The notes below the pieces were generated by a model that had not been told where the DNA came from, searched no databases, and saw only the letters and a list, made by a program, of their open reading frames with translations. The translations under genes and the position numbers were made by a program. A DNA stretch of 64,000 nucleotides from Streptosporangiaceae bacterium. GTDB lineage: Bacteria; Actinomycetota; Actinomycetes; Streptosporangiales; Streptosporangiaceae. The stretch covers positions 13,605 to 77,604 of the forward strand of contig DATIZP010000022.1 of NCBI GenBank assembly GCA_035517035.1, read 5' to 3'. Shown here one piece after another: positions 1 to 64,000 of this stretch (position 1 is the first letter of the stretch; each line of letters opens with the position of its first letter).

Positions 1-585
1 GCAGCGGACGCCGGCCACCTTCGCGGCGGCCACATCCCGCACCGAGTCGGCGACGTAGACGACGTCGTCGAGGACCAGGTGCCAGCCGTACTTCTCCTTG
101 GCCATGTCCAGCGACCGCAGGATCTGGGTGCCCCTGGGGTACACGTCGGAGCCGAAGCCGCCGATGCCGAGGTCCAGGTAGGAGTCCAGGCCGAAGGCCT
201 GCAGCTTGCACTGCGCGTTCTGCCTGATCGTGCCGGTCAGCACGGTCTGGATCACGTCCGGCTGCCGTGACATCGCCGCGAGCGCCTCGCGCGCGCCAGG
301 CAGTATCCGGCCCTGGGTGAGCAGCAGGTCAGACCGGGCGCCGAAGGCACTGGCGAGCTCGGCGGCGTACCTGGCGAGCAGGTCGCCGTCGTCGACCCCG
401 CGGACGCCGTCGTTGAGCGCGAGCGAGTCGAAGAAGATCTCCGAGTCGCTGGCACCGGCGAGCTGCGGCAGCGCCACCAGCGGGCGCCCCGTGACCCGGC
501 GGAATGCTTCGGCGTAAGCGTCGCGGGACACCCTGGCCACGTCCACCAGGGTGAGGTCGATGTTCCACAGGATGAGACGGCGGAT
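1..585 (-). CDS. HAD-superfamily hydrolase-like protein (3-prime end outside window; probable non-canonical ATC start)
   Basis: Own minus-strand translation reads IRRLILWNIDLTLVDVARVSRDAYAEAFRRVTGRPL...VLTGTIRQNA...VVYVADSVRDVAAAKVAGV. It has a HAD-like motif I (NIDLT) and a C-terminal ADSxxD motif. The frame is open to the window edge. An in-frame stop lies at 619-621 and there is no ATG/GTG/TTG before motif I. GGAGG (592-596) sits 6 nt upstream of ATC 583-585. Confidence 0.6.
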   Translation of the reverse strand, partial: MRRLILWNIDLTLVDVARVSRDAYAEAFRRVTGRPLVALPQLAGASDSEIFFDSLALNDGVRGVDDGDLLARYAAELASAFGARSDLLLTQGRILPGAREALAAMSRQPDVIQTVLTGTIRQNAQCKLQAFGLDSYLDLGIGGFGSDVYPRGTQILRSLDMAKEKYGWHLVLDDVVYVADSVRDVAAAKVAGVRC

Positions 586-633
586 GGAGAGCCTCCGGTG
601 CGTCGTGTACGGCGCAAATTACTACATGGACGG

Positions 634-2265
634 CTAGCCCATGTGCGGATACCGATAGTCGGTCGGCGGCGCGAGGAGCTCCTTGACCGACCGGGCGCTG
701 ACCCAGCGGATCAGGTTGAGCGGGGAGCCGGCCTTGTCGTTGGTGCCGCTGGCACGCGCCCCGCCGAAGGGCTGCTGTCCGACCACGGCCCCGGTCGGCT
801 TGTCATTGATATAGAAGTTGCCCGCCGAGAACCGCAGCCGGTCGGTGGCGGCCGCGATCGCCGCACGGTCGGAGGCGATGATCGACCCGGTCAGCGCGTA
901 CGGTGCGGCGTCGGCGGCCTGGTCGATGACCGCCTCGTAGTCGGCGTCGTCAAACACGTGGACGGCGAGGATCGGACCGAAGTACTCGGTGGTGAATATC
1001 TCGTCGGTCGGGTCGGAGCACTCCAGCACCGTGGGCCGGACGAAGTAGCCGACCGAGGCGTTCACCGTGCCGCCGGCCAGAACGGTCACCGACGGCCGGA
1101 GCCTGGCCCGGTCAAGCGCGGCCGCGTGCTTGTCGAACGCACGCTGGTCGATCACCGCGCCCATGAACGCGGACAGGTCGGTGCCGACGTCGCCCATGGT
1201 CAGCGACTCCACCGTGGCCAGGAAGGTGTCCTTCATCCGGTTCCACACGCTGCGCGAGATATAGGCGCGCGACGCCGCCGAGCACTTCTGGCCCTGGTAC
1301 TCGAATGCGCCTCGCACCAGCGCGACCGTGAGCACGTCGGGGTCGGCCGAGGCGTGCGCGATCACGAAGTCCTTGCCGCCGGTCTCACCCACCAGGCGCG
1401 GGTAGCTCCGGTAGCCGGAGATGTTCTCGCCGACGGCGCGCCAGAGGCGGTGGAACGTCCCGGTGGAGCCGGTGAAATGGACCCCGGCCAGGTCACGGTG
1501 CGGGACGGCGACCTCGGAGACGGCCGTGCCCCAGCCGGTGACCATGTTGATGACGCCGGGCGGCAGCCCGGCCGCCTCGAGCACCCGCATCAGGTAGTGC
1601 GCGGAGAACTGCTGCGTGTGCGACGGCTTCCAGACCACGACGTTGCCGAGCAGCGCCGGAGCGGTGGGCAGGTTGCCGGCGATCGAGGTGAAGTTGAACG
1701 GGGTGACGGCGAGCACGAAGCCCTCAAGCGGGCGGTACTCGATCCGGTTCCACGAGCCGGGCGCCGAGGCGGGCTGCTCGGCGAGCAGCTGCCTGGCGAA
1801 GTGCACGTTGAACCGCCAGAAGTCGATGAGCTCGCACGCCGCGTCGATCTCGGCCTGGTAGACCGACTTGGACTGGCCGAGCATCGTGGCCGCGTTGACG
1901 GTGGAGCGCCACGACCCGGCCAGCAGCTCGGCTGCCCGGAGGAAGATCGCGGCCCGGTCGTCGAACGACAGCTCGCGCCAGCCGGGCGCGGCCGCCGATG
2001 CCGCGTCGATCGCCGCCGCCACGTCATCGGCGGTGGCTTCGCCGAGTCGTCCGAGCACGTGGCCGTGGTTGTGCGGCTGGACGACCTCGACCACCTCGCC
2101 GCCGCCCATCCGCTGGACGCCGCCGACCGTCATGGTCAGGTCGGCCTGCTCGCCCGCCAGTTCCTTGAGCCTGGCCTCGAGCGCGGCCCGCTCGGGACTG
2201 CCGGGCGCGTAGGTCCTGACCGGCTCGTTGACGGGGACAGGAACGGAGGTGACGGCGTCGAACAC
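634..2265 (-). CDS. pruA: L-glutamate gamma-semialdehyde (1-pyrroline-5-carboxylate) dehydrogenase
   Basis: ORF 634..2346. Aldehyde dehydrogenase fold with VTPFNFTSIAGN, GETGGKDF, EYQGQKCSA and FGGARASGTNDKAG. The N-terminus FDAVTSVPVPVNEPVRTYAPGSPER looks like actinobacterial PruA starts, so GTG 2265 is preferred over ATG 2346. Confidence 0.9.
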   Translation of the reverse strand: MFDAVTSVPVPVNEPVRTYAPGSPERAALEARLKELAGEQADLTMTVGGVQRMGGGEVVEVVQPHNHGHVLGRLGEATADDVAAAIDAASAAAPGWRELSFDDRAAIFLRAAELLAGSWRSTVNAATMLGQSKSVYQAEIDAACELIDFWRFNVHFARQLLAEQPASAPGSWNRIEYRPLEGFVLAVTPFNFTSIAGNLPTAPALLGNVVVWKPSHTQQFSAHYLMRVLEAAGLPPGVINMVTGWGTAVSEVAVPHRDLAGVHFTGSTGTFHRLWRAVGENISGYRSYPRLVGETGGKDFVIAHASADPDVLTVALVRGAFEYQGQKCSAASRAYISRSVWNRMKDTFLATVESLTMGDVGTDLSAFMGAVIDQRAFDKHAAALDRARLRPSVTVLAGGTVNASVGYFVRPTVLECSDPTDEIFTTEYFGPILAVHVFDDADYEAVIDQAADAAPYALTGSIIASDRAAIAAATDRLRFSAGNFYINDKPTGAVVGQQPFGGARASGTNDKAGSPLNLIRWVSARSVKELLAPPTDYRYPHMG

Positions 2266-2429
2266 GGTGCGCTCCCCTAGCTCTGTGCAGTAGCTGCGTG
2301 CGGTAGCTCTGTGCAGGTGCGGGTCCTCAGCGAACGAGGCCGACATTACGGCAGGTCTCGTCGACCTTCATCGTGCCACGAACTGGCCTTGCTGCTGAGG
2401 GTCAGGCCGGGCCGATTATGCCGAACCGA

Positions 2430-2930
2430 TCAGACCGGGCCGATCAGGTAGATCAGCTCCTGGGTGGCGTACCACAGCAGCTCGTGCCCCTCGGCGCCGT
2501 CCACGACGAACTGCGCGTCCTCGTCGCCTGCGTCGGCCGCGGGCAGCGCGGCCGCTGCCGCCTCGACGTCGGACATGGCCTCCTCGTCGTCCACGTGGCC
2601 GGAGACCACGTCGGAGAACAGAACAGGGAGCGTGACCGCGACCTGGCCCGGCCGGTCGATGCCGTTACGCACGCTGACTACCTGCTCGGGCAGTTCCGCG
2701 GCGAGCACCACCCGGCGCCGCGGAGCCTTGGTGTCGGCGTGCAGCATCCTCAGCGACGCCCGAGCGGCCTGCGTCATCGCCACGTACTCAAGCTCCTCGA
2801 GGTCGCCGGCCGAGTACCACTCGCGCAGCGCCCCGGTCACCGCGAAGCCAGTCACCGGCGCCGGGCCGACCTGGCCGGCTACCAGCGCAGACCCCAGCTC
2901 CGCCAGCGTGGTCGGCAGGTAGACGCGCAT
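2430..2930 (-). CDS. conserved actinobacterial hypothetical protein
   Basis: ORF 2430..3170 trimmed to ATG 2930 (MRVYLPTTLAELG...GDLEELEYVAM...HELLWYATQELIYL). The upstream 80 codons are Arg/Pro/Ser-rich shadow sequence overlapping the vsr 3-prime end. Function unknown. Confidence 0.65.
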   Translation of the reverse strand: MRVYLPTTLAELGSALVAGQVGPAPVTGFAVTGALREWYSAGDLEELEYVAMTQAARASLRMLHADTKAPRRRVVLAAELPEQVVSVRNGIDRPGQVAVTLPVLFSDVVSGHVDDEEAMSDVEAAAAALPAADAGDEDAQFVVDGAEGHELLWYATQELIYLIGPV

Positions 2931-2949
2931 GAGGTCCCCAGGTGGCTTA

Positions 2950-3459
2950 CTACAGGTGCGATGGGTCGTCCGGCGTTTCGTCCGCCGCGGCTGCGGCGAC
3001 GGTCGGCGGGGAGTGCTTGTAGAGTCTGCCAGCCGGGGCGGGCGAGCGAGCCCCGATTGCGCCGACCACCCCGGCCACGGCCGCATCGACGGACTCGTGC
3101 TCCCAGAGCCTGACCACGGTCCAGCCTGCCGCGTCGAGCGCCGCGTCGGCGGCCCGGTCGCGCTCGACATTGCGGCGCAGCTTGGGCTCCCAGTACCAGG
3201 TGTTGGACGCCGGCTGGCTGCCGTGCTCGGGACAGCAGTGCCAGAAGCAGCCGTCCACGAACACCGCCACCTTGCGCGCGGTGAACACGATGTCCGGCCT
3301 GACCCGCACCCCGTCGGCCAGGTCGAGCCGGTAGTCCTTGCGGTACCGGTAGCCGAGCGCGTGCAGCGCTCGCCGCAGCGCCATCTCCGGCTTGGTGTTG
3401 ACCCGGCGGTTCGCCTTCATGTTGGCCGACCGTCCCGGGCTTGACGGGTGCGGGTACAT
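2950..3459 (-). CDS. vsr: very short patch repair (T:G mismatch) endonuclease
   Basis: ORF 2950..3630 trimmed to ATG 3459. Vsr hallmarks: SANMKANRRVNTKPEMALRRALHALGYRYRKDY, RPDIVF, VAVFVDGCFWHCCPEHG, YWEPKLRRNVERD. Confidence 0.85.
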   Translation of the reverse strand: MYPHPSSPGRSANMKANRRVNTKPEMALRRALHALGYRYRKDYRLDLADGVRVRPDIVFTARKVAVFVDGCFWHCCPEHGSQPASNTWYWEPKLRRNVERDRAADAALDAAGWTVVRLWEHESVDAAVAGVVGAIGARSPAPAGRLYKHSPPTVAAAAADETPDDPSHL

Positions 3460-3500
3460 AGCGGTCAAGGCTACGGGCACCCGGCCTCGCGCCACCGCGG

Positions 3501-4148
3501 TCAGGCAGAAACGGAGAGCAACTCCGACAGCTCGGCCTTGGTCGCGGCCGGCTCCATGTGGTGCACGGTGCGGAAGCCGAGCGCCTGGGCCGCGACGATG
3601 TTGCCTTCCACGTCGTCCACGAACACGCACTCGGCCGGCGCGGTCTTGAGCCGGTCGGCCGCCAGCAGGAAGATCCGCTCCTCCGGCTTGCGCATCCCGA
3701 CCTCGCCGGAGATCACCACGTCGTCGAACAGCTCGGGAAACAGGTGCCGCGGGTAGCCGTCAGTGACGCCCCAGGAGTTGGAGAGCAGCCCGGTCAGAAG
3801 ACCGCCGGCCCGCAGGTCCCTGACCAGGCCGAGCATGTCGTCCTGCACGGCAGACGCGGCGAACATGCGCTTGAGCAGCCCGGCCGCCGCCACAGGGCTG
3901 CCGTCCACGCCGACGAGCAGCGCCGCCAGGGTCGCCTCGAAGTCCGCGTCGCTGACCTCGCCGCGCTCCAGCGCGTGCACCGGCGACTCGGCCTCGCCAG
4001 GCCCGTAGGCTAGCCGCACCCACGGCCGGATCGCGGCGGCGTAGCTCTCCCTGTCGATCCGGTCGGCCTCCAGCCACGCCGAGACCGTGTCGATGATCGG
4101 CGTGGTGATCACGCCGCCCCAGTCGAAGATGACGGCTCGCACGCGCAC
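3501..4148 (-). CDS. HAD family hydrolase
   Basis: ORF 3501..4217. Motifs: VIFDWGGVITT (motif I), LLSNS (motif II), GMRKPE (motif III Lys), FVDDVEGN (motif IV). The start is ambiguous among GTG 4163, 4148 and 4142. Confidence 0.8.
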   Translation of the reverse strand: MRVRAVIFDWGGVITTPIIDTVSAWLEADRIDRESYAAAIRPWVRLAYGPGEAESPVHALERGEVSDADFEATLAALLVGVDGSPVAAAGLLKRMFAASAVQDDMLGLVRDLRAGGLLTGLLSNSWGVTDGYPRHLFPELFDDVVISGEVGMRKPEERIFLLAADRLKTAPAECVFVDDVEGNIVAAQALGFRTVHHMEPAATKAELSELLSVSA

Positions 4149-4248
4149 TGCAGGATCGGCCACGGAACCGATAGTAGGTGACCTGCACGCACACCCGGCT
4201 AACCCGCGGTGAACCACAGCGAACCATCACCCGCCCCGGGCTGGCAGA

Positions 4249-5010
4249 ATGCCAGCCATGCAGCGGACAGCGGTGGTCACCGGGGCGAGCAGCGGTATCG
4301 GCGCGGCGACGGCGGAGCGGCTGGCGGCCGACGGCTACCACGTGGTGCTGGCGGCCCGCCGCCGCGACCGACTCGACCTGGTGGCGGCCAGGATCGCCGA
4401 AAGGGGCGGCAGCGCGCAGGTCATCCCACTCGACGTCACCGACCGAACGCAGGTGGACGCGCTTGCCGGGGCACTCGACCGCTGCGACGTGCTAGTAGCC
4501 AACGCCGGTGGTGCGATCGGCACCGAGCAGGTCGCCGACGCCTCGGCCGACGACTGGCTGACCATGTACCAGTCCAACGTGCTCGGCACGCTGCACGTGG
4601 TCCAGGCACTGCTGCCGAAGCTGATCGCCAGCGGCGCCGGCACGGTAGTCATCATGGGCTCCACGGCCGGCCTGACCGCGTACGAGGGCGGCGGCGGATA
4701 CGTGGCGGCCAAGCACGGCACCCACGCGATCGCCGCGACGCTGCGCCTCGAACTGTCCGGCCAGCCGGTCAGGGTGATCGAGATCGCCCCCGGCATGGTC
4801 AGGACCGAGGAGTTCGCGCTGAACAGGTACCGCGGCGATGCGGAGAAGGCGGCCGCCGTCTACGCGGGCGTAGCCGAACCGCTGACCGCCGACGACGTGG
4901 CCGACGCCGTGACCTGGGCGGTCACCAGGCCGGCCCACGTGAACGTGGACCTGATGATCCTGCGCCCGCGCGCCCAGGCCGCTCAGCACAAGGTGCACCG
5001 CGAGCCCTGA
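4249..5010 (+). CDS. SDR family NAD(P)-dependent oxidoreductase
   Basis: Motifs TGASSGIGAATAERLA (TGxxxGIG), NAGG and YVAAKHG (YxxxK). Typical length of about 250 aa. Confidence 0.9.
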   Translation: MPAMQRTAVVTGASSGIGAATAERLAADGYHVVLAARRRDRLDLVAARIAERGGSAQVIPLDVTDRTQVDALAGALDRCDVLVANAGGAIGTEQVADASADDWLTMYQSNVLGTLHVVQALLPKLIASGAGTVVIMGSTAGLTAYEGGGGYVAAKHGTHAIAATLRLELSGQPVRVIEIAPGMVRTEEFALNRYRGDAEKAAAVYAGVAEPLTADDVADAVTWAVTRPAHVNVDLMILRPRAQAAQHKVHREP

Positions 5011-5074
5011 CCCACATTCCCTGCCTGAACGCAGAGCGCTCCCGGGCTCGCCCGGCCCAACGCCCGCCTGGCGG

Positions 5075-6106
5075 CTAGCTGGTCTGGGTGACCTTGCTCA
5101 GGCCGCGCGGATGGTCGGGGTCGATGCCGAGCCGCCTGGACAGCGCCTCGGTCAGCAGCTGGCCAGGGACGATGAGGCCGATCGGCGCCAGCCACTCCGG
5201 CAGCGCCGGCCCGGGCAGCGCGCGGTCGCACGCGGCGGCGAGCCCGGCTCCGCCGCCGATGGCGTAGGCGCGCGCCCCGGCACCGGTGACCCGCCTGGCC
5301 AGGTTGATCGCCGCGTCCTGCGTGGGGCCGGAATCGGGTCCCATGATCACCGCGGGGGTGCGGGCGTCGACCACAGCGATCGGGCCGTGCTGCAGGTCGG
5401 CGTAGGAGATGCCCATCGCGTGCAGGTAGCACGCTTCCTTGATCTTCAGCGCCAGCTCGAGCGCGGCCGAGTAGGCGAGCCCGCGGGCGGATACCACCAG
5501 GCCGTCCACGCTGGCCAGCTCGGCGACGATCTCCTTGAGGCCGAAGGCAGGGCCGTCGGCGCCGGCCAGCAGCTCAGCGACGGCCTCGGGCAACGCCCTG
5601 AGCTGGCCGGTGTCCAGGTCGGCGCCGAGCCCGATCGCGAGCACGGCGAGCGCGGCGAGCTGGCAGGTGAACGTCTTGGTGGCCGGCACCGCGCGCTCGG
5701 CGCCCGCCTGGGTCACCAGCGCCACGTCGGCGAGCTCGGCGATGGGCGAGCCGGCCCCGTTGGTGATCGTCGCGATCGCCGCGCCGCAGTCGCGCGCCCA
5801 GGTCAGCGTCTCGATGATCTCCACGGTCTGGCCCGACTGCGACAACCCGACCGCGAGCACGCCGGTCAGGTCCATCCTCGCGTGGTAGGCCGTGGCCACG
5901 GACGGCGCGCCGAGACTGGCCAGCCTGCCTGCGCTGGTCTGGATCAGGTAGCTGCCGTAGACCGCCGCGTTGTCCGACGTGCCCCGGGCGAAGAACAGCA
6001 CCTGGCGGGCTCGTCCGGCCAGGGCGGCGACCTGCGCTGCCTGCGGCAGCAGCGCGTCGATGGTGGCGCGGAGCGCCGCGGGCTGCTCCATGATCTCGGC
6101 CCGCAT
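5075..6106 (-). CDS. SIS-domain sugar-phosphate isomerase/deaminase (GlmS C-terminal-like, NagB-II/AgaS type)
   Basis: ORF 5075..6304 trimmed to ATG 6106 (MRAEIMEQPAALRATIDAL...). It has two SIS halves (GTSDNAA..., LSQSGQTVE). It lies immediately downstream of nagA on the same strand. GTG 6139/6145 are alternative starts. Confidence 0.75.
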   Translation of the reverse strand: MRAEIMEQPAALRATIDALLPQAAQVAALAGRARQVLFFARGTSDNAAVYGSYLIQTSAGRLASLGAPSVATAYHARMDLTGVLAVGLSQSGQTVEIIETLTWARDCGAAIATITNGAGSPIAELADVALVTQAGAERAVPATKTFTCQLAALAVLAIGLGADLDTGQLRALPEAVAELLAGADGPAFGLKEIVAELASVDGLVVSARGLAYSAALELALKIKEACYLHAMGISYADLQHGPIAVVDARTPAVIMGPDSGPTQDAAINLARRVTGAGARAYAIGGGAGLAAACDRALPGPALPEWLAPIGLIVPGQLLTEALSRRLGIDPDHPRGLSKVTQTS

Positions 6107-6239
6107 GTGCGTCGGCTGCTGCTGGTGCTCGGTTGCCACCGCGACCCCGTCCGTTGCCCGTGCCCGCCTTGATGCGAATTCTCCCCGCCGGCAGACTACG
6201 GGACGCGCGCCGTCCGGCGCGAGGCACTCGCCCAGGCTG

Positions 6240-7421
6240 TTAGCCCAGGTGAGAACCGTAGGCCAGGCGGCCGGCGACCCAGGTGGCGCGGGTGCGCAGG
6301 TCATCGCCGAGCCAGGTCAGGTCGGCGGCCGCTCCGGCCGCGATCCGGCCGAGGTCGCCGCGGCCGATCAGGTCGGCCGGGATCCTGGTGGCGGCGGCTA
6401 CCGCGTCGGCAAGACCGACACCGGTCGCGACCATGTTCGCGACCGCGGAGTCCATCCGCAGCGCCGAGCCGGCCAGCGTGCCGTCGGCACGCACCGGCGG
6501 CGTCCCGTCGCCCTCGCCGAGCTCGATCGGCTCGCCGCCCAGCGCGTAGCGCCCCGGCGGCATGCCCGCGCAGGCGGACGCGTCCGAGATCAGGCAGATC
6601 CGGCCCGGGGCGGCCGCGAACGCGATCGCGACGACCTGGCCGGCGACGTGGTGCAGGTCGGCGATCAGGCTGGACACCAGGCGGGTGTCGGCCAGCGCCT
6701 GCCCCACCACGCCTGGGTCACGATGATGCAGGGGACGCTGTGCGTTAAACAAGTGCGTGACGAGTCGCGCGCCGCACCTCGCCGCGGCGCTGACCTGAGC
6801 GGCCGTGGCATCGGAGTGACCGACGCCGACCAGCACGCCGGCCGACGTCAGCTGCCTGATCACCGCCATGGCCCCGTCGAGTTCGGGCGCCAGCGTCATC
6901 ACCCTGACCAGCCCGCGGCCGGCCGCGAGCAGGTCGGCGACCGCGCCCGGATCGGGAGCGGCGGCCCACGCCGGGTTGTGCGCGCCTGGCCGTTTGGGCG
7001 AGATGAACGGGCCCTCCAGGTGCACTCCGAGCACCCGGGCCGCTCCCGGCATGCCGGCCAGGTCGGGCGCGAAGTCCGCGGCCCTGCGCACGGCGGCCGC
7101 CATCTCGGCGACCGGCGCCGTGATGAAGGTCGGGACGAACGCGGTCGTCCCCGTCTCGGGCAGCCGCCGAGCGACGGCGCCCCAGCCGACCTCGTCAGCC
7201 GCGCTGAGCTCCACGCCGAAGTACCCGTTCACCTGGATGTCGACCAGGCCAGGCAGCAGCACGCCGTCTCCGAGCTCAATGTCGGGGCGGCCGGGCGGCT
7301 GGCCGGGTCCCACGCTGGCGATCTGGCCGTTCTCCCAGGCCACATAGCCAGGCGCGAGCACCTCGGCGGCGCCGTATGGCGCCCGGACCGCGGTGATGAT
7401 CCGTGCCGCCGCGATCAGCAT
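6240..7421 (-). CDS. nagA: N-acetylglucosamine-6-phosphate deacetylase
   Basis: Amidohydrolase motifs PGLVDIQVNGYFG, VHLEGPFISP, GVGHSDAT and THLFNAQ. About 390 aa. Confidence 0.85.
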   Translation of the reverse strand: MLIAAARIITAVRAPYGAAEVLAPGYVAWENGQIASVGPGQPPGRPDIELGDGVLLPGLVDIQVNGYFGVELSAADEVGWGAVARRLPETGTTAFVPTFITAPVAEMAAAVRRAADFAPDLAGMPGAARVLGVHLEGPFISPKRPGAHNPAWAAAPDPGAVADLLAAGRGLVRVMTLAPELDGAMAVIRQLTSAGVLVGVGHSDATAAQVSAAARCGARLVTHLFNAQRPLHHRDPGVVGQALADTRLVSSLIADLHHVAGQVVAIAFAAAPGRICLISDASACAGMPPGRYALGGEPIELGEGDGTPPVRADGTLAGSALRMDSAVANMVATGVGLADAVAAATRIPADLIGRGDLGRIAAGAAADLTWLGDDLRTRATWVAGRLAYGSHLG

Positions 7422-7465
7422 CTGGCTAGCTTGGCACCCGCCGCGGGCGATGTCGCCCGATATGC

Positions 7466-8515
7466 CTAACCGCGAACGCGGTCGGCGGACACCGCCGCGG
7501 CGCCGGCCGCGGCGGCGCGGACCCGGTCGAGGAACACGCCGATCTCGGCGGCCACCAGCGCAGGCCGTTCCATCATCGCGACGTGCCCGACGCCGGGCAG
7601 CACGAGCACCCGCGCCGAGCCGAAGGCGCGGGCGGCCTTGCCGGCCATCACCGGGTTCACCAGCCTGTCGTGACTGCCGTGCAGGATCAGGGCGGGCGCG
7701 GTGCTCGCCGCGGCGTCACGCCACAGCGACTTCCTGCCCACCCTGAAGTACTCGCTCACCAGGCTGCGCGCGGACATGATCAGGGCGTTGTTCGCGTACA
7801 TCAGGCTGTCCCGCCTGAGCACCTCGGCGATCTCGGCGCTGCGCCTGGACGGATGGATGACCCCGGGGTCGGTGTACAGGTCGCGCAGCGTCCGGTCGGT
7901 TCTGTCCTCGGCGGGAACGCTGCGCAGCCAGTCCATGATCGCCGGGCCGACACCGGGCAGCGAGGCCAGCGCGAGCCGCAGCGGCAGCGGACGAGGCCGC
8001 AGGTCGGGCAGGGCCGGGGAGATCAGGATGATCGTTTCGACCAGGTCCGGCCGGCGCGCGGCCACCCGGGTGATCACGGCGCCGCCCATCGAGTTGCCGA
8101 TCAGGTGCACCGGCCCGGCGGCCTGGTACTCGATCAGCTCGATCACCGCGCTGGCATGGGAGCTGATCGAGTAGTCGCCGCTCAGCGGCGGCGGCGAGCA
8201 GCCGAAGCCTGGCAGGTCGATGGCGGAGCAGGCGAGCGCGGGCCCGGCCACCCCGGCCTCCCGCGGCCGCGACAGCAGGTCCATCAGGTCGGTCCAGTTG
8301 GTGGACGACCCGCCGAGCCCGTGCACGCACAGAGCCGGCTCGGCGCCGGGCACGGCCGGGGCGCTGCGGACGTAGACCTGCCCGCCCCGCAGGTCGACGC
8401 AGCGGCCGGGCCAGTGCGGGATCGGCTCGCCGGTTCCCTGGTCGCCGCCTGGCTCGCCGGATGGCGCCTGATCGCTGGTCACCTGCAGCATGTCGATCGC
8501 CTCGCATCTCCCCAA
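7466..8515 (-). CDS. alpha/beta fold hydrolase
   Basis: HGLGGSSTNW oxyanion region, GNSMGG nucleophile elbow, C-terminal GHVAMMERP. ATG 8491 is an alternative start. Confidence 0.85.
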   Translation of the reverse strand: MGRCEAIDMLQVTSDQAPSGEPGGDQGTGEPIPHWPGRCVDLRGGQVYVRSAPAVPGAEPALCVHGLGGSSTNWTDLMDLLSRPREAGVAGPALACSAIDLPGFGCSPPPLSGDYSISSHASAVIELIEYQAAGPVHLIGNSMGGAVITRVAARRPDLVETIILISPALPDLRPRPLPLRLALASLPGVGPAIMDWLRSVPAEDRTDRTLRDLYTDPGVIHPSRRSAEIAEVLRRDSLMYANNALIMSARSLVSEYFRVGRKSLWRDAAASTAPALILHGSHDRLVNPVMAGKAARAFGSARVLVLPGVGHVAMMERPALVAAEIGVFLDRVRAAAAGAAAVSADRVRG

Positions 8516-8562
8516 GCCGGCTGCTCATACCGCCTCGGGCGGCACGCGGACCCCGGGGGATG

Positions 8563-9462
8563 TCAGCTCGCCTTGCGGGTCGCCTTCGTCGACCCGCCCT
8601 TGGCCCCCTTCGCCGTGCCGTCCTTCGCCGTGCCGTCCTTCGTTGTGCCCGACTTGGCTCCCTTACTCTCATTCTGGCCGGCCACCGGGAGTTGCCTGGC
8701 CGCCGCGAGGCTCGCCTTAAGCGCCTCGGCCAGGCTGGTCGTCTCGCCGGCGGCGATCTCCAGGGTGCCGGGCTGCGCAAGCTCCCTGCCCTGGATCTTG
8801 GCGTCGACCACCTCGATCAGCGCCTCCCGGTATCCGTCGTGATGCGCGTCAGGGTCGAAGTCGGCGGTCATCGAGTCGATCAGGGTGGCCGCCATGGTCA
8901 GTTCCTGGGGGCGTACCTCGATGTCCTGATCGAGGAACGGGAACGCGGCAGGGCGCACCTCGTCGGGCCAGAGCAACGTCTCGAGCACGAGCACGCCCTC
9001 CCTGCTGCGCAGCGTTGCGAGGGACTCGCGCTGGCGCAGCGCCACCTGGGCGATGGCGATCCTGCCCGACTGCTCGAGCGCGTCCCTGAGCAGGACGTAG
9101 GCACGAGCGCCTGCCGCCTCGGGCTCCACGTAGTAACTGCGGTTGAACAGGATCGGGTCGAGCTGCTCGGCGGGCGCGAAGTGCAGCACCTCGATCGCCT
9201 TCGTGGTCGGCAGCGGCAGGTCGGCCAGGTCTTCGTCGTCCAACACGACCATCTCGCCGGTCGGCAGCTCGTAGCCCTTGACCACGTCCTCGTAGGGCAC
9301 TTCCTCGCCGTCCACCGAGCAGATCCGGCGGAACCTGATCCGGCCGCCGTCGGCTCGGTGCACCTGCCGGAAGGAGATGTCCTTCTGCTCGGTGGCGGCG
9401 TACAGCCGGACCGGGATCATGACCAGGCCGAAGGAAATTCCGCCCTTCCACATGCTGCGCAT
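8563..9462 (-). CDS. ku: non-homologous end joining protein Ku
   Basis: MRSMWKGGISFGLVMIPVRLYAAT...ISFRQVH...VVKGYE, a typical bacterial Ku core. The Lys/Gly/Thr-rich C-terminal tail contains 15-bp tandem repeats (8608-8652). Confidence 0.9.
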   Translation of the reverse strand: MRSMWKGGISFGLVMIPVRLYAATEQKDISFRQVHRADGGRIRFRRICSVDGEEVPYEDVVKGYELPTGEMVVLDDEDLADLPLPTTKAIEVLHFAPAEQLDPILFNRSYYVEPEAAGARAYVLLRDALEQSGRIAIAQVALRQRESLATLRSREGVLVLETLLWPDEVRPAAFPFLDQDIEVRPQELTMAATLIDSMTADFDPDAHHDGYREALIEVVDAKIQGRELAQPGTLEIAAGETTSLAEALKASLAAARQLPVAGQNESKGAKSGTTKDGTAKDGTAKGAKGGSTKATRKAS

Positions 9463-9593
9463 GTCATCTCCTTACCCCGGCGGATCGGGTACTGATACAA
9501 CAAGGGTTGTCCTAAACTAGGCGTTCGGCAATATGTTCGAGGGCGCCAGATGCCTTGCCCGCAAGGCGACGGCACGCACCGGAGGGGGTCGAC

Positions 9594-9776
9594 ATGACCG
9601 ACAGAGGCCTCGACGAGCCAGTCGCCGACGTCGTCGAGCAGCACACCGAGGCGGTTCCTGATGCCGACGAACCCACCGAGACCGAGCTTCCCGAGGAACT
9701 GCCGCTCGAGGCCGACGCTGCCGATGCCGCTGAGCAGGCCCGCGAAGTGGAGCTAGGCGAGGAAGAATACCGGTAG
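9594..9776 (+). CDS. small highly acidic hypothetical protein
   Basis: ORF 9555..9776 trimmed to ATG 9594, which is preceded by GGAGGGGG. About 60 aa, D/E-rich (MTDRGLDEPVADVVEQH...). No recognisable domain. Confidence 0.45.
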   Translation: MTDRGLDEPVADVVEQHTEAVPDADEPTETELPEELPLEADAADAAEQAREVELGEEEYR

Positions 9777-9901
9777 GACAGCACGGCCAGGCGCCCGGCA
9801 CCTGGCCTTCGGCACGCCGGCGGAGCGGGTGCCGCCCGTAGGATGGGCAGTCAGGCGACCTAAAGCTCCTGACCTGCGCCGCTAGCAATTCGGAGATTCC
9901 C

Positions 9902-10537
9902 GTGACCGCGACGTCCCAGACCACCAGGCCGGCCAGTACCCGGCTGCCGCGCCCAGCCAGGCGCAGGCAGCTGCTCGGCGCCGCCCGGGAGGTCTTCGTG
10001 GCGCAGGGGTACCACGCCGCCGCGATGGACGAGATCGCCGAGCGCGCCGGGGTCAGCAAGCCCGTGCTCTACCAGCACTTCCCCGGCAAGCTCGAGCTCT
10101 ACCTGGCGCTGCTCGACGAGAGCGTGGCCGAACTGGTCGGCGCGGTCTCCGCCGCGCTGGCCTCGACCGGCAACAACGCCGAGCGGGTGCCGGCCACGTT
10201 CCGCGCGTTCTTCGACTACGTCAGCGCCGCGGGCGAGACGTTCCGGCTGGTCTTCGAGTCTGACCTGTCGAACGAGCCCGCGGTCAGGGAGCGGCTGGAC
10301 CGTGCGATGGACGAGTGCGCCGAGATGGTCAGCGAGTTCATCCGCGAGGACGCCGGCGTCTCGGACGACGAGGCCGCGCTGCTTGGCATGGCGCTGGTCG
10401 GCATGGCCCAGGTCAGCTCGCGGTACTGGCTGGGCGGCGAGCGCACCATCGGCCAGCGAACCGCGGAGCACCTGCTGTCCCAGCTTGCCTGGCGCGGGAT
10501 CAGCAGCTGGCCGCTTGCCGACGGCACGCACGACTAG
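9902..10537 (+). CDS. TetR/AcrR family transcriptional regulator
   Basis: N-terminal HTH: RRQLLGAAREVFVAQGYHAAAMDEIAERAGVSKPVLYQHFPGKLELY. Confidence 0.9.
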   Translation: MTATSQTTRPASTRLPRPARRRQLLGAAREVFVAQGYHAAAMDEIAERAGVSKPVLYQHFPGKLELYLALLDESVAELVGAVSAALASTGNNAERVPATFRAFFDYVSAAGETFRLVFESDLSNEPAVRERLDRAMDECAEMVSEFIREDAGVSDDEAALLGMALVGMAQVSSRYWLGGERTIGQRTAEHLLSQLAWRGISSWPLADGTHD

Positions 10538-10613
10538 GCACCGGGCTCGATGCCCGGCCCGATCAGCACCGGCCACCACATGCGCTAGGCACGACGAGCG
10601 GAGGATCGCCCGC

Positions 10614-10835
10614 ATGGAAGTCAAGATCGGCATACAGATGGCGCCGCGTGAGCTCGTGGTCGAGACCACGGCCTCGCCCGAGGACATCCAGCGGGCCCTG
10701 ACTACCGCCCTGGCCGACGGCACGGTGTTCGTGGTTACCGACGCCAGGCGAGGCACCGTCATGGTGCCGGCCGACAAGATCGCCTACGTCGAGCTCGACC
10801 TGAACGAGCCGCGGCGGATCGGGTTCGGCAGCTGA
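10614..10835 (+). CDS. DUF3107-type small conserved protein
   Basis: Embedded in ORF 10302..10835. ATG 10614 follows GAGCGGAGGA. MEVKIGIQMAPRELVVET...IAYVELD matches the actinobacterial DUF3107 (TB9.4-like) family as I recall it. It follows TetR as in mycobacterial synteny. Confidence 0.8.
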   Translation: MEVKIGIQMAPRELVVETTASPEDIQRALTTALADGTVFVVTDARRGTVMVPADKIAYVELDLNEPRRIGFGS

Positions 10836-10884
10836 TTCTCCGCTGCTCTTTCTCCGCTCTGGCGCCTCGCGCGGCCGATCCCGG

Positions 10885-11589
10885 CTATTCGGCGAGTCCG
10901 AGCGCGGCCATCCGCTGCGCGTGCGCGTCGGTGAGCGCCGCGAACATCCGGCCGATCTCGCCGAGCTGCGCTGCGGAGCCTCCGGCGAGCAGCCGGGCGA
11001 GCGGTTCCCGCTCGGCCGCGACCCGCTGCGCCTGGCTGAGCGCCTCGCCTACGAGCCGGCGCGCCCAGAGTGCCAGCCGCCCGCCCACCGCGGGGTCCGC
11101 CGCCACCGCCTCACGCACCCGGGCGATCGCGAACTGCGCGTGCCCGGAGTCGGCAAGGGCCGCCAGCACCAGCGACCGGGTGGGCTGGTCGAGAAGCTGC
11201 GCGACGACGCGGTAGAAGTCGGCCGCGATCCCGTCCCCCACGTAGGCCTTGACGAGGCCCTCCAGCCAGTCGGACGGCGCCGTCCTCGCGTGGAACTCAT
11301 CGATCGGGTCCACGAACGGCTGCATGGCCTGCTCGGGCTCGGCGCCGAGTTCCACGATCCGGTCGCGCAGCATGCCGAAGTGGCCGAACTGGGCCACGGC
11401 CATGGCGGCCAGGTCCGCCTTGTCCGGCAGCTCTGTCGCCAGCGAGGCGTCGTCGGCGAGGCGGAAGAACGCCACGAGCGACGCGTAGGCGAGCAGGCCG
11501 AGCAGGTCGATGACGCCATCGGTCGGGGCTTCTGGCTCGGCAGACCTGGATTCCTGCAGGCCCGCGGGATCGGTGTCTGGCGCGGTCAC
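10885..11589 (-). CDS. ferritin-like fold protein
   Basis: ORF 10885..11646. The helical Ala/Leu-rich protein with spaced E/H residues (AVAQFGHFGML..., ALADSGHAQFA) resembles the ferritin-like proteins next to rhlE-type helicases. The start is ambiguous (GTG 11589 or ATG 11646). Confidence 0.55.
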   Translation of the reverse strand: MTAPDTDPAGLQESRSAEPEAPTDGVIDLLGLLAYASLVAFFRLADDASLATELPDKADLAAMAVAQFGHFGMLRDRIVELGAEPEQAMQPFVDPIDEFHARTAPSDWLEGLVKAYVGDGIAADFYRVVAQLLDQPTRSLVLAALADSGHAQFAIARVREAVAADPAVGGRLALWARRLVGEALSQAQRVAAEREPLARLLAGGSAAQLGEIGRMFAALTDAHAQRMAALGLAE

Positions 11590-11954
11590 AAGCGCAGCGT
11601 AACAACGCCACGCCCCGCGCCATCGGATTCGCGCCGTGACCGGCACGGCAGGTCCGCAGACCCTGGCCTGTCAGCCGGCGTTGCTACACTGAGCAGCGAC
11701 CTCATCGTGGAATGCGATCACCCCGGGGCGCGTTGAATCACGTAGCGCGGTATGAGAACCGTTCGTGGTCTGGCCGCGCCTGGCTCCTTCCGGTTGCCTT
11801 GTGCGTACCTAGCCGCATGAGCTGCGGCCGGAGCGCTGCCCGTCAGTGCGGCGGGTCGATTCTCGGATGAGTCAGCTATCGTCCCGCGGCCCGCGGACCG
11901 GACGGAAAACCGCCTGGTGGGGCGCGGGCCACTCATGGAGGCGGAAGCCTGACT

Positions 11955-13718
11955 ATGCAAGACCTAGCTACACCGGTAGCGGAAAGCACCGACCTTATTG
12001 TGGCGGACCTGCCTATTGACCTGGCCGGCGCCGTGGCGGCGGACGGGGTGCCCTTTGTGGACTTCGGCGTCGCCGAGCCGATCTGCGCGGCGCTGGCGGC
12101 CGTAGGCATCACCGAGGCGTTCCCGATCCAGGCGCTGACCCTGCCGATCGCGCTTGACCGACATGACGTCATCGGCCAGGCAAGGACAGGGACGGGCAAG
12201 ACGCTCGCCTTCGGCATCCCGATCGTCCAGCACATCCTGCAGGTCGAGCGCGGCAAGCCAGCGGCACCGCGCGGCCTGGTCGTGGTGCCGACCAGGGAAC
12301 TGGCGATCCAGGTCGCCGACGATCTCAGGGCGGCGTCGGCAGGCAGCGACGTCAACGTCGTCACGCTCTACGGCGGGCGTGCCTACGAGCCGCAGATCGA
12401 GGCGCTCGCCACCGTGGACGTGGTGGTTGGCACGCCAGGGCGGCTGCTCGACCTGGCCCGCCAGGGCCAGCTCCGCCTGTCCTGCGTGGACATCCTGGTC
12501 CTCGACGAGGCCGACCGCATGCTCGACCTCGGCTTCCTGCCCGACGTCGAGGCGATCCTGCGGCTGACCCCGGACAGCCGCCAGACCATGCTCTTCTCGG
12601 CCACCATGCCGTCCGAGGTCGTGACCCTGGCCAGGAGGCACCTGTACCGGCCGATCCACATCAGGGCCGAGCACCACGACGAGCCTGCCCACGTGCCGAC
12701 CACGGACCAGCACGTGTTCCGCGCCCACCAGCTTGACAAGATCGAGGTGCTCGCCCGCGTGCTGCAGGCCGAAGGACGCGGCCTGACGATCGTGTTCTGC
12801 CGTACCCGCCGTGCCTGTGACCAGGTGACCGCCGAGCTGACTCGGCGCGGCTTCGCCGCCGGGGCCGTGCACGGCGACCTCGGCCAGAGCCAGCGCGAGC
12901 GGGCGCTGCGCGCGTTCCGGTCGGGCAAGGTGGACGTGCTCGTCGCCACCGACGTCGCCGCCCGCGGCCTCGACGTCGACGACGTGACCCACGTGGTGAA
13001 CTACGAGTGCCCCGAGGACGATAAGGCCTACCTGCACCGGATCGGCAGGACCGGGCGTGCCGGGCGGACCGGCGTGGCCGTGACCTTCGTCGACTGGCAG
13101 GACATGGGCCGGTGGAAGCTGATCAGCGAGACGCTGAACCTCGGCCAGCCCGAGCCACTCGAGACCTACTCCACCTCGGAGCACCTGTTCAGCGCGCTTG
13201 CCATCCCGGCGGGCGCGGCCGGCACCCTGCCACGTGCCCAGCGCGAGCGGGCCGGGCTCGAGGCCGAGGACCTCGAGGACATCGGCGAGACCGGCAAGGT
13301 CAGGTCGCGGCCGCAGTCAGCCGCCGCTAGCCGGGACCGTGGCCGACGACCGGCCACCGCACGCGGCGCAGGCGCCGACGGCGCCGACCAGCACGACCAG
13401 GGCCGCGCGAGGCCGGCCAGGCGGCGCACCAGGGGCGGGGTTCCGCTGGCCGGAACCGGCCAGCCGGCCGCCGAGCACGGCTCGCAGGCACCGCACGCGC
13501 CCCAGGCCGACCACGCGCCCCACCACGCGCAGCCCGAGCACGCCGCTTCCGGCCACCCGGCTGCGGCGGCCGACCTGGCGGACGAGCCGCGCCGCAGGAG
13601 CCGCAGGCCGCGCCGCGGCCGTGGCGGCCGGACCGGCGAAGGCCGCGCCGACGACCGGAGGTCGGGTTCCACCCGGCCCGCCAACCAGGCGGAACGCCGT
13701 GACATTGAGACTCCCTGA
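11955..13718 (+). CDS. DEAD-box ATP-dependent RNA helicase with Arg-rich C-terminal tail
   Basis: Motifs AQARTGTGKT, PTRELA, VLDEADRMLD, SAT, ATDVAARGLD and HRIGRTGRAG. There is a long basic low-complexity tail. Confidence 0.92.
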   Translation: MQDLATPVAESTDLIVADLPIDLAGAVAADGVPFVDFGVAEPICAALAAVGITEAFPIQALTLPIALDRHDVIGQARTGTGKTLAFGIPIVQHILQVERGKPAAPRGLVVVPTRELAIQVADDLRAASAGSDVNVVTLYGGRAYEPQIEALATVDVVVGTPGRLLDLARQGQLRLSCVDILVLDEADRMLDLGFLPDVEAILRLTPDSRQTMLFSATMPSEVVTLARRHLYRPIHIRAEHHDEPAHVPTTDQHVFRAHQLDKIEVLARVLQAEGRGLTIVFCRTRRACDQVTAELTRRGFAAGAVHGDLGQSQRERALRAFRSGKVDVLVATDVAARGLDVDDVTHVVNYECPEDDKAYLHRIGRTGRAGRTGVAVTFVDWQDMGRWKLISETLNLGQPEPLETYSTSEHLFSALAIPAGAAGTLPRAQRERAGLEAEDLEDIGETGKVRSRPQSAAASRDRGRRPATARGAGADGADQHDQGRARPARRRTRGGVPLAGTGQPAAEHGSQAPHAPQADHAPHHAQPEHAASGHPAAAADLADEPRRRSRRPRRGRGGRTGEGRADDRRSGSTRPANQAERRDIETP

Positions 13719-13798
13719 ACCACCGAGGTACGATACGACCCCCTTTTGCTCGGCTAGAGTCAGGTCCCGCTGATCCAGGCTAGGTAGGCTGCCGCCCC

Positions 13799-14698
13799 GT
13801 GAGCACTCCCCGGTCGCTGCGAAGGTCCCCTCAGGTCAGGCCGGTCGTCATCGAGACCTACCGCGGCCGCTTTGCCGCCCTGGCCGCCGACCCGGCGAAT
13901 GGCGTCAGCGAGCGGCAGCCGGCCTTGCTCATCCCCGGCTACACCGGGAGCAAGGAAGACTTCCTGTCGGTGCTCGAGCCGCTCGCCGATGCCGGACGCT
14001 GCGTCGTGGCGATCGACATGCGCGGGCAGTATCAGTCCCCGCGGGCCGCCACCAGCGCGCAGTACGAGCTTGACCAGCTCGGCGAGGACCTGACCGCGGT
14101 GGCCGCCACGGTGGCCGGTGACACCGGGCGAGTGCATCTGCTCGGCCACTCGTTCGGCGGCCTGGTGGCGCGCCAGGCGGCGCTCGGCAGCCCGGCCGCC
14201 TACTTGTCTCTGACCCTGCTCGGCTCGGGCCCGCACGCCATCGGCGGCGACCGCGCCCAGGCCCTGCGCGACCTGCTCGCCTACCTCGAGCCAGCGGCGG
14301 GCGACGTCGAGATGATGGGAACCATGATCACGCAGCTCTGGAACGCCCAGCTGCGCCCGCAGGCGGAGGCGGAGGGCACGCCGGAGGAGATCATCGAGTT
14401 CCTCGCCGAGCGGGCGCTGCTCAGCTGCCCGCTCGGGCTCGCCGTGATGGCCGGCCACCTGCTCGGCTGTCCCGACCTGACCGACGAGCTTGCGGCCCTG
14501 GACAGGCTGCCCAAGCTGGTCAGCTACGGCGAGAACGACGACGCATGGCCGCCGGACGTCCAGGACCTGATGGCCAAGCGGCTCGGCGCGCAGCGGGTCT
14601 GCCTGCCCAGTGCCGGGCACTCGCCGACGGTCGAGGCGCCGGAGACCACGGCGGCCATGCTCACCGCGTTCTGGAACCAGGCCGAGTCGGCCCGCTGA
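13799..14698 (+). CDS. alpha/beta fold hydrolase
   Basis: GHSFGG nucleophile elbow, IPGYTGSKEDF, C-terminal AGHSPTVE. Confidence 0.85.
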   Translation: MSTPRSLRRSPQVRPVVIETYRGRFAALAADPANGVSERQPALLIPGYTGSKEDFLSVLEPLADAGRCVVAIDMRGQYQSPRAATSAQYELDQLGEDLTAVAATVAGDTGRVHLLGHSFGGLVARQAALGSPAAYLSLTLLGSGPHAIGGDRAQALRDLLAYLEPAAGDVEMMGTMITQLWNAQLRPQAEAEGTPEEIIEFLAERALLSCPLGLAVMAGHLLGCPDLTDELAALDRLPKLVSYGENDDAWPPDVQDLMAKRLGAQRVCLPSAGHSPTVEAPETTAAMLTAFWNQAESAR

Positions 14699-14713
14699 CG
14701 CGCGGGCGGCCGG

Positions 14714-15601
14714 CTAGGCGAGCGGGTCGGCGTCCGCGTCGTCGTCGGCCAGACCGTCCCATGGCCTGCGCTGCGCCGACGCGGCCCGGCCCTCCGCGCA
14801 CTGGGCGCGGAAGTCGCACCAGCCGCACCACGATCCCGGGCTCGGCGGGAAGACCACGTCACCGCGCCCGGACTCCGGCTCGGCGCGGAAGCTCTCGTCG
14901 GCGGCCGAGCACTCGCCGGCGATGTCCTCTGCCCGCCGCAGCTGCCGGCCGAGCGAGTCGGCCGTGTGGTCCCAGCGCGCCACCTCCCCGGTGGGCAGGT
15001 GGTGCAGTTCCACCGCCGTGCAGGGCCGGCGCAGCACCCGCCCTGCGGCAACCGCGTACAGGGCGAGCGCGAGCGAGGATCGGGCGTCGTCCGCGGTGAG
15101 CGGGCGCCGACCGGTCTTGTAGTCGACCACCACAAGCTCGCGCCGCAGCTCGCGGCCGGCGACCGGCCGGTCGTCGAGGCGGTCGATCCGGCCGGAGACC
15201 GCGATCAGGTCGGTCTTGGTGCCGACCGTGCGCTCTACCCCGGCCGGCTCGCAGGCCGGGTCGAGCCGGGCCACGTAGTCCCGCACCATCGCGGTCGAGC
15301 GGCGCAGGTACTGGGCGGACTGGGCGTCGTCGGCGAATCCGTCGGTGAGCCAGCCACGCTCAAGCAGCAACACGGCCGCCGCGGGCGTCCGCTCGGCCAC
15401 GGGCAGCCGCCACCAGCCGGCCAGCGCGTTGTGCACGCTGGCGCCGAGGCTGTTGTGCGCCCATGGCGGCCCTTTCGGCGGCGCCGGGCGGTCCAGGTAG
15501 GTCATCCGGTATCGCCGCGGGCAGTCAAGCCACGCCCGCAGCCGGCTCGGCGTGCACGGGTAGAGCCGCCGCGGCATTCCCTCGAAGCCAAGCTGCTCCA
15601 C
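14714..15601 (-). CDS. PD-(D/E)XK nuclease family protein (RecB/Cas4-like with C-terminal Cys cluster)
   Basis: GRIDRLD...VVVDYKTG core nuclease motif. N-terminal CPRRY and C-terminal CGWCDFRAQC cysteines are typical of Fe-S Cas4/AddB-type nucleases. Confidence 0.75.
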   Translation of the reverse strand: MEQLGFEGMPRRLYPCTPSRLRAWLDCPRRYRMTYLDRPAPPKGPPWAHNSLGASVHNALAGWWRLPVAERTPAAAVLLLERGWLTDGFADDAQSAQYLRRSTAMVRDYVARLDPACEPAGVERTVGTKTDLIAVSGRIDRLDDRPVAGRELRRELVVVDYKTGRRPLTADDARSSLALALYAVAAGRVLRRPCTAVELHHLPTGEVARWDHTADSLGRQLRRAEDIAGECSAADESFRAEPESGRGDVVFPPSPGSWCGWCDFRAQCAEGRAASAQRRPWDGLADDDADADPLA

Positions 15602-15608
15602 CGTCGGG

Positions 15609-16226
15609 CTAGTCCGCTGACTCGTCGATCAGCCCCTCAGGTCCGGCCGAGACCCAGGAATCGAACCGCCGCTCGGCGGCCTCGACGCTGCTCTCCTCCC
15701 CGTGGCCGGGCAGGATCCTCGTCTTCTTGTCCAGGGTGAGCACGTTCGCGCCGATCGAGCTCAGCTGCCGCGGAAAGTCCTCGAAGTAGCCCTCGTGCGG
15801 CACCGGGCCGTTCCCGCCCACTACGTCGCCCGAGAACAGCGCGGACAGCTCCTCGCTGTACAGGCAGACCGACCCCGGGGTGTGCCCTGGCGCGTGAATG
15901 ACCTCCAGGGTGACATCGGACACATCGAACCGGCCGCCGTCCTCGATCCAGATGTCCGGCTCGGCGCCCGACTGCGCCTCCCGCCAGGTCAGCCGGTCCG
16001 CCGCGTGCAGCGCGACCGGCGCCTCGTCCCGCTTGGCCACCTCAAAGGCGGCGGCGGCGTGCCTCGCGTGCCCGTGCGTGCAGATCACCGCGAGCACCTC
16101 GCGCTCGCCGACGATACGCAGCACCTCAGACGCCGACTCGCCAGGATCGATGACGATCACCTCGTCGTCGTCGCCGACCACCCAGCTGTTGACGGAACCG
16201 GCGATCCGCTCGATCCTCGCGTCCAT
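15609..16226 (-). CDS. MBL-fold metallo-hydrolase (variant metal motif)
   Basis: ORF 15609..16385 trimmed to ATG 16226 (MDARIERIAGSVNSWVVGDD...). Motifs THGHARH, HAPGHTPGS and LPGHG are present. The canonical HxHxDH Asp is Arg here. Confidence 0.8.
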   Translation of the reverse strand: MDARIERIAGSVNSWVVGDDDEVIVIDPGESASEVLRIVGEREVLAVICTHGHARHAAAAFEVAKRDEAPVALHAADRLTWREAQSGAEPDIWIEDGGRFDVSDVTLEVIHAPGHTPGSVCLYSEELSALFSGDVVGGNGPVPHEGYFEDFPRQLSSIGANVLTLDKKTRILPGHGEESSVEAAERRFDSWVSAGPEGLIDESAD

Positions 16227-16443
16227 CGCCCTGCCTCTCCCTCCGGGTTGGCTCTGGCCGGCCGGCGCCCGGCCTCCCTGAGTATCACTGCGGAGAATCG
16301 CATCGTCAGCCAGAGCGCGGCGTCGACTGCGACAATAGCCGCACCGAAAGGCGACCGCGCCGCCAACCGGGGCAACGCGCCGCACGAACAGCGTCGTCGC
16401 GACGAACGCCCAGGCCCCGCTCAGGATCAGGCGGCCGACGAGA

Positions 16444-17289
16444 TCACCCGGTGATCACCTGGGCGCCCGACGCGGCGGCGAGCAGCTGCTCGAGGTCCTG
16501 GGCATCGGTCGACTCGCAGCCCACCCGGTCGCCGGTAAGTTCTCCGTGGTCGTCGCTTCCGCCGGTCACCGCCAGGTCATGGCCGCGGGCGAGCGCCGCG
16601 AGCTCGGCGCGCTGCTCGGCGTCGTGGTCGGGATGCGCGACCTCGACCCCGTCCAGCCCGGAGCTCGCCAGATCGGTGATCAGCCGCTCGGGCACGGTCC
16701 AGCCCCGGGTGACAGCGAACGGGTGGGCGAGCACGGTCACGCCGCCCGCATTGTGCACGAGGGCGATCGCCTCCGCCGGGTCGAGCGCGTACTTGTGCAC
16801 GTAGGCCCTGCCGCCCGTCCCGATCCACTCCGGCGTGAACGCCTGATCGGCCGAGGCGATCACGCCGGACTCGACCATCGCCCTGGCGATATGTGGCCGA
16901 CCGATCACCGCGTCGCCAGCGATCGCGCGCACCTGCTCCCAGGTCACCGGCGCGCCGAGCTCGGCGAGCCTGCCGACCATCGCCCTGGCCCGGTCCATCC
17001 TGGTCTCGGCGAGGGCGCGGCGCTGCGCGGCCAGCGCGGCGTGGTCCGGGTCGAACAGGTAGCAGAGCAGGTGAATGCTGTGCTCGTCGCGCCGGCAGGA
17101 GAGCTCCATGCCGGGAATCAGGGTCAGCGAGGGCGGCAGCGCGGCGGCCGCCTGCGCGATTCCCGCCACGGTGTCGTGATCGGTCAGCGCGATCACGTCG
17201 AGGCCGGCCGCCGCGGCTCTTCGCATCATCTCGGCGGGCGGCCTGGTCCCGTCAGATGCGGAGCTGTGGCAGTGCAGGTCGGCGCGCAC
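16444..17289 (-). CDS. PHP domain metal-dependent phosphoesterase
   Basis: MRADLHCHSSASDG...ALTDHDT...LAHP...GSDDHG. Confidence 0.88.
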   Translation of the reverse strand: MRADLHCHSSASDGTRPPAEMMRRAAAAGLDVIALTDHDTVAGIAQAAAALPPSLTLIPGMELSCRRDEHSIHLLCYLFDPDHAALAAQRRALAETRMDRARAMVGRLAELGAPVTWEQVRAIAGDAVIGRPHIARAMVESGVIASADQAFTPEWIGTGGRAYVHKYALDPAEAIALVHNAGGVTVLAHPFAVTRGWTVPERLITDLASSGLDGVEVAHPDHDAEQRAELAALARGHDLAVTGGSDDHGELTGDRVGCESTDAQDLEQLLAAASGAQVITG

Positions 17290-17307
17290 GAGGCGACTGT
17301 AGCCGTC

Positions 17308-17928
17308 CTAGCCGGGCAGGCGCGGCGACCGGGCTCCGAACGGCAGATCGAGTTCCTGACCTGGATCGCGCAGGTCGATCAGCCGCATCGGCTCAACCAG
17401 CATGGTTCCCGCCGTGTCCGGCCACAGCAGGACCCACAGCCAGCTGCCCATCACCTCGCCGGCGAACGCGGCGCAGCCCGGCGCGTCCACGTGCCAGAGC
17501 GGGAACTCGTGGTTGCCGTGCTCGACCTGCGCATGCGGGGAACAGGCCAGGAGGTCGGCACCGGGATCGGGGCCTTCGATCCCCGCGCAGTGGGCGCCGA
17601 GGCCTACCCCGAGCTCCTCGCAGATCAGCAGCATCTCGGCCAGACCGCCGACCGGGTTAGGCCCGGACAGGGCGACGACCGTGCCTCGGACGCCGCTCGT
17701 CTCGGCGCCGACCGCGGCGAATCCGCTGACCAGCCATCCGTCGGGCAGCGGCCAGGGCAGCATGACGGGAACGACAGCGCGGGCGGTCAGCTCAGCCTGC
17801 CCTTGCGGCGACACGGCCGGCACCTGCCAGAGCGGGTAGATGTCGCCGTGCGTGGCGCACCGCCAGCTGCCTGCCGCGTCACTGGGCGGCGTCGCCGGGC
17901 TACCGCAGCGCGGGCAGGTCAGGTCCAT
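17308..17928 (-). CDS. conserved actinobacterial protein with N-terminal zinc-ribbon
   Basis: MDLTCPRCGSP...WRCATHG followed by a conserved PLPDGWLVSG region. Function unknown. Confidence 0.7.
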   Translation of the reverse strand: MDLTCPRCGSPATPPSDAAGSWRCATHGDIYPLWQVPAVSPQGQAELTARAVVPVMLPWPLPDGWLVSGFAAVGAETSGVRGTVVALSGPNPVGGLAEMLLICEELGVGLGAHCAGIEGPDPGADLLACSPHAQVEHGNHEFPLWHVDAPGCAAFAGEVMGSWLWVLLWPDTAGTMLVEPMRLIDLRDPGQELDLPFGARSPRLPG

Positions 17929-18079
17929 CGCCTCAACGCCGCGTCCGGTCGGTCGATCGCCGCACGTGCACCCCAGCTAGTACGATGCTCGGCCCGGGTC
18001 GCTGGCAAACGCCCGCCCCCAGCGCTGTCGAACGTCGACGATAGGCCGCCGACGGTAGGGCTGAGGATAGACCCTCAGG

Positions 18080-19024
18080 TCAGTGCGGCGTGCGGCGCTT
18101 GGTCCTCGACAGGCCGGCGGCGCGGCCGCGGGCCGCGGCGGCCAGGGCGAGCTTGCGCGACGCCTCGTCGATCATCTCGCCATCGAGCATCGCCGCGCCG
18201 CGCCGCGTCGCCGCGGCATGGGCATAGGCGTCGATGATCAGCTCGGCCCGGTCGTAGTCCTGCTGACTGGGCGTGAATGCGGCGTTCGCCGTGGCGATCT
18301 GACCGGGGTGGACCACCCATTTGCCGTCGAAGCCCAGGGCGGCTGCGCTCGCGCAGGATGTGGCGAGTCCGTTGAGGTCCGCGATCGCCGCGTACGGCCC
18401 GTCGATGGCCTGCAGGCCCGCCGCCCTGGCCGCGACGAGGATGCGCATCAGCGGGTAGTGGAACGCATCGCCGCCGGGGTAGCCATCGGGCTGCGCGCCG
18501 ATCCGCAGTGAGCGCATCCCGACGCTGGCCATGAAGTCCGCCGGGCCGAAGACCAGGGCAGCGAGCCTGGGCGATGCGGCGGCGATGGCGTCGGCGGCGG
18601 CGAGGCCCGCGGCGTCCTCGATCTGCGCCTCGATCGCGATCTGACCGAAATCCAGGCCCGCCTCCCGCTCGACCTGGCCGAGCAGCAGGTCGAGCCAGGT
18701 AACGTGGGCGGCCGAGGTGACCTTGGGCAGGACGATAGCGTCCAGCCGGCCGCCGGACCGCTCGACCACGCCGATTACGTCGCGGTGCGCCCACTGGCTG
18801 GTCACGTCGTTGACGCGGACCGCAAGCACTCGGCTGCCCCAGATGCCCGCACCGACCGCCGCCGCGACATGCGCCCGCGCCTGGTCCTTCGCCGCCGGCG
18901 CGACCGAGTCCTCAAGGTCGAGTATCACCTCGTCAGCGGTCAGTTCACCGGCCTTGGCGAGGAACCGCTCGCTGCTGCCAGGAACGGTCAGGCAGGACCG
19001 CCGCGGCCGGTCGGTGCTCGTCAT
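18080..19024 (-). CDS. HpcH/HpaI aldolase / citrate lyase beta subunit-like (CitE family) protein
   Basis: SCLTVPGSSERF..., DEVILDLEDSVAP, LPKV, IEAQIEDAAG, FGPADF, DGKWVVHPGQI. Confidence 0.85.
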   Translation of the reverse strand: MTSTDRPRRSCLTVPGSSERFLAKAGELTADEVILDLEDSVAPAAKDQARAHVAAAVGAGIWGSRVLAVRVNDVTSQWAHRDVIGVVERSGGRLDAIVLPKVTSAAHVTWLDLLLGQVEREAGLDFGQIAIEAQIEDAAGLAAADAIAAASPRLAALVFGPADFMASVGMRSLRIGAQPDGYPGGDAFHYPLMRILVAARAAGLQAIDGPYAAIADLNGLATSCASAAALGFDGKWVVHPGQIATANAAFTPSQQDYDRAELIIDAYAHAAATRRGAAMLDGEMIDEASRKLALAAAARGRAAGLSRTKRRTPH

Positions 19025-19085
19025 GGACCGATGATCCTATGCCAGACCGTTCGATGAGGTGGCCGGGTCCTTCTAGCATGGGTTC

Positions 19086-20270
19086 ATGTCCACGACTTCG
19101 CCGCCAGAGCCAGCCTCAGCCGCCCAGCCGGGTCAGGTGACCGGCGCCCCGGGCGTCGAGCAGGTGATGCAGGCGCTGGCCGGCGTGCTCGACCCGGAGA
19201 TCCGGCGACCGATTACCGACCTGGGGATGGTCAAGAACGTCGAGGTCGGGCCGGACGGCTCGGTGCGGGTAGACGTGTGGCTGACGGTCTCAGGCTGCCC
19301 GCTGCGCGACACCATCACCCGCGACGTGCGCGCCGCGGTAGGCGCGCTGCCCGGCGTCAGCGCGGTCCGCGTCGAGCTTGACGTGATGAGCGACAAGCAG
19401 CGCGGCGAGCTCGCCAGCAGGCTCCGCGGCGGCAAGCCGGAACGCGAGATACCGTTCGCCAGCCCCACCTCGCTGACCAAGGTCTATGCGGTCGCCAGCG
19501 GCAAGGGCGGCGTGGGTAAGTCGTCGGTCACGGTCAACCTGGCCGCGGCACTCGCGGCGTCCGGGCAGAAGGTAGGGTTGCTCGACGCCGATATCTACGG
19601 TCACTCCGTGCCGCGGATGCTCGGCGTCTCCGGCAAGCCGACCCAGGTCGAGCAGATGATCATGCCGCCGGTGGCACACGGCGTGAAGGCCATTTCAAGC
19701 GGCATGCTGAAAAAGGGCAATGAGCCGCTGCCCCTGCGCGGCCCGATCCTGCACCGCCTGCTGCAGCAGTTCCTCGCCGACGTGTACTGGGGCGACCTGG
19801 ACGTCCTGCTGCTCGACCTGCCACCGGGCACCGGCGACGTGGCCATCTCGGCCGGGCACCTGATCCCAGGCGCCGAGCTGATCGTGGTGACGACACCGCA
19901 GGCGGCGGCGGCCGAGGTGGCCGAGCGGGCAGGGTCGCTGGCCAGCCAGCTGCACCAGCGCGTGGTGGGCGTTATCGAAAATATGGCGTATCTGCCGTGC
20001 CCGCATTGCGGAGAGCGGATCGAGGTGTTCGGCAAGGGCGGCGGCCAGTCGGTCGCGGCGGCGCTGACCCGGCTGGTGGGCTCGGAGGTGCCGCTGCTCG
20101 GCGAGGTCCCGATCGACCTGCGGCTGCGCGAAGCGGGCGACGAGGGCCTGCCGCTCGTCCTCGCGGCACCCGAGGCGGCAGCGGCCGTCGAGCTGACCAG
20201 GATCGCCGGCCTGATCGGCGGCAGGACGCGCAGCCTGGTCGGGCGTCAGCTCGGGCTCACGCCGGTCTGA
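19086..20270 (+). CDS. mrp: Mrp/NBP35 family Fe-S cluster carrier ATPase with N-terminal DUF59 domain
   Basis: DPEIRRPITDLGMV (DUF59), ASGKGGVGKSS deviant Walker A, CPHCGE. Confidence 0.92.
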   Translation: MSTTSPPEPASAAQPGQVTGAPGVEQVMQALAGVLDPEIRRPITDLGMVKNVEVGPDGSVRVDVWLTVSGCPLRDTITRDVRAAVGALPGVSAVRVELDVMSDKQRGELASRLRGGKPEREIPFASPTSLTKVYAVASGKGGVGKSSVTVNLAAALAASGQKVGLLDADIYGHSVPRMLGVSGKPTQVEQMIMPPVAHGVKAISSGMLKKGNEPLPLRGPILHRLLQQFLADVYWGDLDVLLLDLPPGTGDVAISAGHLIPGAELIVVTTPQAAAAEVAERAGSLASQLHQRVVGVIENMAYLPCPHCGERIEVFGKGGGQSVAAALTRLVGSEVPLLGEVPIDLRLREAGDEGLPLVLAAPEAAAAVELTRIAGLIGGRTRSLVGRQLGLTPV

Positions 20271-20276
20271 GCGCGC

Positions 20277-20651
20277 TCAGGTCGCCTCGGCGTCCCACGG
20301 CGGCACCTCGCCGACCGTCAGCCGCTCGGACTCCCCGTAACTCTCGCTCAGGATCTCGGCGGTGCCGTCGGCCAGAATCTCCGGCTGGCCGGACCACTGC
20401 TCGTCGTCGTCGAGCCCGTCAAGCAGGTGCTTGCGCACGAACGTGCGCGGATTCAGGTCGTTGAGGTCGAACTCGGCGAACTCGGGGCCGAGGTTGTCGG
20501 CCAGGTCAGCTCGCGCCCTGTCCATGAGCTTGCGCATGTCCCGCAGAACCTGTCCGGCCTGGGCAGCCATCCGCGGCAGCTGCTCGGGGCCGAAGACAAT
20601 CAGGCCGATAAGGACGAGCGCAATGATCTTGAATGGGGACAGGTCGAACAC
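20277..20651 (-). CDS. tatB: Sec-independent protein translocase subunit TatB
   Basis: ORF 20277..20765 trimmed to GTG 20651. VFDLSPFKIIALVLIGLIVFGPEQLPRMAAQAG is a TatA/B-type N-terminus, followed by an amphipathic helix and an acidic tail. Position between mrp and the sigE module matches mycobacterial synteny. Confidence 0.8.
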   Translation of the reverse strand: MFDLSPFKIIALVLIGLIVFGPEQLPRMAAQAGQVLRDMRKLMDRARADLADNLGPEFAEFDLNDLNPRTFVRKHLLDGLDDDEQWSGQPEILADGTAEILSESYGESERLTVGEVPPWDAEAT

Positions 20652-20772
20652 GCTGCTCGCGCTCCCGTCGTCGTTGCCGCGGATGTCGTCGCCATGCACG
20701 CGACAGCTGTCGCTGTCTTCAGAGTAACCGCAAGGCGGCACTGCGGCGTAACCCCGAGGCGGCACTGTGGCG

Positions 20773-21915
20773 TCAGCCGAAGGGATCGAACCAGGAGCCG
20801 ATCCGCTTCAGGCCGCGGCCGACCCGTGCCCAGACACCGACGTGCCGGTCATGCGGCAGCTGCACGATCACCTCGTTCACGGTCCCCTGCGGCGCGTCGG
20901 CGATCACCGTGTACACGAAGCCGTCCGACGACCAGGCGGTGCCGCGCTCGCCGAGATCGGACTCCTGGGTCAGGTAGACGGGCAGACCGCCGACGTCGGC
21001 GGGCTGCCAGCCACGGATCGCGCCGGGCAGGACGCCGCGCTGCATGAACACCGACACCACGGAGAGCCCGTCGGAGTAGGACGCGTCGACCACCGGACCT
21101 GACCTGGTGGCCGTCCTGGTCAGCCCGATGAGCGTGAGGTTGCCGGCGAGCGTTCCCGGGACCGTCCAGCCACGGTTGCGCAGCATGGTGATCTCGGCCA
21201 TGGCCGGCGAGGTGAGCCAGGCCGGCGCCCGCACCGCGGGGACCGCGCCCACCCCCTCGCCGCCGATCTCCAGCTTGATGAACGTGCCCTCGTTGACCAG
21301 CCCGCCGTGCGCGCCGAACATCTCGCGGCGCAGCGGCAGCCCGGTGACCAGGTCAAGCCAGTAGCGTGCCGCCAGCGTCCCGTCACGGCGCCGCACCTCG
21401 ACGATCCTGGCCGGCCGGTCACTGGACGTGCCGGTGCCCGCGTACTCGATCACGTAGTTGGCGCGGAGCAGGTCGAGCACTCGCGGCGAGATGCTCAGCA
21501 CCCCGATGGCGGCATCGCTGCTCGCGTCGGCGCCCGGCACATGGTCGTCTACGTCATCGTCGCCCTGGGCAAGCTCCGGCTGGCCCGACCTGTGCCACAC
21601 CTCGATCAGGTAGGCATCCGAGCCCGCCGCGTCTGACCATGCCACCATCTGGACGCCGTGGTAGGAGACCGACCGGCAGGCGGCGGCCGCCGCGGCCATC
21701 AGGGTCAGGCCGTGCCGCACCCGGCTCGCGTCAGCGCGCGCGGCGGCGGACCGGCGCAACGGCAGCGCCTCGGGCAGCCGTCGCGACCGCGGCGTGGCTT
21801 GGCCATCCGGGCCGCCGATCGCGACGGCGACGAGGACGAGCGCGGTAACCATGGCTAGCGCAACGCCGAACCCGATGACTACGTGCCTGACGCGCCTCCA
21901 GTAGAGCCAGAGCAT
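20773..21915 (-). CDS. membrane-anchored MucB/RseB-like protein
   Basis: N-terminal TM helix (VVIGFGVALAMVTALVLVAVAI). The body resembles RseB/MucB-type sigma-E regulatory proteins as I remember actinobacterial annotations. It starts 6 nt after the anti-sigma gene stop. The assignment is from memory only. Confidence 0.45.
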   Translation of the reverse strand: MLWLYWRRVRHVVIGFGVALAMVTALVLVAVAIGGPDGQATPRSRRLPEALPLRRSAAARADASRVRHGLTLMAAAAAACRSVSYHGVQMVAWSDAAGSDAYLIEVWHRSGQPELAQGDDDVDDHVPGADASSDAAIGVLSISPRVLDLLRANYVIEYAGTGTSSDRPARIVEVRRRDGTLAARYWLDLVTGLPLRREMFGAHGGLVNEGTFIKLEIGGEGVGAVPAVRAPAWLTSPAMAEITMLRNRGWTVPGTLAGNLTLIGLTRTATRSGPVVDASYSDGLSVVSVFMQRGVLPGAIRGWQPADVGGLPVYLTQESDLGERGTAWSSDGFVYTVIADAPQGTVNEVIVQLPHDRHVGVWARVGRGLKRIGSWFDPFG

Positions 21916-21920
21916 GGCTG

Positions 21921-22580
21921 CTAGCTGGCCTTATGGTGCGTTCGGTGGTCGCCGCGCGGCTGACCGGCGACTCCGGCTGGCTGATTGCCCGGCGGCGGAG
22001 CGCTCGGGCTGACCGCCATCGGGCCGATGACGGGCCCGGAGCGCACCGGGCCGAGCTGCCACGGATCGACCCGGCCCGGGCCGTCCGTGGCGGGATCGGG
22101 GACGAGCAGCGACGAACCAGAGCCCGACACCGCGGGCTCCTGGCCGGCGTCGTAGGCATGCTGGAGCAGGTACGAGTCGACCGACGGGGTCACCTTGGGC
22201 GCAGGCGGCGCGGCGGCGGAGTTCCCGAGCAGGAAGGCGGCGATGCCGATCACGGCGATCACGCTCCCGGCCGAGCTAGCGGTCACCCGCCAGGCCTGCC
22301 CGGCCTCCCGCCGCCTGGCCCGGCCCGGCCTGACCGGGCCGAGTACAGCGCCGGGCAGCCTGGCCTGGTCGGATTGCGCCAGGTCGATGAGCCTGCCGGC
22401 GATCGCATCGTCCGTCGACGTCTCGCCGAGCGCCGTCAGCCGGCGCTTGAGCGCGCGCATGGCGTTGACCTCGTCCAGGCAGCCCTGGCACCCGGCCACA
22501 TGGTTGAGCACCCGGTCCCGCTCCTGCGGATCGAGTTCCCCGTCGACCAGCGCCGACAGCCAGCGGCCCAGGTGACTCAC
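21921..22580 (-). CDS. rseA: zf-HC2 anti-sigma factor (anti-SigE)
   Basis: [41 protein letters not shown] (H-x3-C-x2-C motif), a central TM segment, and a 4-nt overlap with sigE. Confidence 0.8.
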
Positions 22581-23242
22581 GGCACGCCCACCTCGTCGGC
22601 CATCACCCCGACGACAGGCTCGGCCGGCTCGCTGCGAGGAGCGGCCGCGTGCCGCGGCCTGCGGTGCTCAAGCGCGGCGCGGAGCTGGGCCCGGCCGCGG
22701 TGGATCCGGCTGCGCACCGTTCCGAGCTTGACGTCGAGCGCGTCAGCGATTTCCTCGTAGGTCAGTCCCTCGATGTCGCACAGCACGACCGCGGCCCGAT
22801 ACTCGGGCGGCAGGTCGGCCAGCGCGGCCGCCACGTCGTGGTCGAAATGGCGGTCGTCAAAGGCCTGGGACGGCGTCGGCTCTGCCCCTCTGAGCTTCGC
22901 GGCGGTCTCCTCGCCGAGCCCTTCGAACCTGATCCGCTGGCGGCGGCGGGTGATGTCGAGGAACAGGTTGGTGGTGATCCGGTGCAGCCAGCCTTCGAAG
23001 GTTCCCGGCGTGTAGCTCGGCAGGGAGCGGAACACCCGGACGAAGACCTCCTGGGTGAGGTCCTCGGCGTCATGGCTGTTGCCGGTCAGCCGGTAGGCCA
23101 GCCGGTACACCCGGGCCGAGTGGTCTTTGACCACGTCCTCCCAGCTCGGCGGCGTCCACTCCTCGGCCGGGACCGGTCCGGGCCCGGCATCGCCTTGCGC
23201 CTGCGTCTGCATCAGCCTTCCTCGGACCGCTTGAACCGCCAT
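22577..23242 (-). CDS. sigE: ECF RNA polymerase sigma factor SigE
   Basis: Region 2 [17 protein letters not shown]...GWLHRITTN, region 4 [28 protein letters not shown] 23212 is an alternative start. Confidence 0.9.
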
Positions 23243-23286
23243 GCGTGCCGCGTGGTTGGACCACCGCGCAGGGGACGCAAACCGTG

Positions 23287-23313
23287 AACGTATGGCCCGC
23301 CTGGCCTGTTCCC
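23287..23313 (-). promoter_or_regulatory. candidate ECF-type (autoregulated) promoter upstream of sigE
   Basis: The minus strand reads GGGAAC-N17-CGTT, about 45 nt upstream of ATG 23242. This matches the generic GGAAC...CGTT ECF promoter architecture. Confidence 0.45.
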
Positions 23314-23376
23314 CGCTGACCTTGGCTAACGTTAGGCTGCGGCGCGGAAGTTCTACCCAAGCTACCGGAGGCCCCT

Positions 23377-24012
23377 ATCATCCGCCCAGACGTCACCGTC
23401 ATACTCGACGAGTTCGCCGCCGAGGATGAGGCGCTGCTGACGGCGCGCGCGAACGCCGAGCGGCTCGGCGGTGCCATGCCGGTGGCCCCGCTGACCGGTG
23501 CCACGCTGCGTTTCCTCGCGAGCGCGATCGGAGCCAGGGCCGTGGTCGAGATCGGCACCGGATTCGGCACCTCGGGTCTCTGGCTGCTGCGCGGCATGCG
23601 CCAGGGATCGGTGCTCACCAGCGTGGACACCGAGCCCGAGCATCATCGGCTGGCCAGGGCAGTGTTCGCCCAGGCCGGCTTCGGCTCCGCCAGGTACCGG
23701 CTGATCACCGGCCGCGCGCTCGAGGTGCTGCCCAGGCTTGCCGACGGCGCCTATGACCTGGTGTTCTGCGACGCCGACAAGCGCGAGTTCCCCGAGTACC
23801 TCGCCGCTGCGCTGCGCCTGCTCCGGCCTGGCGGGATCGTCGCCTTCGACAATGCACTGTGGGAGGACGAGAGCCCCAACATCGCCCACCGGGACCCTGA
23901 CTCGCTCGCCGTCGGCGAGCTTAGGGACCTGGTCGCCGCAGACAGCAGCCTGGTGCCGCTGCTGCTGCCCGTCGGCGACGGGCTGCTGGCCGCGGTCAAG
24001 CTGACCGCCTAG
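23377..24012 (+). CDS. class I SAM-dependent O-methyltransferase (caffeoyl-CoA OMT-like); probable ATC start
   Basis: ORF track gives 23476..24012. However, conserved family sequence (EDEALLTARANAERLG...VVEIGTGFGTSGLWLL) extends upstream of ATG 23476. The frame opens after stop 23317-23319 with no ATG/GTG/TTG. GGAGG at 23367-23371 lies 5 nt before ATC 23377. Confidence 0.7.
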   Translation: MIRPDVTVILDEFAAEDEALLTARANAERLGGAMPVAPLTGATLRFLASAIGARAVVEIGTGFGTSGLWLLRGMRQGSVLTSVDTEPEHHRLARAVFAQAGFGSARYRLITGRALEVLPRLADGAYDLVFCDADKREFPEYLAAALRLLRPGGIVAFDNALWEDESPNIAHRDPDSLAVGELRDLVAADSSLVPLLLPVGDGLLAAVKLTA

Positions 24013-24125
24013 CGCCTGTCCCGTAGATCGTGGGACCGGGTCGGTGGAGACGGGCCGCTGGCCGCGGTCAAGCTGACCGCTTAAGGCCTGTCCCGTAGAT
24101 CGCGGGCCTGTCCCGTAGATCGTGG
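23977..24125. repeat. junction duplications: 36-bp OMT gene 3-prime end plus element terminus repeated
   Basis: GACGGGCTGCTGGCCGCGGTCAAGCTGACCGCCTAG (23977-24012) recurs as GACGGGCCGCTGGCCGCGGTCAAGCTGACCGCTTAA (24047-24082). The terminus motif GCCTGTCCCGTAGATCG occurs three times (24014, 24086, 24106). Confidence 0.85.
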
Positions 24126-24205
24126 GGCTGGGTCGGTGGACCCAGGCCCTGATGGCTCGGCTTGTGGTCTGGCGCAGGCCGTCCCCGAGGCCGCCGTCGG
24201 CCGCC

Positions 24206-24327
24206 GCGCCCTCCACCACCCGGACGCGCCCTCCACCACCCGGACGCGCCCTCCACCGCCCCGGACGCGCCCTCCACCACCCGGACACGCCCTCCACCAC
24301 CCGGACACGCCCTCCACCACCCGGAGA
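24206..24327. repeat. 20-22 bp tandem repeat x6 inside element copy A
   Basis: GCGCCCTCCACCACCCGGAC repeated six times with minor variants. Copy B has only about one unit at the equivalent place. Confidence 0.9.
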
Positions 24328-24332
24328 TGATC

Positions 24333-24360
24333 TTGATGGATGTGGCGGATGTCCCAGAAT
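24333..24360 (+). promoter_or_regulatory. promoter-like motif TTGATG-N16-CAGAAT in the conserved core of element copy A
   Basis: Resembles the actinomycete housekeeping-sigma consensus TTGACN-N16-18-TAGAPuT. It lies in a 63-bp block identical in both copies. Confidence 0.35.
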
Positions 24361-24715
24361 ACGCAGTGGATGTGGCATCCATTCCACGGCCACCCAGGTG
24401 ATCACATCCAGTTTCGGCTGGTATGCGACGATCCGAGGGGCTGTGATCGCCCGGGCGCGGAGGCCGGCCGCGCTGTGCTCCGGGTTGTGCGTGGCTGGTG
24501 ATGCCGCGCGGCAGGGCGGTCGGTGCCGCGGAGATCCACGGGACAGGCGCTAGCCCCTAGGCCGGTCATGGCGGCGGGGGTCGAGCACTAAGGGACGGGC
24601 CCGCAGCAGGGCGAACAGCTCGCGGATCGGCCGGAGCTGCCACGTCCAGCCGCCCAGAGATCCCCTGACTAACCGGTCTTGCGCCTCGCCCGCCTAACGG
24701 TTTGTCGCAGGCCGG

Positions 24716-26287
24716 TTAGCTCACCTGCAGCCAGCGCAGCAGCAGCCTCGTGCCGAACCCGGTGGCGCCCGCCGAGATCTCGCCGTCGTCACCGGAGCTC
24801 CGCGCGGCGCCGGCGACGTCCAGATGCGCCCACGGCCGGGACCCGGCGAACTCCCTGAGGAACAGCGCGGCCAGGACCGACCCGGCTCCCTCGCTGCCCC
24901 TCGATACGTTGGCCAGGTCGGCCACCGGGGAGTCGAGCGCACTCCGGTAGTCGTCGGCGAGCGGCATCCGCCACAGCCGGTCGCCGCACGCCTCACCGGC
25001 CGCGATCAGGCCGGACGCCAGGTCGTCGCTGGTGGCGTACAGGGCGGCCCGGCTGCCGCCCAGCGCGATCCGCGCGGCTCCGGTGAGCGTCGCGATGTCG
25101 ATGATCGCGTCGGGCGCCAGGGTCGCGTCGGCATAGGCGATGGCGTCGGCCAGGACCAGCCGTCCTTCGGCATCGGTGTTCAGCACCTCAACGGTCCGGC
25201 CGCCGAAGCAGGTGATCACGTCGCCCGGCCGGTACGCCGAGCCGGATGGCATGTTCTCCGCCGCAGCGACCAGGCCCGTGACCTGGTGGGTCACGCCGAG
25301 CCTGGCGAGGGCCGACAGGACCGCGATCACCACGGCGCCGCCCGCCATGTCCGTCTTCATCGCCTTCATGCCGTCGTTCGGCTTGAGCGAGAGTCCGCCG
25401 CTGTCAAACGTGATGCCCTTGCCGACCAGGACCACATGCCGCTGCGCCGACGGCGGCTCGTACCGAAGCTCGATCAGCCGCGGCGGGCGCTCGGAACCCG
25501 AGCCCACGGCGGTGATGCCGCCGAACCCGGCGGCAGCGAGCTCCTGCTCGTTCCACACCCGGACGGCAAGTCCCGCCGGCGCGGCCGCGTCGCTGGCCGC
25601 GTCCGCGAGCCACTGCGGCGACTTGCGCACCGATGGGGTGTTGGCCAGGTCCCTGGCCAGGGCGGTCGCAGCGGCGACGACCGCCGCCTGGCCGATCGCG
25701 CCGTCCCGGTCGGCCTCGTTGCCGCCGACGGCGGTAGCTGGGGTGGCGGCAGCCGGCGCTCCCGGCGCCATGAGCAGCAGCACCGAGACCTGCCCGGCCT
25801 GCTCCTGCCCGCCCTGGTCCTGCACCGAATCTGACGACTTCTCCGAGTACCGGTAGGAACCGAGCATGACCCCCTCGGCGAACGCCCGTACCTGGTCGTC
25901 GTCCGCACCAGTCACCGCGGTGGCAACAGCGCTCTCGCCGGGCCGCAGCGCCCGGCCGAGCTCGGCGCCGGCCCTGCGCAGCTCGGGCGCCGACCTGTCG
26001 CCGACCCCGAGGAAAGCGACCCTGACGACATGCTGACCGGCCCGAGCGGGCACCTGGGTCAGCTGGCCGGGCTTGCCGGCAAGCTGCAGCGACCTGATCA
26101 CCTCGCGGGCCGGGACCGTCAGCGCGCCGTCCAGCGCCTCGTCGGCGACGATCTCACCGCCGGTGCCTACGGGCACCGCGACGAGATCCACCGGCTCGCC
26201 GGTGCCCGCTGCCGCGGCTCGTAGCAGGTCACCCGCGGTACGCAGATCCTCGCGGACGAGCGGTGTGACAGTGGCGATGGCAGGCAT
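24716..26287 (-). CDS. pepA: leucyl aminopeptidase (M17)
   Basis: VGKGITFDSGGLSLKP, MKTDMAGGA, NTDAEGRLVLADA. Confidence 0.92.
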   Translation of the reverse strand: MPAIATVTPLVREDLRTAGDLLRAAAAGTGEPVDLVAVPVGTGGEIVADEALDGALTVPAREVIRSLQLAGKPGQLTQVPARAGQHVVRVAFLGVGDRSAPELRRAGAELGRALRPGESAVATAVTGADDDQVRAFAEGVMLGSYRYSEKSSDSVQDQGGQEQAGQVSVLLLMAPGAPAAATPATAVGGNEADRDGAIGQAAVVAAATALARDLANTPSVRKSPQWLADAASDAAAPAGLAVRVWNEQELAAAGFGGITAVGSGSERPPRLIELRYEPPSAQRHVVLVGKGITFDSGGLSLKPNDGMKAMKTDMAGGAVVIAVLSALARLGVTHQVTGLVAAAENMPSGSAYRPGDVITCFGGRTVEVLNTDAEGRLVLADAIAYADATLAPDAIIDIATLTGAARIALGGSRAALYATSDDLASGLIAAGEACGDRLWRMPLADDYRSALDSPVADLANVSRGSEGAGSVLAALFLREFAGSRPWAHLDVAGAARSSGDDGEISAGATGFGTRLLLRWLQVS

Positions 26288-26290
26288 CCG

Positions 26291-26467
26291 TCACGTGCCT
26301 GCGCCGACAGCAGAATCAAGCGCGCTACCCAGTGCCCTGGCCTCGTCCGGCGTCAGCTCCACGACGAGCCGGCCGCCGCCCTCAAGCGGCACGCGCATCA
26401 CGATTCCGCGACCCTCCTTCGTGACCTCAAGCGGACCGTCTCCCGTCCGCGGCTTCATCGCCGCCAT
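26291..26467 (-). CDS. DUF3117-type small conserved protein
   Basis: ORF 26291..26497 trimmed to MAAMKPRTGDGPLEVTKEGRGIVMRVPLEGGGRLVVELTPDEA, which matches the highly conserved actinobacterial family as recalled. Confidence 0.8.
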   Translation of the reverse strand: MAAMKPRTGDGPLEVTKEGRGIVMRVPLEGGGRLVVELTPDEARALGSALDSAVGAGT

Positions 26468-26653
26468 CCCGTCTCCCCTTCCGTCAGCGAGCAACACGCG
26501 ACCCGGCCAGCGCCGGCCGGTCGCCCGCCCTCAAGTAAGTCGAGCCACATCGACATCAATCAGTACCTCTATTATCGGTCAGTTCCCTGGCCTTGGTGGC
26601 ATCGATCGGCTTCCGTCGCGCTCTTCGGCCGCCCGGCGATACAGACTGGGTTC

Positions 26654-27478
26654 GTGAACGCCAGATCGGCACTCTTCGACCTCTACGGGGATCATCTGCT
26701 GTCCCGTGGCGAGCAGGCACCGGTCGCCGCGCTTGTGCGGCTGCTCGCTCCGCTGCGGATCTCGGCACCTGCGGTGCGCACGGCAGTCTCCCGAATGGCC
26801 AGGCAGGGCTGGCTGACGCCGGTACGGCTGGCCGAGGGAGCCGGCTACCGGCTGACGCCGCGCGCGGTAAGCCGGCTGCGCCAGGCAGCCGACCGGATCT
26901 ACCGCCAGGACGCGCCGCCCTGGGACGGCCGGTGGCACGTCGTGATCGCGGAGCGGGTGGCCGACCGAGCCGGGCGAGATCGGCTGCGGTCAGCGCTCGG
27001 CTACCTCGGCTACGCCTGCCTGGACGGCTCCACCTGGATCAGCCCGCGCCAGTCCGCCGAGCTTGACCCCCTCCTCGGGACCGAGCGGGTCAGAGCCGAG
27101 CGCTTTCACGCCAGATACGACGGTGACGCCCGCGGCCTTGCGGCCCGTGCGTGGGACATCGACGGCCTGGCGCTGGCCTACCGGCGATGGCTGGACCTGG
27201 CTGCCGACCTGGTTCCGCCGCCTCATGCCGACCAGCCCGATGAGATGATCTTCGCGGCGCGGAGCGAGCTTGTGCACGAGTGGCGCAAGTTCCTGTTCAT
27301 CGATCCTGGCCTGCCCGCCGAGCTGCTGCCCGCCCGCTGGCCGGGAGCCGAGGCCGCCGAATTGTTCCATGTCGAGGCCGAGCGCCTGTTGCCCGCCGCT
27401 GCCAGGTTCGTGGACTGTTGTCTCAACGGCGCCGCGGGCGGCCAACCGCGGGACCAGTTACCGGGTCACTCGGCTTGA
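26654..27478 (+). CDS. paaX: PaaX family transcriptional regulator
   Basis: SALFDLYGDHL...VAALVRLLAPLRISAPAVRTAVSRMARQGWL...YRLTP; the C-terminal PaaX domain has WDGRWHVV. Confidence 0.8.
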   Translation: MNARSALFDLYGDHLLSRGEQAPVAALVRLLAPLRISAPAVRTAVSRMARQGWLTPVRLAEGAGYRLTPRAVSRLRQAADRIYRQDAPPWDGRWHVVIAERVADRAGRDRLRSALGYLGYACLDGSTWISPRQSAELDPLLGTERVRAERFHARYDGDARGLAARAWDIDGLALAYRRWLDLAADLVPPPHADQPDEMIFAARSELVHEWRKFLFIDPGLPAELLPARWPGAEAAELFHVEAERLLPAAARFVDCCLNGAAGGQPRDQLPGHSA

Positions 27479-27533
27479 TCGGTGGACCGCGCTCGATAAC
27501 GGACAGAGCCAGGACGTTAGGAGAGGAGCGGCA

Positions 27534-28319
27534 GTGGGCGACAGCGTCAGATGCGAGGTGGACGGCTCGGTGGCGACGATCACGCTGAACCGGCCGGAGG
27601 CCAGAAACTCGCTGACCGAGGAGATGAAGGTCGGCCTGCTCGACGCGCTCCGCAGATGCGCCGCGGATGGGACCGTCCGCGCCGTCGTGCTGACCGGCGC
27701 CGGGCGGGCGTTCTGCGCCGGGCAGGACCTGCGCGAGCACGCCGACCACCTGGCGGGCGGGCAGGCGCTCGATACCGTGCGAGAGCACTACAACCCGATC
27801 ATCCTGGCGATCGCCACCATGCCCAAGCCGGTGATCGCAGCCCTGCCCGGGGTAGCGGCGGGGGCCGGCGCATCGATCGCGTTCGCCTGCGACTTCAGGA
27901 TCGCCGTGCGGACGGCGAGCTTCATGATGGCTTTCGCCAGGGTGGGCCTGGCCGCCGACTCGGGCGCGTCCTGGACCCTGCAGCGCCTGGCCGGCCCGGC
28001 GAAGGCCGCCGAGCTGCTGATGCTGGCCGAGCCGGTCCCTGCCGACCAGGCGCTTGCACTTGGCCTGCTGACCAGGGTGGTGGCCGATGCCGGGGAACTG
28101 GCCGCCCACGCCGGCGAGCTCGCGGCGCGGCTCGCGGCCGGCCCCACGGCCGCGTTCGCTGCGATCAAGGAGTCCCTGCTGTACGCGGCCGGACATGGCC
28201 TAGCCGACTCGCTGGACAAGGAGGCCGAGCTCCAGATCAGGCTCGGCGCTACCCGTGACCATCAGGCGGCGACTACGGCGTTCCTGAGCAAGCAGCAGCC
28301 GGTCTTCGAGGGCGCTTAG
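27534..28319 (+). CDS. enoyl-CoA hydratase/isomerase (PaaG-like)
   Basis: Part of ORF 27270..28319. GTG 27534 follows GGAGAGGAG. Crotonase motifs ITLNRPEARNSL and VLTGAGRAFCAGQDL. Confidence 0.85.
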   Translation: MGDSVRCEVDGSVATITLNRPEARNSLTEEMKVGLLDALRRCAADGTVRAVVLTGAGRAFCAGQDLREHADHLAGGQALDTVREHYNPIILAIATMPKPVIAALPGVAAGAGASIAFACDFRIAVRTASFMMAFARVGLAADSGASWTLQRLAGPAKAAELLMLAEPVPADQALALGLLTRVVADAGELAAHAGELAARLAAGPTAAFAAIKESLLYAAGHGLADSLDKEAELQIRLGATRDHQAATTAFLSKQQPVFEGA

Positions 28320-29662
28320 GGCCCGCGGTCCTCGTCGTACGGGCGGCTGCGCCGATCCTTCTCCAGGCTGACGCCATTGGGGCGGGCACCCACCTGGCCG
28401 GTGCCGTTCGACGCCAAGCCGACGCCGTCGCCGGCCATGCCGTTGCCGGCGGCGCCGTCACCGACACTGCCGTTGCCGACAGCCCTGTCGCCGACATTGC
28501 CGTCATCAACAGCGCCCTCGCCGAGGCTGGCCCAGTCCTCGGCGTCGCCGACCCAGGCCTCGCCGTCGCTGGCACGCCCCTCGCCGTCGCCGACCCAGGC
28601 CTCACTGTCGCCGGCACTCCCCTCGCCGGAAAAGGCCTCACGGTTCGCGCAGACGGCCGTGTCGCTGTGCTGGTCACCTGAGCGTGCCGCGATGAGTTCC
28701 TCGTGCGCGCAGACGATCCGCTCCTCCGCCTCGACCAGGTCGCTGACCAGGAGCCGGTCGTAGTGACCGTCCGGCTCCTGCCACCACAGGATGTCGCCGT
28801 GGCACCAGACGGTCAGCTGCTGGCTGACGGACAGGACAGCAAGCTCACCGCTTGACTCGGTGACCGGGACTAGCCCGGAGCCCAGACCACGGCGCTCAAG
28901 TGCCGCGGCCAGTTCCTCGATCGCACGGCAACCGCGCGGGGCCAGCCGCTGGCTGCGCGCTAGGTCATTGCCCGGCGGCACCCGGAGTGCGAACCAGACG
29001 GCCTTCCCCTGGACCTTCCACGACCCGAGCCTGCCCCTGGTCAGGTGATGACCCCAGCGGCCCGCCGACAGGCCGGCCACTAGTTGAAGGCCGCGGCCGC
29101 GCACCGAGTCGGGGCCGGCGGGCACGGCCGCCCCCACCGGAAGCGGCTCCCCGGCATCCCAGCCGGGCTCGGAGTCGAAGATCTTGCAGACGATCTCCCG
29201 GCCCGATCCCGAGGTGCGCAGGTAGAGCCAGAACTCGGGGACACCGCTGACCGGCCTGCGGCCGTGGCTGCCGAACTCGATGTTGCCGTGCGCGTTCATC
29301 GTGTTGGCCGCGAGCTCGCTTGCCATCGTGATGCCGTCGTAAGTCAGATCGCTCGGCAGGTCGGCGCCGGCGACCGCCTCACGGAAGAGTCGGCGGGCCG
29401 CGCTCGCGCAGCTGCCGTCGAGCGGCAGCGCCCGGACGAAGCAGCCGCCCGCGCGCACGCTGGCGTCAGAGAGCCTGACCTGAGGGGCAATGGTGTCGAC
29501 GGCGGTGTCGGCCAGCACTCCGGCGGGCCTGAACCGCCCGGATGAGGGTGGGCCGGTCGCCGTCATCTCAGCAACCGGGGCCGCTACGAAGGCGCCCGGA
29601 GGCGCTGGATGTCCCGGCTCTGGCTGGGCGGCCTGACCCCCCGCGGCGGGTGGCAGTAACAT
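28316..29662 (-). CDS. HATPase_c-like (RsbW/anti-sigma-type) ATP-binding protein with repetitive Gly/Asp-rich C-terminus
   Basis: The central region ASELAANTMNAH...IFDSEPGW...GRGLQLVAGLSAGRWG is typical of Streptomyces-type anti-sigma-like ATPases in WhiJ loci. The C-terminal 110 aa are repeats (EAWVGDGEG..., VGDRAVGNGSVGDGAAGNG). Confidence 0.7.
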   Translation of the reverse strand: MLLPPAAGGQAAQPEPGHPAPPGAFVAAPVAEMTATGPPSSGRFRPAGVLADTAVDTIAPQVRLSDASVRAGGCFVRALPLDGSCASAARRLFREAVAGADLPSDLTYDGITMASELAANTMNAHGNIEFGSHGRRPVSGVPEFWLYLRTSGSGREIVCKIFDSEPGWDAGEPLPVGAAVPAGPDSVRGRGLQLVAGLSAGRWGHHLTRGRLGSWKVQGKAVWFALRVPPGNDLARSQRLAPRGCRAIEELAAALERRGLGSGLVPVTESSGELAVLSVSQQLTVWCHGDILWWQEPDGHYDRLLVSDLVEAEERIVCAHEELIAARSGDQHSDTAVCANREAFSGEGSAGDSEAWVGDGEGRASDGEAWVGDAEDWASLGEGAVDDGNVGDRAVGNGSVGDGAAGNGMAGDGVGLASNGTGQVGARPNGVSLEKDRRSRPYDEDRGP

Positions 29663-29687
29663 CCTGGCCCGCCTTCCAGAGTTCGGT

Positions 29688-29704
29688 ATCTGTGAAACAC
29701 AGAT
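29688..29704. promoter_or_regulatory. perfect 7-3-7 palindrome ATCTGTGaaaCACAGAT upstream of the HATPase gene (candidate operator)
   Basis: It lies 26 nt upstream of ATG 29662 in an AT-rich region. CAGATTAC recurs at 29699-29706 and 29753-29760. Confidence 0.4.
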
Positions 29705-29907
29705 TACGAGTCATTTGGCACTCTTCGCAATGACCCCGGGCACACATGGCACCAGATTACTTTGCCGACGAGATGAACGCTGCATCTGTCCGGTTAAGGG
29801 CGATTGTTAGATTTGCAGTTGGTTTGGCGCGACCGCTGGGGGCGGCCGGTAGCCGTTCTTCCCAGGTTAGACCGCCGGAGGCTTCGAGGCAGGCGCAGTG
29901 ACAAAAG

Positions 29908-29939
29908 GAGTCCCCCGAGGCTCCCTCCTCGGGGGACTC
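29908..29939 (-). terminator. intrinsic terminator after the XRE-DUF397 operon
   Basis: Perfect 13-bp stem GAGTCCCCCGAGG/CCTCGGGGGACTC with a 6-nt loop, followed on the minus strand by CTTTTGT. It lies 56 nt downstream of the DUF397 stop. Confidence 0.75.
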
Positions 29940-29995
29940 TGCTCGGCGGCCTGCTCGGCGCTATGTGCGCGGGCCCTCCCGGCAGCCGGATTGGA

Positions 29996-30319
29996 CTAGA
30001 TGTCGTAGCGGCCACTCTTCAGATCGGCGAGCAGTGCCGCAAATGCGCTTGGCCTGACGACGTGCGCGCCGTCGGCCGGTCTGGCGCTGTCCCGCACGGC
30101 GACAACGCCGGGCAGATTGGCCGCGACCTCCACGCAGCCGGCATTGGCGTAGCTTCCCGCGGCCTTGCGCCAGAGCGCACCAGACAGGTCCGTGTCGACC
30201 GAGCCGGCGTTCTCCGGCCCAATACCGGTCGGCCCAGTACCGGTCGGCCCGGCGTTCGCCAACCTAGTGCCCGCCGACCTAGCGTTCGTCGACCCGGCGT
30301 TCGTCGACCCAGCGATCAT
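29996..30319 (-). CDS. DUF397 domain protein
   Basis: ORF 29996..30412 trimmed to ATG 30319, 4 nt after the XRE gene stop. C-terminus WRKAAGSYANAGCVEVAANLPGVVAVRDSARPADGAHVV..FAALLADLKSGRYD is the DUF397 signature. The N-terminus contains two 15-bp duplications. Confidence 0.8.
   Translation of the reverse strand: MIAGSTNAGSTNARSAGTRLANAGPTGTGPTGIGPENAGSVDTDLSGALWRKAAGSYANAGCVEVAANLPGVVAVRDSARPADGAHVVRPSAFAALLADLKSGRYDI
30222..30310 (-). repeat. two separate 15-bp duplications in the DUF397 gene N-terminus
   Basis: ATACCGGTCGGCCCA/GTACCGGTCGGCCCG (30222-30251) and AGCGTTCGTCGACCC/GGCGTTCGTCGACCC (30281-30310). Confidence 0.9.
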
Positions 30320-30323
30320 CCGC

Positions 30324-31175
30324 TCACTCCAGCCGCTCGGAGAGTTGCCTGAGGTACGCGACCGTGTCCCGCGGCTCAAGCGCCACGTCCACCGCCCGGT
30401 CGAATGCCTCAAGGTAGCTGTTCACGTACTCAGGGTCGGTGACTTCCTGTATTCCGTGGTCACTCTCGGTAAAAACCAGGCTGGGCTGGCCACCGTCGTA
30501 GTCGAACACCTGCACGGCGGAGAACAGCCCGGGCGGCGGCCCGTCAATGAACCTCTGCAAGTGCAGCTGGATGCCAGGCCGCTCGCCCATCTCGGCCAGG
30601 TGCCGCAGCTGTTCCTGCCGCTCGGCCCTGCTGCCCCACCGGTACAGCAGCGACGCCTCGGCGATCACCGCCTGAAGCTGCGGCATCGTGCTCTTGTCGC
30701 GCTCCAGGATCTGCTGGCGACGCAGCCTCGCCTCGGTGGCCCGGCGCCGCCACGCGGGCGGCTTACCCCCCGACCGCATCAGCGCGCCGATGTAGTCGGG
30801 CGTCTGCAGCAGGCCGGGAATCACCAGGGGAAAGAAGACCCTGATCCGGGAGGCATCCGCCTCGAACCCGGGGAACTCGTTGTCAAAGATGTCCTGGTAG
30901 TCGCGCCACCACGGCCGGACCCTGGCCTTCATGGCCAGATCCTCGATCTCCCTGGTGGCCGCCTCGTCAGCCTCGTAGAACCGGAGGAGGTCCCGAATGT
31001 CACTCATTTCCGGGCGTTTCCACTGATTTGCCTCGAAACGTCCGACCTTGCCGCGACCCCAGTTGAGCATGTCGCAGACGTGATTCGCCGTGTACCCGGC
31101 ATCGACCCGCAGTTCGGTCAGGCGGTGCGCGAGGCGGAGCTTGGCGATGGTGGCGCCATAGGCGTCATCGCTCAC
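30324..31175 (-). CDS. XRE-family helix-turn-helix regulator with DUF5753 domain (WhiJ-like)
   Basis: HTH: IAKLRLAHRLTELRVDAGYTANHVCDMLNWGRGKVGRFEAN. The C-terminal domain has LLQTPDY. GTG start with GAGGAGG 6 nt upstream. Confidence 0.85.
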   Translation of the reverse strand: MSDDAYGATIAKLRLAHRLTELRVDAGYTANHVCDMLNWGRGKVGRFEANQWKRPEMSDIRDLLRFYEADEAATREIEDLAMKARVRPWWRDYQDIFDNEFPGFEADASRIRVFFPLVIPGLLQTPDYIGALMRSGGKPPAWRRRATEARLRRQQILERDKSTMPQLQAVIAEASLLYRWGSRAERQEQLRHLAEMGERPGIQLHLQRFIDGPPPGLFSAVQVFDYDGGQPSLVFTESDHGIQEVTDPEYVNSYLEAFDRAVDVALEPRDTVAYLRQLSERLE

Positions 31176-31204
31176 CGTCGACCTCCTCGAACCACGGTGT
31201 TGCT

Positions 31205-31234
31205 ACTCTAGGGCACCAAACTTGCGATTCACAA
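31205..31234 (-). promoter_or_regulatory. candidate sigma-70-type promoter of the XRE/DUF397 operon
   Basis: The minus strand reads TTGTGA-N18-TAGAGT, about 30 nt upstream of GTG 31175, in an AT-rich intergenic region. Confidence 0.45.
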
Positions 31235-31248
31235 TTCATGTCATCAAT
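31234..31248. promoter_or_regulatory. imperfect palindrome ATTcATGtCATcAAT abutting the -35 of the XRE promoter (candidate operator)
   Basis: 6 of 7 arm positions are complementary. Position fits autoregulation by the HTH protein. Confidence 0.3.
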
Positions 31249-31415
31249 CGTTACATTGCGCGATACGGACGCCGCAGGCGGCGGACCATGCGAGCGCCCG
31301 CTCCGCCTTTACTGCGACGTATATGACTTTACGCACATCCATTCGATAAAGGACGGCGGCCTGCGCCCGAGGATTTCCAGGGGCTTCCGCTCGGGAAGCA
31401 GCCGCGCCGGCCGAC

Positions 31416-31955
31416 CTACCGACCGTGCGGACCATCGCGCTGGCTGGCACCGCTGCCGCACCCGGGCTCGACCTGCTCCCCGGCGGGCGGGGCAGCGTCG
31501 AACTCCCCGGCGGGCGGGGCAGCGTCGAACTCCCCGCCCCGGGCGCCGTCGACGAAGTACCTCCACTCGGCGGGGTCGTAGACGAGCACCCGGCCCGACC
31601 GGTCGCCGGCCACCCTGAGCAGCACAAACTCAGCCGCTCCGGCGCCCGTCCCGGCTGGCCCGCGCGAGCCGTTCTCGCCGGGCTCAGGGGGTGTTGCGCC
31701 CATCGGGGTGGCCTGCCCGGACTCCGAAGCCGACGCCGGCGGGTCGTGATCGCTCACGCCCGGTGCGGCACCGTGCTCGGCGGACCAGACGAACGCCACC
31801 TCGAACGAGCCGTCGCCCGCACCGGAACGCTGCCAGTCCAGGCTGGCCAGGTCCAGGCCGAGCTGCCGCACGGTCGGTTTCGGGCGCGAGGTCTGCGGCT
31901 CGTCCGATGCCATGAGTCTCTGCCGATCTTGTGCTGCCATTTTCGTGTCGCGCAC
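31416..31955 (-). CDS. DUF397-like protein with internal insertion and 27-bp duplication
   Basis: LDWQRSGAGDGSFEVAFV ... VLLRVAGDRSGRVLVYDPAEWRYFVDGARGGEFD resembles a split DUF397 domain. GEFDAAPPA is duplicated (31486-31539). Alternative starts at 31940/31913. Confidence 0.55.
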   Translation of the reverse strand: MRDTKMAAQDRQRLMASDEPQTSRPKPTVRQLGLDLASLDWQRSGAGDGSFEVAFVWSAEHGAAPGVSDHDPPASASESGQATPMGATPPEPGENGSRGPAGTGAGAAEFVLLRVAGDRSGRVLVYDPAEWRYFVDGARGGEFDAAPPAGEFDAAPPAGEQVEPGCGSGASQRDGPHGR

Positions 31956-32032
31956 GCCGTCCGGACGCGTCCCTTGCCGCCAGCCGAGTCCCAGCGGCGC
32001 CGGTCAGAATATCGCGGGCACGTGCGGACCAG

Positions 32033-32614
32033 TTATGACCGGCGGGCACAGCACCCAGCAAGATGATCATCGACGACGCCGCAGGCCTGCATCATGGCGT
32101 AGGCCGTGACCGGCCCGGTGAACCGGAAGCCGTGCCTGCGCAGTTCGCCGGAGAGCGCCTTGGACGCCGGCGTCCACGACGGCACCTCGTCCAGGGTGGC
32201 GGGCACGCGTTTCCCTTCCACCTCGTAGCTCCAGACCGTAGCGGCCAGACCGGCGGGCAGATCAAGCGCTGCTCGCGCGTTGGCGATCGCGGCCTCGATC
32301 TTCGCGCGGTTTCGCACGATCCCGGCGTCGGCGAGCAGTCTGGCGACATCATCTGGCCCGAATGCGGCGACGGTGGCTAGGTCGAAGCCGCTGAAGGCGG
32401 CACGGAAGTTCGGCCGCTTGCGCAGGATCGTCAGCCAAGACAGTCCGGACTGGAAAGCCTCAAGGCACAGCCGCTCGAACATGCCGACGTCGTCGCGTAC
32501 CGGCCTGCCCCACTCTTCGTCGTGGTAGGCGAGATAGTCCGGCGTGCTCAGGCACCAGGGGCAGCGGAGCGCGCCGTCCGGCCCGGCGACGACTCCCCTG
32601 GCGCCCTCGGTCAT
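32033..32614 (-). CDS. tag: DNA-3-methyladenine glycosylase I
   Basis: RCPWCLSTPDYLAYHDEEWGRPV..., FERLCLEAFQSGLSWLTILRKR, GIVRNRAKI. Confidence 0.9.
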   Translation of the reverse strand: MTEGARGVVAGPDGALRCPWCLSTPDYLAYHDEEWGRPVRDDVGMFERLCLEAFQSGLSWLTILRKRPNFRAAFSGFDLATVAAFGPDDVARLLADAGIVRNRAKIEAAIANARAALDLPAGLAATVWSYEVEGKRVPATLDEVPSWTPASKALSGELRRHGFRFTGPVTAYAMMQACGVVDDHLAGCCARRS

Positions 32615-33330
32615 GACCGCGACGACGGCGGCGCGGCAGCGGCGGGCTGGTCGCCGACTGCCTCCTGCCCCGCGGTCACCAGCTGGCCGTCTGCTGCCTC
32701 CTGCCCCGCAGTCACCGGCTGCTCGGCCCTTGCCGATTGCCCGCCGGCCGGGGGCTGCCCGGCAGCCGGGTCTTCACCGGCGGTCTGTGCGGCCGCGGGA
32801 CCGTCCGGCAGCGCTTGCGCCGCGTCCGCCGGCGCCGAGGCAGCCGCCTGCACCTGTTGGGCGCCGGATGCCGCCGTGGCGGCGGCATCCGCATCCGCGT
32901 CGAACTGCCTGGCCATCGCGGCGTCCGCGGCCTCGTCGGACTGGAACCACACCGCGTGATCCGCTGCCGCGGCCGGCTGCACGGCCAGCGACCGCAGCAG
33001 AGCAGCAGCCTCAACGGCCGGATCGGCCGGAATCAGAGGCGGCCGCCGGCCGGCCAGTTCGGCCCGCAGCATGGCGATCTCAGCGTCACGGTCGGCCAGC
33101 ATCTGGGCGGCGGCCCGCAGCGCGTCGCCGGTCGCGAGTTCCTGGCAGCCGAGCAGGGCGAGCGGCAGCCGTAGCGTGGCCACGTCGGACGGCGTCCTCA
33201 GCCGGAACCTGTACTCGGGCAGATCCCGGCGGAACTCGGCGATCTCACCGCCGCGGCCCATCGCGACGACGACCACGCCGGCCAGGATCGCGACAGCGGC
33301 CACCAGCAGCACGACGTACACACCGTGCAT
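32611..33330 (-). CDS. membrane-anchored DivIVA-like/coiled-coil protein with low-complexity tail
   Basis: N-terminal TM helix (VYVVLLVAAVAILAGVVVVAM) and a short coiled-coil (DRDAEIAMLRAEL). The Ala/Gln/Pro-rich C-terminus carries a 36-bp repeat (VTAGQEA twice). The functional call is weak. Confidence 0.55.
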   Translation of the reverse strand: MHGVYVVLLVAAVAILAGVVVVAMGRGGEIAEFRRDLPEYRFRLRTPSDVATLRLPLALLGCQELATGDALRAAAQMLADRDAEIAMLRAELAGRRPPLIPADPAVEAAALLRSLAVQPAAAADHAVWFQSDEAADAAMARQFDADADAAATAASGAQQVQAAASAPADAAQALPDGPAAAQTAGEDPAAGQPPAGGQSARAEQPVTAGQEAADGQLVTAGQEAVGDQPAAAAPPSSRS

Positions 33331-33460
33331 CGTGTCATGTCGCGGCGCGCGGCGAAACTCGCCGGCGGCAACTCCCGCCGGGCCTGCGCTGCCAGGAGGT
33401 TCCGGGCACGGCCGCGAGCGGGCACGGCCGCGAGCGTGTGTCTGCTCCTGGCACCTGACC

Positions 33461-34312
33461 TCAGGCGTCTACCCCGTGATCGCGCAGCACCTCGTTGAGC
33501 GTCGACCTGTCGTGGCGCTCGCCCTCGGCGAGTCGCCTGAGCACCAGAACGCACGGCATCCCGAACTCACCGCCGCCGAACTTCCTCGTGCGCATGCCGC
33601 TGACGCAGACCGACCAGGCCGGGGCCTCGCCGCGAGGCAGCTCCTCGCCCGATTCCACGTCGATCACGCGCATGGTCGGCGTCAGGATCGTCCCGGCCCC
33701 GACCACGGCGCCGGCCCTGACCCGCGCACCCATCACCACCATGGACCGGGACCCGATGAACGCCTCGTCCTCGACCACCACAGGCACGGCGTTCGGCGGC
33801 TCGAGCACCCCGCCGATGCCCACGCCGCCGGACAGGTGCACGTTCTTGCCGATCTGGGCGCACGAGCCCACGGTTGCCCAGGTGTCGACCATCGTCCCCG
33901 AGTCCACATAGGCGCCAATGTTCACGAACGACGGCATCAGCACGGCACCGGGCGCCACGTAGGCGCCCCACCGCACGATCGAGCCGGCCACGGCGCGGAC
34001 GCCGTCCAGCTGCGAGGTCAATGGCACCCGGTCGTGGAACCTGAAGTCCCCGACCTGCGAGCGCACCATCGGCAGCACACGGAAGGCCAGCAAGATCGCC
34101 CGCTTGGCCCGTTCGTCCACCGCCACCGAGTCGCTGGCCGGATCCACCCAGGCGACCCGCACCTCGCCAGCGTCGATCCGGTCGACCGCCTCGGTGATGA
34201 CACGCCGGGCCTGCGCGTTGGCGGGCGTCAGGTCGGCGCGGGTCTCCCAGAGCGCGTCGATCTGGTCGGGCAGCGGGGAACTGACGTGCGGCGCTGCGCA
34301 AGACTCGTCCAT
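33461..34312 (-). CDS. dapD: 2,3,4,5-tetrahydropyridine-2,6-dicarboxylate N-succinyltransferase
   Basis: Close match by eye to E. coli-type DapD: VLMPSFVNIGAYVDSGTMVDTWATVGSCAQIGKNVHLSGGVGIGGVLEP. Confidence 0.92.
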   Translation of the reverse strand: MDESCAAPHVSSPLPDQIDALWETRADLTPANAQARRVITEAVDRIDAGEVRVAWVDPASDSVAVDERAKRAILLAFRVLPMVRSQVGDFRFHDRVPLTSQLDGVRAVAGSIVRWGAYVAPGAVLMPSFVNIGAYVDSGTMVDTWATVGSCAQIGKNVHLSGGVGIGGVLEPPNAVPVVVEDEAFIGSRSMVVMGARVRAGAVVGAGTILTPTMRVIDVESGEELPRGEAPAWSVCVSGMRTRKFGGGEFGMPCVLVLRRLAEGERHDRSTLNEVLRDHGVDA

Positions 34313-34357
34313 GGTGAGCGAGCGTACCGGTCAGGCCTAGCAGGTAACTTCTGATGC

Positions 34358-35440
34358 GTGGCACAAGCACGGTCGCGGCGGGTCGGCGTGGCGTCCGTCG
34401 TCGTCATCGCGCTCATCATCGCCGCGCTGGCGCTTGCCAAGTCCAGGCACGTCCGTTTCAGCCCTCCGATCGGGAGCGGATGCCTGGTCCACGCTCGCGG
34501 CTTTGACGTGCCACTGACGTCAGGACAGGCGGGCATCGCCTCGATCATCGCAGGCGTTGCCGCCCGCCGGTCCCTGCCCGTGCGGGCCGTGACGATCGCC
34601 TACGCGGCGGCGCTCCAGGAGTCCGACCTGGCCAACCTGCCGTACGGCGACCGGGACTCGGTCGGCGTCTTCCAGCAACGGCCATCGCAGGGCTGGGGCA
34701 CCAGGCGGGAGCTCCTCGACCCCGTGTACGCGACCCAGCGCTTCTTCGCCGCGCTCGTGGCCGTACCCAACTACCAGCATCTGCTGATCTACCAGGCCGC
34801 CCAGGCGGTGCAGCACAGCGCCGACGGCCAGGCCTACAGCCAGTACGCGGGCCAAGGCGCTGCGATGGCGACAGGCTTCACCGGACAGAGCCCGCACGAC
34901 GTGTGGTGCTGGTATGGCACCGGAGTCAGCGGGCCAGACCGGCTCGCCGCGGCCAGCAGGCAGCTGAACCGCGCGTTCGGCAGGCTGGCCGTCGACCATG
35001 TGGGCGACCCGACAGCGCGGGTGCACGTCCGCAGCCAGGCAGCGGGCTGGGCCGTCGCCGCCTGGCTGGTCACCCACGCGAGCAGCTACGGCATCAAGCA
35101 CGTGAGCTACCTGGGCTATCAGTGGACAGCGGCGGCCGGCCAGAAGGGCTGGATCAGACTCACGGGCAAGCACGCAAGCTCGCGCCCGTCCAGCACTCAC
35201 GGCAGTGCCGGCCTCGGCAGCGCCGGCCTCGGCAGCGCAGGCCCCGGCAGCACACGCCACGGCAGCACAGGCCCCGGCAGCACACGCCACGGCAGCACGC
35301 GCGACGGCAGCACACGCCACGGCGGTCATGACGGCACTGCTCATGACGGCACTGTGCATGACGGCACTGCTCATGGCACCGCGCGCCACGGCGACCATGG
35401 CCGCGCCAGGTCAGACGGCGGCACAGTGACGTTCGGCTGA
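34358..35440 (+). CDS. conserved membrane-anchored/secreted hypothetical protein with repetitive C-terminus
   Basis: N-terminal TM helix and a conserved core (PYGDRDSVGVFQQRPSQGWGT). The last 65 aa or so are encoded by a 15-bp tandem array (35201-35400). Confidence 0.7.
   Translation: MAQARSRRVGVASVVVIALIIAALALAKSRHVRFSPPIGSGCLVHARGFDVPLTSGQAGIASIIAGVAARRSLPVRAVTIAYAAALQESDLANLPYGDRDSVGVFQQRPSQGWGTRRELLDPVYATQRFFAALVAVPNYQHLLIYQAAQAVQHSADGQAYSQYAGQGAAMATGFTGQSPHDVWCWYGTGVSGPDRLAAASRQLNRAFGRLAVDHVGDPTARVHVRSQAAGWAVAAWLVTHASSYGIKHVSYLGYQWTAAAGQKGWIRLTGKHASSRPSSTHGSAGLGSAGLGSAGPGSTRHGSTGPGSTRHGSTRDGSTRHGGHDGTAHDGTVHDGTAHGTARHGDHGRARSDGGTVTFG
35201..35400 (+). repeat. 15-bp in-frame tandem array (about 13 units) at the 3-prime end of the CDS
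   Basis: Units include GGCAGYGCCGGCCTC, GGCAGCACACGCCAC and GGCACTGCTCATGAC, encoding GSAGL/GSTRH/GTAHD pentapeptides. Confidence 0.9.
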
Positions 35441-35571
35441 TACCCTGCCATGCCTGCGGAGCTGTGCGCCGCCCCGATGCCGGGTCGGCTTCGCGATACC
35501 GGCGCAATCCGCGATACTGGACCGGACGCTGCGGACCAGTGCCCGGCTGCGGTTGAAAGAGGAGTTCGCAA

Positions 35572-35898
35572 GTGACGTACATCATCGCCCTACCCTGCGT
35601 CGATGTGCTGGACCGTTCATGCATCGAGGAGTGCCCGGTCGACTGCATCTACGAGGGCGAGCGCATGCTTTACATCCACCCCGACGAGTGCGTGGACTGC
35701 GGGGCTTGCGAGCCGGTCTGCCCGGTGGAGGCCATCTACTACGAGGACGACGTGCCCGCGCAGTGGAAGGACTACTACAAGATCAACGTCGACTTCTTCG
35801 ACGATCTCGGCTCTCCCGGCGGCGCGTCCAAGACCGGCAAGATCGGCAGGGACCACCCGGCGGTCGCCGCCCTGCCGCCGCAAGAGACCGAGCACTGA
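35572..35898 (+). CDS. fdxA: 7Fe ferredoxin
   Basis: [29 protein letters not shown]...[16 protein letters not shown]. Confidence 0.92.
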
Positions 35899-35915
35899 CT
35901 CCCGGCGGTAGGGCG

Positions 35916-37058
35916 ATGGCACCGGCCGGCACCGCCACCCACACCAGCCCAGCCGAACGCTCGCTCGCCGTACGCCTGCCCGCTTTTCCCTGGGACCGCC
36001 TCGCGCCCGCCTCGGCGAGGGCTTCCGCCCACCCCGACGGCATCGTGGACCTGTCCATCGGGACACCGGTCGATCCCGTTCCGGCCGTGGTGCGCGACGC
36101 GCTCGCCGCGGCATCCAACTCGCCCGGCTACCCGCTGACCAGGGGAACGGACCGGCTGCGTGCCGCAGCGTCCGGCTGGCTCGCCCGGCGGCACGGGGTC
36201 CAGGTCAGCCCCGACGCGGTGCTCCCGGTGATCGGCACCAAGGAGTTCATCGCCGCCCTGCCCACCCTGCTCGGCTGCGGCCAGGGCGACGCGGTCGCCT
36301 TCCCCGAACTGGCCTATCCCACCTACGACATCGGAGCGAGGCTGGCCGGGGCGCAGTCGGTGGCCACCGATGAGCCCGAAACAGTCGCGCCGGCGCCCGT
36401 GCGGCTGGCCTGGCTGAACTCGCCGTCCAACCCGACCGGCCGGGTACTGCCCGCCGCCCGCATGGCGGAACTGGTCAGCTGGGCCAGATCGGCCGGCGCC
36501 GTGCTCGCCTCCGATGAGTGCTATATCGACCTCGGATTCGAGGCCTCGCCGACCCCGGTGCTGCACCCGCAGGTCAGCGGTGGGTCGCATGCCGCACTGC
36601 TCGCCGTCTACTCGCTGTCCAAGCGCTCCAACCTGGCCGGATACCGGGCAGGCTTCGTCACCGGCGATCCCGACCTTGTTGCCGCGCTGCTCGAGATACG
36701 CAAGCATGCCGGCCTGATCGTCCCGGCACCGGTCCAGGCCGCGCTGACCGCCGCGCTGGACGACGACGCTCATGCCGAGGCGCAGCACGCCAGGTACGCG
36801 GACCGCCGTTCCGCGCTGCGGCCCGCTCTCGAGCAGGCCGGCTGGACGGTGAGCCACTCGCAGGCCGGCCTGTACCTGTGGGCGACGCACCCCGATCACG
36901 ACTGCTGGCAGTCGGTCCGGTCGCTGGCCGAGATCGGCGTCCTGGTGTCGCCCGGCGAGTTCTACGGCTCGGCCGGGGCCCGCCACATCCGAGTCGCGCT
37001 CACCGCCACCGACGAGCGGATCGCCACCGCCATCTCCCGCCTGCGCACCATTTCCTAG
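35916..37058 (+). CDS. dapC: succinyldiaminopimelate transaminase
   Basis: Part of ORF 35553..37058 and starts at ATG 35916. FPWDRL, DLSIGTPVDP and SLSKRSNLAGYRAG (PLP Lys). The fdxA-dapC adjacency is typical of actinomycetes. Confidence 0.85.
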   Translation: MAPAGTATHTSPAERSLAVRLPAFPWDRLAPASARASAHPDGIVDLSIGTPVDPVPAVVRDALAAASNSPGYPLTRGTDRLRAAASGWLARRHGVQVSPDAVLPVIGTKEFIAALPTLLGCGQGDAVAFPELAYPTYDIGARLAGAQSVATDEPETVAPAPVRLAWLNSPSNPTGRVLPAARMAELVSWARSAGAVLASDECYIDLGFEASPTPVLHPQVSGGSHAALLAVYSLSKRSNLAGYRAGFVTGDPDLVAALLEIRKHAGLIVPAPVQAALTAALDDDAHAEAQHARYADRRSALRPALEQAGWTVSHSQAGLYLWATHPDHDCWQSVRSLAEIGVLVSPGEFYGSAGARHIRVALTATDERIATAISRLRTIS

Positions 37059-37266
37059 CGCCAAGGCCGGTGAGGGAGGGGGCGCCCTAGGCAGACCCTT
37101 CGCGCTCGACCCCGTCCTTGTGGCCAGTTCTGGAATCACGGCGCAAGAAAACGGCGTTGCGAGGAGCATCTGCGCAACGAATCGCCGCTGACGCGCATGA
37201 CGCAGCCGGAGACGCCGCGCAGGCGTGCTTCTAGGCTTGATGATCATCGGCCATCGGGAGGCGCCC

Positions 37267-38100
37267 ATGACGCCGCTGGACCGCGCACGCCGCGAGCAGT
37301 CGCGGCCGCGGCCACGGACCTACCTCATGTGTCCGCCGGACTACTTCACGGTGCAGTACGCGATCAACCCGTGGATGAACCCCGGGAAGCCGGTGGATCT
37401 CGGGCTGGCGCGGCGCCAGTGGGAACAGCTCAGGCGGACGTACCTGGGCCTGGGCCACACCGTCCGGATCATCGAGCCCGAGCCTGGCCTGCCCGACATG
37501 GTGTTCGCCGCCAACGGCGCCACGGTCATCGGCGGGAAGGTGCTCGGCTCGCGCTTCAGGCACCCCGAGCGCCATCCCGAGGGCGCCGCGTACCTGGAGT
37601 GGTTCCGGCGCAGCGGCTACACGTCGGTGACCGAGCCCGAGCACATGAACGAGGGCGAGGGCGACATCATCTTCGCCGGCCGGGCGATCGTCGCGGGCTA
37701 CGGGTTCCGCACCGACCCGGCCGTGCGCGAGGAGGTCGAGCGGCTGTTCGGCCTGCCGGTGATCAGCATCCGGCTCGTCGATCCGCGCTTCTACCACCTC
37801 GACACCGCACTCCTGGTGCTCGACGAGAGCACCGCCGCCTACTATCCGGCCGCCTTCCACGACGCCGGCCGGGCGGCTCTGGCGGCGCACTTCACCGTGC
37901 TGATCGAGGCCAAGGACGAGGATGCCGAGGTGCTCGGCCTGAACGGGCTGAGCGACGGCCGCCACGTGGTGCTCCCCGTCCAGGCCCAGACGCTGGCCGA
38001 CGAGATCCGGGCGGCCGGGTTCGACGTCGTGAGCGTCGACCTGTCGGAATTCAGGAAGGCCGGCGGCGGACCCAAGTGCTGCACGCTGGAACTCAGGTAA
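37267..38100 (+). CDS. amidinotransferase-fold enzyme (dimethylarginine dimethylaminohydrolase-like)
   Basis: ATG 37267 follows GGGAGG. YLMCPPDYF...INPWM and the C-terminal GGGPKCCTLEL catalytic Cys motif. It is paired with rocD as in mycobacteria. Confidence 0.7.
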   Translation: MTPLDRARREQSRPRPRTYLMCPPDYFTVQYAINPWMNPGKPVDLGLARRQWEQLRRTYLGLGHTVRIIEPEPGLPDMVFAANGATVIGGKVLGSRFRHPERHPEGAAYLEWFRRSGYTSVTEPEHMNEGEGDIIFAGRAIVAGYGFRTDPAVREEVERLFGLPVISIRLVDPRFYHLDTALLVLDESTAAYYPAAFHDAGRAALAAHFTVLIEAKDEDAEVLGLNGLSDGRHVVLPVQAQTLADEIRAAGFDVVSVDLSEFRKAGGGPKCCTLELR

Positions 38101-38113
38101 TCGGGAGGAACCG

Positions 38114-39319
38114 GTGCCGGTCAGGCCCATGACAGCGCAGCAGCACAACGCCCAGGCCGCTGCCTACAGCGCGCACAACTACCATCCGCTGCCCGTGGTG
38201 ATCGCCACCGCCGAGGGTGCCTGGGTCACCGATGTCGACGGCAAGCGCTACCTCGACATGCTCGCGGCCTACTCGGCGCTGAACTTCGGCCACCGGCACC
38301 CGCGGCTGCTGGCCGCGGCCCAGCGCCAGCTCGAGCGGGTGACGCTGGTGAGCCGGGCGTTCCAGCATGACCAGTTCGGCCCGTTCTGCGCGGAACTCGC
38401 CGCGCTCGCCGGCATGGAGATGGTGCTGCCGATGAACACCGGCGCCGAGGCCGTCGAGACCGCGATCAAGGCCGCGCGCAAGTGGGGTTACGAGGTCAAG
38501 GGCGTGCCCGAAGGCGAGGCGGTCATCATCGCGTTCGCCGGGAACTTCCACGGCCGGACGACGACGATCATCAGCTTCTCGACCGATCCGGACGCCAGGG
38601 GATCCTACGGTCCGTACACGCCGGGGTTCCGCGTGGTCCCCTACGGGGACGCGCAGGCGCTTGCCGAGGCCATGGACGAGCGCGTCGTCGGCGTCCTGGT
38701 GGAGCCCATCCAGGGCGAGGCAGGGGTGATCGTGCCGCCGCTCGGCTTCCTCGGGCAGGTCCGCGAGCTGTGCACCCGCTGGGGCGCGCTGATGATCGCC
38801 GACGAGATCCAGTCGGGCCTCGGCCGGGCCGGGACCACGTTTGCGTGTGAGCACGAGGACGTGGTGCCGGACATGTACGTGCTCGGCAAGGCCCTGGGCG
38901 GCGGCATCGTGCCGGTCTCGGCGGTCGTCTCCTCGGCCGATGTGCTCGGGGTATTCCGGCCGGGCCAGCATGGCTCGACATTCGGCGGCAACCCGCTGGC
39001 CTGCGCGATCGCCCGCGAGGTCATCGCGATGCTCGCCACTGGCGAGTTCCAGGAGCGCTCGGCCAAGCTCGGTGCGCACCTGCACGACCGGCTCAGCGCG
39101 CTGCCGGCCGACGCCGTCCGCGAGGTTCGCGGGCGCGGGCTGTGGGCGGGCGTTGAGTTCACTGAGCTCGACGGGCGCGAGGTGTCCGAGCGTCTGATGG
39201 AGGTCGGCATCCTGGCCAAGGACACCCACGGTCACACGATCAGGCTCGCACCGCCGCTCGTGATCGGACAGGACGACCTGGACTGGGCCATCGACCGGCT
39301 GGAGGGCACACTCCGCTAG
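38114..39319 (+). CDS. rocD: ornithine--oxo-acid aminotransferase
   Basis: Class III aminotransferase: NYHPLPVV, NTGAEAVE, DEIQSGLGRAG, LGKALGGG. Confidence 0.88.
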   Translation: MPVRPMTAQQHNAQAAAYSAHNYHPLPVVIATAEGAWVTDVDGKRYLDMLAAYSALNFGHRHPRLLAAAQRQLERVTLVSRAFQHDQFGPFCAELAALAGMEMVLPMNTGAEAVETAIKAARKWGYEVKGVPEGEAVIIAFAGNFHGRTTTIISFSTDPDARGSYGPYTPGFRVVPYGDAQALAEAMDERVVGVLVEPIQGEAGVIVPPLGFLGQVRELCTRWGALMIADEIQSGLGRAGTTFACEHEDVVPDMYVLGKALGGGIVPVSAVVSSADVLGVFRPGQHGSTFGGNPLACAIAREVIAMLATGEFQERSAKLGAHLHDRLSALPADAVREVRGRGLWAGVEFTELDGREVSERLMEVGILAKDTHGHTIRLAPPLVIGQDDLDWAIDRLEGTLR

Positions 39320-39376
39320 CTAGCCGGCCGTTCGGCCATTCCGGACGCCGATCCCATTTATGGTGGAGCGAGCCGG

Positions 39377-40396
39377 TTGTCAACAGGAGGTAGCTGCCCG
39401 GTGACCTCCGTCCTGCCCGTCGAACTACCCGACAGCGCGCTCGCCAGCGACGTCGCGCACGGCATGGCGCTCGTCGAGGACGGGCTGCGCGAGGCCACCA
39501 GGACGGATCATGGCCTGCTCGCCGCGGCGGCGCGGCACTTGATCGACGCAGGAGGCAAGCGCCTTCGGCCGGTGCTCGTGCTGCTTGCCGCTCAGTTCGG
39601 CAACCCGGCCGATCCGCGCATCGTCCCGTCGGCCGTCGCTCTTGAGCTGACCCACCTGGCGACGCTCTACCACGACGACGTGATGGACGGTGCGGCCGTG
39701 CGGCGCGGAGTCGCCAGCGCGAACGCTCGGTGGGGCAACTCGGTAGCGGTCCTGGTCGGCGACTTTCTTTTCGCCAGGGCCGCGGCCGTGCTCGCCGGGC
39801 TCGGCCGCGATGCGATCGTGATCCAGGCGGAGACCTTCGGCAGGCTGGTGAACGGCCAGCGGGCCGAGACCGTGGGCCCGGCACCCGGCGAGGACCCGGT
39901 CGAGCAGTACCTGAGCGTGCTGCGGGACAAAACCGCGTCGCTGTTCGCCACGTCCGGTGAGTTCGGCGCGCTGCTGTCGGGCGCGCCCGCCGAGGTTATC
40001 TGCCAGGTCCGTCGCGCCTGCGAGGCGTGGGGCGTCGCGTTCCAGCTCTCAGACGACCTGCTCGACGTCGCCAGCGACAGCTCGGAGTCCGGCAAGACCC
40101 CGGGGACCGACCTGCGCGAGGGAGTTCCCACCCTGCCGATGCTGCACGCGCTCGCCTCGTCCAGGCCGGAGGACGCCAGGCTCGTCGAGCTGCTGCGCCG
40201 CGGCGAGCTGACCGACCCAGCGCTGCACGCTGAGGCGCTCGGGCTGCTCCGCGCGAGCCACGCGATGGAACTGGCACGCGACGACGCGAGGAAATGGGCC
40301 GCGATCGCCAGGGACGAGATGCGCGTCCTGCCCGCCGGGCCGGCCAGGTCGGCGTTCGAGGCGCTGTGCGAGTGGGTCACCGAGCGCACCGGCTGA
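39377..40396 (+). CDS. polyprenyl diphosphate synthase (trans-IPPS, GrcC/HepT-like)
   Basis: First Asp-rich motif LYHDDVMD and second FQLSDDLLD. GKRLRP. Confidence 0.88.
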   Translation: MSTGGSCPVTSVLPVELPDSALASDVAHGMALVEDGLREATRTDHGLLAAAARHLIDAGGKRLRPVLVLLAAQFGNPADPRIVPSAVALELTHLATLYHDDVMDGAAVRRGVASANARWGNSVAVLVGDFLFARAAAVLAGLGRDAIVIQAETFGRLVNGQRAETVGPAPGEDPVEQYLSVLRDKTASLFATSGEFGALLSGAPAEVICQVRRACEAWGVAFQLSDDLLDVASDSSESGKTPGTDLREGVPTLPMLHALASSRPEDARLVELLRRGELTDPALHAEALGLLRASHAMELARDDARKWAAIARDEMRVLPAGPARSAFEALCEWVTERTG

Positions 40397-40465
40397 GAAC
40401 GCGGCAGATACCCGGCCGGCCGGCGGGCAGCGGCACGGACGACGGCACAGGCCGGCGGACTGCGG

Positions 40466-40768
40466 TCAGGGCAGCCACACGTCGTGGTGCGCCCTGGCGA
40501 CCGAGCGCTCCTCGTCGCTCAGGTCGGCGTCCTTGACCGGCACCACGATCGTCCAGTGACCGCCGACCGGGCACCGCTGCAGCCTGGCGATCCCGAGATC
40601 GAGCGCCTTGAGCTTCACACCGGGAATCCAGACCGTGGTGAACAGGTGGCCCTGGCGGCACCGCACCACCGTGCGGCCGCCCAGCGTGTACCCGAGCAGC
40701 CTCGCGGCGAGCATGATGGCCGCGATGGCGACGATGACGACGGCGAAAACCCGGCGAGGTGACGACAC
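40466..40768 (-). CDS. small membrane protein, conserved hypothetical
   Basis: ORF 40466..40861 trimmed to GTG 40768, just after the amidase stop at 40773. It has a TM helix (FAVVIVAIAAIMLAARLL) and a Cys/His pair region (RCRQGH...CPVGGH). Confidence 0.55.
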   Translation of the reverse strand: MSSPRRVFAVVIVAIAAIMLAARLLGYTLGGRTVVRCRQGHLFTTVWIPGVKLKALDLGIARLQRCPVGGHWTIVVPVKDADLSDEERSVARAHHDVWLP

Positions 40769-40772
40769 AGCA

Positions 40773-42155
40773 CTACTGTGGCGCCTGGCCGCCGCCAACG
40801 CCAGCCACTTGGACCGGGTCGTACCTGGGGGCGTGTCTGCGCCAGCCGGCGGCCCGCTCAAGCTGCGCGGCGACCGCGAGCAGCAGGGCCTCCTTGCCCG
40901 GCGCCGCGACCAGCTGCACCGACCCAGGCATCCCGCCGACCGACCCGGCCGGCACGCTCGCGGCGGGGAATCCCGCGAGGTTCCACACCCCAGTCATCGG
41001 GGCGAACCGCAGCGACACGACCGCGCTGCGCAGCCACGAGCCGTCGCTCCAGCGCCGCGCGGGCGGGCACGTCCAGGCCAGCGATGGCATCGCCAGCACG
41101 TCGAACCGGTCGAAGAACGGCCCGAGTGCCTGGTGCAGCCGCTCCCTGTCCCGCTCACGCGACCCGCGTACCAGCAGTCGGCCAGCCTCGAAGTGCCGCC
41201 TGGTCCGCCTCCCCACGCCAGGCCCGGACAGGTACGGCGCCGCGTCGGCGGCCGGCGCTGTCAGCCAGCGCGCGATCGCCGCGGGCGTCACCCAGGCCGG
41301 ATAGCGGGGGTCGGCGCGCTCCACCTGGTGGCCAACCGTGGCGAGCGCCTCGCCGCTGCGCCTGACGGCCGCCTTCAGGCCCCGGTGCACCACGATGCCA
41401 GGGCCGGTGGGCTTGACCGAGACCGCGACGCGCAGCGCCTGCGGCTCGGTGAGCTCGAAGGCGGCTCCTGCCATCACGCCGAGCGCAAGCGCCGCGTCGG
41501 CCACCGTGGTAGCGAGCGGCCCGTTCTCCAGGATGCCCGACCAGCTGCTGACGCCGACCTCGGCAGGCACCACGCCGGGACCTGGCTTGATGCCGAACAG
41601 CCCGCAGGCCGCGGCCGGGATCCTGACCGAGCCCAGGCCGTCGTTCCCGTGGGCGATCGGGACCATCGCCGAGGCCACCGCCGCCGCCGAGCCGCCGGAC
41701 GAACCGCCGGGCGTGCGGCGGCGGTCCCACGGGTTGCGCGCGACGCCGAACGGCCCGTCGGTGAACGGGTAGATCGCGAACTCGGGCAGGCTGGTCAGCC
41801 CGACGACCACCGCGCCGGCCGCGCGCAGGCGCTGCACCAGGGGATGATCGCGCTCCTGCGGGGTGTCTGGCGTCGCGAGGCTGCCGACCCGCATCGGCTC
41901 GCCGGCGACCGGGATGTTGTCCTTGATCGCGACAGGAACACCGGCCAGCGGCAGATCGCCGCGGTCGGGCCGACTGTCCACCTCGCCCGCCTCGCGTAGC
42001 GCGGCCTCGGCTCGCACCCGGACGAAGGCGCCTAGCTCGCCGTCGATTGCCGCGATCCGGTCCAGGTGCTCGGCGACCACGTCACGGGCGCTGGCCTGCC
42101 CGGCACGTACCGCGGTCGCGATCTCGGTCGCCGTGCGACCAATCCAGTCAGCCAC
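40773..42155 (-). CDS. amidase (amidase signature family)
   Basis: GVPVAIKDN and GGSSGGSAAAVA...HGNDGLGSVRIPAA. Confidence 0.88.
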   Translation of the reverse strand: MADWIGRTATEIATAVRAGQASARDVVAEHLDRIAAIDGELGAFVRVRAEAALREAGEVDSRPDRGDLPLAGVPVAIKDNIPVAGEPMRVGSLATPDTPQERDHPLVQRLRAAGAVVVGLTSLPEFAIYPFTDGPFGVARNPWDRRRTPGGSSGGSAAAVASAMVPIAHGNDGLGSVRIPAAACGLFGIKPGPGVVPAEVGVSSWSGILENGPLATTVADAALALGVMAGAAFELTEPQALRVAVSVKPTGPGIVVHRGLKAAVRRSGEALATVGHQVERADPRYPAWVTPAAIARWLTAPAADAAPYLSGPGVGRRTRRHFEAGRLLVRGSRERDRERLHQALGPFFDRFDVLAMPSLAWTCPPARRWSDGSWLRSAVVSLRFAPMTGVWNLAGFPAASVPAGSVGGMPGSVQLVAAPGKEALLLAVAAQLERAAGWRRHAPRYDPVQVAGVGGGQAPQ

Positions 42156-42217
42156 AGCGACATTATGCGGCGGACGGGACCGCGCGAAAAGTTTGCTACC
42201 GCTGGTAGCATCGTGGC

Positions 42218-42601
42218 ATGAGTCCTGAGCCCACTCAGCCCGAACTCAGCGCGCTCGAGCAGGCGCTACGGCAGGCGCTGCGCCTCGTGCCACGCGAGGA
42301 CGTCGTCAGGTGCATCACGTCGGTGCTGCCCGCCACGGTGCTCGTCGACCAGGGCGGCCGACTGCACGGCGGCAAGGTGAGGAAGGTGAGCGTCTCGATG
42401 CCGGAAGAGCTAGCCGACGCGGTCCGCGCCCGCACCGGGGCAGGCGGCTTCAGCCGCTACGTCACCGAAGCGGTCGATCGCGAGATGAAGCATGACCTGC
42501 TTGGCGACCTGATCGCCGAACTGGAGGCCGAGTACGGTCCTGTACCCGCAGACGTTCGTGAGCAGACGAGGCGAGAGTGGCCGGGACATCGGGACGGCTA
42601 G
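42218..42601 (+). CDS. ribbon-helix-helix (CopG-like) type II antitoxin
   Basis: KVSVSMPEELADAVRARTGAGGFSRYVTEAVDRE RHH motif. The gene overlaps the downstream PIN gene by 25 nt. The N-terminal 50 aa are uncertain; GTG near 42374 is an alternative start. Confidence 0.65.
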   Translation: MSPEPTQPELSALEQALRQALRLVPREDVVRCITSVLPATVLVDQGGRLHGGKVRKVSVSMPEELADAVRARTGAGGFSRYVTEAVDREMKHDLLGDLIAELEAEYGPVPADVREQTRREWPGHRDG

Positions 42602-43008
42602 GAACGCTAGTACTCGACGCGGAAGGCCTGGTCAAGCTTGCCCACGGCGATCCGAGAGCTGTCTCGTTCGTGATGGATGCCCACGAGGCGCGTGCGGCGG
42701 TGGTCCTGGCCGCATCAACGCTCACGGAGGTGCTACGCGGAGGACCCAAGGATGCGCCGGTCCACCGCGTGCTGAGCAAGATACAGGTCTCGCCGGTTGA
42801 CCAGGCTAGCGCCAGGGCCGCCGGTGAGCTTCTCGGCCGGACCGGGCTGTCCGGCCACACCCATGCGCTCGACGCCATCATCGCGGCGCTCGCACTCGCG
42901 CAGCCGCGCCCCGTGGTGCTGCTCACCAGCGATCTCGATGACCTGGCCAGGCTGACCGAGGAGCCGGACCGACCCCGCGCCGAGCGGGTGGCGGTCGTCC
43001 GGGTCTGA
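42577..43008 (+). CDS. PIN-domain (VapC-like) toxin
   Basis: Acidic PIN residues fall in the expected contexts: LVLDAEG, TLTEVL, ALDAII, LLTSDLDDLARL. Confidence 0.7.
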   Translation: MAGTSGRLGTLVLDAEGLVKLAHGDPRAVSFVMDAHEARAAVVLAASTLTEVLRGGPKDAPVHRVLSKIQVSPVDQASARAAGELLGRTGLSGHTHALDAIIAALALAQPRPVVLLTSDLDDLARLTEEPDRPRAERVAVVRV

Positions 43009-43032
43009 GCGCTGCGGCATATCGTTCCTGCT

Positions 43033-44685
43033 GTGACCGTTCTCGCCAGCGCGCTCGACACCGGCAGCGCCGAGTACCTGGCCAGGCGGTCGGCGATGGC
43101 GGCCAAGCTCGCCCAGCTCGACGCCGAGCACGCCAGGGCGCTGGCCGGCGGCGGGCCGAAGTACGTCAAGCGTCACAGGGACCGCGGCAAGCTGACCGTG
43201 CGCGAGCGGGTGGAACTGCTGATCGATCCGGACTCGCCGTTCCTCGAGCTGTGGGCACTGGCCGGGCACGGCACCGGCTTCCCGGTCGGCGGCAGCGGGG
43301 TCAGCGGGATCGGCGTCGTCAGCGGCACCGAGTGCCTGATCAGCGCGAGCGACCCGACCGTGCGCGGCGGCTCGACCAACCCCTGGTCGCTGCGCAAGTC
43401 GCTGCGCGGCATGCAGATCGCGATCGAGAACCGGCTGCCGCTGGTCAACCTGGTCGAGTCGGGCGGCGCCGACCTGCCGACCCAGAAGGAGATCTTCATC
43501 CCGGGCGGCCAGATCTTCCGCGACCTGACCAGGATGTCCGCGGCGGGAGTCCCGACGATCGCGCTGGTCTTCGGCAACTCCACCGCGGGCGGCGCCTACG
43601 TGCCGGGAATGAGCGACTACGTGGTCATGATCGACGGCCGGTCCAAGGTGTTCCTCGCCGGGCCGCCGCTGGTGAAAATGGCGACCGGCGAGGAGTCCGA
43701 CGACGAGTCGCTCGGCGGGGCGAGCATGCACGCCAGGCAGTCCGGCCTCGCCGACTTCCTCGCCGAGACCGAGCACGATGCGCTGCGGATCGGCCGGTCC
43801 ATCGTGGCCAGGCTGAACTGGCGCAAGCCCGGTCCCGGCCCCGCCCGGCCCGCGGTGGGACCTGCGCACGACCCCGATGATCTGCTCGGCATCGTGCCCG
43901 AGGACCTGAAGGTGCCGTTCGATCCGCGCGAGGTGATCGCCAGGATCGTGGACGGCTCGGATTTCGACGAGTTCAAGCCGCTCTACGGGACCAGCCTGGT
44001 CACCGGCTGGGCGGCGCTGCACGGCTACCCGATCGGCATCCTGGCCAACGCCCGCGGCGTGCTGTTCAGCGAGGAGTCGCAGAAGGCCGCCCAGTTCATC
44101 CAGCTCGCCAACCAGATCGGAGTGCCGCTGCTCTTCCTGCAGAACACGACCGGCTACATGGTGGGAGCCAGCTACGAGCAAGCCGGGATCATCAAGCACG
44201 GCGCGATGATGATCAACGCGGTCGCCAACAGCCAGGTGCCGCACCTGACGGTCGTGCTCGGCGCCTCCTACGGTGCGGGGAACTACGGCATGTGCGGACG
44301 TGCGTACGATCCGCGGTTCCTGTTCAGCTGGCCGAGCGCCAAGTCCGCGGTGATGGGCCCGGCCCAGCTCGCCGGGGTGCTGTCGATCGTGAGCCGCCAG
44401 TCCGCCGCCGCCCGCGGCGAGACGTACGACGAGGCGGCCGACGCCGCCATGCGAGCGATGGTGGAGGAGCAGATCGAGGCCGAGTCGCATCCGTTCGTGC
44501 TGTCGGGCAGGCTCTACGACGACGGCGTGATCGACCCGCGCGACACCAGGTCCGTGCTCGGCATGTGCCTGTCGGTCATCGACGGCGCCCCCGGCGCGGC
44601 TGGCGGCAGCGACCGGCACGGTGTGGGACCCGGCGGCCCGGCGGCAGTGCCCGGCGCGAGCCGTTTCGGCGTATTCAGGATGTGA
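43033..44685 (+). CDS. acyl-CoA carboxylase carboxyltransferase (beta) subunit, methylcrotonyl/geranyl-CoA carboxylase type
   Basis: KYVKRHRDRGKLTVRERVELLIDPDSPFLEL..., GGGAY, FLQNTTGYMVG, and two carboxyltransferase halves. Confidence 0.88.
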   Translation: MTVLASALDTGSAEYLARRSAMAAKLAQLDAEHARALAGGGPKYVKRHRDRGKLTVRERVELLIDPDSPFLELWALAGHGTGFPVGGSGVSGIGVVSGTECLISASDPTVRGGSTNPWSLRKSLRGMQIAIENRLPLVNLVESGGADLPTQKEIFIPGGQIFRDLTRMSAAGVPTIALVFGNSTAGGAYVPGMSDYVVMIDGRSKVFLAGPPLVKMATGEESDDESLGGASMHARQSGLADFLAETEHDALRIGRSIVARLNWRKPGPGPARPAVGPAHDPDDLLGIVPEDLKVPFDPREVIARIVDGSDFDEFKPLYGTSLVTGWAALHGYPIGILANARGVLFSEESQKAAQFIQLANQIGVPLLFLQNTTGYMVGASYEQAGIIKHGAMMINAVANSQVPHLTVVLGASYGAGNYGMCGRAYDPRFLFSWPSAKSAVMGPAQLAGVLSIVSRQSAAARGETYDEAADAAMRAMVEEQIEAESHPFVLSGRLYDDGVIDPRDTRSVLGMCLSVIDGAPGAAGGSDRHGVGPGGPAAVPGASRFGVFRM

Positions 44686-44693
44686 GGCGGGGA

Positions 44694-46856
44694 GTGATCG
44701 GCTGCCTGCTCGTGGCGAACCGCGGCGAGATCGCGCGGCGCGTCTTCCGGTCCTGCCGTCAGGCCGGCATCGCCACGGTCGCGGTCTTCTCCGACCCTGA
44801 CGCCGGGTCGCCGCACGTGGCCGAGGCCGACCTGACGGTCAGGCTGCCCGGCGCCAGGCCGGCCCAGACCTACCTGAACCGCGAGGCGGTGGTGGCGGCC
44901 GCGATCGCGGCGGGCGCCGATGCCGTGCACCCCGGCTACGGGTTCCTGGCCGAGGACCCGGACTTCGCCAGGTGCGTGCTCGCCGCCGGCCTGACCTGGG
45001 TCGGTCCGCCACCGGAGGCCATGGCCGCGATGGCGCTCAAGATCGAAGCGAGGAAACGGGCCGCAGCGGCCGGTGTGCCGATCCTGGCCGAGCTTGACCC
45101 GGAGTCGGTCACGACGTTCCCGGTCCTGGTCAAGGCATCGGCGGGCGGCGGCGGGCGGGGAATGCGCGCCGTGTTCGGCGCCGCGGGCCTGGCCGAGGCG
45201 GTGGAATCGGCCAGCCGCGAGGCGCGTGCCGCGTTCGGCGACGGCACGGTCTTCTGCGAGCCGCTGCTAACTGGCGCCCGGCATGTCGAGGTCCAGGTGC
45301 TTGCCGACTGCCACGGCACGGTCTGGGCGCTGACCGAGCGGGACTGCTCGGTGCAGCGGCGCTACGCCAAGGTGATCGAGGAGACCCCGTCGCCGACCGT
45401 GGGCCAGGGGCTACGTGACCGGCTGCTTGACGCGGCGGCCGCGCTGGCCCGCGCAGTCGGGTACGTCAACGCGGGCACGGTCGAGTTCCTGGTGGCGGGG
45501 ACCGGGCCGGGCGGCGGCGCGGCAGGGGAGGGCGAGTTCTACTTCCTCGAGTTCAACACCAGGCTGCAGGTCGAGCACCCGGTGACCGAGTGCCTGCACG
45601 GGATCGACCTGGTGGCACTGCAGATCGAGATCGCCGAGGGCGGGATGCTGCCTGAGCGGCCGCCGGCCGCCGCCGGGCACGCGATCGAGGCCCGGCTGTA
45701 TGCCGAGGAGCCGACGCACGGGTTCCGTCCGGCCGCCGGCCGGGTGCGGGCGTTCGCCGTGCCCGGCGCGGACTGCGCGTTCGGCCTGCCGCCTGGGCTG
45801 GCCAACGGCGGCGGGACGGCCAGGCCTGCTGCGGGCGGGCCAGCCGCGGGCGGGCCAGCCGCGTGCCTGCGGCTGGACGCGGGAGTCGAGGTCGGCACCG
45901 TGGTCAGCACGCACTACGACGCGATGCTCGCCAAGGTGATCGCCTGGGCGCCGGACCGGCCCGCCGCGCTGCGGCGGCTGTCGGCCGCGCTGGCCGCGAC
46001 CAGGATCGCTGGCCTGCCCACCAACCGCGGCCTGCTGATCAGCGTGCTGCGCGACCCGGAGTTCGCGGCCGGCCGCGCGGACACCTCGCTGCTCGATGGC
46101 TACGACCTGGCCGCCCTGGTCCCCGACGAGCGGACCTGCCGGATGGCCGCGGTGGCCGCGGCCGCCGCGGTCGCCGCCGCCAACCGGACTCAGGCACGGA
46201 CCGCGGCCACCATCCCGGGCGGCTGGCGGAACGTGCCGAGCCAGCCGCAGCTCACCTCGTTCGACGGCCCGTGCGGGCGACTCGACGTCCGCTACCGGTG
46301 GGACCGGGCCGGCGGCATCGAGATCGCGCCGGACCGCGGCGACGCCGACGGCGACGGGGCCAGCACGGGCGAAGGCAGCACGGGCGTGGCCAGCACGGGC
46401 GTGGCCAGCGCGGGCGAGGCCGGCAGCGGGACGGCCGGTGCGGATGACGTCCCTGTGGTCGTCGAGTTCGCGCCCGAGGCGGTGACGCTGGAGGTGACCG
46501 GCGTGCGCTACCGGTTCGACATCTGCCGGGCCGGTCCCGATCTGTGGGTGGACTCGCCGCTCGGCTCGGTCGCCCTCAGCCTGCTTGACCGGCTGCCGGC
46601 GCCGGACCGCGCGGCCGAGTCTGGCTCGCTGGTCGCGCCCATGCCCGGCAGCGTGACCAGGATCGCCGCGGCGGCAGGTGACCGGGTGCTGGCCGGCCAG
46701 CTCGTGCTCGTGCTCGAGGCCATGAAGATGGAGCACCAGATCGCCGCCCCGGCCAGCGGCGTGCTCGCCGAGCTTCGAGTGGCGCACGGCGCCCACGTCA
46801 ACGCCGGCGACGTGCTCGCGATCGTCGCAACCGACGGGAAGGTGGAGTCATCATGA
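44694..46856 (+). CDS. biotin carboxylase / biotin carboxyl carrier (alpha) subunit of acyl-CoA carboxylase
   Basis: Part of ORF 44292..46856. GTG 44694 (or 44682) gives IGCLLVANRGEIARRV. ATP-grasp KASAGGGGRGMR and C-terminal biotinylation motif LEAMKMEH. Confidence 0.9.
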   Translation: MIGCLLVANRGEIARRVFRSCRQAGIATVAVFSDPDAGSPHVAEADLTVRLPGARPAQTYLNREAVVAAAIAAGADAVHPGYGFLAEDPDFARCVLAAGLTWVGPPPEAMAAMALKIEARKRAAAAGVPILAELDPESVTTFPVLVKASAGGGGRGMRAVFGAAGLAEAVESASREARAAFGDGTVFCEPLLTGARHVEVQVLADCHGTVWALTERDCSVQRRYAKVIEETPSPTVGQGLRDRLLDAAAALARAVGYVNAGTVEFLVAGTGPGGGAAGEGEFYFLEFNTRLQVEHPVTECLHGIDLVALQIEIAEGGMLPERPPAAAGHAIEARLYAEEPTHGFRPAAGRVRAFAVPGADCAFGLPPGLANGGGTARPAAGGPAAGGPAACLRLDAGVEVGTVVSTHYDAMLAKVIAWAPDRPAALRRLSAALAATRIAGLPTNRGLLISVLRDPEFAAGRADTSLLDGYDLAALVPDERTCRMAAVAAAAAVAAANRTQARTAATIPGGWRNVPSQPQLTSFDGPCGRLDVRYRWDRAGGIEIAPDRGDADGDGASTGEGSTGVASTGVASAGEAGSGTAGADDVPVVVEFAPEAVTLEVTGVRYRFDICRAGPDLWVDSPLGSVALSLLDRLPAPDRAAESGSLVAPMPGSVTRIAAAAGDRVLAGQLVLVLEAMKMEHQIAAPASGVLAELRVAHGAHVNAGDVLAIVATDGKVESS
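46361..46420 (+). repeat. 15-bp in-frame tandem repeat x4 in the carboxylase alpha subunit linker
   Basis: CAGCACGGGCGAAGG CAGCACGGGCGTGGC CAGCACGGGCGTGGC CAGCGCGGGCGAGGC. Confidence 0.9.
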
Positions 46857-47638
46857 GTGAGCCCGGCGGACAGGTTCTGGTGCGCGCCGAGAGCGCGGGC
46901 GGGGTGCGAACGATCACGCTCAACTCGCCGCACAACGCCAACGCGCTGTCGAGCGGGCTGCTGTCCGAGCTGCAGACGGCGCTGGACGAGGCGATGGCCG
47001 ACACCGGCGTCCGGGTGGTGGTGCTGACCGGCACCGGCAAGGTGTTCTGCGCCGGAGCCGACCTGACGGAGGCGCGGACCAGGCCGGCCGGCGCCACCGG
47101 CCTGATGGCCCGGGTCGTGGAGCTGCTCTGGGACGCCACCAAGCCGACGATCTGCCGGGTGAACGGCGCGGCGCGGGCCGGCGGCATCGGCCTGGTCGCC
47201 GTGTGCGACATCGCGATCGCAACCCAGCGTGCCACATTCGCGTTCTCCGAGGTCAGGATCGGCGTGGTTCCTGCCGTGATCTCGGTGCCCTGCCTGCGCC
47301 GGATGCCGTCACGGGCGGCCGCCGAGTACTTCCTGACCGGGGAGGTCTTCGAGGCGACCCGAGCGGCCGAGATCGGCCTGCTGACCAGGGCCGTCCCCGA
47401 GGAGGACCTGGACGCCGAGACCGCCAGGTACGCCGGGATGCTGCTGCGCGGCGGCCCGGGTGCGCTCGCGGGCACGAAGGACGTGCTCAGGGATGTCCCC
47501 GGCGAGACGGTGGGGGCCGGGCTTGCCCAGATGGCCGCGCTCTCCGGCGCCTTCTTCGGCTCCGCGGAGGCCGGGGAGGGGATGGCGGCGTTCGCCGAGA
47601 AGCGCGATCCAGCCTGGGTGCCGGCGGCCGGCGGCTGA
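46853..47638 (+). CDS. enoyl-CoA hydratase (methylglutaconyl/isohexenylglutaconyl-CoA hydratase-like)
   Basis: ITLNSPHNANAL, VLTGTGKVFCAGADL. ATGA overlap with the upstream gene. Confidence 0.85.
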   Translation: MSEPGGQVLVRAESAGGVRTITLNSPHNANALSSGLLSELQTALDEAMADTGVRVVVLTGTGKVFCAGADLTEARTRPAGATGLMARVVELLWDATKPTICRVNGAARAGGIGLVAVCDIAIATQRATFAFSEVRIGVVPAVISVPCLRRMPSRAAAEYFLTGEVFEATRAAEIGLLTRAVPEEDLDAETARYAGMLLRGGPGALAGTKDVLRDVPGETVGAGLAQMAALSGAFFGSAEAGEGMAAFAEKRDPAWVPAAGG

Positions 47639-47639
47639 G

Positions 47640-49478
47640 ATGCCGGGCGAGCCTCCCGCGGTGCTGCGGATCGCTAACTGCAGCGGGTTCTACGGCGACC
47701 GGCTGTCCGCGGCGCGCGAGATGGTCGACGGCGGCCCGATCGACGTGCTAACCGGCGACTGGCTGGCCGAGCTGACCATGCTGCTGCTCGGCAAGGCCAT
47801 GCTGAGCGGGCGGCCAGGGTATGCCAGGACGTTCCTGACCCAGCTCGAGCAGGTGCTGCCGACCTGCCTGGAACGCGGGATCAAGATCGTAGCCAACGCG
47901 GGCGGGCTCGATCCGGCCGGGTGCGCCGCAGCGGTCACCGAACTGGCCAGGCGGGCCGGGCTCTCCCCCGTGGTCGCCCACGTCGAGGGCGATGACCTGC
48001 TCGCCAGGCTTCCCGAGCTGCAGCAGGCCGGGCACCCGCTGGCCAACTCCGACACCGGGGAACGGCTCGCGCAGGCGGGGGTGACCCCGCTGACCGCCCA
48101 CGCCTACCTGGGCGGGCTGCCGATCGCCAGGGCGCTGGACGCCGGGGCCGACGTGGTGGTCACCGGCCGGGTGACCGACGCCGCGCTGGTCACCGGGCCG
48201 GGGATCTGGCGGTTCGGCTGGGACGGCAGTGACCTGGACGCGCTGGCAGGCGCGGTGGTGGCGGGCCACGTGATCGAGTGCGGCTGCCAGGCGAGCGGGG
48301 GGAACTACTCGTTCTTCGCCGAGGTGCCTGACCTGGCCGCGGCCGGCTTCCCGCTGGCCGAGCTGGCCGCCGACGGGTCGGCGGTGATCACCAAGCATCC
48401 GGGCACCGGCGGCCAGGTGTCGGTGGGCACCGTGACCGCCCAGCTGCTCTACGAGATCGGCGGCCCGCGCTACCTCAACCCCGACGTCACGGCGCGCTTC
48501 GACACGATCGCGGTCGAGCAGGCCGGGCCAGATCGGGTCAAGGTGAGCGGCGTCCGCGGCGAGCCGCCGCCCGGCACGCTCAAGGTGTCGCTGAACTACG
48601 CCGGCGGATACCGGAACTCGATGATCCTGGCGATCGAAGGACTCGACGTGGCCGCCAAAGCCCGGCTGGCCGAGCAGACGCTCTGGTCCCGCATCGATGG
48701 CGGCAGGAGCGCCTTCGAGACCGCTGACGTGGAGCTTGTCGGGTCCGATCCGGCACTGCTGCGGATCACCGTGCTCGACCAGGACAAGGCCAAGGTGGGC
48801 CGCGCGTTCTCCGCGGCCGTGGTCGAGACGGCGCTGGCCAGCTATCCGGGGTTCTACGCGCTCACCCCGCCCGGCGACGCGTCCATGTTCGGGGTCTACT
48901 GGCCGACGCAGGTTCCCGCCGAGTTCATCTGCACCCGGGTCCTGATCGACGGCACGCCGGTCTGGTCAGGGCCGGCTCGCCTGGAACCACCCGAGCCAAC
49001 CGCCGCAGGGCCGACCGGCGCAGGGCCGACCGCCGCTGAGACAGGCTCCGCTGAGACAGGCGCCACTGAGACGGGCAGGCAACCGGCCGCGCGAGCCGGC
49101 CGGGCCCCTGAGTCCGCACCGACCAGGCGGGTACCGCTCGGCACGATCGCCGGCGCCCGCTCGGGCGACAAGGGCGGGAACGCCAACGTCGGGGTGTGGG
49201 TCCGCACGCCCGAGGAGTTCGCCTGGCTGGACGGCTACCTCACCACTGGGCGCCTCGGCGAGCTGGTCCCCGCGGTCGCCGGGCTGCCGGTGCAGCGGTA
49301 CCCGCTGCCGAACCTGCTCGCGATCAACTTCGTCGTGGTCGGGCTGCTCGGCCGTGGCGTCGCGGCGAGCACGAGGCTCGACCCGCAGGCCAAGGCGCTC
49401 GGCGAGGAAGTGCGCGCCGCGCTCGCCGACATCCCGGTCGCGCTGCTCGACCTGGCCGGGGCCGACGCCGGCGCCTAG
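47640..49478 (+). CDS. acyclic terpene utilization AtuA family protein (DUF1446)
   Basis: Part of ORF 47460..49478. ATG 47640 lies 1 nt after the hydratase stop. RIANCSGFYGDRLSAAREMVDGGPIDVLTGDWLAELTM is the AtuA N-terminal signature. The C-terminal domain has SGDKGGNANVGVW. Confidence 0.8.
   Translation: MPGEPPAVLRIANCSGFYGDRLSAAREMVDGGPIDVLTGDWLAELTMLLLGKAMLSGRPGYARTFLTQLEQVLPTCLERGIKIVANAGGLDPAGCAAAVTELARRAGLSPVVAHVEGDDLLARLPELQQAGHPLANSDTGERLAQAGVTPLTAHAYLGGLPIARALDAGADVVVTGRVTDAALVTGPGIWRFGWDGSDLDALAGAVVAGHVIECGCQASGGNYSFFAEVPDLAAAGFPLAELAADGSAVITKHPGTGGQVSVGTVTAQLLYEIGGPRYLNPDVTARFDTIAVEQAGPDRVKVSGVRGEPPPGTLKVSLNYAGGYRNSMILAIEGLDVAAKARLAEQTLWSRIDGGRSAFETADVELVGSDPALLRITVLDQDKAKVGRAFSAAVVETALASYPGFYALTPPGDASMFGVYWPTQVPAEFICTRVLIDGTPVWSGPARLEPPEPTAAGPTGAGPTAAETGSAETGATETGRQPAARAGRAPESAPTRRVPLGTIAGARSGDKGGNANVGVWVRTPEEFAWLDGYLTTGRLGELVPAVAGLPVQRYPLPNLLAINFVVVGLLGRGVAASTRLDPQAKALGEEVRAALADIPVALLDLAGADAGA
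49001..49075 (+). repeat. 15-bp in-frame tandem repeat x5 in the AtuA-like linker
   Basis: CGCCGCAGGGCCGAC CGGCGCAGGGCCGAC CGCCGCTGAGACAGG CTCCGCTGAGACAGG CGCCACTGAGACGGG. Confidence 0.9.
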
Positions 49479-49553
49479 CGCCTGCCCCGTAGATCTCCGC
49501 GGGCACCGACGGCTCTACCGCGCGCCATCACCGGCCATGGACAACCCGGAGCC

Positions 49554-49610
49554 GCGCGGCTGGCCTCCGCGCCGCGCGGCTGGCCTCCGCGCCGCGCGGC
49601 CGCGGCCGCC
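49554..49610. repeat. 20-bp tandem repeat x2.5 inside element copy B
   Basis: CCGCGCGGCTGGCCTCCGCG twice plus a partial unit. It is single-copy at the equivalent place in copy A (near 24445-24470). Confidence 0.85.
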
Positions 49611-49703
49611 CGGCCGAGCACCCCCGCCCTGATCCCGGCATACCAGCCGAAACCGCACGTGATCACCTGGGTGTCGGTGGAATGGATGCCACATCCACTG
49701 CGT

Positions 49704-49731
49704 ATTCTGGGACATCCGCCACATCCATCAA
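49704..49731 (-). promoter_or_regulatory. same promoter-like motif in element copy B (minus strand)
   Basis: ATTCTG-N16-CATCAA on the plus strand, which is TTGATG-N16-CAGAAT on the minus strand. Identical to copy A. Confidence 0.35.
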
Positions 49732-50028
49732 GATCATCTACGGGCGGTACGGGGCGCGGTGGCCGGCGGCGGCCCCGGGGACGGCCCGCGCCAGACCACA
49801 AGCCGGAGCCATCAGGACCTGGCTCCACCGACCCAGCCCCACGATCTACAGGACAGGCCCCGGCCGGCGCCTTCGCCGTAACCCACCCACGGTGGCCGGG
49901 ATGGTCCTGGAGCGCAATATCAGCTGAGTATCACTTTGGTACGATGTGACCGGCGCAGTTCGGCCGGGGCGGCGTCCTTCACGTGACCTAGACGGCGCTG
50001 GCCGGCACGCCGCATCCCGGGGGCATGA

Positions 50029-52062
50029 TTGGGCCAGACAGTTCACGACCCCCCGCGTCGGACCCTGGCCGCCCGGCTCGAGGACCGGGACAGGTGCCGA
50101 TTCACCGGCCGCAGCAGAGAACTCGCCTTCATCGACCGGTGCCTGGACTCCGACGATCCGCCGGCCAGCGTCGTGCACATCACCGGGCCGGGCGGGATCG
50201 GCAAGAGCGCGCTGCTGCGCGAGGTCGGCCGCCGCGGCCGGGCGCTCGGGTTCACCGTGCTCACCTGCGACGGCCGCGAGTTCGAGCCGGTGCCCGGAGA
50301 GCTCGAGGACGCCCTGCGTGCCGCCGCCCAGCAGGTCAGGCCGCTGGTGATCCTCGATTCCTACGAGCGGATGACCGCGCTCGAGCCGTACCTTCGGCGC
50401 GAGCTGCTGCCGTCGCTGCCTGACCGCTCGCTGGTCGTGATCGCCGGGCGCGCCGCCCCCGACCCTGGCTGGTTCACCGGCGGCTGGGAGGCCGTCACCG
50501 CTCACCTCCACCTGGGCACGCTCGGGCCTCAAGAGGCCCAGGACCTGCTCGCCGCGCACGGCCTGCGGGACGAGCGCGTCCCCGCCATCGTGGACTGGGC
50601 CGCCGGGTCGCCGCTGGCCCTGGCGCTAGCGGCCGATGCCGCCTCGGCGGACCCGGCATGGAACGCGGCCAGCCAGCCGGACCGGCCAGACATCCTTCGG
50701 TCGCTCGTGCACCGGCTGATCGACCGCGACCTGCGCGACGTGCGCCCGTCGGCACTCGGGATCGCGGCGGTGGCTAGGACCACCACGCTCGACCTGCTGC
50801 GCGCGCTGCTGCCCGGGGAGGACGCCGGCCGCGCCTACCAGCGGCTGTCCGAGCTGACCGCGAGCGAGCCGCTCGGCGACGGGATCGCGCTGCACGACCT
50901 GGTGCGCAAGGCCCTGCTCGCCGACCTGCGGCGGCGCACTCCCGAGCTCGAGCGCGACCTGCGGCGCCGGATCGTGGACTACCTGTACCAGTGCGCGAGC
51001 GATGGCCAGCCCATGCTGATCATCGAGATGGCGCACCTGGTGGAGAACCCGCTGGTGCGCTGGGGGTTCGGCTGGGAGGGCAGCACCAGCCTGCGGATCG
51101 ACAACATCCGCGACGACGACGCCGACCGGGTGGAACGCCAGCTCGGCGAGCACAACAACTGGGACTGGTGGCAGCTGACCCGCCGGTACTTCACCGAGTC
51201 GCCTGACCGGGTCGCCGTCGCCAGGGACCTGGAAGACCGGATCTGCGGCTACATGGCCTACATGAGCCAGCGGACCGCGCCGCCGCTGGCCGACACGGAC
51301 CCGCTGATCGGGCGCTGGCTGGCGCACGCGCGGCAGGACGCGGCGCTCGGCGATTCCGTGCTGTGGCAGGCCGCCGTGGACTTCACCGCCGACGGGAAGG
51401 CGCAGGCGATGCTGGGCCTGGCCGGCGTGCTGCGCTCCGGCGTGGCCAACCCGAGGTTCGCGTACCTGCCGATCGATCCCGCGCACCCCGGCGCGCTTGA
51501 CTTCGCCCGCGCGCTGGACGCGGCGCACCTCGCCGAGCTTGACGCCGTCATAGGCGGCCAGCCGGTCGAGTGCTACCGGCTGGACTTCGGCCCCGGCGGG
51601 CTGCTCGCCTCCCTGCGCAACACCGTCTACCTCGAACTCGGCCTGGCCATGCCCGAGGCCGCGACCCCCGACCCGAGCGCGCGCGCCGAGCCCGCCGGGG
51701 CGCCGGTGCCGGGCTGGGACGCCGAGACCGTGCGTGAGGCGCTGCGGAACTTCCACGTGCCCAGGGATCTGGCCCGCAGCCCGCTGGCCCAGGGCGACAC
51801 GGTCGCCGAGCGAGCCAAGTCCGCGCGCCGGCTGCTGCGCGAGGCCGCGCGGGAAGCCTTCGGCGACAGCGAGAGCGAGAAGCTGCTACAGCGGGTCCTT
51901 GTGGCCGGTTACCTGGAGGCCACGACCAGCCACGAGGCGGCCGCCGCCAGGCTCTGCCTGAGTCGCGCCGCGTACTTCAGGCGGCTGCGTACCGCGGTGG
52001 AGCGGCTGGCCGAGCACCTCGCTGCCGCGCCCGCGGCCGGTGCTCACCGACCGGCCAGCTAG
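50029..52062 (+). CDS. large STAND/AAA-type ATPase regulator with C-terminal HTH-like region
   Basis: TTG start in the ORF track. Walker A GPGGIGKSAL, Walker B LVILDSYE, an unassigned middle domain of about 250 aa, and a C-terminal LCLSRAAYFRRLRTAVERLAEHL helix-turn-helix-like segment. Confidence 0.7.
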   Translation: MGQTVHDPPRRTLAARLEDRDRCRFTGRSRELAFIDRCLDSDDPPASVVHITGPGGIGKSALLREVGRRGRALGFTVLTCDGREFEPVPGELEDALRAAAQQVRPLVILDSYERMTALEPYLRRELLPSLPDRSLVVIAGRAAPDPGWFTGGWEAVTAHLHLGTLGPQEAQDLLAAHGLRDERVPAIVDWAAGSPLALALAADAASADPAWNAASQPDRPDILRSLVHRLIDRDLRDVRPSALGIAAVARTTTLDLLRALLPGEDAGRAYQRLSELTASEPLGDGIALHDLVRKALLADLRRRTPELERDLRRRIVDYLYQCASDGQPMLIIEMAHLVENPLVRWGFGWEGSTSLRIDNIRDDDADRVERQLGEHNNWDWWQLTRRYFTESPDRVAVARDLEDRICGYMAYMSQRTAPPLADTDPLIGRWLAHARQDAALGDSVLWQAAVDFTADGKAQAMLGLAGVLRSGVANPRFAYLPIDPAHPGALDFARALDAAHLAELDAVIGGQPVECYRLDFGPGGLLASLRNTVYLELGLAMPEAATPDPSARAEPAGAPVPGWDAETVREALRNFHVPRDLARSPLAQGDTVAERAKSARRLLREAAREAFGDSESEKLLQRVLVAGYLEATTSHEAAAARLCLSRAAYFRRLRTAVERLAEHLAAAPAAGAHRPAS

Positions 52063-52517
52063 CCGAGCCTGCCTGGCCCGATCAGATTCCGGCGCGGCCT
52101 TGACCAGCCGAACACCCCGACGATCAGGCCGGCCATGGCGGCCACCGCACCGCCGAACAAGAACCACTCCCCGGCCGCCGACGCCTCGATCAGCACGCTG
52201 CCCTGGTGGGTCGACACCGAGGCGAGCGCGAAGGTAGCCACCAGCCAGCCGGCGGCCGGCGCGAGCGCGCCGAGCGGCGAGCGGGTGCCCCAGGCGCCGA
52301 GCACGCCGGTGCCGAAGATGGCGGCGTCGAAGCAGAGCGCGGCCAGGGGCGCCGGCCCGACCGCGTAGAAGAACGTGCCGACCAGGGCCTGCCCGACTCC
52401 GAAGCAGAGCAGCGCCAGGTACGTGGCGGCCGCGAGCACGGCGCTCCCCGTCCCGCGGCCCCCGCCGCGCCCGGCCGCCGGGCCTGCGGCCGCCTGCTGC
52501 TGGCTGGTCACGGTCAC
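52059..52517 (-). CDS. integral membrane protein, conserved hypothetical
   Basis: Four predicted TM helices. It sits immediately downstream of mshB, as in mycobacterial synteny. Confidence 0.65.
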   Translation of the reverse strand: MTVTSQQQAAAGPAAGRGGGRGTGSAVLAAATYLALLCFGVGQALVGTFFYAVGPAPLAALCFDAAIFGTGVLGAWGTRSPLGALAPAAGWLVATFALASVSTHQGSVLIEASAAGEWFLFGGAVAAMAGLIVGVFGWSRPRRNLIGPGRLG

Positions 52518-52520
52518 AGG

Positions 52521-53471
52521 CTAGTCAATCGGCGGGTCGATCCCGGCGAACAGATCCGCCTCGCGCCCGCCTGACCCGCCGTCGGGCCCGCGCGGGCCGG
52601 CCAGCAGCGTGTAGTACTCGATGCCGAGCGCCCGCTGGCCCACCCGGTCAGACAGCGCGAAGAACGGGCTGTCCACCGCGATCTGGCTCGCGTGCGCCCG
52701 CATCGCCGCGAGCTTGGCCTGCAGGTAGTCACGCGCGTCGATCTCGGTGCTGACCTGCTCGTCGGGCACGCCGAACGGCAGGTCGTCAACCGACTCGACG
52801 GCCAGGAACCCGGACCCCGACCGGCCAGTACCGCCCGGATCGCCCGGATCGCCCGGCCCGTCGCGGCCGGCGCCCATCACCTTGATGGCCTCGGCAAGCA
52901 CCGACCGAGGGACGGCGGTGGCGTAGAACTTGGCCACCAGGCCGTCGGCGAGCTCGAAGGCCCGCCATGCCACCCGGTGCGCCTGGACGTGGTCGGGATG
53001 CCCGTAGAACCCGTGGGCGTCGTAGGTGACCAGCACCTGCGGCCGCACCTCGACGATGATCTCGAGCAGGGCATCCGCCGCCTCGTCCACGTCGGCCTGC
53101 CAGAACGCGCCGTCCCAGTCGTTGGACGGGGTGCCCATCATGCCCGAGTCGTGCCAGCGGCCCGCGCCGCCGAGGAACCGATGGTCGGTCACCCCGAGCG
53201 CGGCGCAGGCCGCGGCCAGCTCGCCGATCCGGTGCTGGCCGAGCTTGTTCTCCCTGTCCCAGGCGAGGTGGGCGATGTCGGGCGGGATGATCTCGCCGAG
53301 CTCGCCGAGCGTGCAGGTGACCAGGGTGACCCGTGCCCCCTGCGCGGCGTACCTGGCCATCGTGGCGCCGGTCTCGATCGACTCGTCGTCCGGATGGGCG
53401 TGCACGAACATGAGCCGCCTGCCGTCGCCGTGACGACCGGCGCGGCCCTGATCCGTCCCTTGCTGGTCCAT
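52521..53471 (-). CDS. mshB: N-acetyl-1-D-myo-inositol-2-amino-2-deoxy-alpha-D-glucopyranoside deacetylase (LmbE family)
   Basis: ORF 52521..53525 trimmed to ATG 53471. [28 protein letters not shown]. Confidence 0.8.
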
Positions 53472-53536
53472 GCCGCGAGGATAACGAGCCGACGGCGCCC
53501 GGTCCCGGCCGGAGCGGGCTGGCAAGATCTGATGTC

Positions 53537-55780
53537 ATGACCGACACCTTCCCGCGTCAGCGTGCCCGCACCCAGAACTTCAGCCTCGGCGCCCCGCGCT
53601 CGTTCGCGGTGTCGCCGGACGGACGCCAGGTCGCGTTCCTGCGCAGCAGGGGCGGCGCCGATCCGGCCACCTGCCTGTGGGTGCTCGACGTGGACGGCGA
53701 CGGCGACCTCGCCGCGGGCGGGTCGGAGCGGCTGGTCGCCGACCCGGCGGCGATCGGCGCCGACAACCAAGAGCCTCCAGAGGAACAAGCTCGCAGGGAG
53801 CGGTCACGAGAGCGGGCCGGCGGAGTGGTGGGGTTCGCCACCGACGCCGGCTTCACGCTGGCCTCGTTCGCCCTTGCCGGCCAGGTCTACACGGTCGGGC
53901 TCGCCCCTGGCGGGGACGCTGCGCGCCCGGCCGGCGCGCGCTCGCCCGCGATCGACCCCAGGCCCGACCCGGACGGTCGCCAGGTGGCCTACGTCTGCGA
54001 CGGGGCACTGCGGATCACCGACCTGCGGACCGGCGAGGACCGTGAGCTGATCGGCCCGCCGCCAGGTACCGCTGGAATCACCTACGGTCTGGCCGAGTTC
54101 GTCGCGGCCGAGGAGATGCGCAGGATGCGCGGGTACTGGTGGGCTCCGGACGGCTCGGCGCTGCTGGTCGCGCGGGTGGACAACACCGTCGTCCGGCGCT
54201 GGCACATCGCCGATCCCGCTCATCCCGACCGAGAGCCAGCGGAGGTGAGCTATCCGGCCGCGGGTACCCCGAACGCTTTCGTTGAACTTCTGATCGTGAG
54301 CACTCACGGACGGTCGGTCCCGGTGCGGTGGGACGCCGAAGCGTTCGAGTATGTCGCCACGGCCGACTGGGACGCCACCGGGCCGCTCGTCGTGGTGCAG
54401 TCCAGGGACCAGAAGCGGATGCGGCTGCTCGCGGTGGATGGCCAGACCGGCGCGACGCGGGTGCTGCGCGAGGATGTCGACGAGTGCTGGCTGGACATCG
54501 TGCCCGGGGTGCCCGCCAGGCTGCGCGACGGCAGGATCGTGTGGACGGCCACCGCGGACGGCGCGCGGCGGCTGCTGGTGTGCGCCGGAAATGACCTGAC
54601 CGGCGGCGCCGTCCCGGTGACCCCGCCGGAGCTCGAGGTGCGGACGGTGTTGTCGGTGGACGGCGATACCGTGCTGTTCACCGGATCAGACGGCGAGCCG
54701 GCCGAGATCGGAGTCTGGGCCTACGGGCCGGCGGGACTGACCAGGATCTCCGGCGACGGGCAGCCAGGAGTCCACGGCGGCGTTCGGGCGGGCGGCACGA
54801 CGGTGCTCACCAGTCAGTCGATGGCTGACCCTGGACTGACCGTCACGGTGCTGCGCGACGGGCCGCGCGACGAGCAGAGCGGCGGGCAGAGCGGCCGGTC
54901 CGTAGCGGTGGCGACGATCGGCTCGCTGGCCGAGCGGCCGATGCTGCCCGCGCTGCGGGTGGAACTGCTGCGCTGCGGGCCGCGCGAGCTCCGCACGGCC
55001 CTGCTGCTGCCGTCCTGGTACCAGCGGGGCTCGGCGAGCCTGCCGGTGCTGCTCGACCCCTACGGCGGGCCGACCTCGCAGCGGGTGCTCGCCTGCGCCG
55101 ACGCCTACCTGGCCTCGCAGTGGTTCGCCGACCAGGGCTTCGCGGTGATCGTCACCGACGGCGCCGGCACGCCGGGCCGCGGACCAGCGTGGGAGCGCGC
55201 CGTGGCAGGGGACCTGGCCGCGCCGATCCTGGCCGACCAGGTCGAGGCGCTCGCCGCCGTGGCCGAGCGCTGCGCCGCCGACGCGGGCGGTGCCGATGCG
55301 GGCGGTGCCGACCTCGACCTGACCAGGGTGGCCATCAGGGGCTGGTCGTTCGGCGGGTACCTGTCGGCTCTGGCCGTGCTGCGCCGGCCCGATGTGTTCC
55401 ACGCCGCGATCGCCGGCGCGCCGGTCACGGACTGGCGGCTGTACGACACCCATTACACCGAGCGTTACCTCGGTCACCCCGACCGCGACCCGGAGGCCTA
55501 CGAGCGCTCTGGCCTGATCGCCGACGCGCACCTGCTCAGCCGGCCACTGATGATCATCCACGGCCTGGCCGACGACAATGTCGTCGTCGCGCACACGCTG
55601 CGGCTGTCATCGGCGCTGCTGGCAGCCGGCCGCCCGCACTGCGTGCTGCCGCTGTCCGGGGTGACGCACCTGGCGTCGCAGGAGGAGGTGGCCGAGAACC
55701 TGCTGCTGCTGCAGGTCGCGTTCCTGCGCAGCGCCCTCGGCGCCGCCGAGCCGGACCCGGTCCCTGGCGGCCCGTCCTGA
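53537..55780 (+). CDS. S9 family peptidase (dipeptidyl peptidase IV-like)
   Basis: N-terminal beta-propeller region. GWSFGGY nucleophile, DDNV and HGL..., YTERYLG. Confidence 0.85.
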   Translation: MTDTFPRQRARTQNFSLGAPRSFAVSPDGRQVAFLRSRGGADPATCLWVLDVDGDGDLAAGGSERLVADPAAIGADNQEPPEEQARRERSRERAGGVVGFATDAGFTLASFALAGQVYTVGLAPGGDAARPAGARSPAIDPRPDPDGRQVAYVCDGALRITDLRTGEDRELIGPPPGTAGITYGLAEFVAAEEMRRMRGYWWAPDGSALLVARVDNTVVRRWHIADPAHPDREPAEVSYPAAGTPNAFVELLIVSTHGRSVPVRWDAEAFEYVATADWDATGPLVVVQSRDQKRMRLLAVDGQTGATRVLREDVDECWLDIVPGVPARLRDGRIVWTATADGARRLLVCAGNDLTGGAVPVTPPELEVRTVLSVDGDTVLFTGSDGEPAEIGVWAYGPAGLTRISGDGQPGVHGGVRAGGTTVLTSQSMADPGLTVTVLRDGPRDEQSGGQSGRSVAVATIGSLAERPMLPALRVELLRCGPRELRTALLLPSWYQRGSASLPVLLDPYGGPTSQRVLACADAYLASQWFADQGFAVIVTDGAGTPGRGPAWERAVAGDLAAPILADQVEALAAVAERCAADAGGADAGGADLDLTRVAIRGWSFGGYLSALAVLRRPDVFHAAIAGAPVTDWRLYDTHYTERYLGHPDRDPEAYERSGLIADAHLLSRPLMIIHGLADDNVVVAHTLRLSSALLAAGRPHCVLPLSGVTHLASQEEVAENLLLLQVAFLRSALGAAEPDPVPGGPS

Positions 55781-55839
55781 GCCGCGGCCGGGCCGGCCCG
55801 CACCCGCAGGCCAGCGCGGCGCCGCCGGGCCGGGTGTAG

Positions 55840-55854
55840 CCAGTGTCACACTGG
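55840..55854. promoter_or_regulatory. perfect 7-1-7 palindrome CCAGTGTCACACTGG upstream of the sdh operon
   Basis: It lies about 105 nt upstream of ATG 55959, in the 178-nt gap after the peptidase gene. Confidence 0.35.
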
Positions 55855-55958
55855 CGGAAGCTCCACCCTGAGCCGTCCAGTGATTACCGTTGGAATAAGG
55901 TTCTGTGGGCAACGCGGGCAGCGATCCCAGCCAATTCAGCTTCTACCCGGAGACGTCC

Positions 55959-56750
55959 ATGACGCAGGTATCGGAGGCGCCGGCCAAAACACGGGCGCAG
56001 ATCGCCAGCAAGACCCTGCGGAAGGACGACTGGTGGCGCCAGCCGGCCGTCAACGGCACCTTCCTGGCGATCGTGGTGATCTACCTGACCTGGGCGTCGC
56101 TCGTCAACGAGGACTACTTCTGGAAGCCGTACATCTCGCCGCTTTACTCGCCGTGCATCGTGACGACCTGCACGCCGGGGGCCGGGTTCAGCTGGATCCC
56201 GTGGGTGGCAGGACTGACCCCCGCGATCATCATCATCTGGGGGCCGATGGGCTTCCGGCTGACCTGCTACTACTACCGCAAGGCCTACTACCGCGCGTTC
56301 TGGCAGGCGCCGACCGCGTGCGCGGTGCGCGAGCCGCACGCGAGGTACACCGGCGAGACCAGGGTTCCGCTGATCCTGCAGAACCTGCACCGCTACTTCT
56401 TCTACGTCGCGCTGATCTTCAACGTGATCCTGACCGTCGACGCCGTGCTCGCGTTCAGGAACCACTCGGGCCAGTGGGGGCACGTGGGCCTCGGAACGCT
56501 CGTGCTGGTCATCAACGCGGCGCTGCTGTGGGTGTACTCGCTGTCCTGCCACGCCTGCCGGCACATCACCGGCGGCCGGCTCAAGCACTTCTCCAAGCAC
56601 CCGGTCAGGTACAAGGCCTGGACCCTGGTCTCCAAGCTGAACGCGCGGCACATGCAGTTCGCCTGGGTATCGCTCGGGTTCGTGCTCTTCACCGACCTGT
56701 ACATCCGGCTTGTGGCCAGCGGCGTCATCAGCGACCCGCGGTTCTTCTAG
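55959..56750 (+). CDS. succinate dehydrogenase/fumarate reductase membrane anchor (cytochrome b type, Sdh1-like)
   Basis: ORF 55905..56750 trimmed to ATG 55959 after GGAGA. Five predicted TM helices with conserved His residues. It precedes the flavoprotein and Fe-S subunits. Confidence 0.75.
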   Translation: MTQVSEAPAKTRAQIASKTLRKDDWWRQPAVNGTFLAIVVIYLTWASLVNEDYFWKPYISPLYSPCIVTTCTPGAGFSWIPWVAGLTPAIIIIWGPMGFRLTCYYYRKAYYRAFWQAPTACAVREPHARYTGETRVPLILQNLHRYFFYVALIFNVILTVDAVLAFRNHSGQWGHVGLGTLVLVINAALLWVYSLSCHACRHITGGRLKHFSKHPVRYKAWTLVSKLNARHMQFAWVSLGFVLFTDLYIRLVASGVISDPRFF

Positions 56751-56777
56751 ATCGAGGCAGAAGGTGCCTAACCTGTC

Positions 56778-58700
56778 ATGACTGACATCGAACGACTTCC
56801 CTATGACGTCGTAGTGATCGGCGCAGGCGGCTCGGGCCTGCGGGCGGCGATCGAGGCCCGGCTGGCCGGCCAGCGGACGGCGGTCATCTCCAAGTCCCTG
56901 TTCGGCAAGGCGCACACCGTGATGGCCGAGGGCGGCTGCGCGGCCGCGATGGGCAACGTGAACCCGAACGACAACTGGATGGTGCACTTCCGCGACACCA
57001 TGCGCGGCGGCAAGTTCCTGAACAACTGGCGGATGGCCGAACTGCACGCCAAGGAGGCACCGGAGCGGGTCTGGGAGCTCGAGGCCTGGGGCGCGGTCTT
57101 TGACCGCACCAAGGACGGCAAGATCAGCCAGCGCGACTTCGGCGGCCACGAGTACCCGCGCCTCGCCCACGTCGGCGACCGCACCGGCCTGGAGATGATC
57201 CGCACCCTGCAGCAGAAGCTCGTGGCGCTGCAGCAGGAGGATGCCGTCGCCCACGGCGACCCGGAGGCCATGATCAAGGTCTACGCCGAGACCACGATCA
57301 CCAGGCTGCTCAAGGACGGCGACGCGATCGCCGGCGCGTTCGGCTACATCAGGGAGAGCGGCCGGTTCGTCGTGTTCGAGGCCCCGGCGGTGGTGCTGGC
57401 GACCGGCGGCATCGGCAAGACCTTCAAGGTGACGTCGAACTCCTGGGAGTACACCGGCGACGGTCACGCGCTGGCGCTGCTGGCCGGCGCCAAGCTGCTG
57501 AACATGGAGTTCGTGCAGTTCCACCCTACCCACATGGTGTGGCCGCTGTCGGTGCGCGGGCTGCTGGTGACCGAGTCGGTGCGCGGCGACGGCGGCGTCC
57601 TGCGCAACTCCGAGGGCAAGCGGTTCATGTTCAACTACGTGCCCGACGTGTTCCGCGGCCAGTACGCGGAGACCGAGGAGGAGGCCGACCGCTGGTACGC
57701 CGACCATGAGCACAACAGGCGCCCGCCCGAGCTGCTGCCGCGCGACGAGGTGGCCAGGGCGAACAACGCCGAGGTCAAGGCGGGACGCGGCTCGCCGCAC
57801 GGCGGCGTCTTCCTCGACATCGCCTCCCGGCTGCCCGCCGAGGAGATCCTGCGGCGGCTGCCGTCGATGTACCACCAGTTCAAGGAGCTTGCCGACGTCG
57901 ACATCACCAAGGAGCCGATGGAGGTCGGGCCCGCGCAGCACTACGTGATGGGCGGCGTCGAGGTGGACCCGGACACCGGCGAGTCCGGCGTCCCCGGCCT
58001 GTTCGCGGCCGGCGAGGTCAGCGGCGGTATGCACGGGTCCAACCGGCTCGGCGGCAACTCCCTGTCCGACCTGCTGGTGTTCGGCAGGCGGGCCGGCCTC
58101 GGCGCTGCCGAGTACGTGGCCGCGCTCGGCGACAAGCGGCCGATGCCCGGCGACGGCGCCATCGCGGCCGCCCAGGCCGAGGCGCTCGCGCCGTTCGAGC
58201 GGACCGCGGGCGAGAACCCGTACACCGTGCACGGCGAGGTCCAGGACACGATGAGCGGCCTGGTCGGCATCATCCGCACCGAGCATGAGATCAGGACTGC
58301 CCTGGCCGAGCTGGAGAAGCTGCGCGAGCGGGCCGCCGTCGTCCGGGCCGAGGGCGGGCCTGCCTACAACCCGGGCTGGCACCTCGCGCTCGACCTGCGC
58401 AACATCATGCTGATCGCCGAGTGCGTGGCGCACGCCGCGCTTGAGCGCCAGGAGAGCCGCGGCGGGCACACCAGGGATGACTATCCCGGCATGTCGCCGG
58501 AGTGGCGGAAGGTGAACCTGATCTGCTCGCTCGACGACGAGCAGCGGATCGTGCTGGCCAGGCAGCCGATGCCGCCGATGCGCGCGGATCTGCTCGCGCT
58601 GTTCGACCGCTCTGAGCTGAAGAAGTACCTGACCGAGGAGGAGCTGCCCGCGGCACCCGAACCGGCAGGCGGCACTGGCGCCAGTGAGGAGGGGTCGTGA
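56778..58700 (+). CDS. sdhA: succinate dehydrogenase/fumarate reductase flavoprotein subunit
   Basis: VVVIGAGGSGLRAA, AEGGCAA, FVQFHPT, HYVMGGV, GSNRLGGNSL, ESRGGHTRDDYP. Confidence 0.92.
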   Translation: MTDIERLPYDVVVIGAGGSGLRAAIEARLAGQRTAVISKSLFGKAHTVMAEGGCAAAMGNVNPNDNWMVHFRDTMRGGKFLNNWRMAELHAKEAPERVWELEAWGAVFDRTKDGKISQRDFGGHEYPRLAHVGDRTGLEMIRTLQQKLVALQQEDAVAHGDPEAMIKVYAETTITRLLKDGDAIAGAFGYIRESGRFVVFEAPAVVLATGGIGKTFKVTSNSWEYTGDGHALALLAGAKLLNMEFVQFHPTHMVWPLSVRGLLVTESVRGDGGVLRNSEGKRFMFNYVPDVFRGQYAETEEEADRWYADHEHNRRPPELLPRDEVARANNAEVKAGRGSPHGGVFLDIASRLPAEEILRRLPSMYHQFKELADVDITKEPMEVGPAQHYVMGGVEVDPDTGESGVPGLFAAGEVSGGMHGSNRLGGNSLSDLLVFGRRAGLGAAEYVAALGDKRPMPGDGAIAAAQAEALAPFERTAGENPYTVHGEVQDTMSGLVGIIRTEHEIRTALAELEKLRERAAVVRAEGGPAYNPGWHLALDLRNIMLIAECVAHAALERQESRGGHTRDDYPGMSPEWRKVNLICSLDDEQRIVLARQPMPPMRADLLALFDRSELKKYLTEEELPAAPEPAGGTGASEEGS

Positions 58701-58726
58701 CGGAGTCGCGCCAGGAGGGCAGGGCG

Positions 58727-59527
58727 ATGGGCACCAAGGTGAAGCTGAAGGTCTGGCGCGGCGACGCGGGCCAGGGCGAGCTCGTCGACTACGAGGTCGA
58801 GGCCAACGAGGGCGAGGTCGTGCTCGACATCCTGCACCGGCTGCAGGCCACCCAGGCCAGCGACCTGGCGGTCCGGTGGAACTGCAAGGCAGGCAAGTGC
58901 GGATCCTGCTCGATGGAGATCAACGGCAAGCCGCGGCTTGCCTGCATGACCAGGATGTCGCTGTTCCAGCCAGAGGAGACCATCACGGTCACCCCGATGC
59001 GGACGTTCCCGGTGATCAGGGACCTGGTCACAGACGTCTCATTCAACTTCGAGAAGGCCAGGCAGATCCCGTCGTTCACCCCGGACCCGGCGATCGGGCT
59101 CGGCGAGTTCCGGATGCAGCAGGTCGATGTCCAGCGGTCGCAGGAGTTCCGCAAGTGCATCGAGTGCTTCCTGTGCCAGAACGTCTGCCACGTGATCCGC
59201 GACCACGAGGAGAACATGCCCGCCTACGCCGGGCCGCGCTTCCTCATGCGGATCGCCGAGCTCGAGATGCACCCCGCCGACACGGCCGACCGTCGCGAGA
59301 TCGCGCAGGACGACTTCGGCCTCGGGCTCTGCAACATCACCAAGTGCTGCACAGAGGTCTGCCCGGAGAACATCCACATCACCGACAACGCGCTGATCCC
59401 GCTGAAGGAGCGGGTGGTCGGCCGCAAGTACGACCCGCTGGTGTGGCTAGGCAGCAAGATCACGCGCAAGGTGCACCACGACACCCCGACGGTGCCGGGC
59501 AAGCACGGCGCAGGAACCACCCCGTAA
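58727..59527 (+). CDS. sdhB: succinate dehydrogenase/fumarate reductase iron-sulfur subunit
   Basis: ORF 58697..59527 with ATG 58727 after GGAGGG. CKAGKCGSCSMEINGKPRLAC (2Fe-2S), CIECFLCQNVC, CTEVCP. Confidence 0.9.
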   Translation: MGTKVKLKVWRGDAGQGELVDYEVEANEGEVVLDILHRLQATQASDLAVRWNCKAGKCGSCSMEINGKPRLACMTRMSLFQPEETITVTPMRTFPVIRDLVTDVSFNFEKARQIPSFTPDPAIGLGEFRMQQVDVQRSQEFRKCIECFLCQNVCHVIRDHEENMPAYAGPRFLMRIAELEMHPADTADRREIAQDDFGLGLCNITKCCTEVCPENIHITDNALIPLKERVVGRKYDPLVWLGSKITRKVHHDTPTVPGKHGAGTTP

Positions 59528-59580
59528 TCCGCGTCGTTACTGGCTCTCAGAGGCGACCCGCGTGCCAAGATCGGCGCGCT

Positions 59581-59600
59581 GTGCCCCGAGTTGGGGGCAC
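59581..59600 (+). terminator. candidate terminator hairpin after sdhB
   Basis: GTGCCCC-gagttg-GGGGCAC followed by GGCCCGTTTGG. It lies 54 nt after the sdhB stop. The U-tract is weak. Confidence 0.35.
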
Positions 59601-59662
59601 GGCCCGTTTGGCATGAATATTCTTGCTGCCGCGGGGAGACGCCCGCCAACCGAGAGGCCGTC

Positions 59663-60715
59663 ATGCACCACGTCGTCATGCATCACATGACCTTCACCGA
59701 GGCCATCGTCGTCGGGTTCATCCAGGGCGTGACGGAGCTGTTCCCGGTGTCCAGCCTCGGTCACAACGTGCTGATCCCGGCCCTGGTCGGCGGCAGCTGG
59801 GCCAGGGACCTGAACGTTGCTACACCGGAGTCGCCGTACCTGGCGTTCATCGTGGGCCTGCATGTGGCGACCGCGATCGGGATCACGGTGTACTTCTGGC
59901 GTGACTGGGTGCGGATCATCGGCGGCTTCTTCACCTCGTTCCAAGCCGACCTGCGGCACCCGATCAAGACCAGGACCTCGGACCAGAAGCTGGCCTGGAT
60001 GATCGTGCTCGCCACGATCCCGGTCGGCCTGGTCGGCCTGGCGTTCGAACACAAGTTCCGCGTCATCTTCGGCGTGCCAAGCCGGGCGGCGATCTTCCTG
60101 GCGATCAACGGCGTGATCCTCTACGCCGGGGAGCGCTTCCGCACCCGCAAGTCGCTGGCCGCCGACCAGCAGGTGGTGGCCGAGCGGGAGCAGCCGCAGC
60201 CGCAGCCCGAGCCCGAACCCGAGCCCGAGCGCGAGCTGGTCGGGGCCGCCCGGGTGCCTGGAGCCCACTCCTCCGGCCAGCGGGCCGTGCGGCAACAGGA
60301 GATCACGACCGCGATCGCCTCTGACCGCAGGATCACCGCGTTCGGCTACGCCTCGGCCGTGCTCATCGGCGCCGCCCAGATCCTGGCGCTGCTGGCCGGG
60401 ATCAGCCGGGACGGCGTCACGATGGTCGCCGGCATGTTCCGCGGCCTGTCCCGCGAGGACGCGGCGAGGTTCGCGTTTCTGCTCGCGACGCCGGTCATCC
60501 TCGCGGCCGGCATGCTGAAGGTTCCCGACCTGCTCGGGCACCTGGGCAACGGGATCCGCCCGCAGATCCTGGCCGGCAGCGTGGTCTCCGGCATCGGAGC
60601 CTACGTGTCGGTCAGGTTCCTTATGAAGTACTTCCGCACCAGAACCCTGTACCCGTTCGCGATCTACTGCCTAATCTTCGGCCTAGGCAGCTACATCTAC
60701 CTGACCGTGAAGTAG
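59663..60715 (+). CDS. uppP: undecaprenyl-diphosphate phosphatase with about 50-aa loop insertion
   Basis: ORF 59591..60715. ATG 59663 follows GAGAGG; ATG 59678/59687 are alternatives. Motif 1 is GVTELFPVSSLGH. Motif 2 is the variant AGISRDGVT. A QP/EP-repeat insertion lies at about 60154-60330. Confidence 0.8.
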   Translation: MHHVVMHHMTFTEAIVVGFIQGVTELFPVSSLGHNVLIPALVGGSWARDLNVATPESPYLAFIVGLHVATAIGITVYFWRDWVRIIGGFFTSFQADLRHPIKTRTSDQKLAWMIVLATIPVGLVGLAFEHKFRVIFGVPSRAAIFLAINGVILYAGERFRTRKSLAADQQVVAEREQPQPQPEPEPEPERELVGAARVPGAHSSGQRAVRQQEITTAIASDRRITAFGYASAVLIGAAQILALLAGISRDGVTMVAGMFRGLSREDAARFAFLLATPVILAAGMLKVPDLLGHLGNGIRPQILAGSVVSGIGAYVSVRFLMKYFRTRTLYPFAIYCLIFGLGSYIYLTVK

Positions 60716-60838
60716 CGGCCCAGGCCCAAGCCCAGGCCCAAGCCCAGGCCCAAGCCGCGGCCCAGGCCCAGGCCCAAGCCGCAGCCGGCCGCGGCCGGCC
60801 GCGCTCGCGCCGCGCCGCGCCTGGGCCTGGGCCTGGCC
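60715..60838. repeat. hexanucleotide microsatellite (CARGCC)n plus downstream inverted complement
   Basis: About 12 units of CAGGCC/CAAGCC/GCGGCC run from the uppP stop codon onward. GCCTGGGCCTGGGCCTGGCC at 60819-60838 is complementary to them. Confidence 0.9.
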
Positions 60839-60946
60839 GATCAAGCGGGGCGCCTTGCTGCTGCCCTCGCGACTGTGAAGTGCCCCCGATGCAGGCGTGG
60901 TCACGTCGACCCGGCGCCGGCGGGTCCCGCGGGCGACGGTGCGGAT

Positions 60947-61001
60947 CGACATCGTGCCTCGTTGATGTCGCTCTCAGCAGCATCAACGAGGCACGGTGTC
61001 G
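60947..61001. other. long hairpin: 21-bp stem (one G-T pair), 13-nt loop
   Basis: CGACATCGTGCCTCGTTGATG - tcgctctcagcag - CATCAACGAGGCACGGTGTCG. Confidence 0.85.
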
Positions 61002-61095
61002 CCGCGGGCGCGGGCGCGGACGCGGCCGCGGCCGGGGCCTTCTGCCGCCGTGGCAACTGCAAGTTAACCGATGTCTGAATTGCTACTATTATCCC

Positions 61096-61512
61096 ATGCG
61101 GGGCCATTCAGGTAGCATGGCGGTCGGCGCACGGGCCGAGATCGACGAGTTCGTTCCTTACCTGGCCGGGCTCGTCGGCCAGGCCGCACTCGACCGGCTA
61201 GCCGACGGCGCGCACCCCGACCTCGACCAGCACATGGCCGCCGTCACCGAGGCGGCGAAGGACGTGCTCGGCCGACGCCACACGGACCCAGCCCACCTGC
61301 TCGGCTTCCTGGTCAGGTACGCCACCGGCTTCCTCTCCGCAGCGACCGCGGGCGGCTGGCGGCCTGCCGCCGACGCGCCCTCGCCCTGCGCAGCCGGACC
61401 GTCAGGCAGCGCCCAGCTGCCCGACTGGGAATCGATGCGCCTGGCCGCCGTCTGCCGACTCGTCGCCGAGCACACCGCGACCGCCCCGCCCGACACCCGC
61501 GCCCCCACCTGA
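61096..61512 (+). CDS. hypothetical protein
   Basis: Part of ORF 60880..61512. ATG 61096 lies immediately after an AT-rich TACTAT/TATTAT box, so the mRNA may be leaderless. Codon bias is coding-like. No domain recognised. Confidence 0.5.
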   Translation: MRGHSGSMAVGARAEIDEFVPYLAGLVGQAALDRLADGAHPDLDQHMAAVTEAAKDVLGRRHTDPAHLLGFLVRYATGFLSAATAGGWRPAADAPSPCAAGPSGSAQLPDWESMRLAAVCRLVAEHTATAPPDTRAPT

Positions 61513-61695
61513 CACCGCGCGCCCCTATCTGACACGGGCGCCTCGCCTGACACCGGCGCCCCGCCCCTGACACCAGCGCCCCGCTCCGACACTCGCGCCC
61601 CGCCCTGATACCCGGCGCCCCGCCCCTGACACCAGCGTCCCGCCCCGACACTCACGCCTCGCCCTGACACCAGCGCCGCGCCTGACATCGGCCCG
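61503..61695. repeat. about ten degenerate 18-20 bp tandem repeats (consensus CCCCGCCCCTGACACCAGCG)
   Basis: A CTGACAC-type core recurs at 61509, 61528, 61546, 61566, 61585, 61604, 61625, 61644, 61662 and 61681. The array lies between convergent genes and the period is not a multiple of 3. Confidence 0.85.
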
Positions 61696-61702
61696 GGCGG
61701 GC

Positions 61703-62689
61703 TCAGGACCTGTCGGGGTTCGGCCTGGTCGGACCGCTGCCGGGTTCGGGATCTGACCGGCCGGACTTAGGTCGCCGGGAGCCAGGCGACGGCTGATCGG
61801 GATTCGGCGCCCCCGAGCCGGTCGGCCCGGTGGCACGCGTCCCGCGATCGCCACGGCCCACCGCGGCGTGCTCGGTTCGCCCGCTATCCTCCGTCCCGGC
61901 CGCACCCGGCGTCGCCGGCCCACCAGCGCCACCGCCCTGACCACCGCCGTGGCCAGCGCCGACCCGGCCCGCAGCGTCCTGCCTGCCGCGCTGGTAGGCG
62001 GCCACCTGGTGGGTCGTCTCCCGCTCCGCGGAGTCGAGTATCCGCTCCCACCGGGACTGCATCGGCCTGACCAGGCCGCCGCCCACGCCGATGGCGACGA
62101 TCGCGGCGACCGTCGCGAGGCCGGCGATCAGCACGGGCTCGGTCACGGTCGTGGCGATGTCGGCCTGGTTCAGCGCGGCGATGACGCCGAGGATGATCAC
62201 CACCACCGACGCGGCGCCGGCTAGGAACGGGCCGTACGAGAGCCCGCCGATCGCGCCATTGATCAGGTCCTTGACGACCTTGGCGATCGCCGAGGCGATG
62301 ATGATGATCGCGATCGCCACGATGGCCTTGGGCAGCCACCCCACCACGGCCGTGAGCAGCACGGAGATCGGGTTCGGCCCGAACACCCCGAAGGCCATCT
62401 GCAGCACGAACAGCAAGATCATGTAGTAGATGATCTTGCCGACGAGCGTGCTGGCGTCCCAGCGGCCGCGGGAGAGCGCCTGGCCGACGGCACCGCGCTC
62501 GGCGAACCGGTTGAACCCGATCCGCTGCAAGCCCTTGGTGATCAGGCGCCCGATCACCCACGCGATGAAGCCACCGACGATCAGGATCAGCAGGAACACG
62601 GCGATCTTCGGGATCGCGTGCGCGATCGTGTTGATCAGGTTCTGAAGACTCTGGCCGAAGTTGACGGAGACCGCCAAGGCATGCGGCAT
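61703..62689 (-). CDS. conserved TM-helix repeat membrane protein (CmpX-like, mechanosensitive-channel related)
   Basis: ORF 61703..62710 trimmed to ATG 62689. It has repeated TM segments with IPKIAVFLLILIVGGFIA-type helices and a disordered Gly/Pro-rich C-terminus. Confidence 0.6.
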   Translation of the reverse strand: MPHALAVSVNFGQSLQNLINTIAHAIPKIAVFLLILIVGGFIAWVIGRLITKGLQRIGFNRFAERGAVGQALSRGRWDASTLVGKIIYYMILLFVLQMAFGVFGPNPISVLLTAVVGWLPKAIVAIAIIIIASAIAKVVKDLINGAIGGLSYGPFLAGAASVVVIILGVIAALNQADIATTVTEPVLIAGLATVAAIVAIGVGGGLVRPMQSRWERILDSAERETTHQVAAYQRGRQDAAGRVGAGHGGGQGGGAGGPATPGAAGTEDSGRTEHAAVGRGDRGTRATGPTGSGAPNPDQPSPGSRRPKSGRSDPEPGSGPTRPNPDRS

Positions 62690-62890
62690 GGAACCCCCCT
62701 GTCCCTGCACACCCCGTAGGCAATGACCGCAGGGCGCAATTTGATCACTGCGCCCCGTTCATGCCCGCGCGGTCCGGCAGATATGCCCCCGCCAGCCGAA
62801 CAGGCCCCACCCCAGCCCACCTCCGCTCGCGCCACGTAGGCACAATCGCCGGCGGCCAGCCTGGCCGAAGTCCCGCCCCGGGCGACCTGG

Positions 62891-64000
62891 TTAGCTCTCC
62901 CGGCTCGCGCGAGCCCTGATCCTGGCGCGCTCCTTGGCGTCGAGCACGGTCTTGCGCAACCGGATCGTCGTCGGCGTCACCTCGGCGCACTCGTCGTCCG
63001 CGCAGAACTCAAGCGCCTGCTCCAGGCTCAGCGCCCTCGGTGGCATCAGCCGCTCAAGCTCCTCTCCGGTGGACTGGCGCATGTTGGTGAGCCTCTTTTC
63101 CCGCGCGATGTTCACGTCCATGTCGTCGGACCGGGAGTTCTGGCCCACGATCATGCCCTCGTAGACCTCGGTCCCCGGTTCGACGAACAGCGTGCCGCGC
63201 TCCTGCAGCGAGAACATCGCGTAGGCGGTGGCGACCCCGGAGCGGTCGGCCACCAGCGACCCGGTGGCCCGCACCCGCATCGGCCCGGCCCACGGCTCGT
63301 ACCGCTCGAACACATGGTGCGCGATCCCCGTGCCACGGGTGTCGGTCAGGAACTGAGTACGGAACCCGATCAGCCCCCGCGCGGGCACCATGAAGTCGAG
63401 CCTGATCCAGCCGGTCCCGTGGTTCGTCATGTGCTCGAGCCTGCCCTTGCGCGCCGCGAGCAGCGCCGTGACGGTCCCGAGGTACTCCTCGGGCGCGTCG
63501 ATCGTCAGCCGCTCGACCGGCTCGTGCAGCCTGCCGTCGATCTCGCGGGTCACCACGGTGGGCCGGCCCACGGTCAGCTCGTAACCCTCCCGCCGCATCG
63601 TCTCGACCAGGATGGCCAGCGCCAGCTCGCCGCGACCCTGTACCTCCCAGGTGTCCGGCCGCTCGGTCGGCAGCACCCTGATCGACACGTTGCCGACCAG
63701 CTCGGAGTCCAGCCGGTCCCGCACCATCCTGGCGGTGACCTTGGTGGCGCCGCGCCCGCCGGGCTTGGCCGACGCGCCGGCCGCGCCCGAGGCACCGGTC
63801 GGCCCCCCTCCGCGGCCGACCAGCGGCGAGGTGTTCACGCCGATCGTCATCGAGATCGCTGGCTCGTCCACGGTGATCAGCGGCAGCGGCAGCGGATCCT
63901 CAGGGTCGGCGAGCGTCTCGCCGATCATGATCTCGTCGATGCCGGCGACCGCGATGATGTCCCCGGCGGATGCGGTGGCCGCCGGGACTCGCTCGAGGGC
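62891..64000 (-). CDS. typA: translational GTPase TypA/BipA (5-prime part outside window)
   Basis: C-terminal two-thirds align by eye to E. coli BipA ([62 protein letters not shown]). The frame stays open to the window edge. Confidence 0.9.

Follow-up and report, generated by a model that had tools for sequence, protein, structure and literature searches.

The window, by which we mean the whole 64-kb stretch of DNA that was analysed, belongs to an uncultured Streptosporangiaceae MAG, a soil actinobacterium, and carries two copies of the same non-coding repeat, one behind an O-methyltransferase gene (23476-24012, + strand) and the other behind a gene of the AtuA family (about 47640-49478, + strand). 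A repeat finder and pairwise alignment confirmed that the copies, which lie in inverse orientation, can be aligned over their whole length. The repeat finder gave aligned blocks of 150 nt (87%), 65 nt (88%), 55 nt (95%) and 51 nt (86%), and in the pairwise alignment the gaps between the copies corresponded to internal tandem repeats. Both copies, like the rest of the family described below, end in 16-nt terminal inverted repeats (TIRs), GCCTGTCCCGTAGATC. The imperfect TIRs that had been predicted at both loci were borne out by the motif GCCTGYCCYGTRGATC, which occurred six times in the window, always within these two loci, against a chance expectation of 0.04. As had also been claimed, each copy follows directly on the TAG stop codon of a plus-strand gene (24010-24012 and 49476-49478), this TAG being part of a flanking CTAG, and the same junction, GCCTAGCGCCTG(T/C)CCCGTAGATC, follows both stops. 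The features of the two copies are as follows.

24009-24012: left flanking CTAG of copy 1, the target or duplicated target
24013-24549, + strand: copy 1 of the MITE, full extent, 537 bp, left end partly duplicated in tandem
24014-24029, + strand: outermost left TIR of copy 1, GCCTGTCCCGTAGATC
23974-24117, + strand: 72-bp tandem duplication, two units (repeat finder and alignment of six assemblies)
24085-24130: 20-bp duplication in copy 1 (TRF)
24205-24325, + strand: internal minisatellite of copy 1, six copies of the 20-bp unit CGCGCCCTCCACCACCCGGA (TRF)
24323-24386, + strand: core of copy 1, 64 nt, GGAGATGATCTTGATGGATGTGGCGGATGTCCCAGAATACGCAGTGGATGTGGCATCCATTCCA
24533-24548, - strand: right TIR of copy 1, GCCTGTCCCGTGGATC on the minus strand
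24550-24553: right flanking CTAG of copy 1
49475-49478: flanking CTAG of copy 2
49479-49859, - strand: copy 2 of the MITE, inverse orientation, 381 bp
49480-49495 (+ strand) and 49843-49858 (- strand): TIRs of copy 2
49551-49600, - strand: distinct internal 20-bp tandem repeat in the other arm of copy 2, 2.5 copies (TRF)
49678-49741, - strand: core of copy 2, one base different from that of copy 1, at the 5' end (GTAG vs GGAG)

The original prediction had placed the start of copy 1 at 24105. The real start is 24013, and the earlier coordinate corresponded to the innermost of three left TIRs, which begin at 24014, 24086 and 24106 (the further two occupying 24086-24101 and 24106-24121). The span given for copy 2, 49479-49858, held except for its last base, since the copy runs to 49859, and at this far end CCGG stands in place of CTAG. 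The simple form of copy 1 was seen in two strain variants (L002 and L005), in which a 465-bp element reads CTAG, then C-GCCTGTCCCGTAGATC...GATCCACGGGACAGGC-G, then CTAG.

Neither copy had been credited with an open reading frame, and we agree: there were no Pfam matches, and the open frames that are present are by-products of nucleotide conservation. Likewise, tblastn with an IS5 transposase found nothing in the window, consistent with the earlier statement that no transposase lies nearby. No tRNA or tmRNA was found by scanning, and Rfam gave 0 matches at the gathering score over the window and noise only at E <= 10 for the locus. When folded, the arms paired into a rod-like structure with paired TIRs (z = -3.4 and -2.7).

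Empty sites and strain polymorphism

A contig of the closest relative is syntenic with the window and lacks the element at both positions, which gives the empty sites expected of a mobile element. At each of these positions the relative has a single CTAG, which forms the stop codon; the spacing between the methyltransferase gene and pepA is 11 nt there vs 703 nt in the window, and the AtuA stop reads CCTAG with no element after it. The copy 1 site is not a clean filled/empty pair, as the filled allele has 160 nt more unique DNA between the element and pepA, and copy 2, with CTAG on one side only, adjoins a 1.5-kb segment that is missing relative to the closest relative.

Alignment of the six assemblies showed that the 72-bp unit, in which the final 35 nt of the methyltransferase gene are joined to the left TIR and 21 nt of arm sequence, is present 1, 2 or 3 times depending on the strain. 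The three left TIRs of copy 1 result from this tandem duplication plus the further 20-bp duplication. The number of units in the copy 1 minisatellite also differed among strains. Replication slippage after insertion would lengthen and shorten the internal 20-bp repeats, and at copy 1 it would also have altered the 72-bp unit of gene end and TIR. With three kinds of repeat-number polymorphism, the family is usable as a strain marker. The copy 1 minisatellite has a resemblance to TraB/clt-like 8-mers (GACCCGGA), but we dropped this idea, as the unit is absent from copy 2 and from most other copies.

Distribution of the family

A scan of metagenomes with the core sequence detected 99 stretches at about 69 distinct sites, nearly all of them from three metagenome samples of one project, so the repeat has the further copies that would be looked for in a transposable element. 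The copies were gathered with an exact 19-mer from the core, which is therefore invariant by construction, and the conservation statistics given below rest on the other 45 nt. A TIR search of all fetched loci, made to find an autonomous IS, yielded only an IS relic (see below) and another copy, with a one-base change in the core (L026:3160-3449). Certain single contigs hold two to three copies. The ends of the element are sharp: they cluster in two query ranges, 103-116 and 574-586, with the bulk at 107-112 and 577-581, respectively, and these are the CTAG..CTAG boundaries. The length has a median of about 360 bp (range 201-510 bp).

The elements are intergenic and lie mostly at gene 3' ends (76/103 neighbouring gene ends were tail-facing), for the most part between convergent genes. 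A stop codon adjoins 16 of the 79 recognised termini; these comprise 6 left and 10 right termini, that is, both orientations relative to the abutting gene. Outside the metagenomes, a core 23-mer was found in only one MAG among the GTDB species representatives, the whole element, searched by blastn against plasmids and phages, had chance matches only, and two core sub-patterns gave no matches to viral contigs. The family is previously undescribed. It breaks assemblies, two contigs (L004 and L006) ending within the element, and generates spurious ORFs in high-GC MAGs; the known ends and the CTAG rule permit it to be masked.

Insertion at CTAG and the association with stop codons

Across the family, CTAG flanked 15 of 41 left termini and 24 of 38 right termini, and one-base variants of CTAG accounted for many of the remaining flanks. 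The tetranucleotide is rare, with a frequency of about 0.1% in the window (58 sites in 64 kb), and is about 3-fold under-represented in the host genome, which has 72% G+C. The conserved CTAG at the flanks fits a target-site duplication. We infer a duplication of 4 bp rather than a 2-bp duplication of TA, two outcomes that look identical here, as CTAG is palindromic and a TA duplication with one more TIR base would give the same sequence.

The transposase would recognise the 16-17-nt terminal inverted repeats, (G/C)GCCTGTCCCGTAGATC, and would insert the element into CTAG, a palindromic target that would then stand on both sides. Of the CTAG sites that the genome tolerates, a considerable fraction would be TAG stop codons preceded by C, and it would be for this reason that many copies sit precisely on a stop codon. 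Duplication of CTAG would restore the stop, and the gene product would therefore be unchanged. The original prediction had regarded the stop codon as effectively part of the repeat terminus; this appearance is a consequence of the choice of CTAG as target in DNA where CTAG is rare. A CTAG-specific transposase, depletion of CTAG, frequent TAG stops and a duplication that restores the stop would together explain how a mobile element can seem to be 'fused' to stop codons.

The stop-codon association through CTAG, the affiliation with the IS5 family and the uneven conservation with its 64-nt core all lie beyond what had been noted before.

Relationship to IS5-family elements

In an un-annotated 1018-bp IS on plasmid pBCI1-1 of Pseudonocardia sp. 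EC080619-01 (NZ_CP012186.1:99371-100388, locus L106), the end on the 3' side of the transposase matched the left end of the MITE, with 81% over 53 nt in blastn (E = 1e-3) and E = 1.6e-9 when the family profile was used in nhmmer. This IS is flanked by CTAG/CTAA and encodes DUF4096 and DDE_Tnp_1. Among eight more actinobacterial IS5-family loci, 6 had clear terminal repeats, and 5 of those 6 were flanked by CTAG or by CTA/TAG. Published actinobacterial IS5-group elements make 4-bp CTAG direct repeats (PMC9241763). In the metagenome population of the host itself we detected a decayed IS5-like relic with the same terminus (L061:10178-10461); a search of about 1 Mb of host-population sequence for an intact autonomous partner with matching TIRs found this relic only.

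These results suggest that the element was mobilised in trans by a specific transposase, which would be an IS5-family enzyme with DUF4096 and DDE_Tnp_1. Of the two labels that the original prediction had offered, that of a non-autonomous, MITE-like transposon stands and that of a REP/BIME-like repeat does not. We put at about 0.85 the probability that the repeats are a multi-copy MITE derived from an IS5-family IS, mobilised in trans and inserted at CTAG, with a core under selection.

The 64-nt core

Conservation within the MITE is uneven. Identity to the consensus was 0.99-1.0 in the core, 0.89-0.90 in the arms and 0.89-0.93 in the TIRs, and the arms were nearly star-like, with a nearest-neighbour divergence of 13%. 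The core contains the palindrome TGGATG-N3-CATCCA and an upstream degenerate copy of it, 30 bp away from centre to centre, with an AT-rich box between them. We read it as a putative protein-binding or promoter-operator module acting at the DNA level, in which the two 15-bp TGGATG-N3-CATCCA-type sites would surround a -10-like AT-rich box. The core would be held by purifying selection stronger than that acting on the TIRs. A literature search for the core palindrome found no paper. We infer both the function and the origin of the core. Its source may be the 5' end of the parent IS, but the case for this is weak, since local alignment scores fell within the range of shuffled controls. By eye, the core makes an attractive remnant of the transposase 5' end or of the DUF4096 'LTD.QW' motif (GAATACGCAGTGG vs GAATACTCAGTGG in L107); this was rejected on the same alignment scores and for want of a Pfam signal, and is kept as a lead only.

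What the selection on the core acts on can be read in several ways. The one that survives best, although we give it somewhat less than an even chance, is that function resides in the core itself, the MITE being just one of the carriers that spread it: the core would be a putative host cis element, bound by a regulator or a nucleoid protein or acting as a small bidirectional promoter-operator, which has reached some 70 or more places between genes and is maintained by selection in every one of them. The core is about 10-fold less divergent than the arms and also less divergent than the TIRs, it has the operator-like layout described above, and in one copy (L018) it forms a perfect 24-bp palindrome. 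At an orthologous locus (L001 vs L075) it was identical at 65/65 positions while the flanks were 68-73% identical, and at about 9 sites, as well as in a different MAG, it occurs without recognisable TIRs or arms. Gene starts were also slightly more frequent on the left side (17/48 vs 10/55, p = 0.07), although this orientation bias is not significant. Against such a role, the genes around the core sites belong to no consistent family, and the scan for sigma-70 promoters and terminators gave no promoter that passes the consensus and no terminator. Moreover, the collection is biased by the exact 19-mer, and some of the core conservation could also arise under a birth-death model in which active lineages are selected.

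Tentatively, the core may be a functional module that is selected at dozens of sites, as a candidate binding platform, a promoter-operator or the template of a short RNA, and that was spread by the MITE through the genome of this uncultured Streptosporangiaceae lineage and also survives as core only at orthologous loci in another actinobacterial MAG. If this is true, a bacterial transposon would have wired a regulatory or structural site into many loci. The core exceeds in conservation the very TIRs that are needed for movement, and if it is used at the level of the host the family would be a natural system for MITE-seeded regulatory or protein-binding sites in actinobacteria.

A rather unlikely explanation is that the core serves transposition in cis, as a putative subterminal site for the transposase or a host factor from the left end of the parent IS, so that copies losing it cease to propagate. 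A degenerate TIR-like sequence, GCGCCCTGTACCGCCCGGAGATGATC, lies immediately 5' of the core and resembles the 20-bp minisatellite unit, TTGATCAGTGGATGCGG stands immediately inside the left IR of the L106 IS, and in short-arm subfamilies the TIR directly adjoins the core. Transposition cannot do without the TIRs, however, and yet these are conserved less well than the core and could not be recognised at about 40% of the sites, the core is conserved at the stable orthologous locus L001/L075, and the similarity to the IS 5' end was no higher than in shuffled controls.

It is very improbable that the copies form a family of structured non-coding RNA genes or a host repeat of the REP/BIME/REPIN type moved by a RAYT transposase. 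Their intergenic position, mostly at gene 3' ends (76/103), and their stable rod-like fold would suit such a reading; however, there was no Rfam match at gathering or relaxed thresholds, and RNAalifold of 56 distinct copies on both strands gave only an invariant hairpin, with no covariation available. The copies also face either way with respect to the gene they abut (6 left, 10 right), and with 200-500 bp, 16-nt TIRs, CTAG flanks and end homology to the IS5 family they are unlike a REP palindrome of 20-40 nt.

Least credible of all is a family of small-protein genes with a 24-codon ORF (M-I-L-M-D-V-A-D-V-P-E-Y-A-V-D-V-A-S-I-P-x-T-P-R), which is intact at about 50/66 sites, has GGAG 9 nt upstream of its second in-frame ATG and retains the terminal Arg through AGG, AGA and CGA codons, but whose third codon positions are as invariant as the first and second, so that the constraint acts on nucleotides, and which has no Pfam match, lies in a core that is open in all three forward frames and is shifted in frame in L001/L075 by a 10-nt indel just past the core, beyond which the nucleotides are still conserved.

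Comparison with known repeats

Mycobacterial repeats of the MIRU type consist of tandem 40-100-bp units between the genes of an operon and have small ORFs that overlap the flanking stop and start codons. This assignment was rejected, since the units found here measure 20 bp and are enclosed in a TIR-bounded element, most often between convergent genes. REP/BIME/REPIN sequences are, as here, abundant intergenic repeats and often lie between convergent genes. They are imperfect palindromes of 20-40 nt without TIR or target-duplication architecture and depend on a Y1 (RAYT) transposase; the window family showed none of these features, and no Y1 transposase was seen among the window ORFs inspected.

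Other MITEs offer parallels. The Correia elements (CREE/NEMIS) of Neisseria are MITEs of about 100-160 bp that have TIRs and a duplicated TA-containing target and are dispersed in intergenic DNA. Functional sites lie within them (an IHF site, promoter elements), and they are transcribed together with the genes next to them. They differ from the window family in sequence, host and presumed parent, they contain no minisatellite, and their functional sites are short, in contrast to a 64-nt invariant block. BrickBuilt of Porphyromonas gingivalis is, like the window element, a MITE with an internal minisatellite of variable number, with units of about 20-23 nt; according to its abstract it is always intergenic, and promoter activity in both directions has been reported for it (PMC4596501). 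The phylum it comes from is unrelated, as is its sequence, and its minisatellite makes up the body of the element, unlike that of the window element. The abstract describes neither an association with CTAG or stop codons nor an ultraconserved non-repeat core (PMC4596501).

The closest relationship is with actinobacterial IS5-family ISs of about 1.0 kb, such as that of NZ_CP012186.1 and ISMysh01 of Mycobacterium shottsii (PMC9241763). Unlike them, the window element has no transposase, measures 200-540 bp and carries minisatellites, and the 64-nt core is a feature of the MITE that was not detectable in the IS5-family ISs examined. The MITE shares with these ISs the flanks or direct repeats of CTAG, the terminal sequence (AGCCTGTCCCGTGGATC vs GGCCTGTCCCGTAGATC) and, at the transposase-3' end, about 35 subterminal nt.

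Two copies of one element at TAG stop codons

The original prediction that region 24105-24549 and the reverse complement of 49479-49858 align along their whole length was borne out by both a repeat finder and pairwise alignment. The repeat finder joined the two copies by four blocks of 51-150 nt each, with 86-95% identity, and in the pairwise alignment the large gaps corresponded to internal tandem repeats only. Across the 64 kb there are six occurrences of the motif GCCTGYCCYGTRGATC, where chance would give 0.04, and none of them lies outside these two loci. Each copy comes after the TAG stop codon of a gene on the plus strand, as had been proposed, and the junction sequence is identical at both. 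Given the full-length homology, the confinement of the motif and the shared TAG junction, the observation holds with one correction: the element predicted at 24105-24549 is real, but its true start is 24013, since 24105 is the third of three copies of the left terminal inverted repeat (TIR). The G+C content is 68-75% along the whole length of the window.

Features of the two loci (window coordinates)
23476-24012, plus strand: O-methyltransferase gene upstream of copy 1
24013-24549, plus strand: copy 1
24205-24325: internal 20-bp minisatellite of copy 1, six units
ending at 49478, plus strand: AtuA-family gene upstream of copy 2
49479-49859, minus strand: copy 2

We aligned to the window five further assemblies with an identical methyltransferase and detected three states of the copy-1 left end. 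The loci L002 and L005 contain the simple element (...GCC TAG/C-GCCTGTCCCGTAGATC ... GATCCACGGGACAGGC-G/CTAG, slashes marking its ends), the window and L004 carry one additional 72-bp unit, and L003 and L006 carry two. The unit consists of the last 35 nt of the methyltransferase gene, the TIR and the beginning of the arm, as we call the sequence between the core (the central 64 nt) and a TIR. The copy number of the 20-bp minisatellite also varied among these assemblies; in copy 2 the 20-bp repeat is a different one and lies in the other arm. Two contigs terminate within the element, as is typical with repeats that break assemblies. Between copy 1 and the pepA stop lie 160 nt of unique non-coding DNA (24554-24716), absent from the relatives and with no match elsewhere among the fetched loci; since it includes another CTAG, at 24557, it may be left over from an earlier insertion.

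Elsewhere in the window, about 10 units of 15 nt repeated in tandem (CxCGGCAGCxCAGGC-like, 35183-35332) presumably form a pentapeptide repeat within a coding region. A 59-bp tandem duplication with 92% identity (61553-61670) lies near a 6/12-nt repeat, GCCCAGGCCCAA (60710-60786).

Family size, ends and empty sites

Among GTDB species representatives the exact core 23-mer was found in one genome only, the MAG of an uncultured Actinomycetota bacterium (L001), and the viral contigs, plasmids and phages searched yielded nothing relevant. Further copies, as expected of a mobile family, were detected in the JGI metagenome collection, where a core 19-mer search returned 99 stretches, 98 of them from three samples (Ga0335077, Ga0335078 and Ga0335081). 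Clustering by flanks gave approximately 69 distinct sites, with up to three copies on single contigs and element lengths of 201-510 bp (median 360 bp). When the simple element with its flanks was compared with all copies by BLAST, similarity ended sharply at the CTAG..CTAG boundaries. Over the distinct sites, 15 of the 41 left ends and 24 of the 38 right ends have CTAG as the tetranucleotide just outside the terminus, and many of the other flanks were one-base variants of CTAG. The proposed check by folding produced a rod with paired TIRs (z = -3.4 and -2.7).

The protein names of the closest database relatives place the host among uncultured Streptosporangiaceae; a protein with the annotation 'MAG TPA ... 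[Streptosporangiaceae bacterium]' matches the window's AtuA protein at 100% identity. Of the other genomes, ERZ25039507 is the nearest, and its contig_9125 is collinear with the window (methyltransferase 97% and AtuA 90% identical at the protein level; loci spaced 25.9 kb there and 25.5 kb in the window). In this contig the methyltransferase-pepA gap is 11 nt (...GCCGCC TAG CTCGCCAGCCGT...) versus 703 nt in the window, and in more distant relatives the two convergent genes lie 8-19 nt apart. Its AtuA gene ends ...GTACC TAG CTCG and the element is absent. Both sites of this syntenic closest relative are therefore empty, with a single CTAG exactly at the insertion point. Two caveats apply. On its pepA side the filled allele of the first site additionally contains the 160 nt of unique DNA. 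At the second site, the CTAG-less end of copy 2 abuts a breakpoint (49859-49900 compared with L122:4864-6440, the closest-relative locus): the relative has a 1.5-kb segment there, carrying a 475-aa gene that belongs to no known family, and this segment is missing from the window. This breakpoint may reflect a transposon-adjacent deletion in the window or a gain in the relative.

CTAG target choice and stop codons

The window contains 58 CTAG sites where its base composition predicts 164, a depletion of about 3-fold. With genes called crudely from GC3, at least 12 of these sites fall exactly on stop codons and about 23 are intergenic. The same call gave a TAG stop in about 18 of the 47 window genes, which is high for a 72% G+C actinobacterium while CTAG is depleted overall. 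An element that is restricted to CTAG and tolerated only outside coding sequence is therefore expected often to lie on TAG stops, where the gene-side flanking CTAG preserves the stop codon. Of the 79 termini recognised across the family, 16 directly adjoin a stop codon (six left, ten right), and among the 103 gene ends next to the elements 76 are 3' ends. The stop-codon association is thus explained by CTAG target choice.

Probable IS5-family parentage

An 87-nt consensus left-end query matched two Pseudonocardia plasmids from query position 1. The matched region is the end of an un-annotated insertion sequence (IS), L106:3005-4022, which was also recovered by the family profile HMM (E = 1.6e-9).

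Insertion sequence sharing the left end
NZ_CP012186.1:99371-100388 (Pseudonocardia plasmid pBCI1-1; also NZ_CP010990.1), 1018 bp: un-annotated IS5-family IS

CTAG lies on one side of this IS and CTAA on the other. The ORF, on the minus strand (domains DUF4096 and DDE_Tnp_1), terminates within the inverted repeat (...TVDVASIRIWLRDPVP-stop), and the copy is probably a pseudogene, since the N-terminal part of the transposase contains an in-frame TAG. A tblastn search with this transposase matched 138 records from actinobacterial plasmids, with 'IS5 family transposase' as their annotation. Clear terminal repeats were present at six of eight further IS5-family loci fetched (L111 and L112 had no convincing ends), with CTAG or CTA/TAG flanks at five of the six; the sixth, L107, has GCCTAG.../...CGCCTAA immediately outside the repeats. 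Four-base CTAG direct repeats are described for actinobacterial IS5-group elements (PMC9241763). In the fetched host-population sequence no autonomous partner was found, only a decayed IS5-like relic (L061:10178-10461) that keeps only transposase residues 1-23 and 225-279 and has a terminus as in the MITE (...CCCATGATCTACAGGACACGCC/TTAA).

A nearly invariant core

The core is the sole part of the element that is possibly more than routine. In anchored alignments of all copies its 64 nt, GGAGATGATCTTGATGGATGTGGCGGATGTCCCAGAATACGCAGTGGATGTGGCATCCATTCCA, were almost invariant.

Identity to consensus, 28 distinct full-length copies
Core, 45 positions not set by the search pattern: 0.99-1.0
Arms: 0.89-0.90
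TIRs: 0.93 and 0.89

Singleton variants numbered 190 in the arms versus 5 in the core, and the arm genealogy is near star-like (mean pairwise divergence 19%, mean nearest-neighbour divergence 13%). A profile search of about 1 Mb of fetched sequence added one copy only without the exact 19-mer, with a single core change. The core also occurs without recognisable arms or TIRs at about nine sites. One of these, in the Danish MAG (L001), has L075 and L094 as orthologues; core identity at this locus is 65/65, and the non-coding DNA is 73% identical upstream and 68% downstream, with many indels. At L018:4381-4434 the 3' half of the core forms a perfect 24-bp inverted repeat, TGGACTGGATGCCACATCCACTGC-AAATAA-CGCAGTGGATGTGGCATCCAGTCCA, in a CTAG...CTAG interval of about 145 bp; a DEAD/ResIII-type helicase gene lies about 130 nt downstream of it. 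At the core-only loci L042, L046, L021, L031 and L001/L075 the core has tandem repeats beside it whose units are not related to the repeat units in the window, and an extra CGGGCAT motif directly after the core is common to L018, L042 and L046. This pattern suggests several sub-families built on one core.

A putative role in DNA-level binding or regulation is the most likely reading of the core. It contains a perfect TGGATG-TGG-CATCCA inverted repeat with a degenerate copy 30 bp upstream; the two enclose an AT-rich box, whose only variation in divergent members is (A/T)ATA(C/T). Judged by eye, this layout is that of a candidate small promoter-operator or two-site binding platform; no promoter passed a consensus promoter scan. 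Genes neighbouring the core sites share no common family, and the orientation bias of the element relative to them is non-significant (p = 0.07). The main rival to binding or regulation is that the core is a putative cis-acting sequence for transposition, a reading weakened by the lower conservation of the TIRs. The core is preceded by a degenerate sequence resembling the TIR, and in the L106 IS TTGATCAGTGGATGCGG lies just inside the left inverted repeat, which suggests that the core may derive from the parent IS, at its 5' end; core similarity to the IS 5' end was not above shuffled controls, and Pfam gave no signal for such a remnant. A 24-codon ORF across the core is intact at most sites. 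We rejected a small protein: third codon positions are as invariant as first and second, and a 10-nt indel between L001 and L075 directly after the core shifts the frame while the downstream nucleotides remain conserved, so the constraint is on nucleotides. No Rfam family matched the core, and it showed no covarying structure.

Comparison with known systems

The element has every testable defining feature of a MITE (TIRs, CTAG flanks, copies and empty sites), in agreement with its prediction as a non-autonomous, TIR-bounded element, and, an intact partner in the same genome aside, of an IS5-family derivative. The alternative label 'REP/BIME-like' was not sustained, and the element is neither a MIRU nor a known RNA. 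It is a new family within a known kind. The closest analogue for its mechanism is the actinobacterial IS5-family ISs with CTAG repeats. For the minisatellite-inside-MITE architecture, the closest analogue is the BrickBuilt MITE of P. gingivalis, which is reported to be intergenic and to have promoter activity (PMC4596501).

What the first reader, a model, noticed from the sequence alone, without database searches (positions are those of the whole stretch)
24325..24425. Identical 63-bp AT-richer core with promoter-like motif inside an otherwise diverged repeat
The arms of the two element copies differ by point changes and by different tandem expansions. Positions 24325-24387 are identical to the reverse complement of about 49678-49740. 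The next 40 bp (GTGATCAC...TTTCGGCTGGTATGC) are nearly identical. The core contains TTGATG-N16-CAGAAT, three GGATGT motifs and a TGGATG-tgg-CATCCA hairpin. In both copies this putative promoter fires through the same arm toward the 3-prime end of a convergently oriented gene: pepA for copy A and the AtuA-like gene for copy B. The core could therefore drive a small RNA or a 3-prime antisense transcript. Alternatively it could be a protein-binding module under selection.
Basis: partly seen in the sequence, partly recalled or inferred. Interest (0 to 1): 0.62.

Follow-up and report, generated by a model that had tools for sequence, protein, structure and literature searches.

The report
Frozen 64-bp core in decaying MITEs
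A small, long-dead mobile element, probably present in hundreds of copies in an uncultured wetland actinomycete, keeps its central 64 bases almost letter-perfect in every copy while the rest decays, so the host (or some homogenising process) needs that centre; it most likely acts as a small promoter or protein-binding unit.

Summary
The two window copies (24104-24550 plus strand, 49476-49860 minus strand) belong to a family of roughly 357-bp non-coding elements. The family has 16-17 bp terminal inverted repeats and sits in CTAG/TA sites, so it is a MITE. I recovered at least 69 distinct loci from three Everglades metagenomes. K-mer depth suggests a few hundred copy-equivalents.

In 23 canonical copies the 64-bp core (24323-24386) differs from the consensus at 1.45% of the positions that were not used to find the copies. 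The arms differ at 7-11.5% and the terminal repeats at 5-6.5% (Fisher p = 3e-21). No two loci share a near-identical element, so the family is old and immobile. The core therefore appears to be maintained copy by copy. Deletion derivatives keep it. Independent peat and soil metagenomes show the same picture.

What the core does is not shown. No RNA data exist. The proposed promoter matches only 8 of 12 consensus positions. The "fires toward a convergent gene" pattern is a by-product of insertion at TAG stop codons. There is suggestive evidence for a forward-strand hairpin that starts at the predicted transcription start.

My best reading (about 0.4) is an exapted promoter/operator unit that launches a short RNA. 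A pure protein-binding site is nearly as likely.

The parts
24104..24550 (+). Copy A of the MITE. Left terminal repeat GCCTGTCCCGTAGATC at 24106-24121, right terminal repeat at 24533-24548, followed by CTAG at 24550-24553.
24323..24386 (+). The 64-bp core GGAGATGATCTTGATGGATGTGGCGGATGTCCCAGAATACGCAGTGGATGTGGCATCCATTCCA. It is near-invariant across the family.
   Evidence: 1.45% against 7-11.5% divergence; depth 6000-7800 against 100-560.
24333..24360 (+). Forward promoter-like hexamers: TTGATG (24333-24338), a 16-nt spacer, CAGAAT (24355-24360). Predicted start about 24366-24368.
   Evidence: Read. Matches 8 of 12 to TTGACA/TATAAT and is not called by the scan.
24360..24385 (-). Reverse-strand ECF-like motif GGAAT (24385-24381), N17, CGTA (24363-24360). 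The -35 lies exactly at the sharp right edge of the conserved block.
   Evidence: Read by eye. Not tested.
24336..24382 (+). Repeat architecture inside the core: TGGATGTGGC twice (24337 and 24367), GGATGT three times (24338, 24347, 24368), and the inverted pair ATGGATG (24336-24342) / CATCCAT (24376-24382).
   Evidence: The two common core polymorphisms are 24379 C>T and 24345 G>A. Both keep the pairs of the predicted in-core hairpin on the forward strand: G-C becomes G.U and G.U becomes A-U.
24368..24409 (+). Candidate forward-strand helix H1. Core 24368-24379 (GGAUGUGGCAUC) pairs with arm 24397-24409 (GRUGAUCAYRUNC). Loop at 24380-24396.
   Evidence: searches (97.7% of cells paired; arm-side changes 40 transitions to 4 transversions, against 239 to 219 elsewhere), and the variant list.
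24206..24322 (+). Copy-specific 20-bp tandem expansion in the left arm of copy A. Its length differs between assemblies.
   Evidence: (D2).
23986..24105 (+). Duplicated gene end plus two extra partial left termini in front of copy A. The methyltransferase stop codon TAG (24010-24012) lies in the CTAG target.
   Evidence: (D8-D10).
49476..49860 (-). Copy B. Terminal repeats at 49843-49858 and 49480-49495. The stop codon TAG (49476-49478) of the plus-strand gene 47385-49478 lies in the flanking CTAG.
49678..49741 (-). Core of copy B (one mismatch to copy A, at 49740).
   Evidence: L012 is the same locus.

Best explanation
Shown:
- The stretch is the centre of an old, no longer mobile MITE family. 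The consensus is about 357 bp with terminal repeats (G)GCCTGTCCCGTAGATC.
- The elements sit between cTA and TAg, which is what a TA duplication in a CTAG target would leave. This is the IS630 or IS5/IS427 insertion style.
- The family is present at roughly one copy per 15-30 kb in an uncultured wetland and peat actinomycete lineage.
- The 64-bp centre is kept almost invariant in each copy. The arms, the tandem repeats and even the terminal repeats decay or are deleted.

Inferred: the centre has been exapted. It is most likely a compact promoter/operator unit. In this reading an AT-richer -10 (CAGAAT, with TTGATG 16 nt upstream) is embedded in four GGATG(T) recognition repeats. It starts a short forward-strand RNA at about 24366-24368. 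The first 12 nt of that RNA (GGAUGUGGCAUC) pair with the adjoining arm (GRUGAUCAYRU) to form a 5' stem-loop. Because the elements sit at stop codons, such transcripts would often run antisense into a neighbouring gene's 3' end. That geometry is a side effect of target choice.
For: MITE status:
- Terminal repeats are 9 matches against 0.72 expected.
- 26 complete elements have cTAg on both flanks.
- At least 69 distinct loci were recovered.
- No conserved ORF exists, and core substitutions are non-synonymous in every frame.

Old and inactive family:
- Every pair more than 95% identical is the same locus seen in different samples.
- Nearest-neighbour arm distance is 7-16%, and the phylogeny is star-like.

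Core constraint:
- 1.45% divergence against 5-11.5% elsewhere, p = 3e-21.
- Depth profiles in four Everglades runs and in peat and soil runs of other studies agree.
- Deletion derivatives L079 and L065 keep the core.
- An extra copy found only through its terminal repeat has 1 mismatch in the core.

Promoter/RNA reading:
- The hexamers are at the stated places, and GC drops to 0.55.
- Helix H1 starts at the predicted +1/+2 and has 97.7% of cells paired. Six of its 11 pairs vary on the arm side only through G-C/G.U or A-U/G.U changes.
- Transitions to transversions are 40:4 at paired arm positions against 239:219 elsewhere.
- In raw contigs the variants at paired positions 24398, 24405 and 24406 are transitions. 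Those at unpaired positions 24387, 24388, 24390, 24396 and 24408 are transversions.
- Consensus folds are more stable on the forward strand (-34 against -24 and -37 against -21 kcal/mol).
Against: - No transcript data. No RNA run holds the core.
- The hexamers match only 8 of 12 positions and fail the scan threshold.
- L079 has TTGGTG. Shorter or diverged cores (L010 minus-strand 7425-7480, L046, and contigs that start at 24335) lack the -35.
- A promoter does not need an invariant spacer or the invariant positions flanking the hexamers.
- The RNAalifold covariation term is only -0.32, with no real compensatory double changes.
- The excess of G.U over C.A appears for each strand's own predicted fold, so that test does not discriminate between strands.
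- By variable site-alleles rather than cells, the transition excess is not significant (7:4 against 97:96).
- Orientation relative to tandem neighbouring genes is random (10 against 15).
- No terminator was found, and there is no Rfam match.
- Several hundred active promoters would be a burden on the cell.
Confidence: 0.4

Rival explanations
1. The core is a DNA site for a sequence-specific protein, or a nucleoprotein platform, with no transcript of its own. A host regulator, a nucleoid-associated protein or a transposase-derived protein would recognise the GGATG(T) units (three direct, one inverted). This would be comparable to the IHF site in Correia elements or the gyrase and IHF sites in REP/BIME elements.
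For: - All 64 positions are invariant, not just two hexamers.
- The repeat architecture is TGGATGTGGC twice, 30 bp apart, plus ATGGATG/CATCCAT.
- Orientation relative to neighbouring genes is random.
- The core is retained in derivatives that have lost both arms.
- Diverged relatives keep the GGATGTGG-bearing flanks while the centre and the -35 differ.
Against: - No candidate protein is known.
- The palindrome TGGATGNNNCATCCA never occurs outside the cores in about 0.9 Mb of flanking DNA, so there is no sign of a wider regulon.
- This reading does not explain the transition-only variation at arm positions that could pair with the core.
Confidence: 0.3
2. Concerted evolution without function. 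Gene conversion among hundreds of copies keeps the most similar segment homogeneous while the arms drift past the homology threshold.
For: - Very high copy number gives many conversion partners.
- The two common core polymorphisms are spread across otherwise unrelated copies.
- Left and right arms are not correlated in their distances (Mantel r -0.11 to 0.23). That could reflect exchange at the core, or simply a star-shaped phylogeny.
Against: - The block has the same sharp edges in all subfamilies and in deletion derivatives, which conversion tracts should blur.
- An AT-richer neutral segment in a 72% GC genome would be expected to drift toward GC.
- The same core, with other arms, occurs in metagenomes from different studies.
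Confidence: 0.15
3. The core is a cis-acting site needed for transposition, such as an internal transposase-binding enhancer. It would then be conserved because only elements that have it propagate.
For: TGTCCC is shared between the terminal repeat and the core centre (read). Internal enhancers are known in other transposons (established knowledge for Mu and Sleeping Beauty).
Against: - The family looks inactive. No identical copies occur at different loci.
- The terminal repeats themselves have decayed 4 times more than the core.
- Selection for mobility cannot protect copies after their last jump.
- The shared hexamer is not beyond chance.
Confidence: 0.08
4. The core encodes a micro-protein. 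The candidates are the forward ORF MDVADVPEYAVDVASIP... with GGAG 9 nt upstream, or the reverse ORF MDATSTAYSGTSATSIKIIS....
For: Both strands are open across the core. GGAG-N9-ATG lies on the forward strand, and an in-frame TGA in TGATCA is common.
Against: - Third codon positions are as invariant as the others, and every observed substitution is non-synonymous in both frames.
- GC3 is about 44% in a genome where real genes exceed 82% (criteria).
- Reading frames beyond the core are not conserved.
Confidence: 0.03

Closest known systems
Correia repeat-enclosed elements (CREE) of Neisseria
   Same: Both are short non-coding MITEs with terminal inverted repeats and TA target duplication, present in hundreds of copies and mostly intergenic. 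Correia elements have a functional internal IHF site and outward promoter elements that affect neighbouring genes (from established knowledge, not tested here).
   Different: There is no sequence similarity. The element here is about 357 bp instead of 100-155 bp. In Correia elements the promoter elements are associated with the ends. Here the terminal repeats decay and a central 64-bp block is the conserved part. The host is a high-GC actinomycete.
RUP (repeat unit of pneumococcus), mobilised by IS630-Spn1
   Same: Both are non-autonomous elements with terminal inverted repeats and TA duplication of the IS630 type, present in many copies (established knowledge).
   Different: RUP is 107 bp. 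Its subfamily structure has been read as recent mobility, and I know of no reported invariant internal core. Here the cognate IS was not found, and an IS5/IS427-type parent cannot be excluded.
ERIC/IRU and REP/BIME elements of enterobacteria
   Same: These are dispersed intergenic repeats kept by the host. They have a conserved central part (ERIC), bound proteins such as IHF and gyrase (BIME), and a preference for the 3' ends of genes (established knowledge).
   Different: Those are imperfect palindromes without MITE-type terminal repeats and TA duplication. REPs are moved by RAYT transposases. The core here is dominated by direct repeats, not a palindrome.
Other MITE families with the same terminal repeat in uncultured Actinomycetes MAGs (156-175 bp and about 460 bp; L097-L120)
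   Same: They share an identical 16-20 bp terminal repeat, GCCTGTCCCGTAGATC, and TA-containing flanks, and they occur in the same bacterial class.
   Different: Their internal sequence is unrelated. The 64-bp core and the arms are absent. The core 22-mer is absent from all 185,579 species genomes scanned.

Membership tests
MITE (non-autonomous DNA transposon derivative) | Terminal inverted repeats at both ends | tested here: met
   GCCTGTCCCGTAGATC with at most 3 mismatches gives 9 hits in the window against 0.72 expected. Paired ends were found in 26 complete elements.
MITE (non-autonomous DNA transposon derivative) | Small size and no transposase gene | tested here: met
   The consensus is 357 bp. 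ORFs through it are not conserved beyond the core.
MITE (non-autonomous DNA transposon derivative) | Many dispersed copies at unrelated loci | tested here: met
   96 metagenome stretches yield at least 69 distinct loci. There are 2-3 copies per 20-64 kb contig.
MITE (non-autonomous DNA transposon derivative) | Target-site duplication | tested here: inconclusive
   The flanks read cTA[g]...[c]TAg at most complete elements and in the sister families. This fits a TA duplication in CTAG. No empty site was found to prove it.
MITE (non-autonomous DNA transposon derivative) | A cognate autonomous IS with the same terminal repeats | tested here: inconclusive
   None was seen in about 1 Mb of fetched loci.
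IS630-family-derived MITE | TA duplication with CTAG preference, and terminal repeats matching an IS630-family member | tested here: inconclusive
   The TA/CTAG context is met. The terminal-repeat match to a named IS was not tested. IS5/IS427-group elements have the same target habit (from memory).
Sigma-70-type promoter | Hexamers near consensus at 16-18 nt spacing | tested here: not met
   TTGATG-N16-CAGAAT matches 8 of 12. The scan needs 9 of 12 and returned no site. It does fit the looser actinobacterial ANNNT -10 (established knowledge).
Sigma-70-type promoter | A mapped transcription start | not testable with these tools
   No RNA run holds the sequence.
Known RNA family (Rfam 15) | A covariance-model match | tested here: not met
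   Only one chance-level miRNA hit (E = 0.58) lies outside the element in 23500-25000.
Structured RNA (new) | Base pairs supported by compensatory changes | tested here: inconclusive
   Helix H1 has 97.7% of cells paired, with one-sided pairing-preserving changes only and no double changes. Shuffles do not differ. The covariation term is -0.32. The strand test is uninformative.

The most novel reading that the evidence does not exclude
A whole-genome array of several hundred identical 64-bp modules, delivered by an extinct MITE and then domesticated. In this reading the array works as one system in an uncultured peat and wetland actinomycete lineage. It could be a multi-copy small-RNA or antisense family that starts at a common promoter/operator and is switched by one GGATG-binding regulator. 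Alternatively it could be a dedicated chromosome-wide binding platform.
Probability: 0.25. Interest if true: 0.75.

Novelty: new variant of a known kind. Interest (0 to 1): 0.55.

Why it matters
MITEs are usually treated as junk whose only constrained parts are the ends. Here the ends decay and a sharply bounded internal block is frozen in every copy, in several independent peat, soil and wetland metagenomes. That is the signature of exaptation on a genome-wide scale, in a lineage with no cultured member.

If the core is a promoter/operator or a binding platform, it would add hundreds of identical control points next to gene ends. That would give a natural example of how a transposon burst wires a regulatory or architectural network in high-GC actinomycetes. 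It would also supply a compact, portable 64-bp part to test. If the cause is instead concerted evolution, the family would be a clean case of conversion limited to a 64-bp tract.

Tried and rejected
Copy number and orientation along the chromosome, and a search for the parent IS in the same genome, could not be done.
- Core 22-mer in 185,579 species genomes: 0 hits.
- Plasmid and phage collections: no match.
- Rfam: nothing.
- Literature search for the sequence: nothing. A search for papers on IS630-type MITEs in actinobacteria found nothing that describes such a family.
- RNA runs: none.
- Coding reading of either strand: rejected.
- "Nested younger invader" idea, that the core inserted later into an older MITE: rejected. 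No contig or joint skips the core, and no core-less copy was seen.
- Recent-transposition idea: rejected.
- Antisense-by-design idea: rejected in favour of the target-site explanation. The counts for convergent, tandem and divergent neighbours are 21:25:5. Both ends abut the 3' ends of genes.
- Strand test by counting G.U against C.A: uninformative, because each strand's own prediction is biased.
- Arm-linkage test for recombination at the core: weak or no correlation, but the same holds within arms, so it only shows a star-shaped phylogeny.
- Search for the parent transposase next to solitary terminal repeats in named MAGs: only an IS3-like insertion was found.
- DnaA box, parS, dif and the regulator boxes I could recall: compared by eye only, and none fits.

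Full report
**Tools**

The window's own genome could therefore not be searched. Family data come from public metagenome contigs and sequencing runs.

**1. The observation**

Reading both places and aligning them shows two inverted copies of one element.
- Copy A is 24104-24550 on the plus strand. Copy B is 49476-49860 on the minus strand.
- Window 24325-24387 equals the reverse complement of 49677-49739 without a mismatch (63 bp).
- Outside that run the aligned columns are 86% identical (39 mismatches in 279).
- 138 columns are gaps caused by different tandem expansions (families D2 and D11).
- For two copies alone, such a perfect run has a window-corrected probability of about 0.03.
- GC falls to 0.55 in the core, against 0.70-0.85 around it.
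- The "next 40 bp nearly identical" stretch has 6 mismatches, which is no better than the arms.

**2. What the element is**

- Both ends carry GCCTGTCCCGTAGATC in inverted orientation. The window holds 9 matches with at most 3 mismatches, against 0.72 expected.
- An exact 22-mer from the core found nothing in 185,579 species genomes. It found 96 stretches in three JGI metagenomes. These are soils of the Loxahatchee refuge in the Florida Everglades (PMC8067648).
- After removing the same locus seen in several samples, at least 69 distinct loci remain.
- The canonical element is about 357 bp. The left terminal repeat starts about 140 nt before the 22-mer, and the right one ends about 195 nt after it.
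- At most complete elements the flanks read cTAg on both sides. This fits a TA duplication inside CTAG, as in the IS630 family or the IS5/IS427 group. That assignment rests on my memory of those families. No empty site was seen.
- There is no conserved ORF.
- Contigs of 20-64 kb carry 2-3 copies.
- In the raw contigs of four runs from the source samples, the summed word depth over the core is 6000-7800. Single-copy flanks of this organism have 10-19. That is on the order of a few hundred copy-equivalents, although other populations may contribute.
- This is a MITE family.

**3. Other families with the same ends**

A scan with the terminal repeat in species genomes found other MITE families. 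They are 156-175 bp and about 460 bp long. They occur in uncultured Actinomycetes MAGs, including bins labelled Streptosporangiaceae and Kineosporiaceae. They have the same ends and TA-containing flanks. None has the core or the arms. The core is therefore specific to this family and lineage. It is nevertheless present in peat and soil metagenomes from several other studies.

**4. The core is far better kept than anything else**

- In 23 canonical copies, divergence from the consensus is as follows:

| Region | Divergence from consensus |
|---|---|
| Core, 42 positions not fixed by my search pattern | 1.45% |
| Terminal repeats | 5.2% and 6.5% |
| Left arm | 9.8% |
| First 60 nt of the right arm | 11.5% |
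| Rest of the right arm | 6.9% |

- The contrast between core and arms gives Fisher p = 3e-21.
- About half of the core differences are two recurrent polymorphisms: 24379 C>T in 19 of 69 copies and 24345 G>A in 7 of 69.
- The edges of the block are sharp and the same in all subfamilies: (C)GGAGATG on the left and CATTCCA on the right.
- The depth profile, which does not depend on my search pattern, shows the same thing. Over 24324-24386 the only variant listed above 5% is 24379 C>T (the variant table was truncated). Variable positions start at 24387.
- Contigs leave the alignment exactly at 24386 with unrelated continuations (loose ends).
- A copy found only through its terminal repeat (L020 at about 3207-3270) has one mismatch in the core.
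- Peat and soil runs from other studies repeat the picture. In X7 the core depth reaches 270, against 5-18 for the arm.

**5. The family is old and immobile, so the constraint acts on each copy**

- Every pair of elements more than 95% identical turned out to be the same locus in different samples.
- Nearest-neighbour distances in the arms are 7-16%, and the copies form a star.
- The terminal repeats, which are what a transposase needs, have decayed four times more than the core.
- Deletion derivatives keep the core. L079 is little more than a stop codon, the core and a few bases. L065 has lost the left arm and part of the right arm.
- This argues against conservation for the sake of mobility. 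It points either to selection on each inserted copy or to homogenisation restricted to the core.
- I saw no copy that lacks the core and no joint that skips it. The idea that the core is a younger invader of an older repeat is therefore not supported.

**6. Not coding**

- Both strands are open across the core.
- Third codon positions are as invariant as the others, and every observed change is non-synonymous in either frame.
- The codon GC3 is about 44%, whereas real genes here exceed 82%.
- Frames are not kept beyond the core.

**7. Neighbouring genes**

- With a GC3-based gene caller (checked on the window), the gene beyond the right end points toward the element in 48 of 65 cases.
- The gene beyond the left end also points toward it in 32 of 52 cases.
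- The counts of convergent, tandem and divergent neighbours are 21:25:5, against an expected 1:2:1 (chi-square about 10, p about 0.007, my arithmetic).
- Many genes end exactly at a terminal repeat, because their TAG stop is part of the CTAG target. Both window copies show this, at 24010-24012 and 49476-49478.
- In tandem gene contexts the core orientation is random (10 against 15).
- The "promoter aimed at a convergent gene" pattern is therefore a consequence of target choice.

**8. Promoter or RNA?**

- The forward hexamers match 8 of 12 positions, and the scan tool does not call them.
- On the reverse strand I read an ECF-like motif, GGAAT-N17-CGTA. Its -35 sits exactly at the sharp right edge of the block. 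This is by eye only.
- No RNA run holds the core, Rfam gives nothing, and no terminator was found.
- Consensus folding of the forward strand from the predicted start gives a helix, H1. It pairs core 24368-24379 with arm 24397-24409.
- On 32 copies, 97.7% of cells in H1 pair. Six of the 11 pairs vary on the arm side only between G-C and G.U or between A-U and G.U.
- Arm-side changes at paired positions are 40 transitions to 4 transversions, against 239 to 219 in the rest of the arm.
- In the raw contigs the variants at paired positions 24398, 24405 and 24406 are transitions. Those at unpaired positions 24387, 24388, 24390, 24396 and 24408 are transversions.
- The two core polymorphisms are also wobble-compatible on the forward strand.
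- Several points count against an RNA reading:
  - There are no double compensatory changes.
  - The covariation term is -0.32.
  - Shuffles do not differ from the observed counts.
  - By site-alleles the transition excess is not significant.
  - A G.U against C.A strand test is biased for both strands.
- Shorter or diverged cores that lack the -35 exist: L010 minus-strand 7425-7480, L046, and contigs that start at 24335.
- The RNA evidence is therefore suggestive, not more.

**9. Verdict**

- Shown: an old, high-copy MITE family whose 64-bp centre is maintained in every copy.
- Inferred, at about 0.4: the centre is an exapted promoter/operator unit that launches a short forward RNA with a 5' stem-loop.
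- Nearly as likely, at about 0.3: it is a protein-binding DNA platform built from GGATG(T) units with no transcript of its own.
- Conversion-driven homogenisation without function (0.15), a transposition enhancer (0.08) and a micro-ORF (0.03) are less likely.
- The closest known systems are Correia elements, RUP, ERIC and REP/BIME. There is no sequence relation to any of them. The pattern of decaying ends around a frozen centre is unusual among described bacterial MITEs as far as I know.

Noticed in passing
window 23986-24125: The last roughly 44 bp of the O-methyltransferase gene, plus the element terminus, are duplicated. The second copy ends in TAA instead of TAG. A third solitary terminus precedes the full element, giving three left termini in a row.
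   Followed up: partly
window 24012-24716, compared with L121 and L122: The intergenic stretch holding copy A differs in length between three assemblies of the same locus. The counts are 6, 4 and 3 units of CGCCCTCCACC, and 3, 1 and 4 copies of the terminal repeat. The core is intact in all three. This is either real VNTR polymorphism or assembly collapse.
   Followed up: partly
L097-L120 (species-genome MAGs): Two other MITE families (156-175 bp, and about 460 bp with its own AT-richer centre) share the exact terminal repeat GCCTGTCCCGTAGATC. Their interiors are unrelated. They occur in uncultured Actinomycetes, Streptosporangiaceae and Kineosporiaceae MAGs. One transposase lineage may therefore have mobilised several unrelated passengers.
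   Followed up: partly
L010 minus strand 7425-7480: A diverged, shorter core-like sequence: GGAGATGGATGTGGAG...GTGGATGTGGCATCGATTCCA. It has a different centre and no terminal repeats nearby. It lies about 200 nt upstream of an acyltransferase-like gene. It is either a decayed fragment or an older relative of the core.
   Followed up: no
L051 about 1266-1310: One family copy has its core cut after ATGTGGCAT by unrelated DNA that leads into a long ORF on the other strand. This is probably a later insertion of another mobile element into the core.
   Followed up: no
L065 4388-4451: A truncated copy places the core directly next to the start of a SAM-methyltransferase-like gene on the opposite strand. 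If the reverse-strand ECF-like motif is real, it would sit as that gene's promoter.
   Followed up: no
window 24010-24012 and 49476-49478, and many loci: Elements sit in CTAG where TAG is a gene's stop codon. The terminal G/C of the element regenerates TAG on both sides, so insertion does not destroy the stop.
   Followed up: yes
L111 2854-4650: An IS3-like pair of ORFs lies just inside a terminal repeat of a sister MITE family. This is a nested insertion.
   Followed up: no
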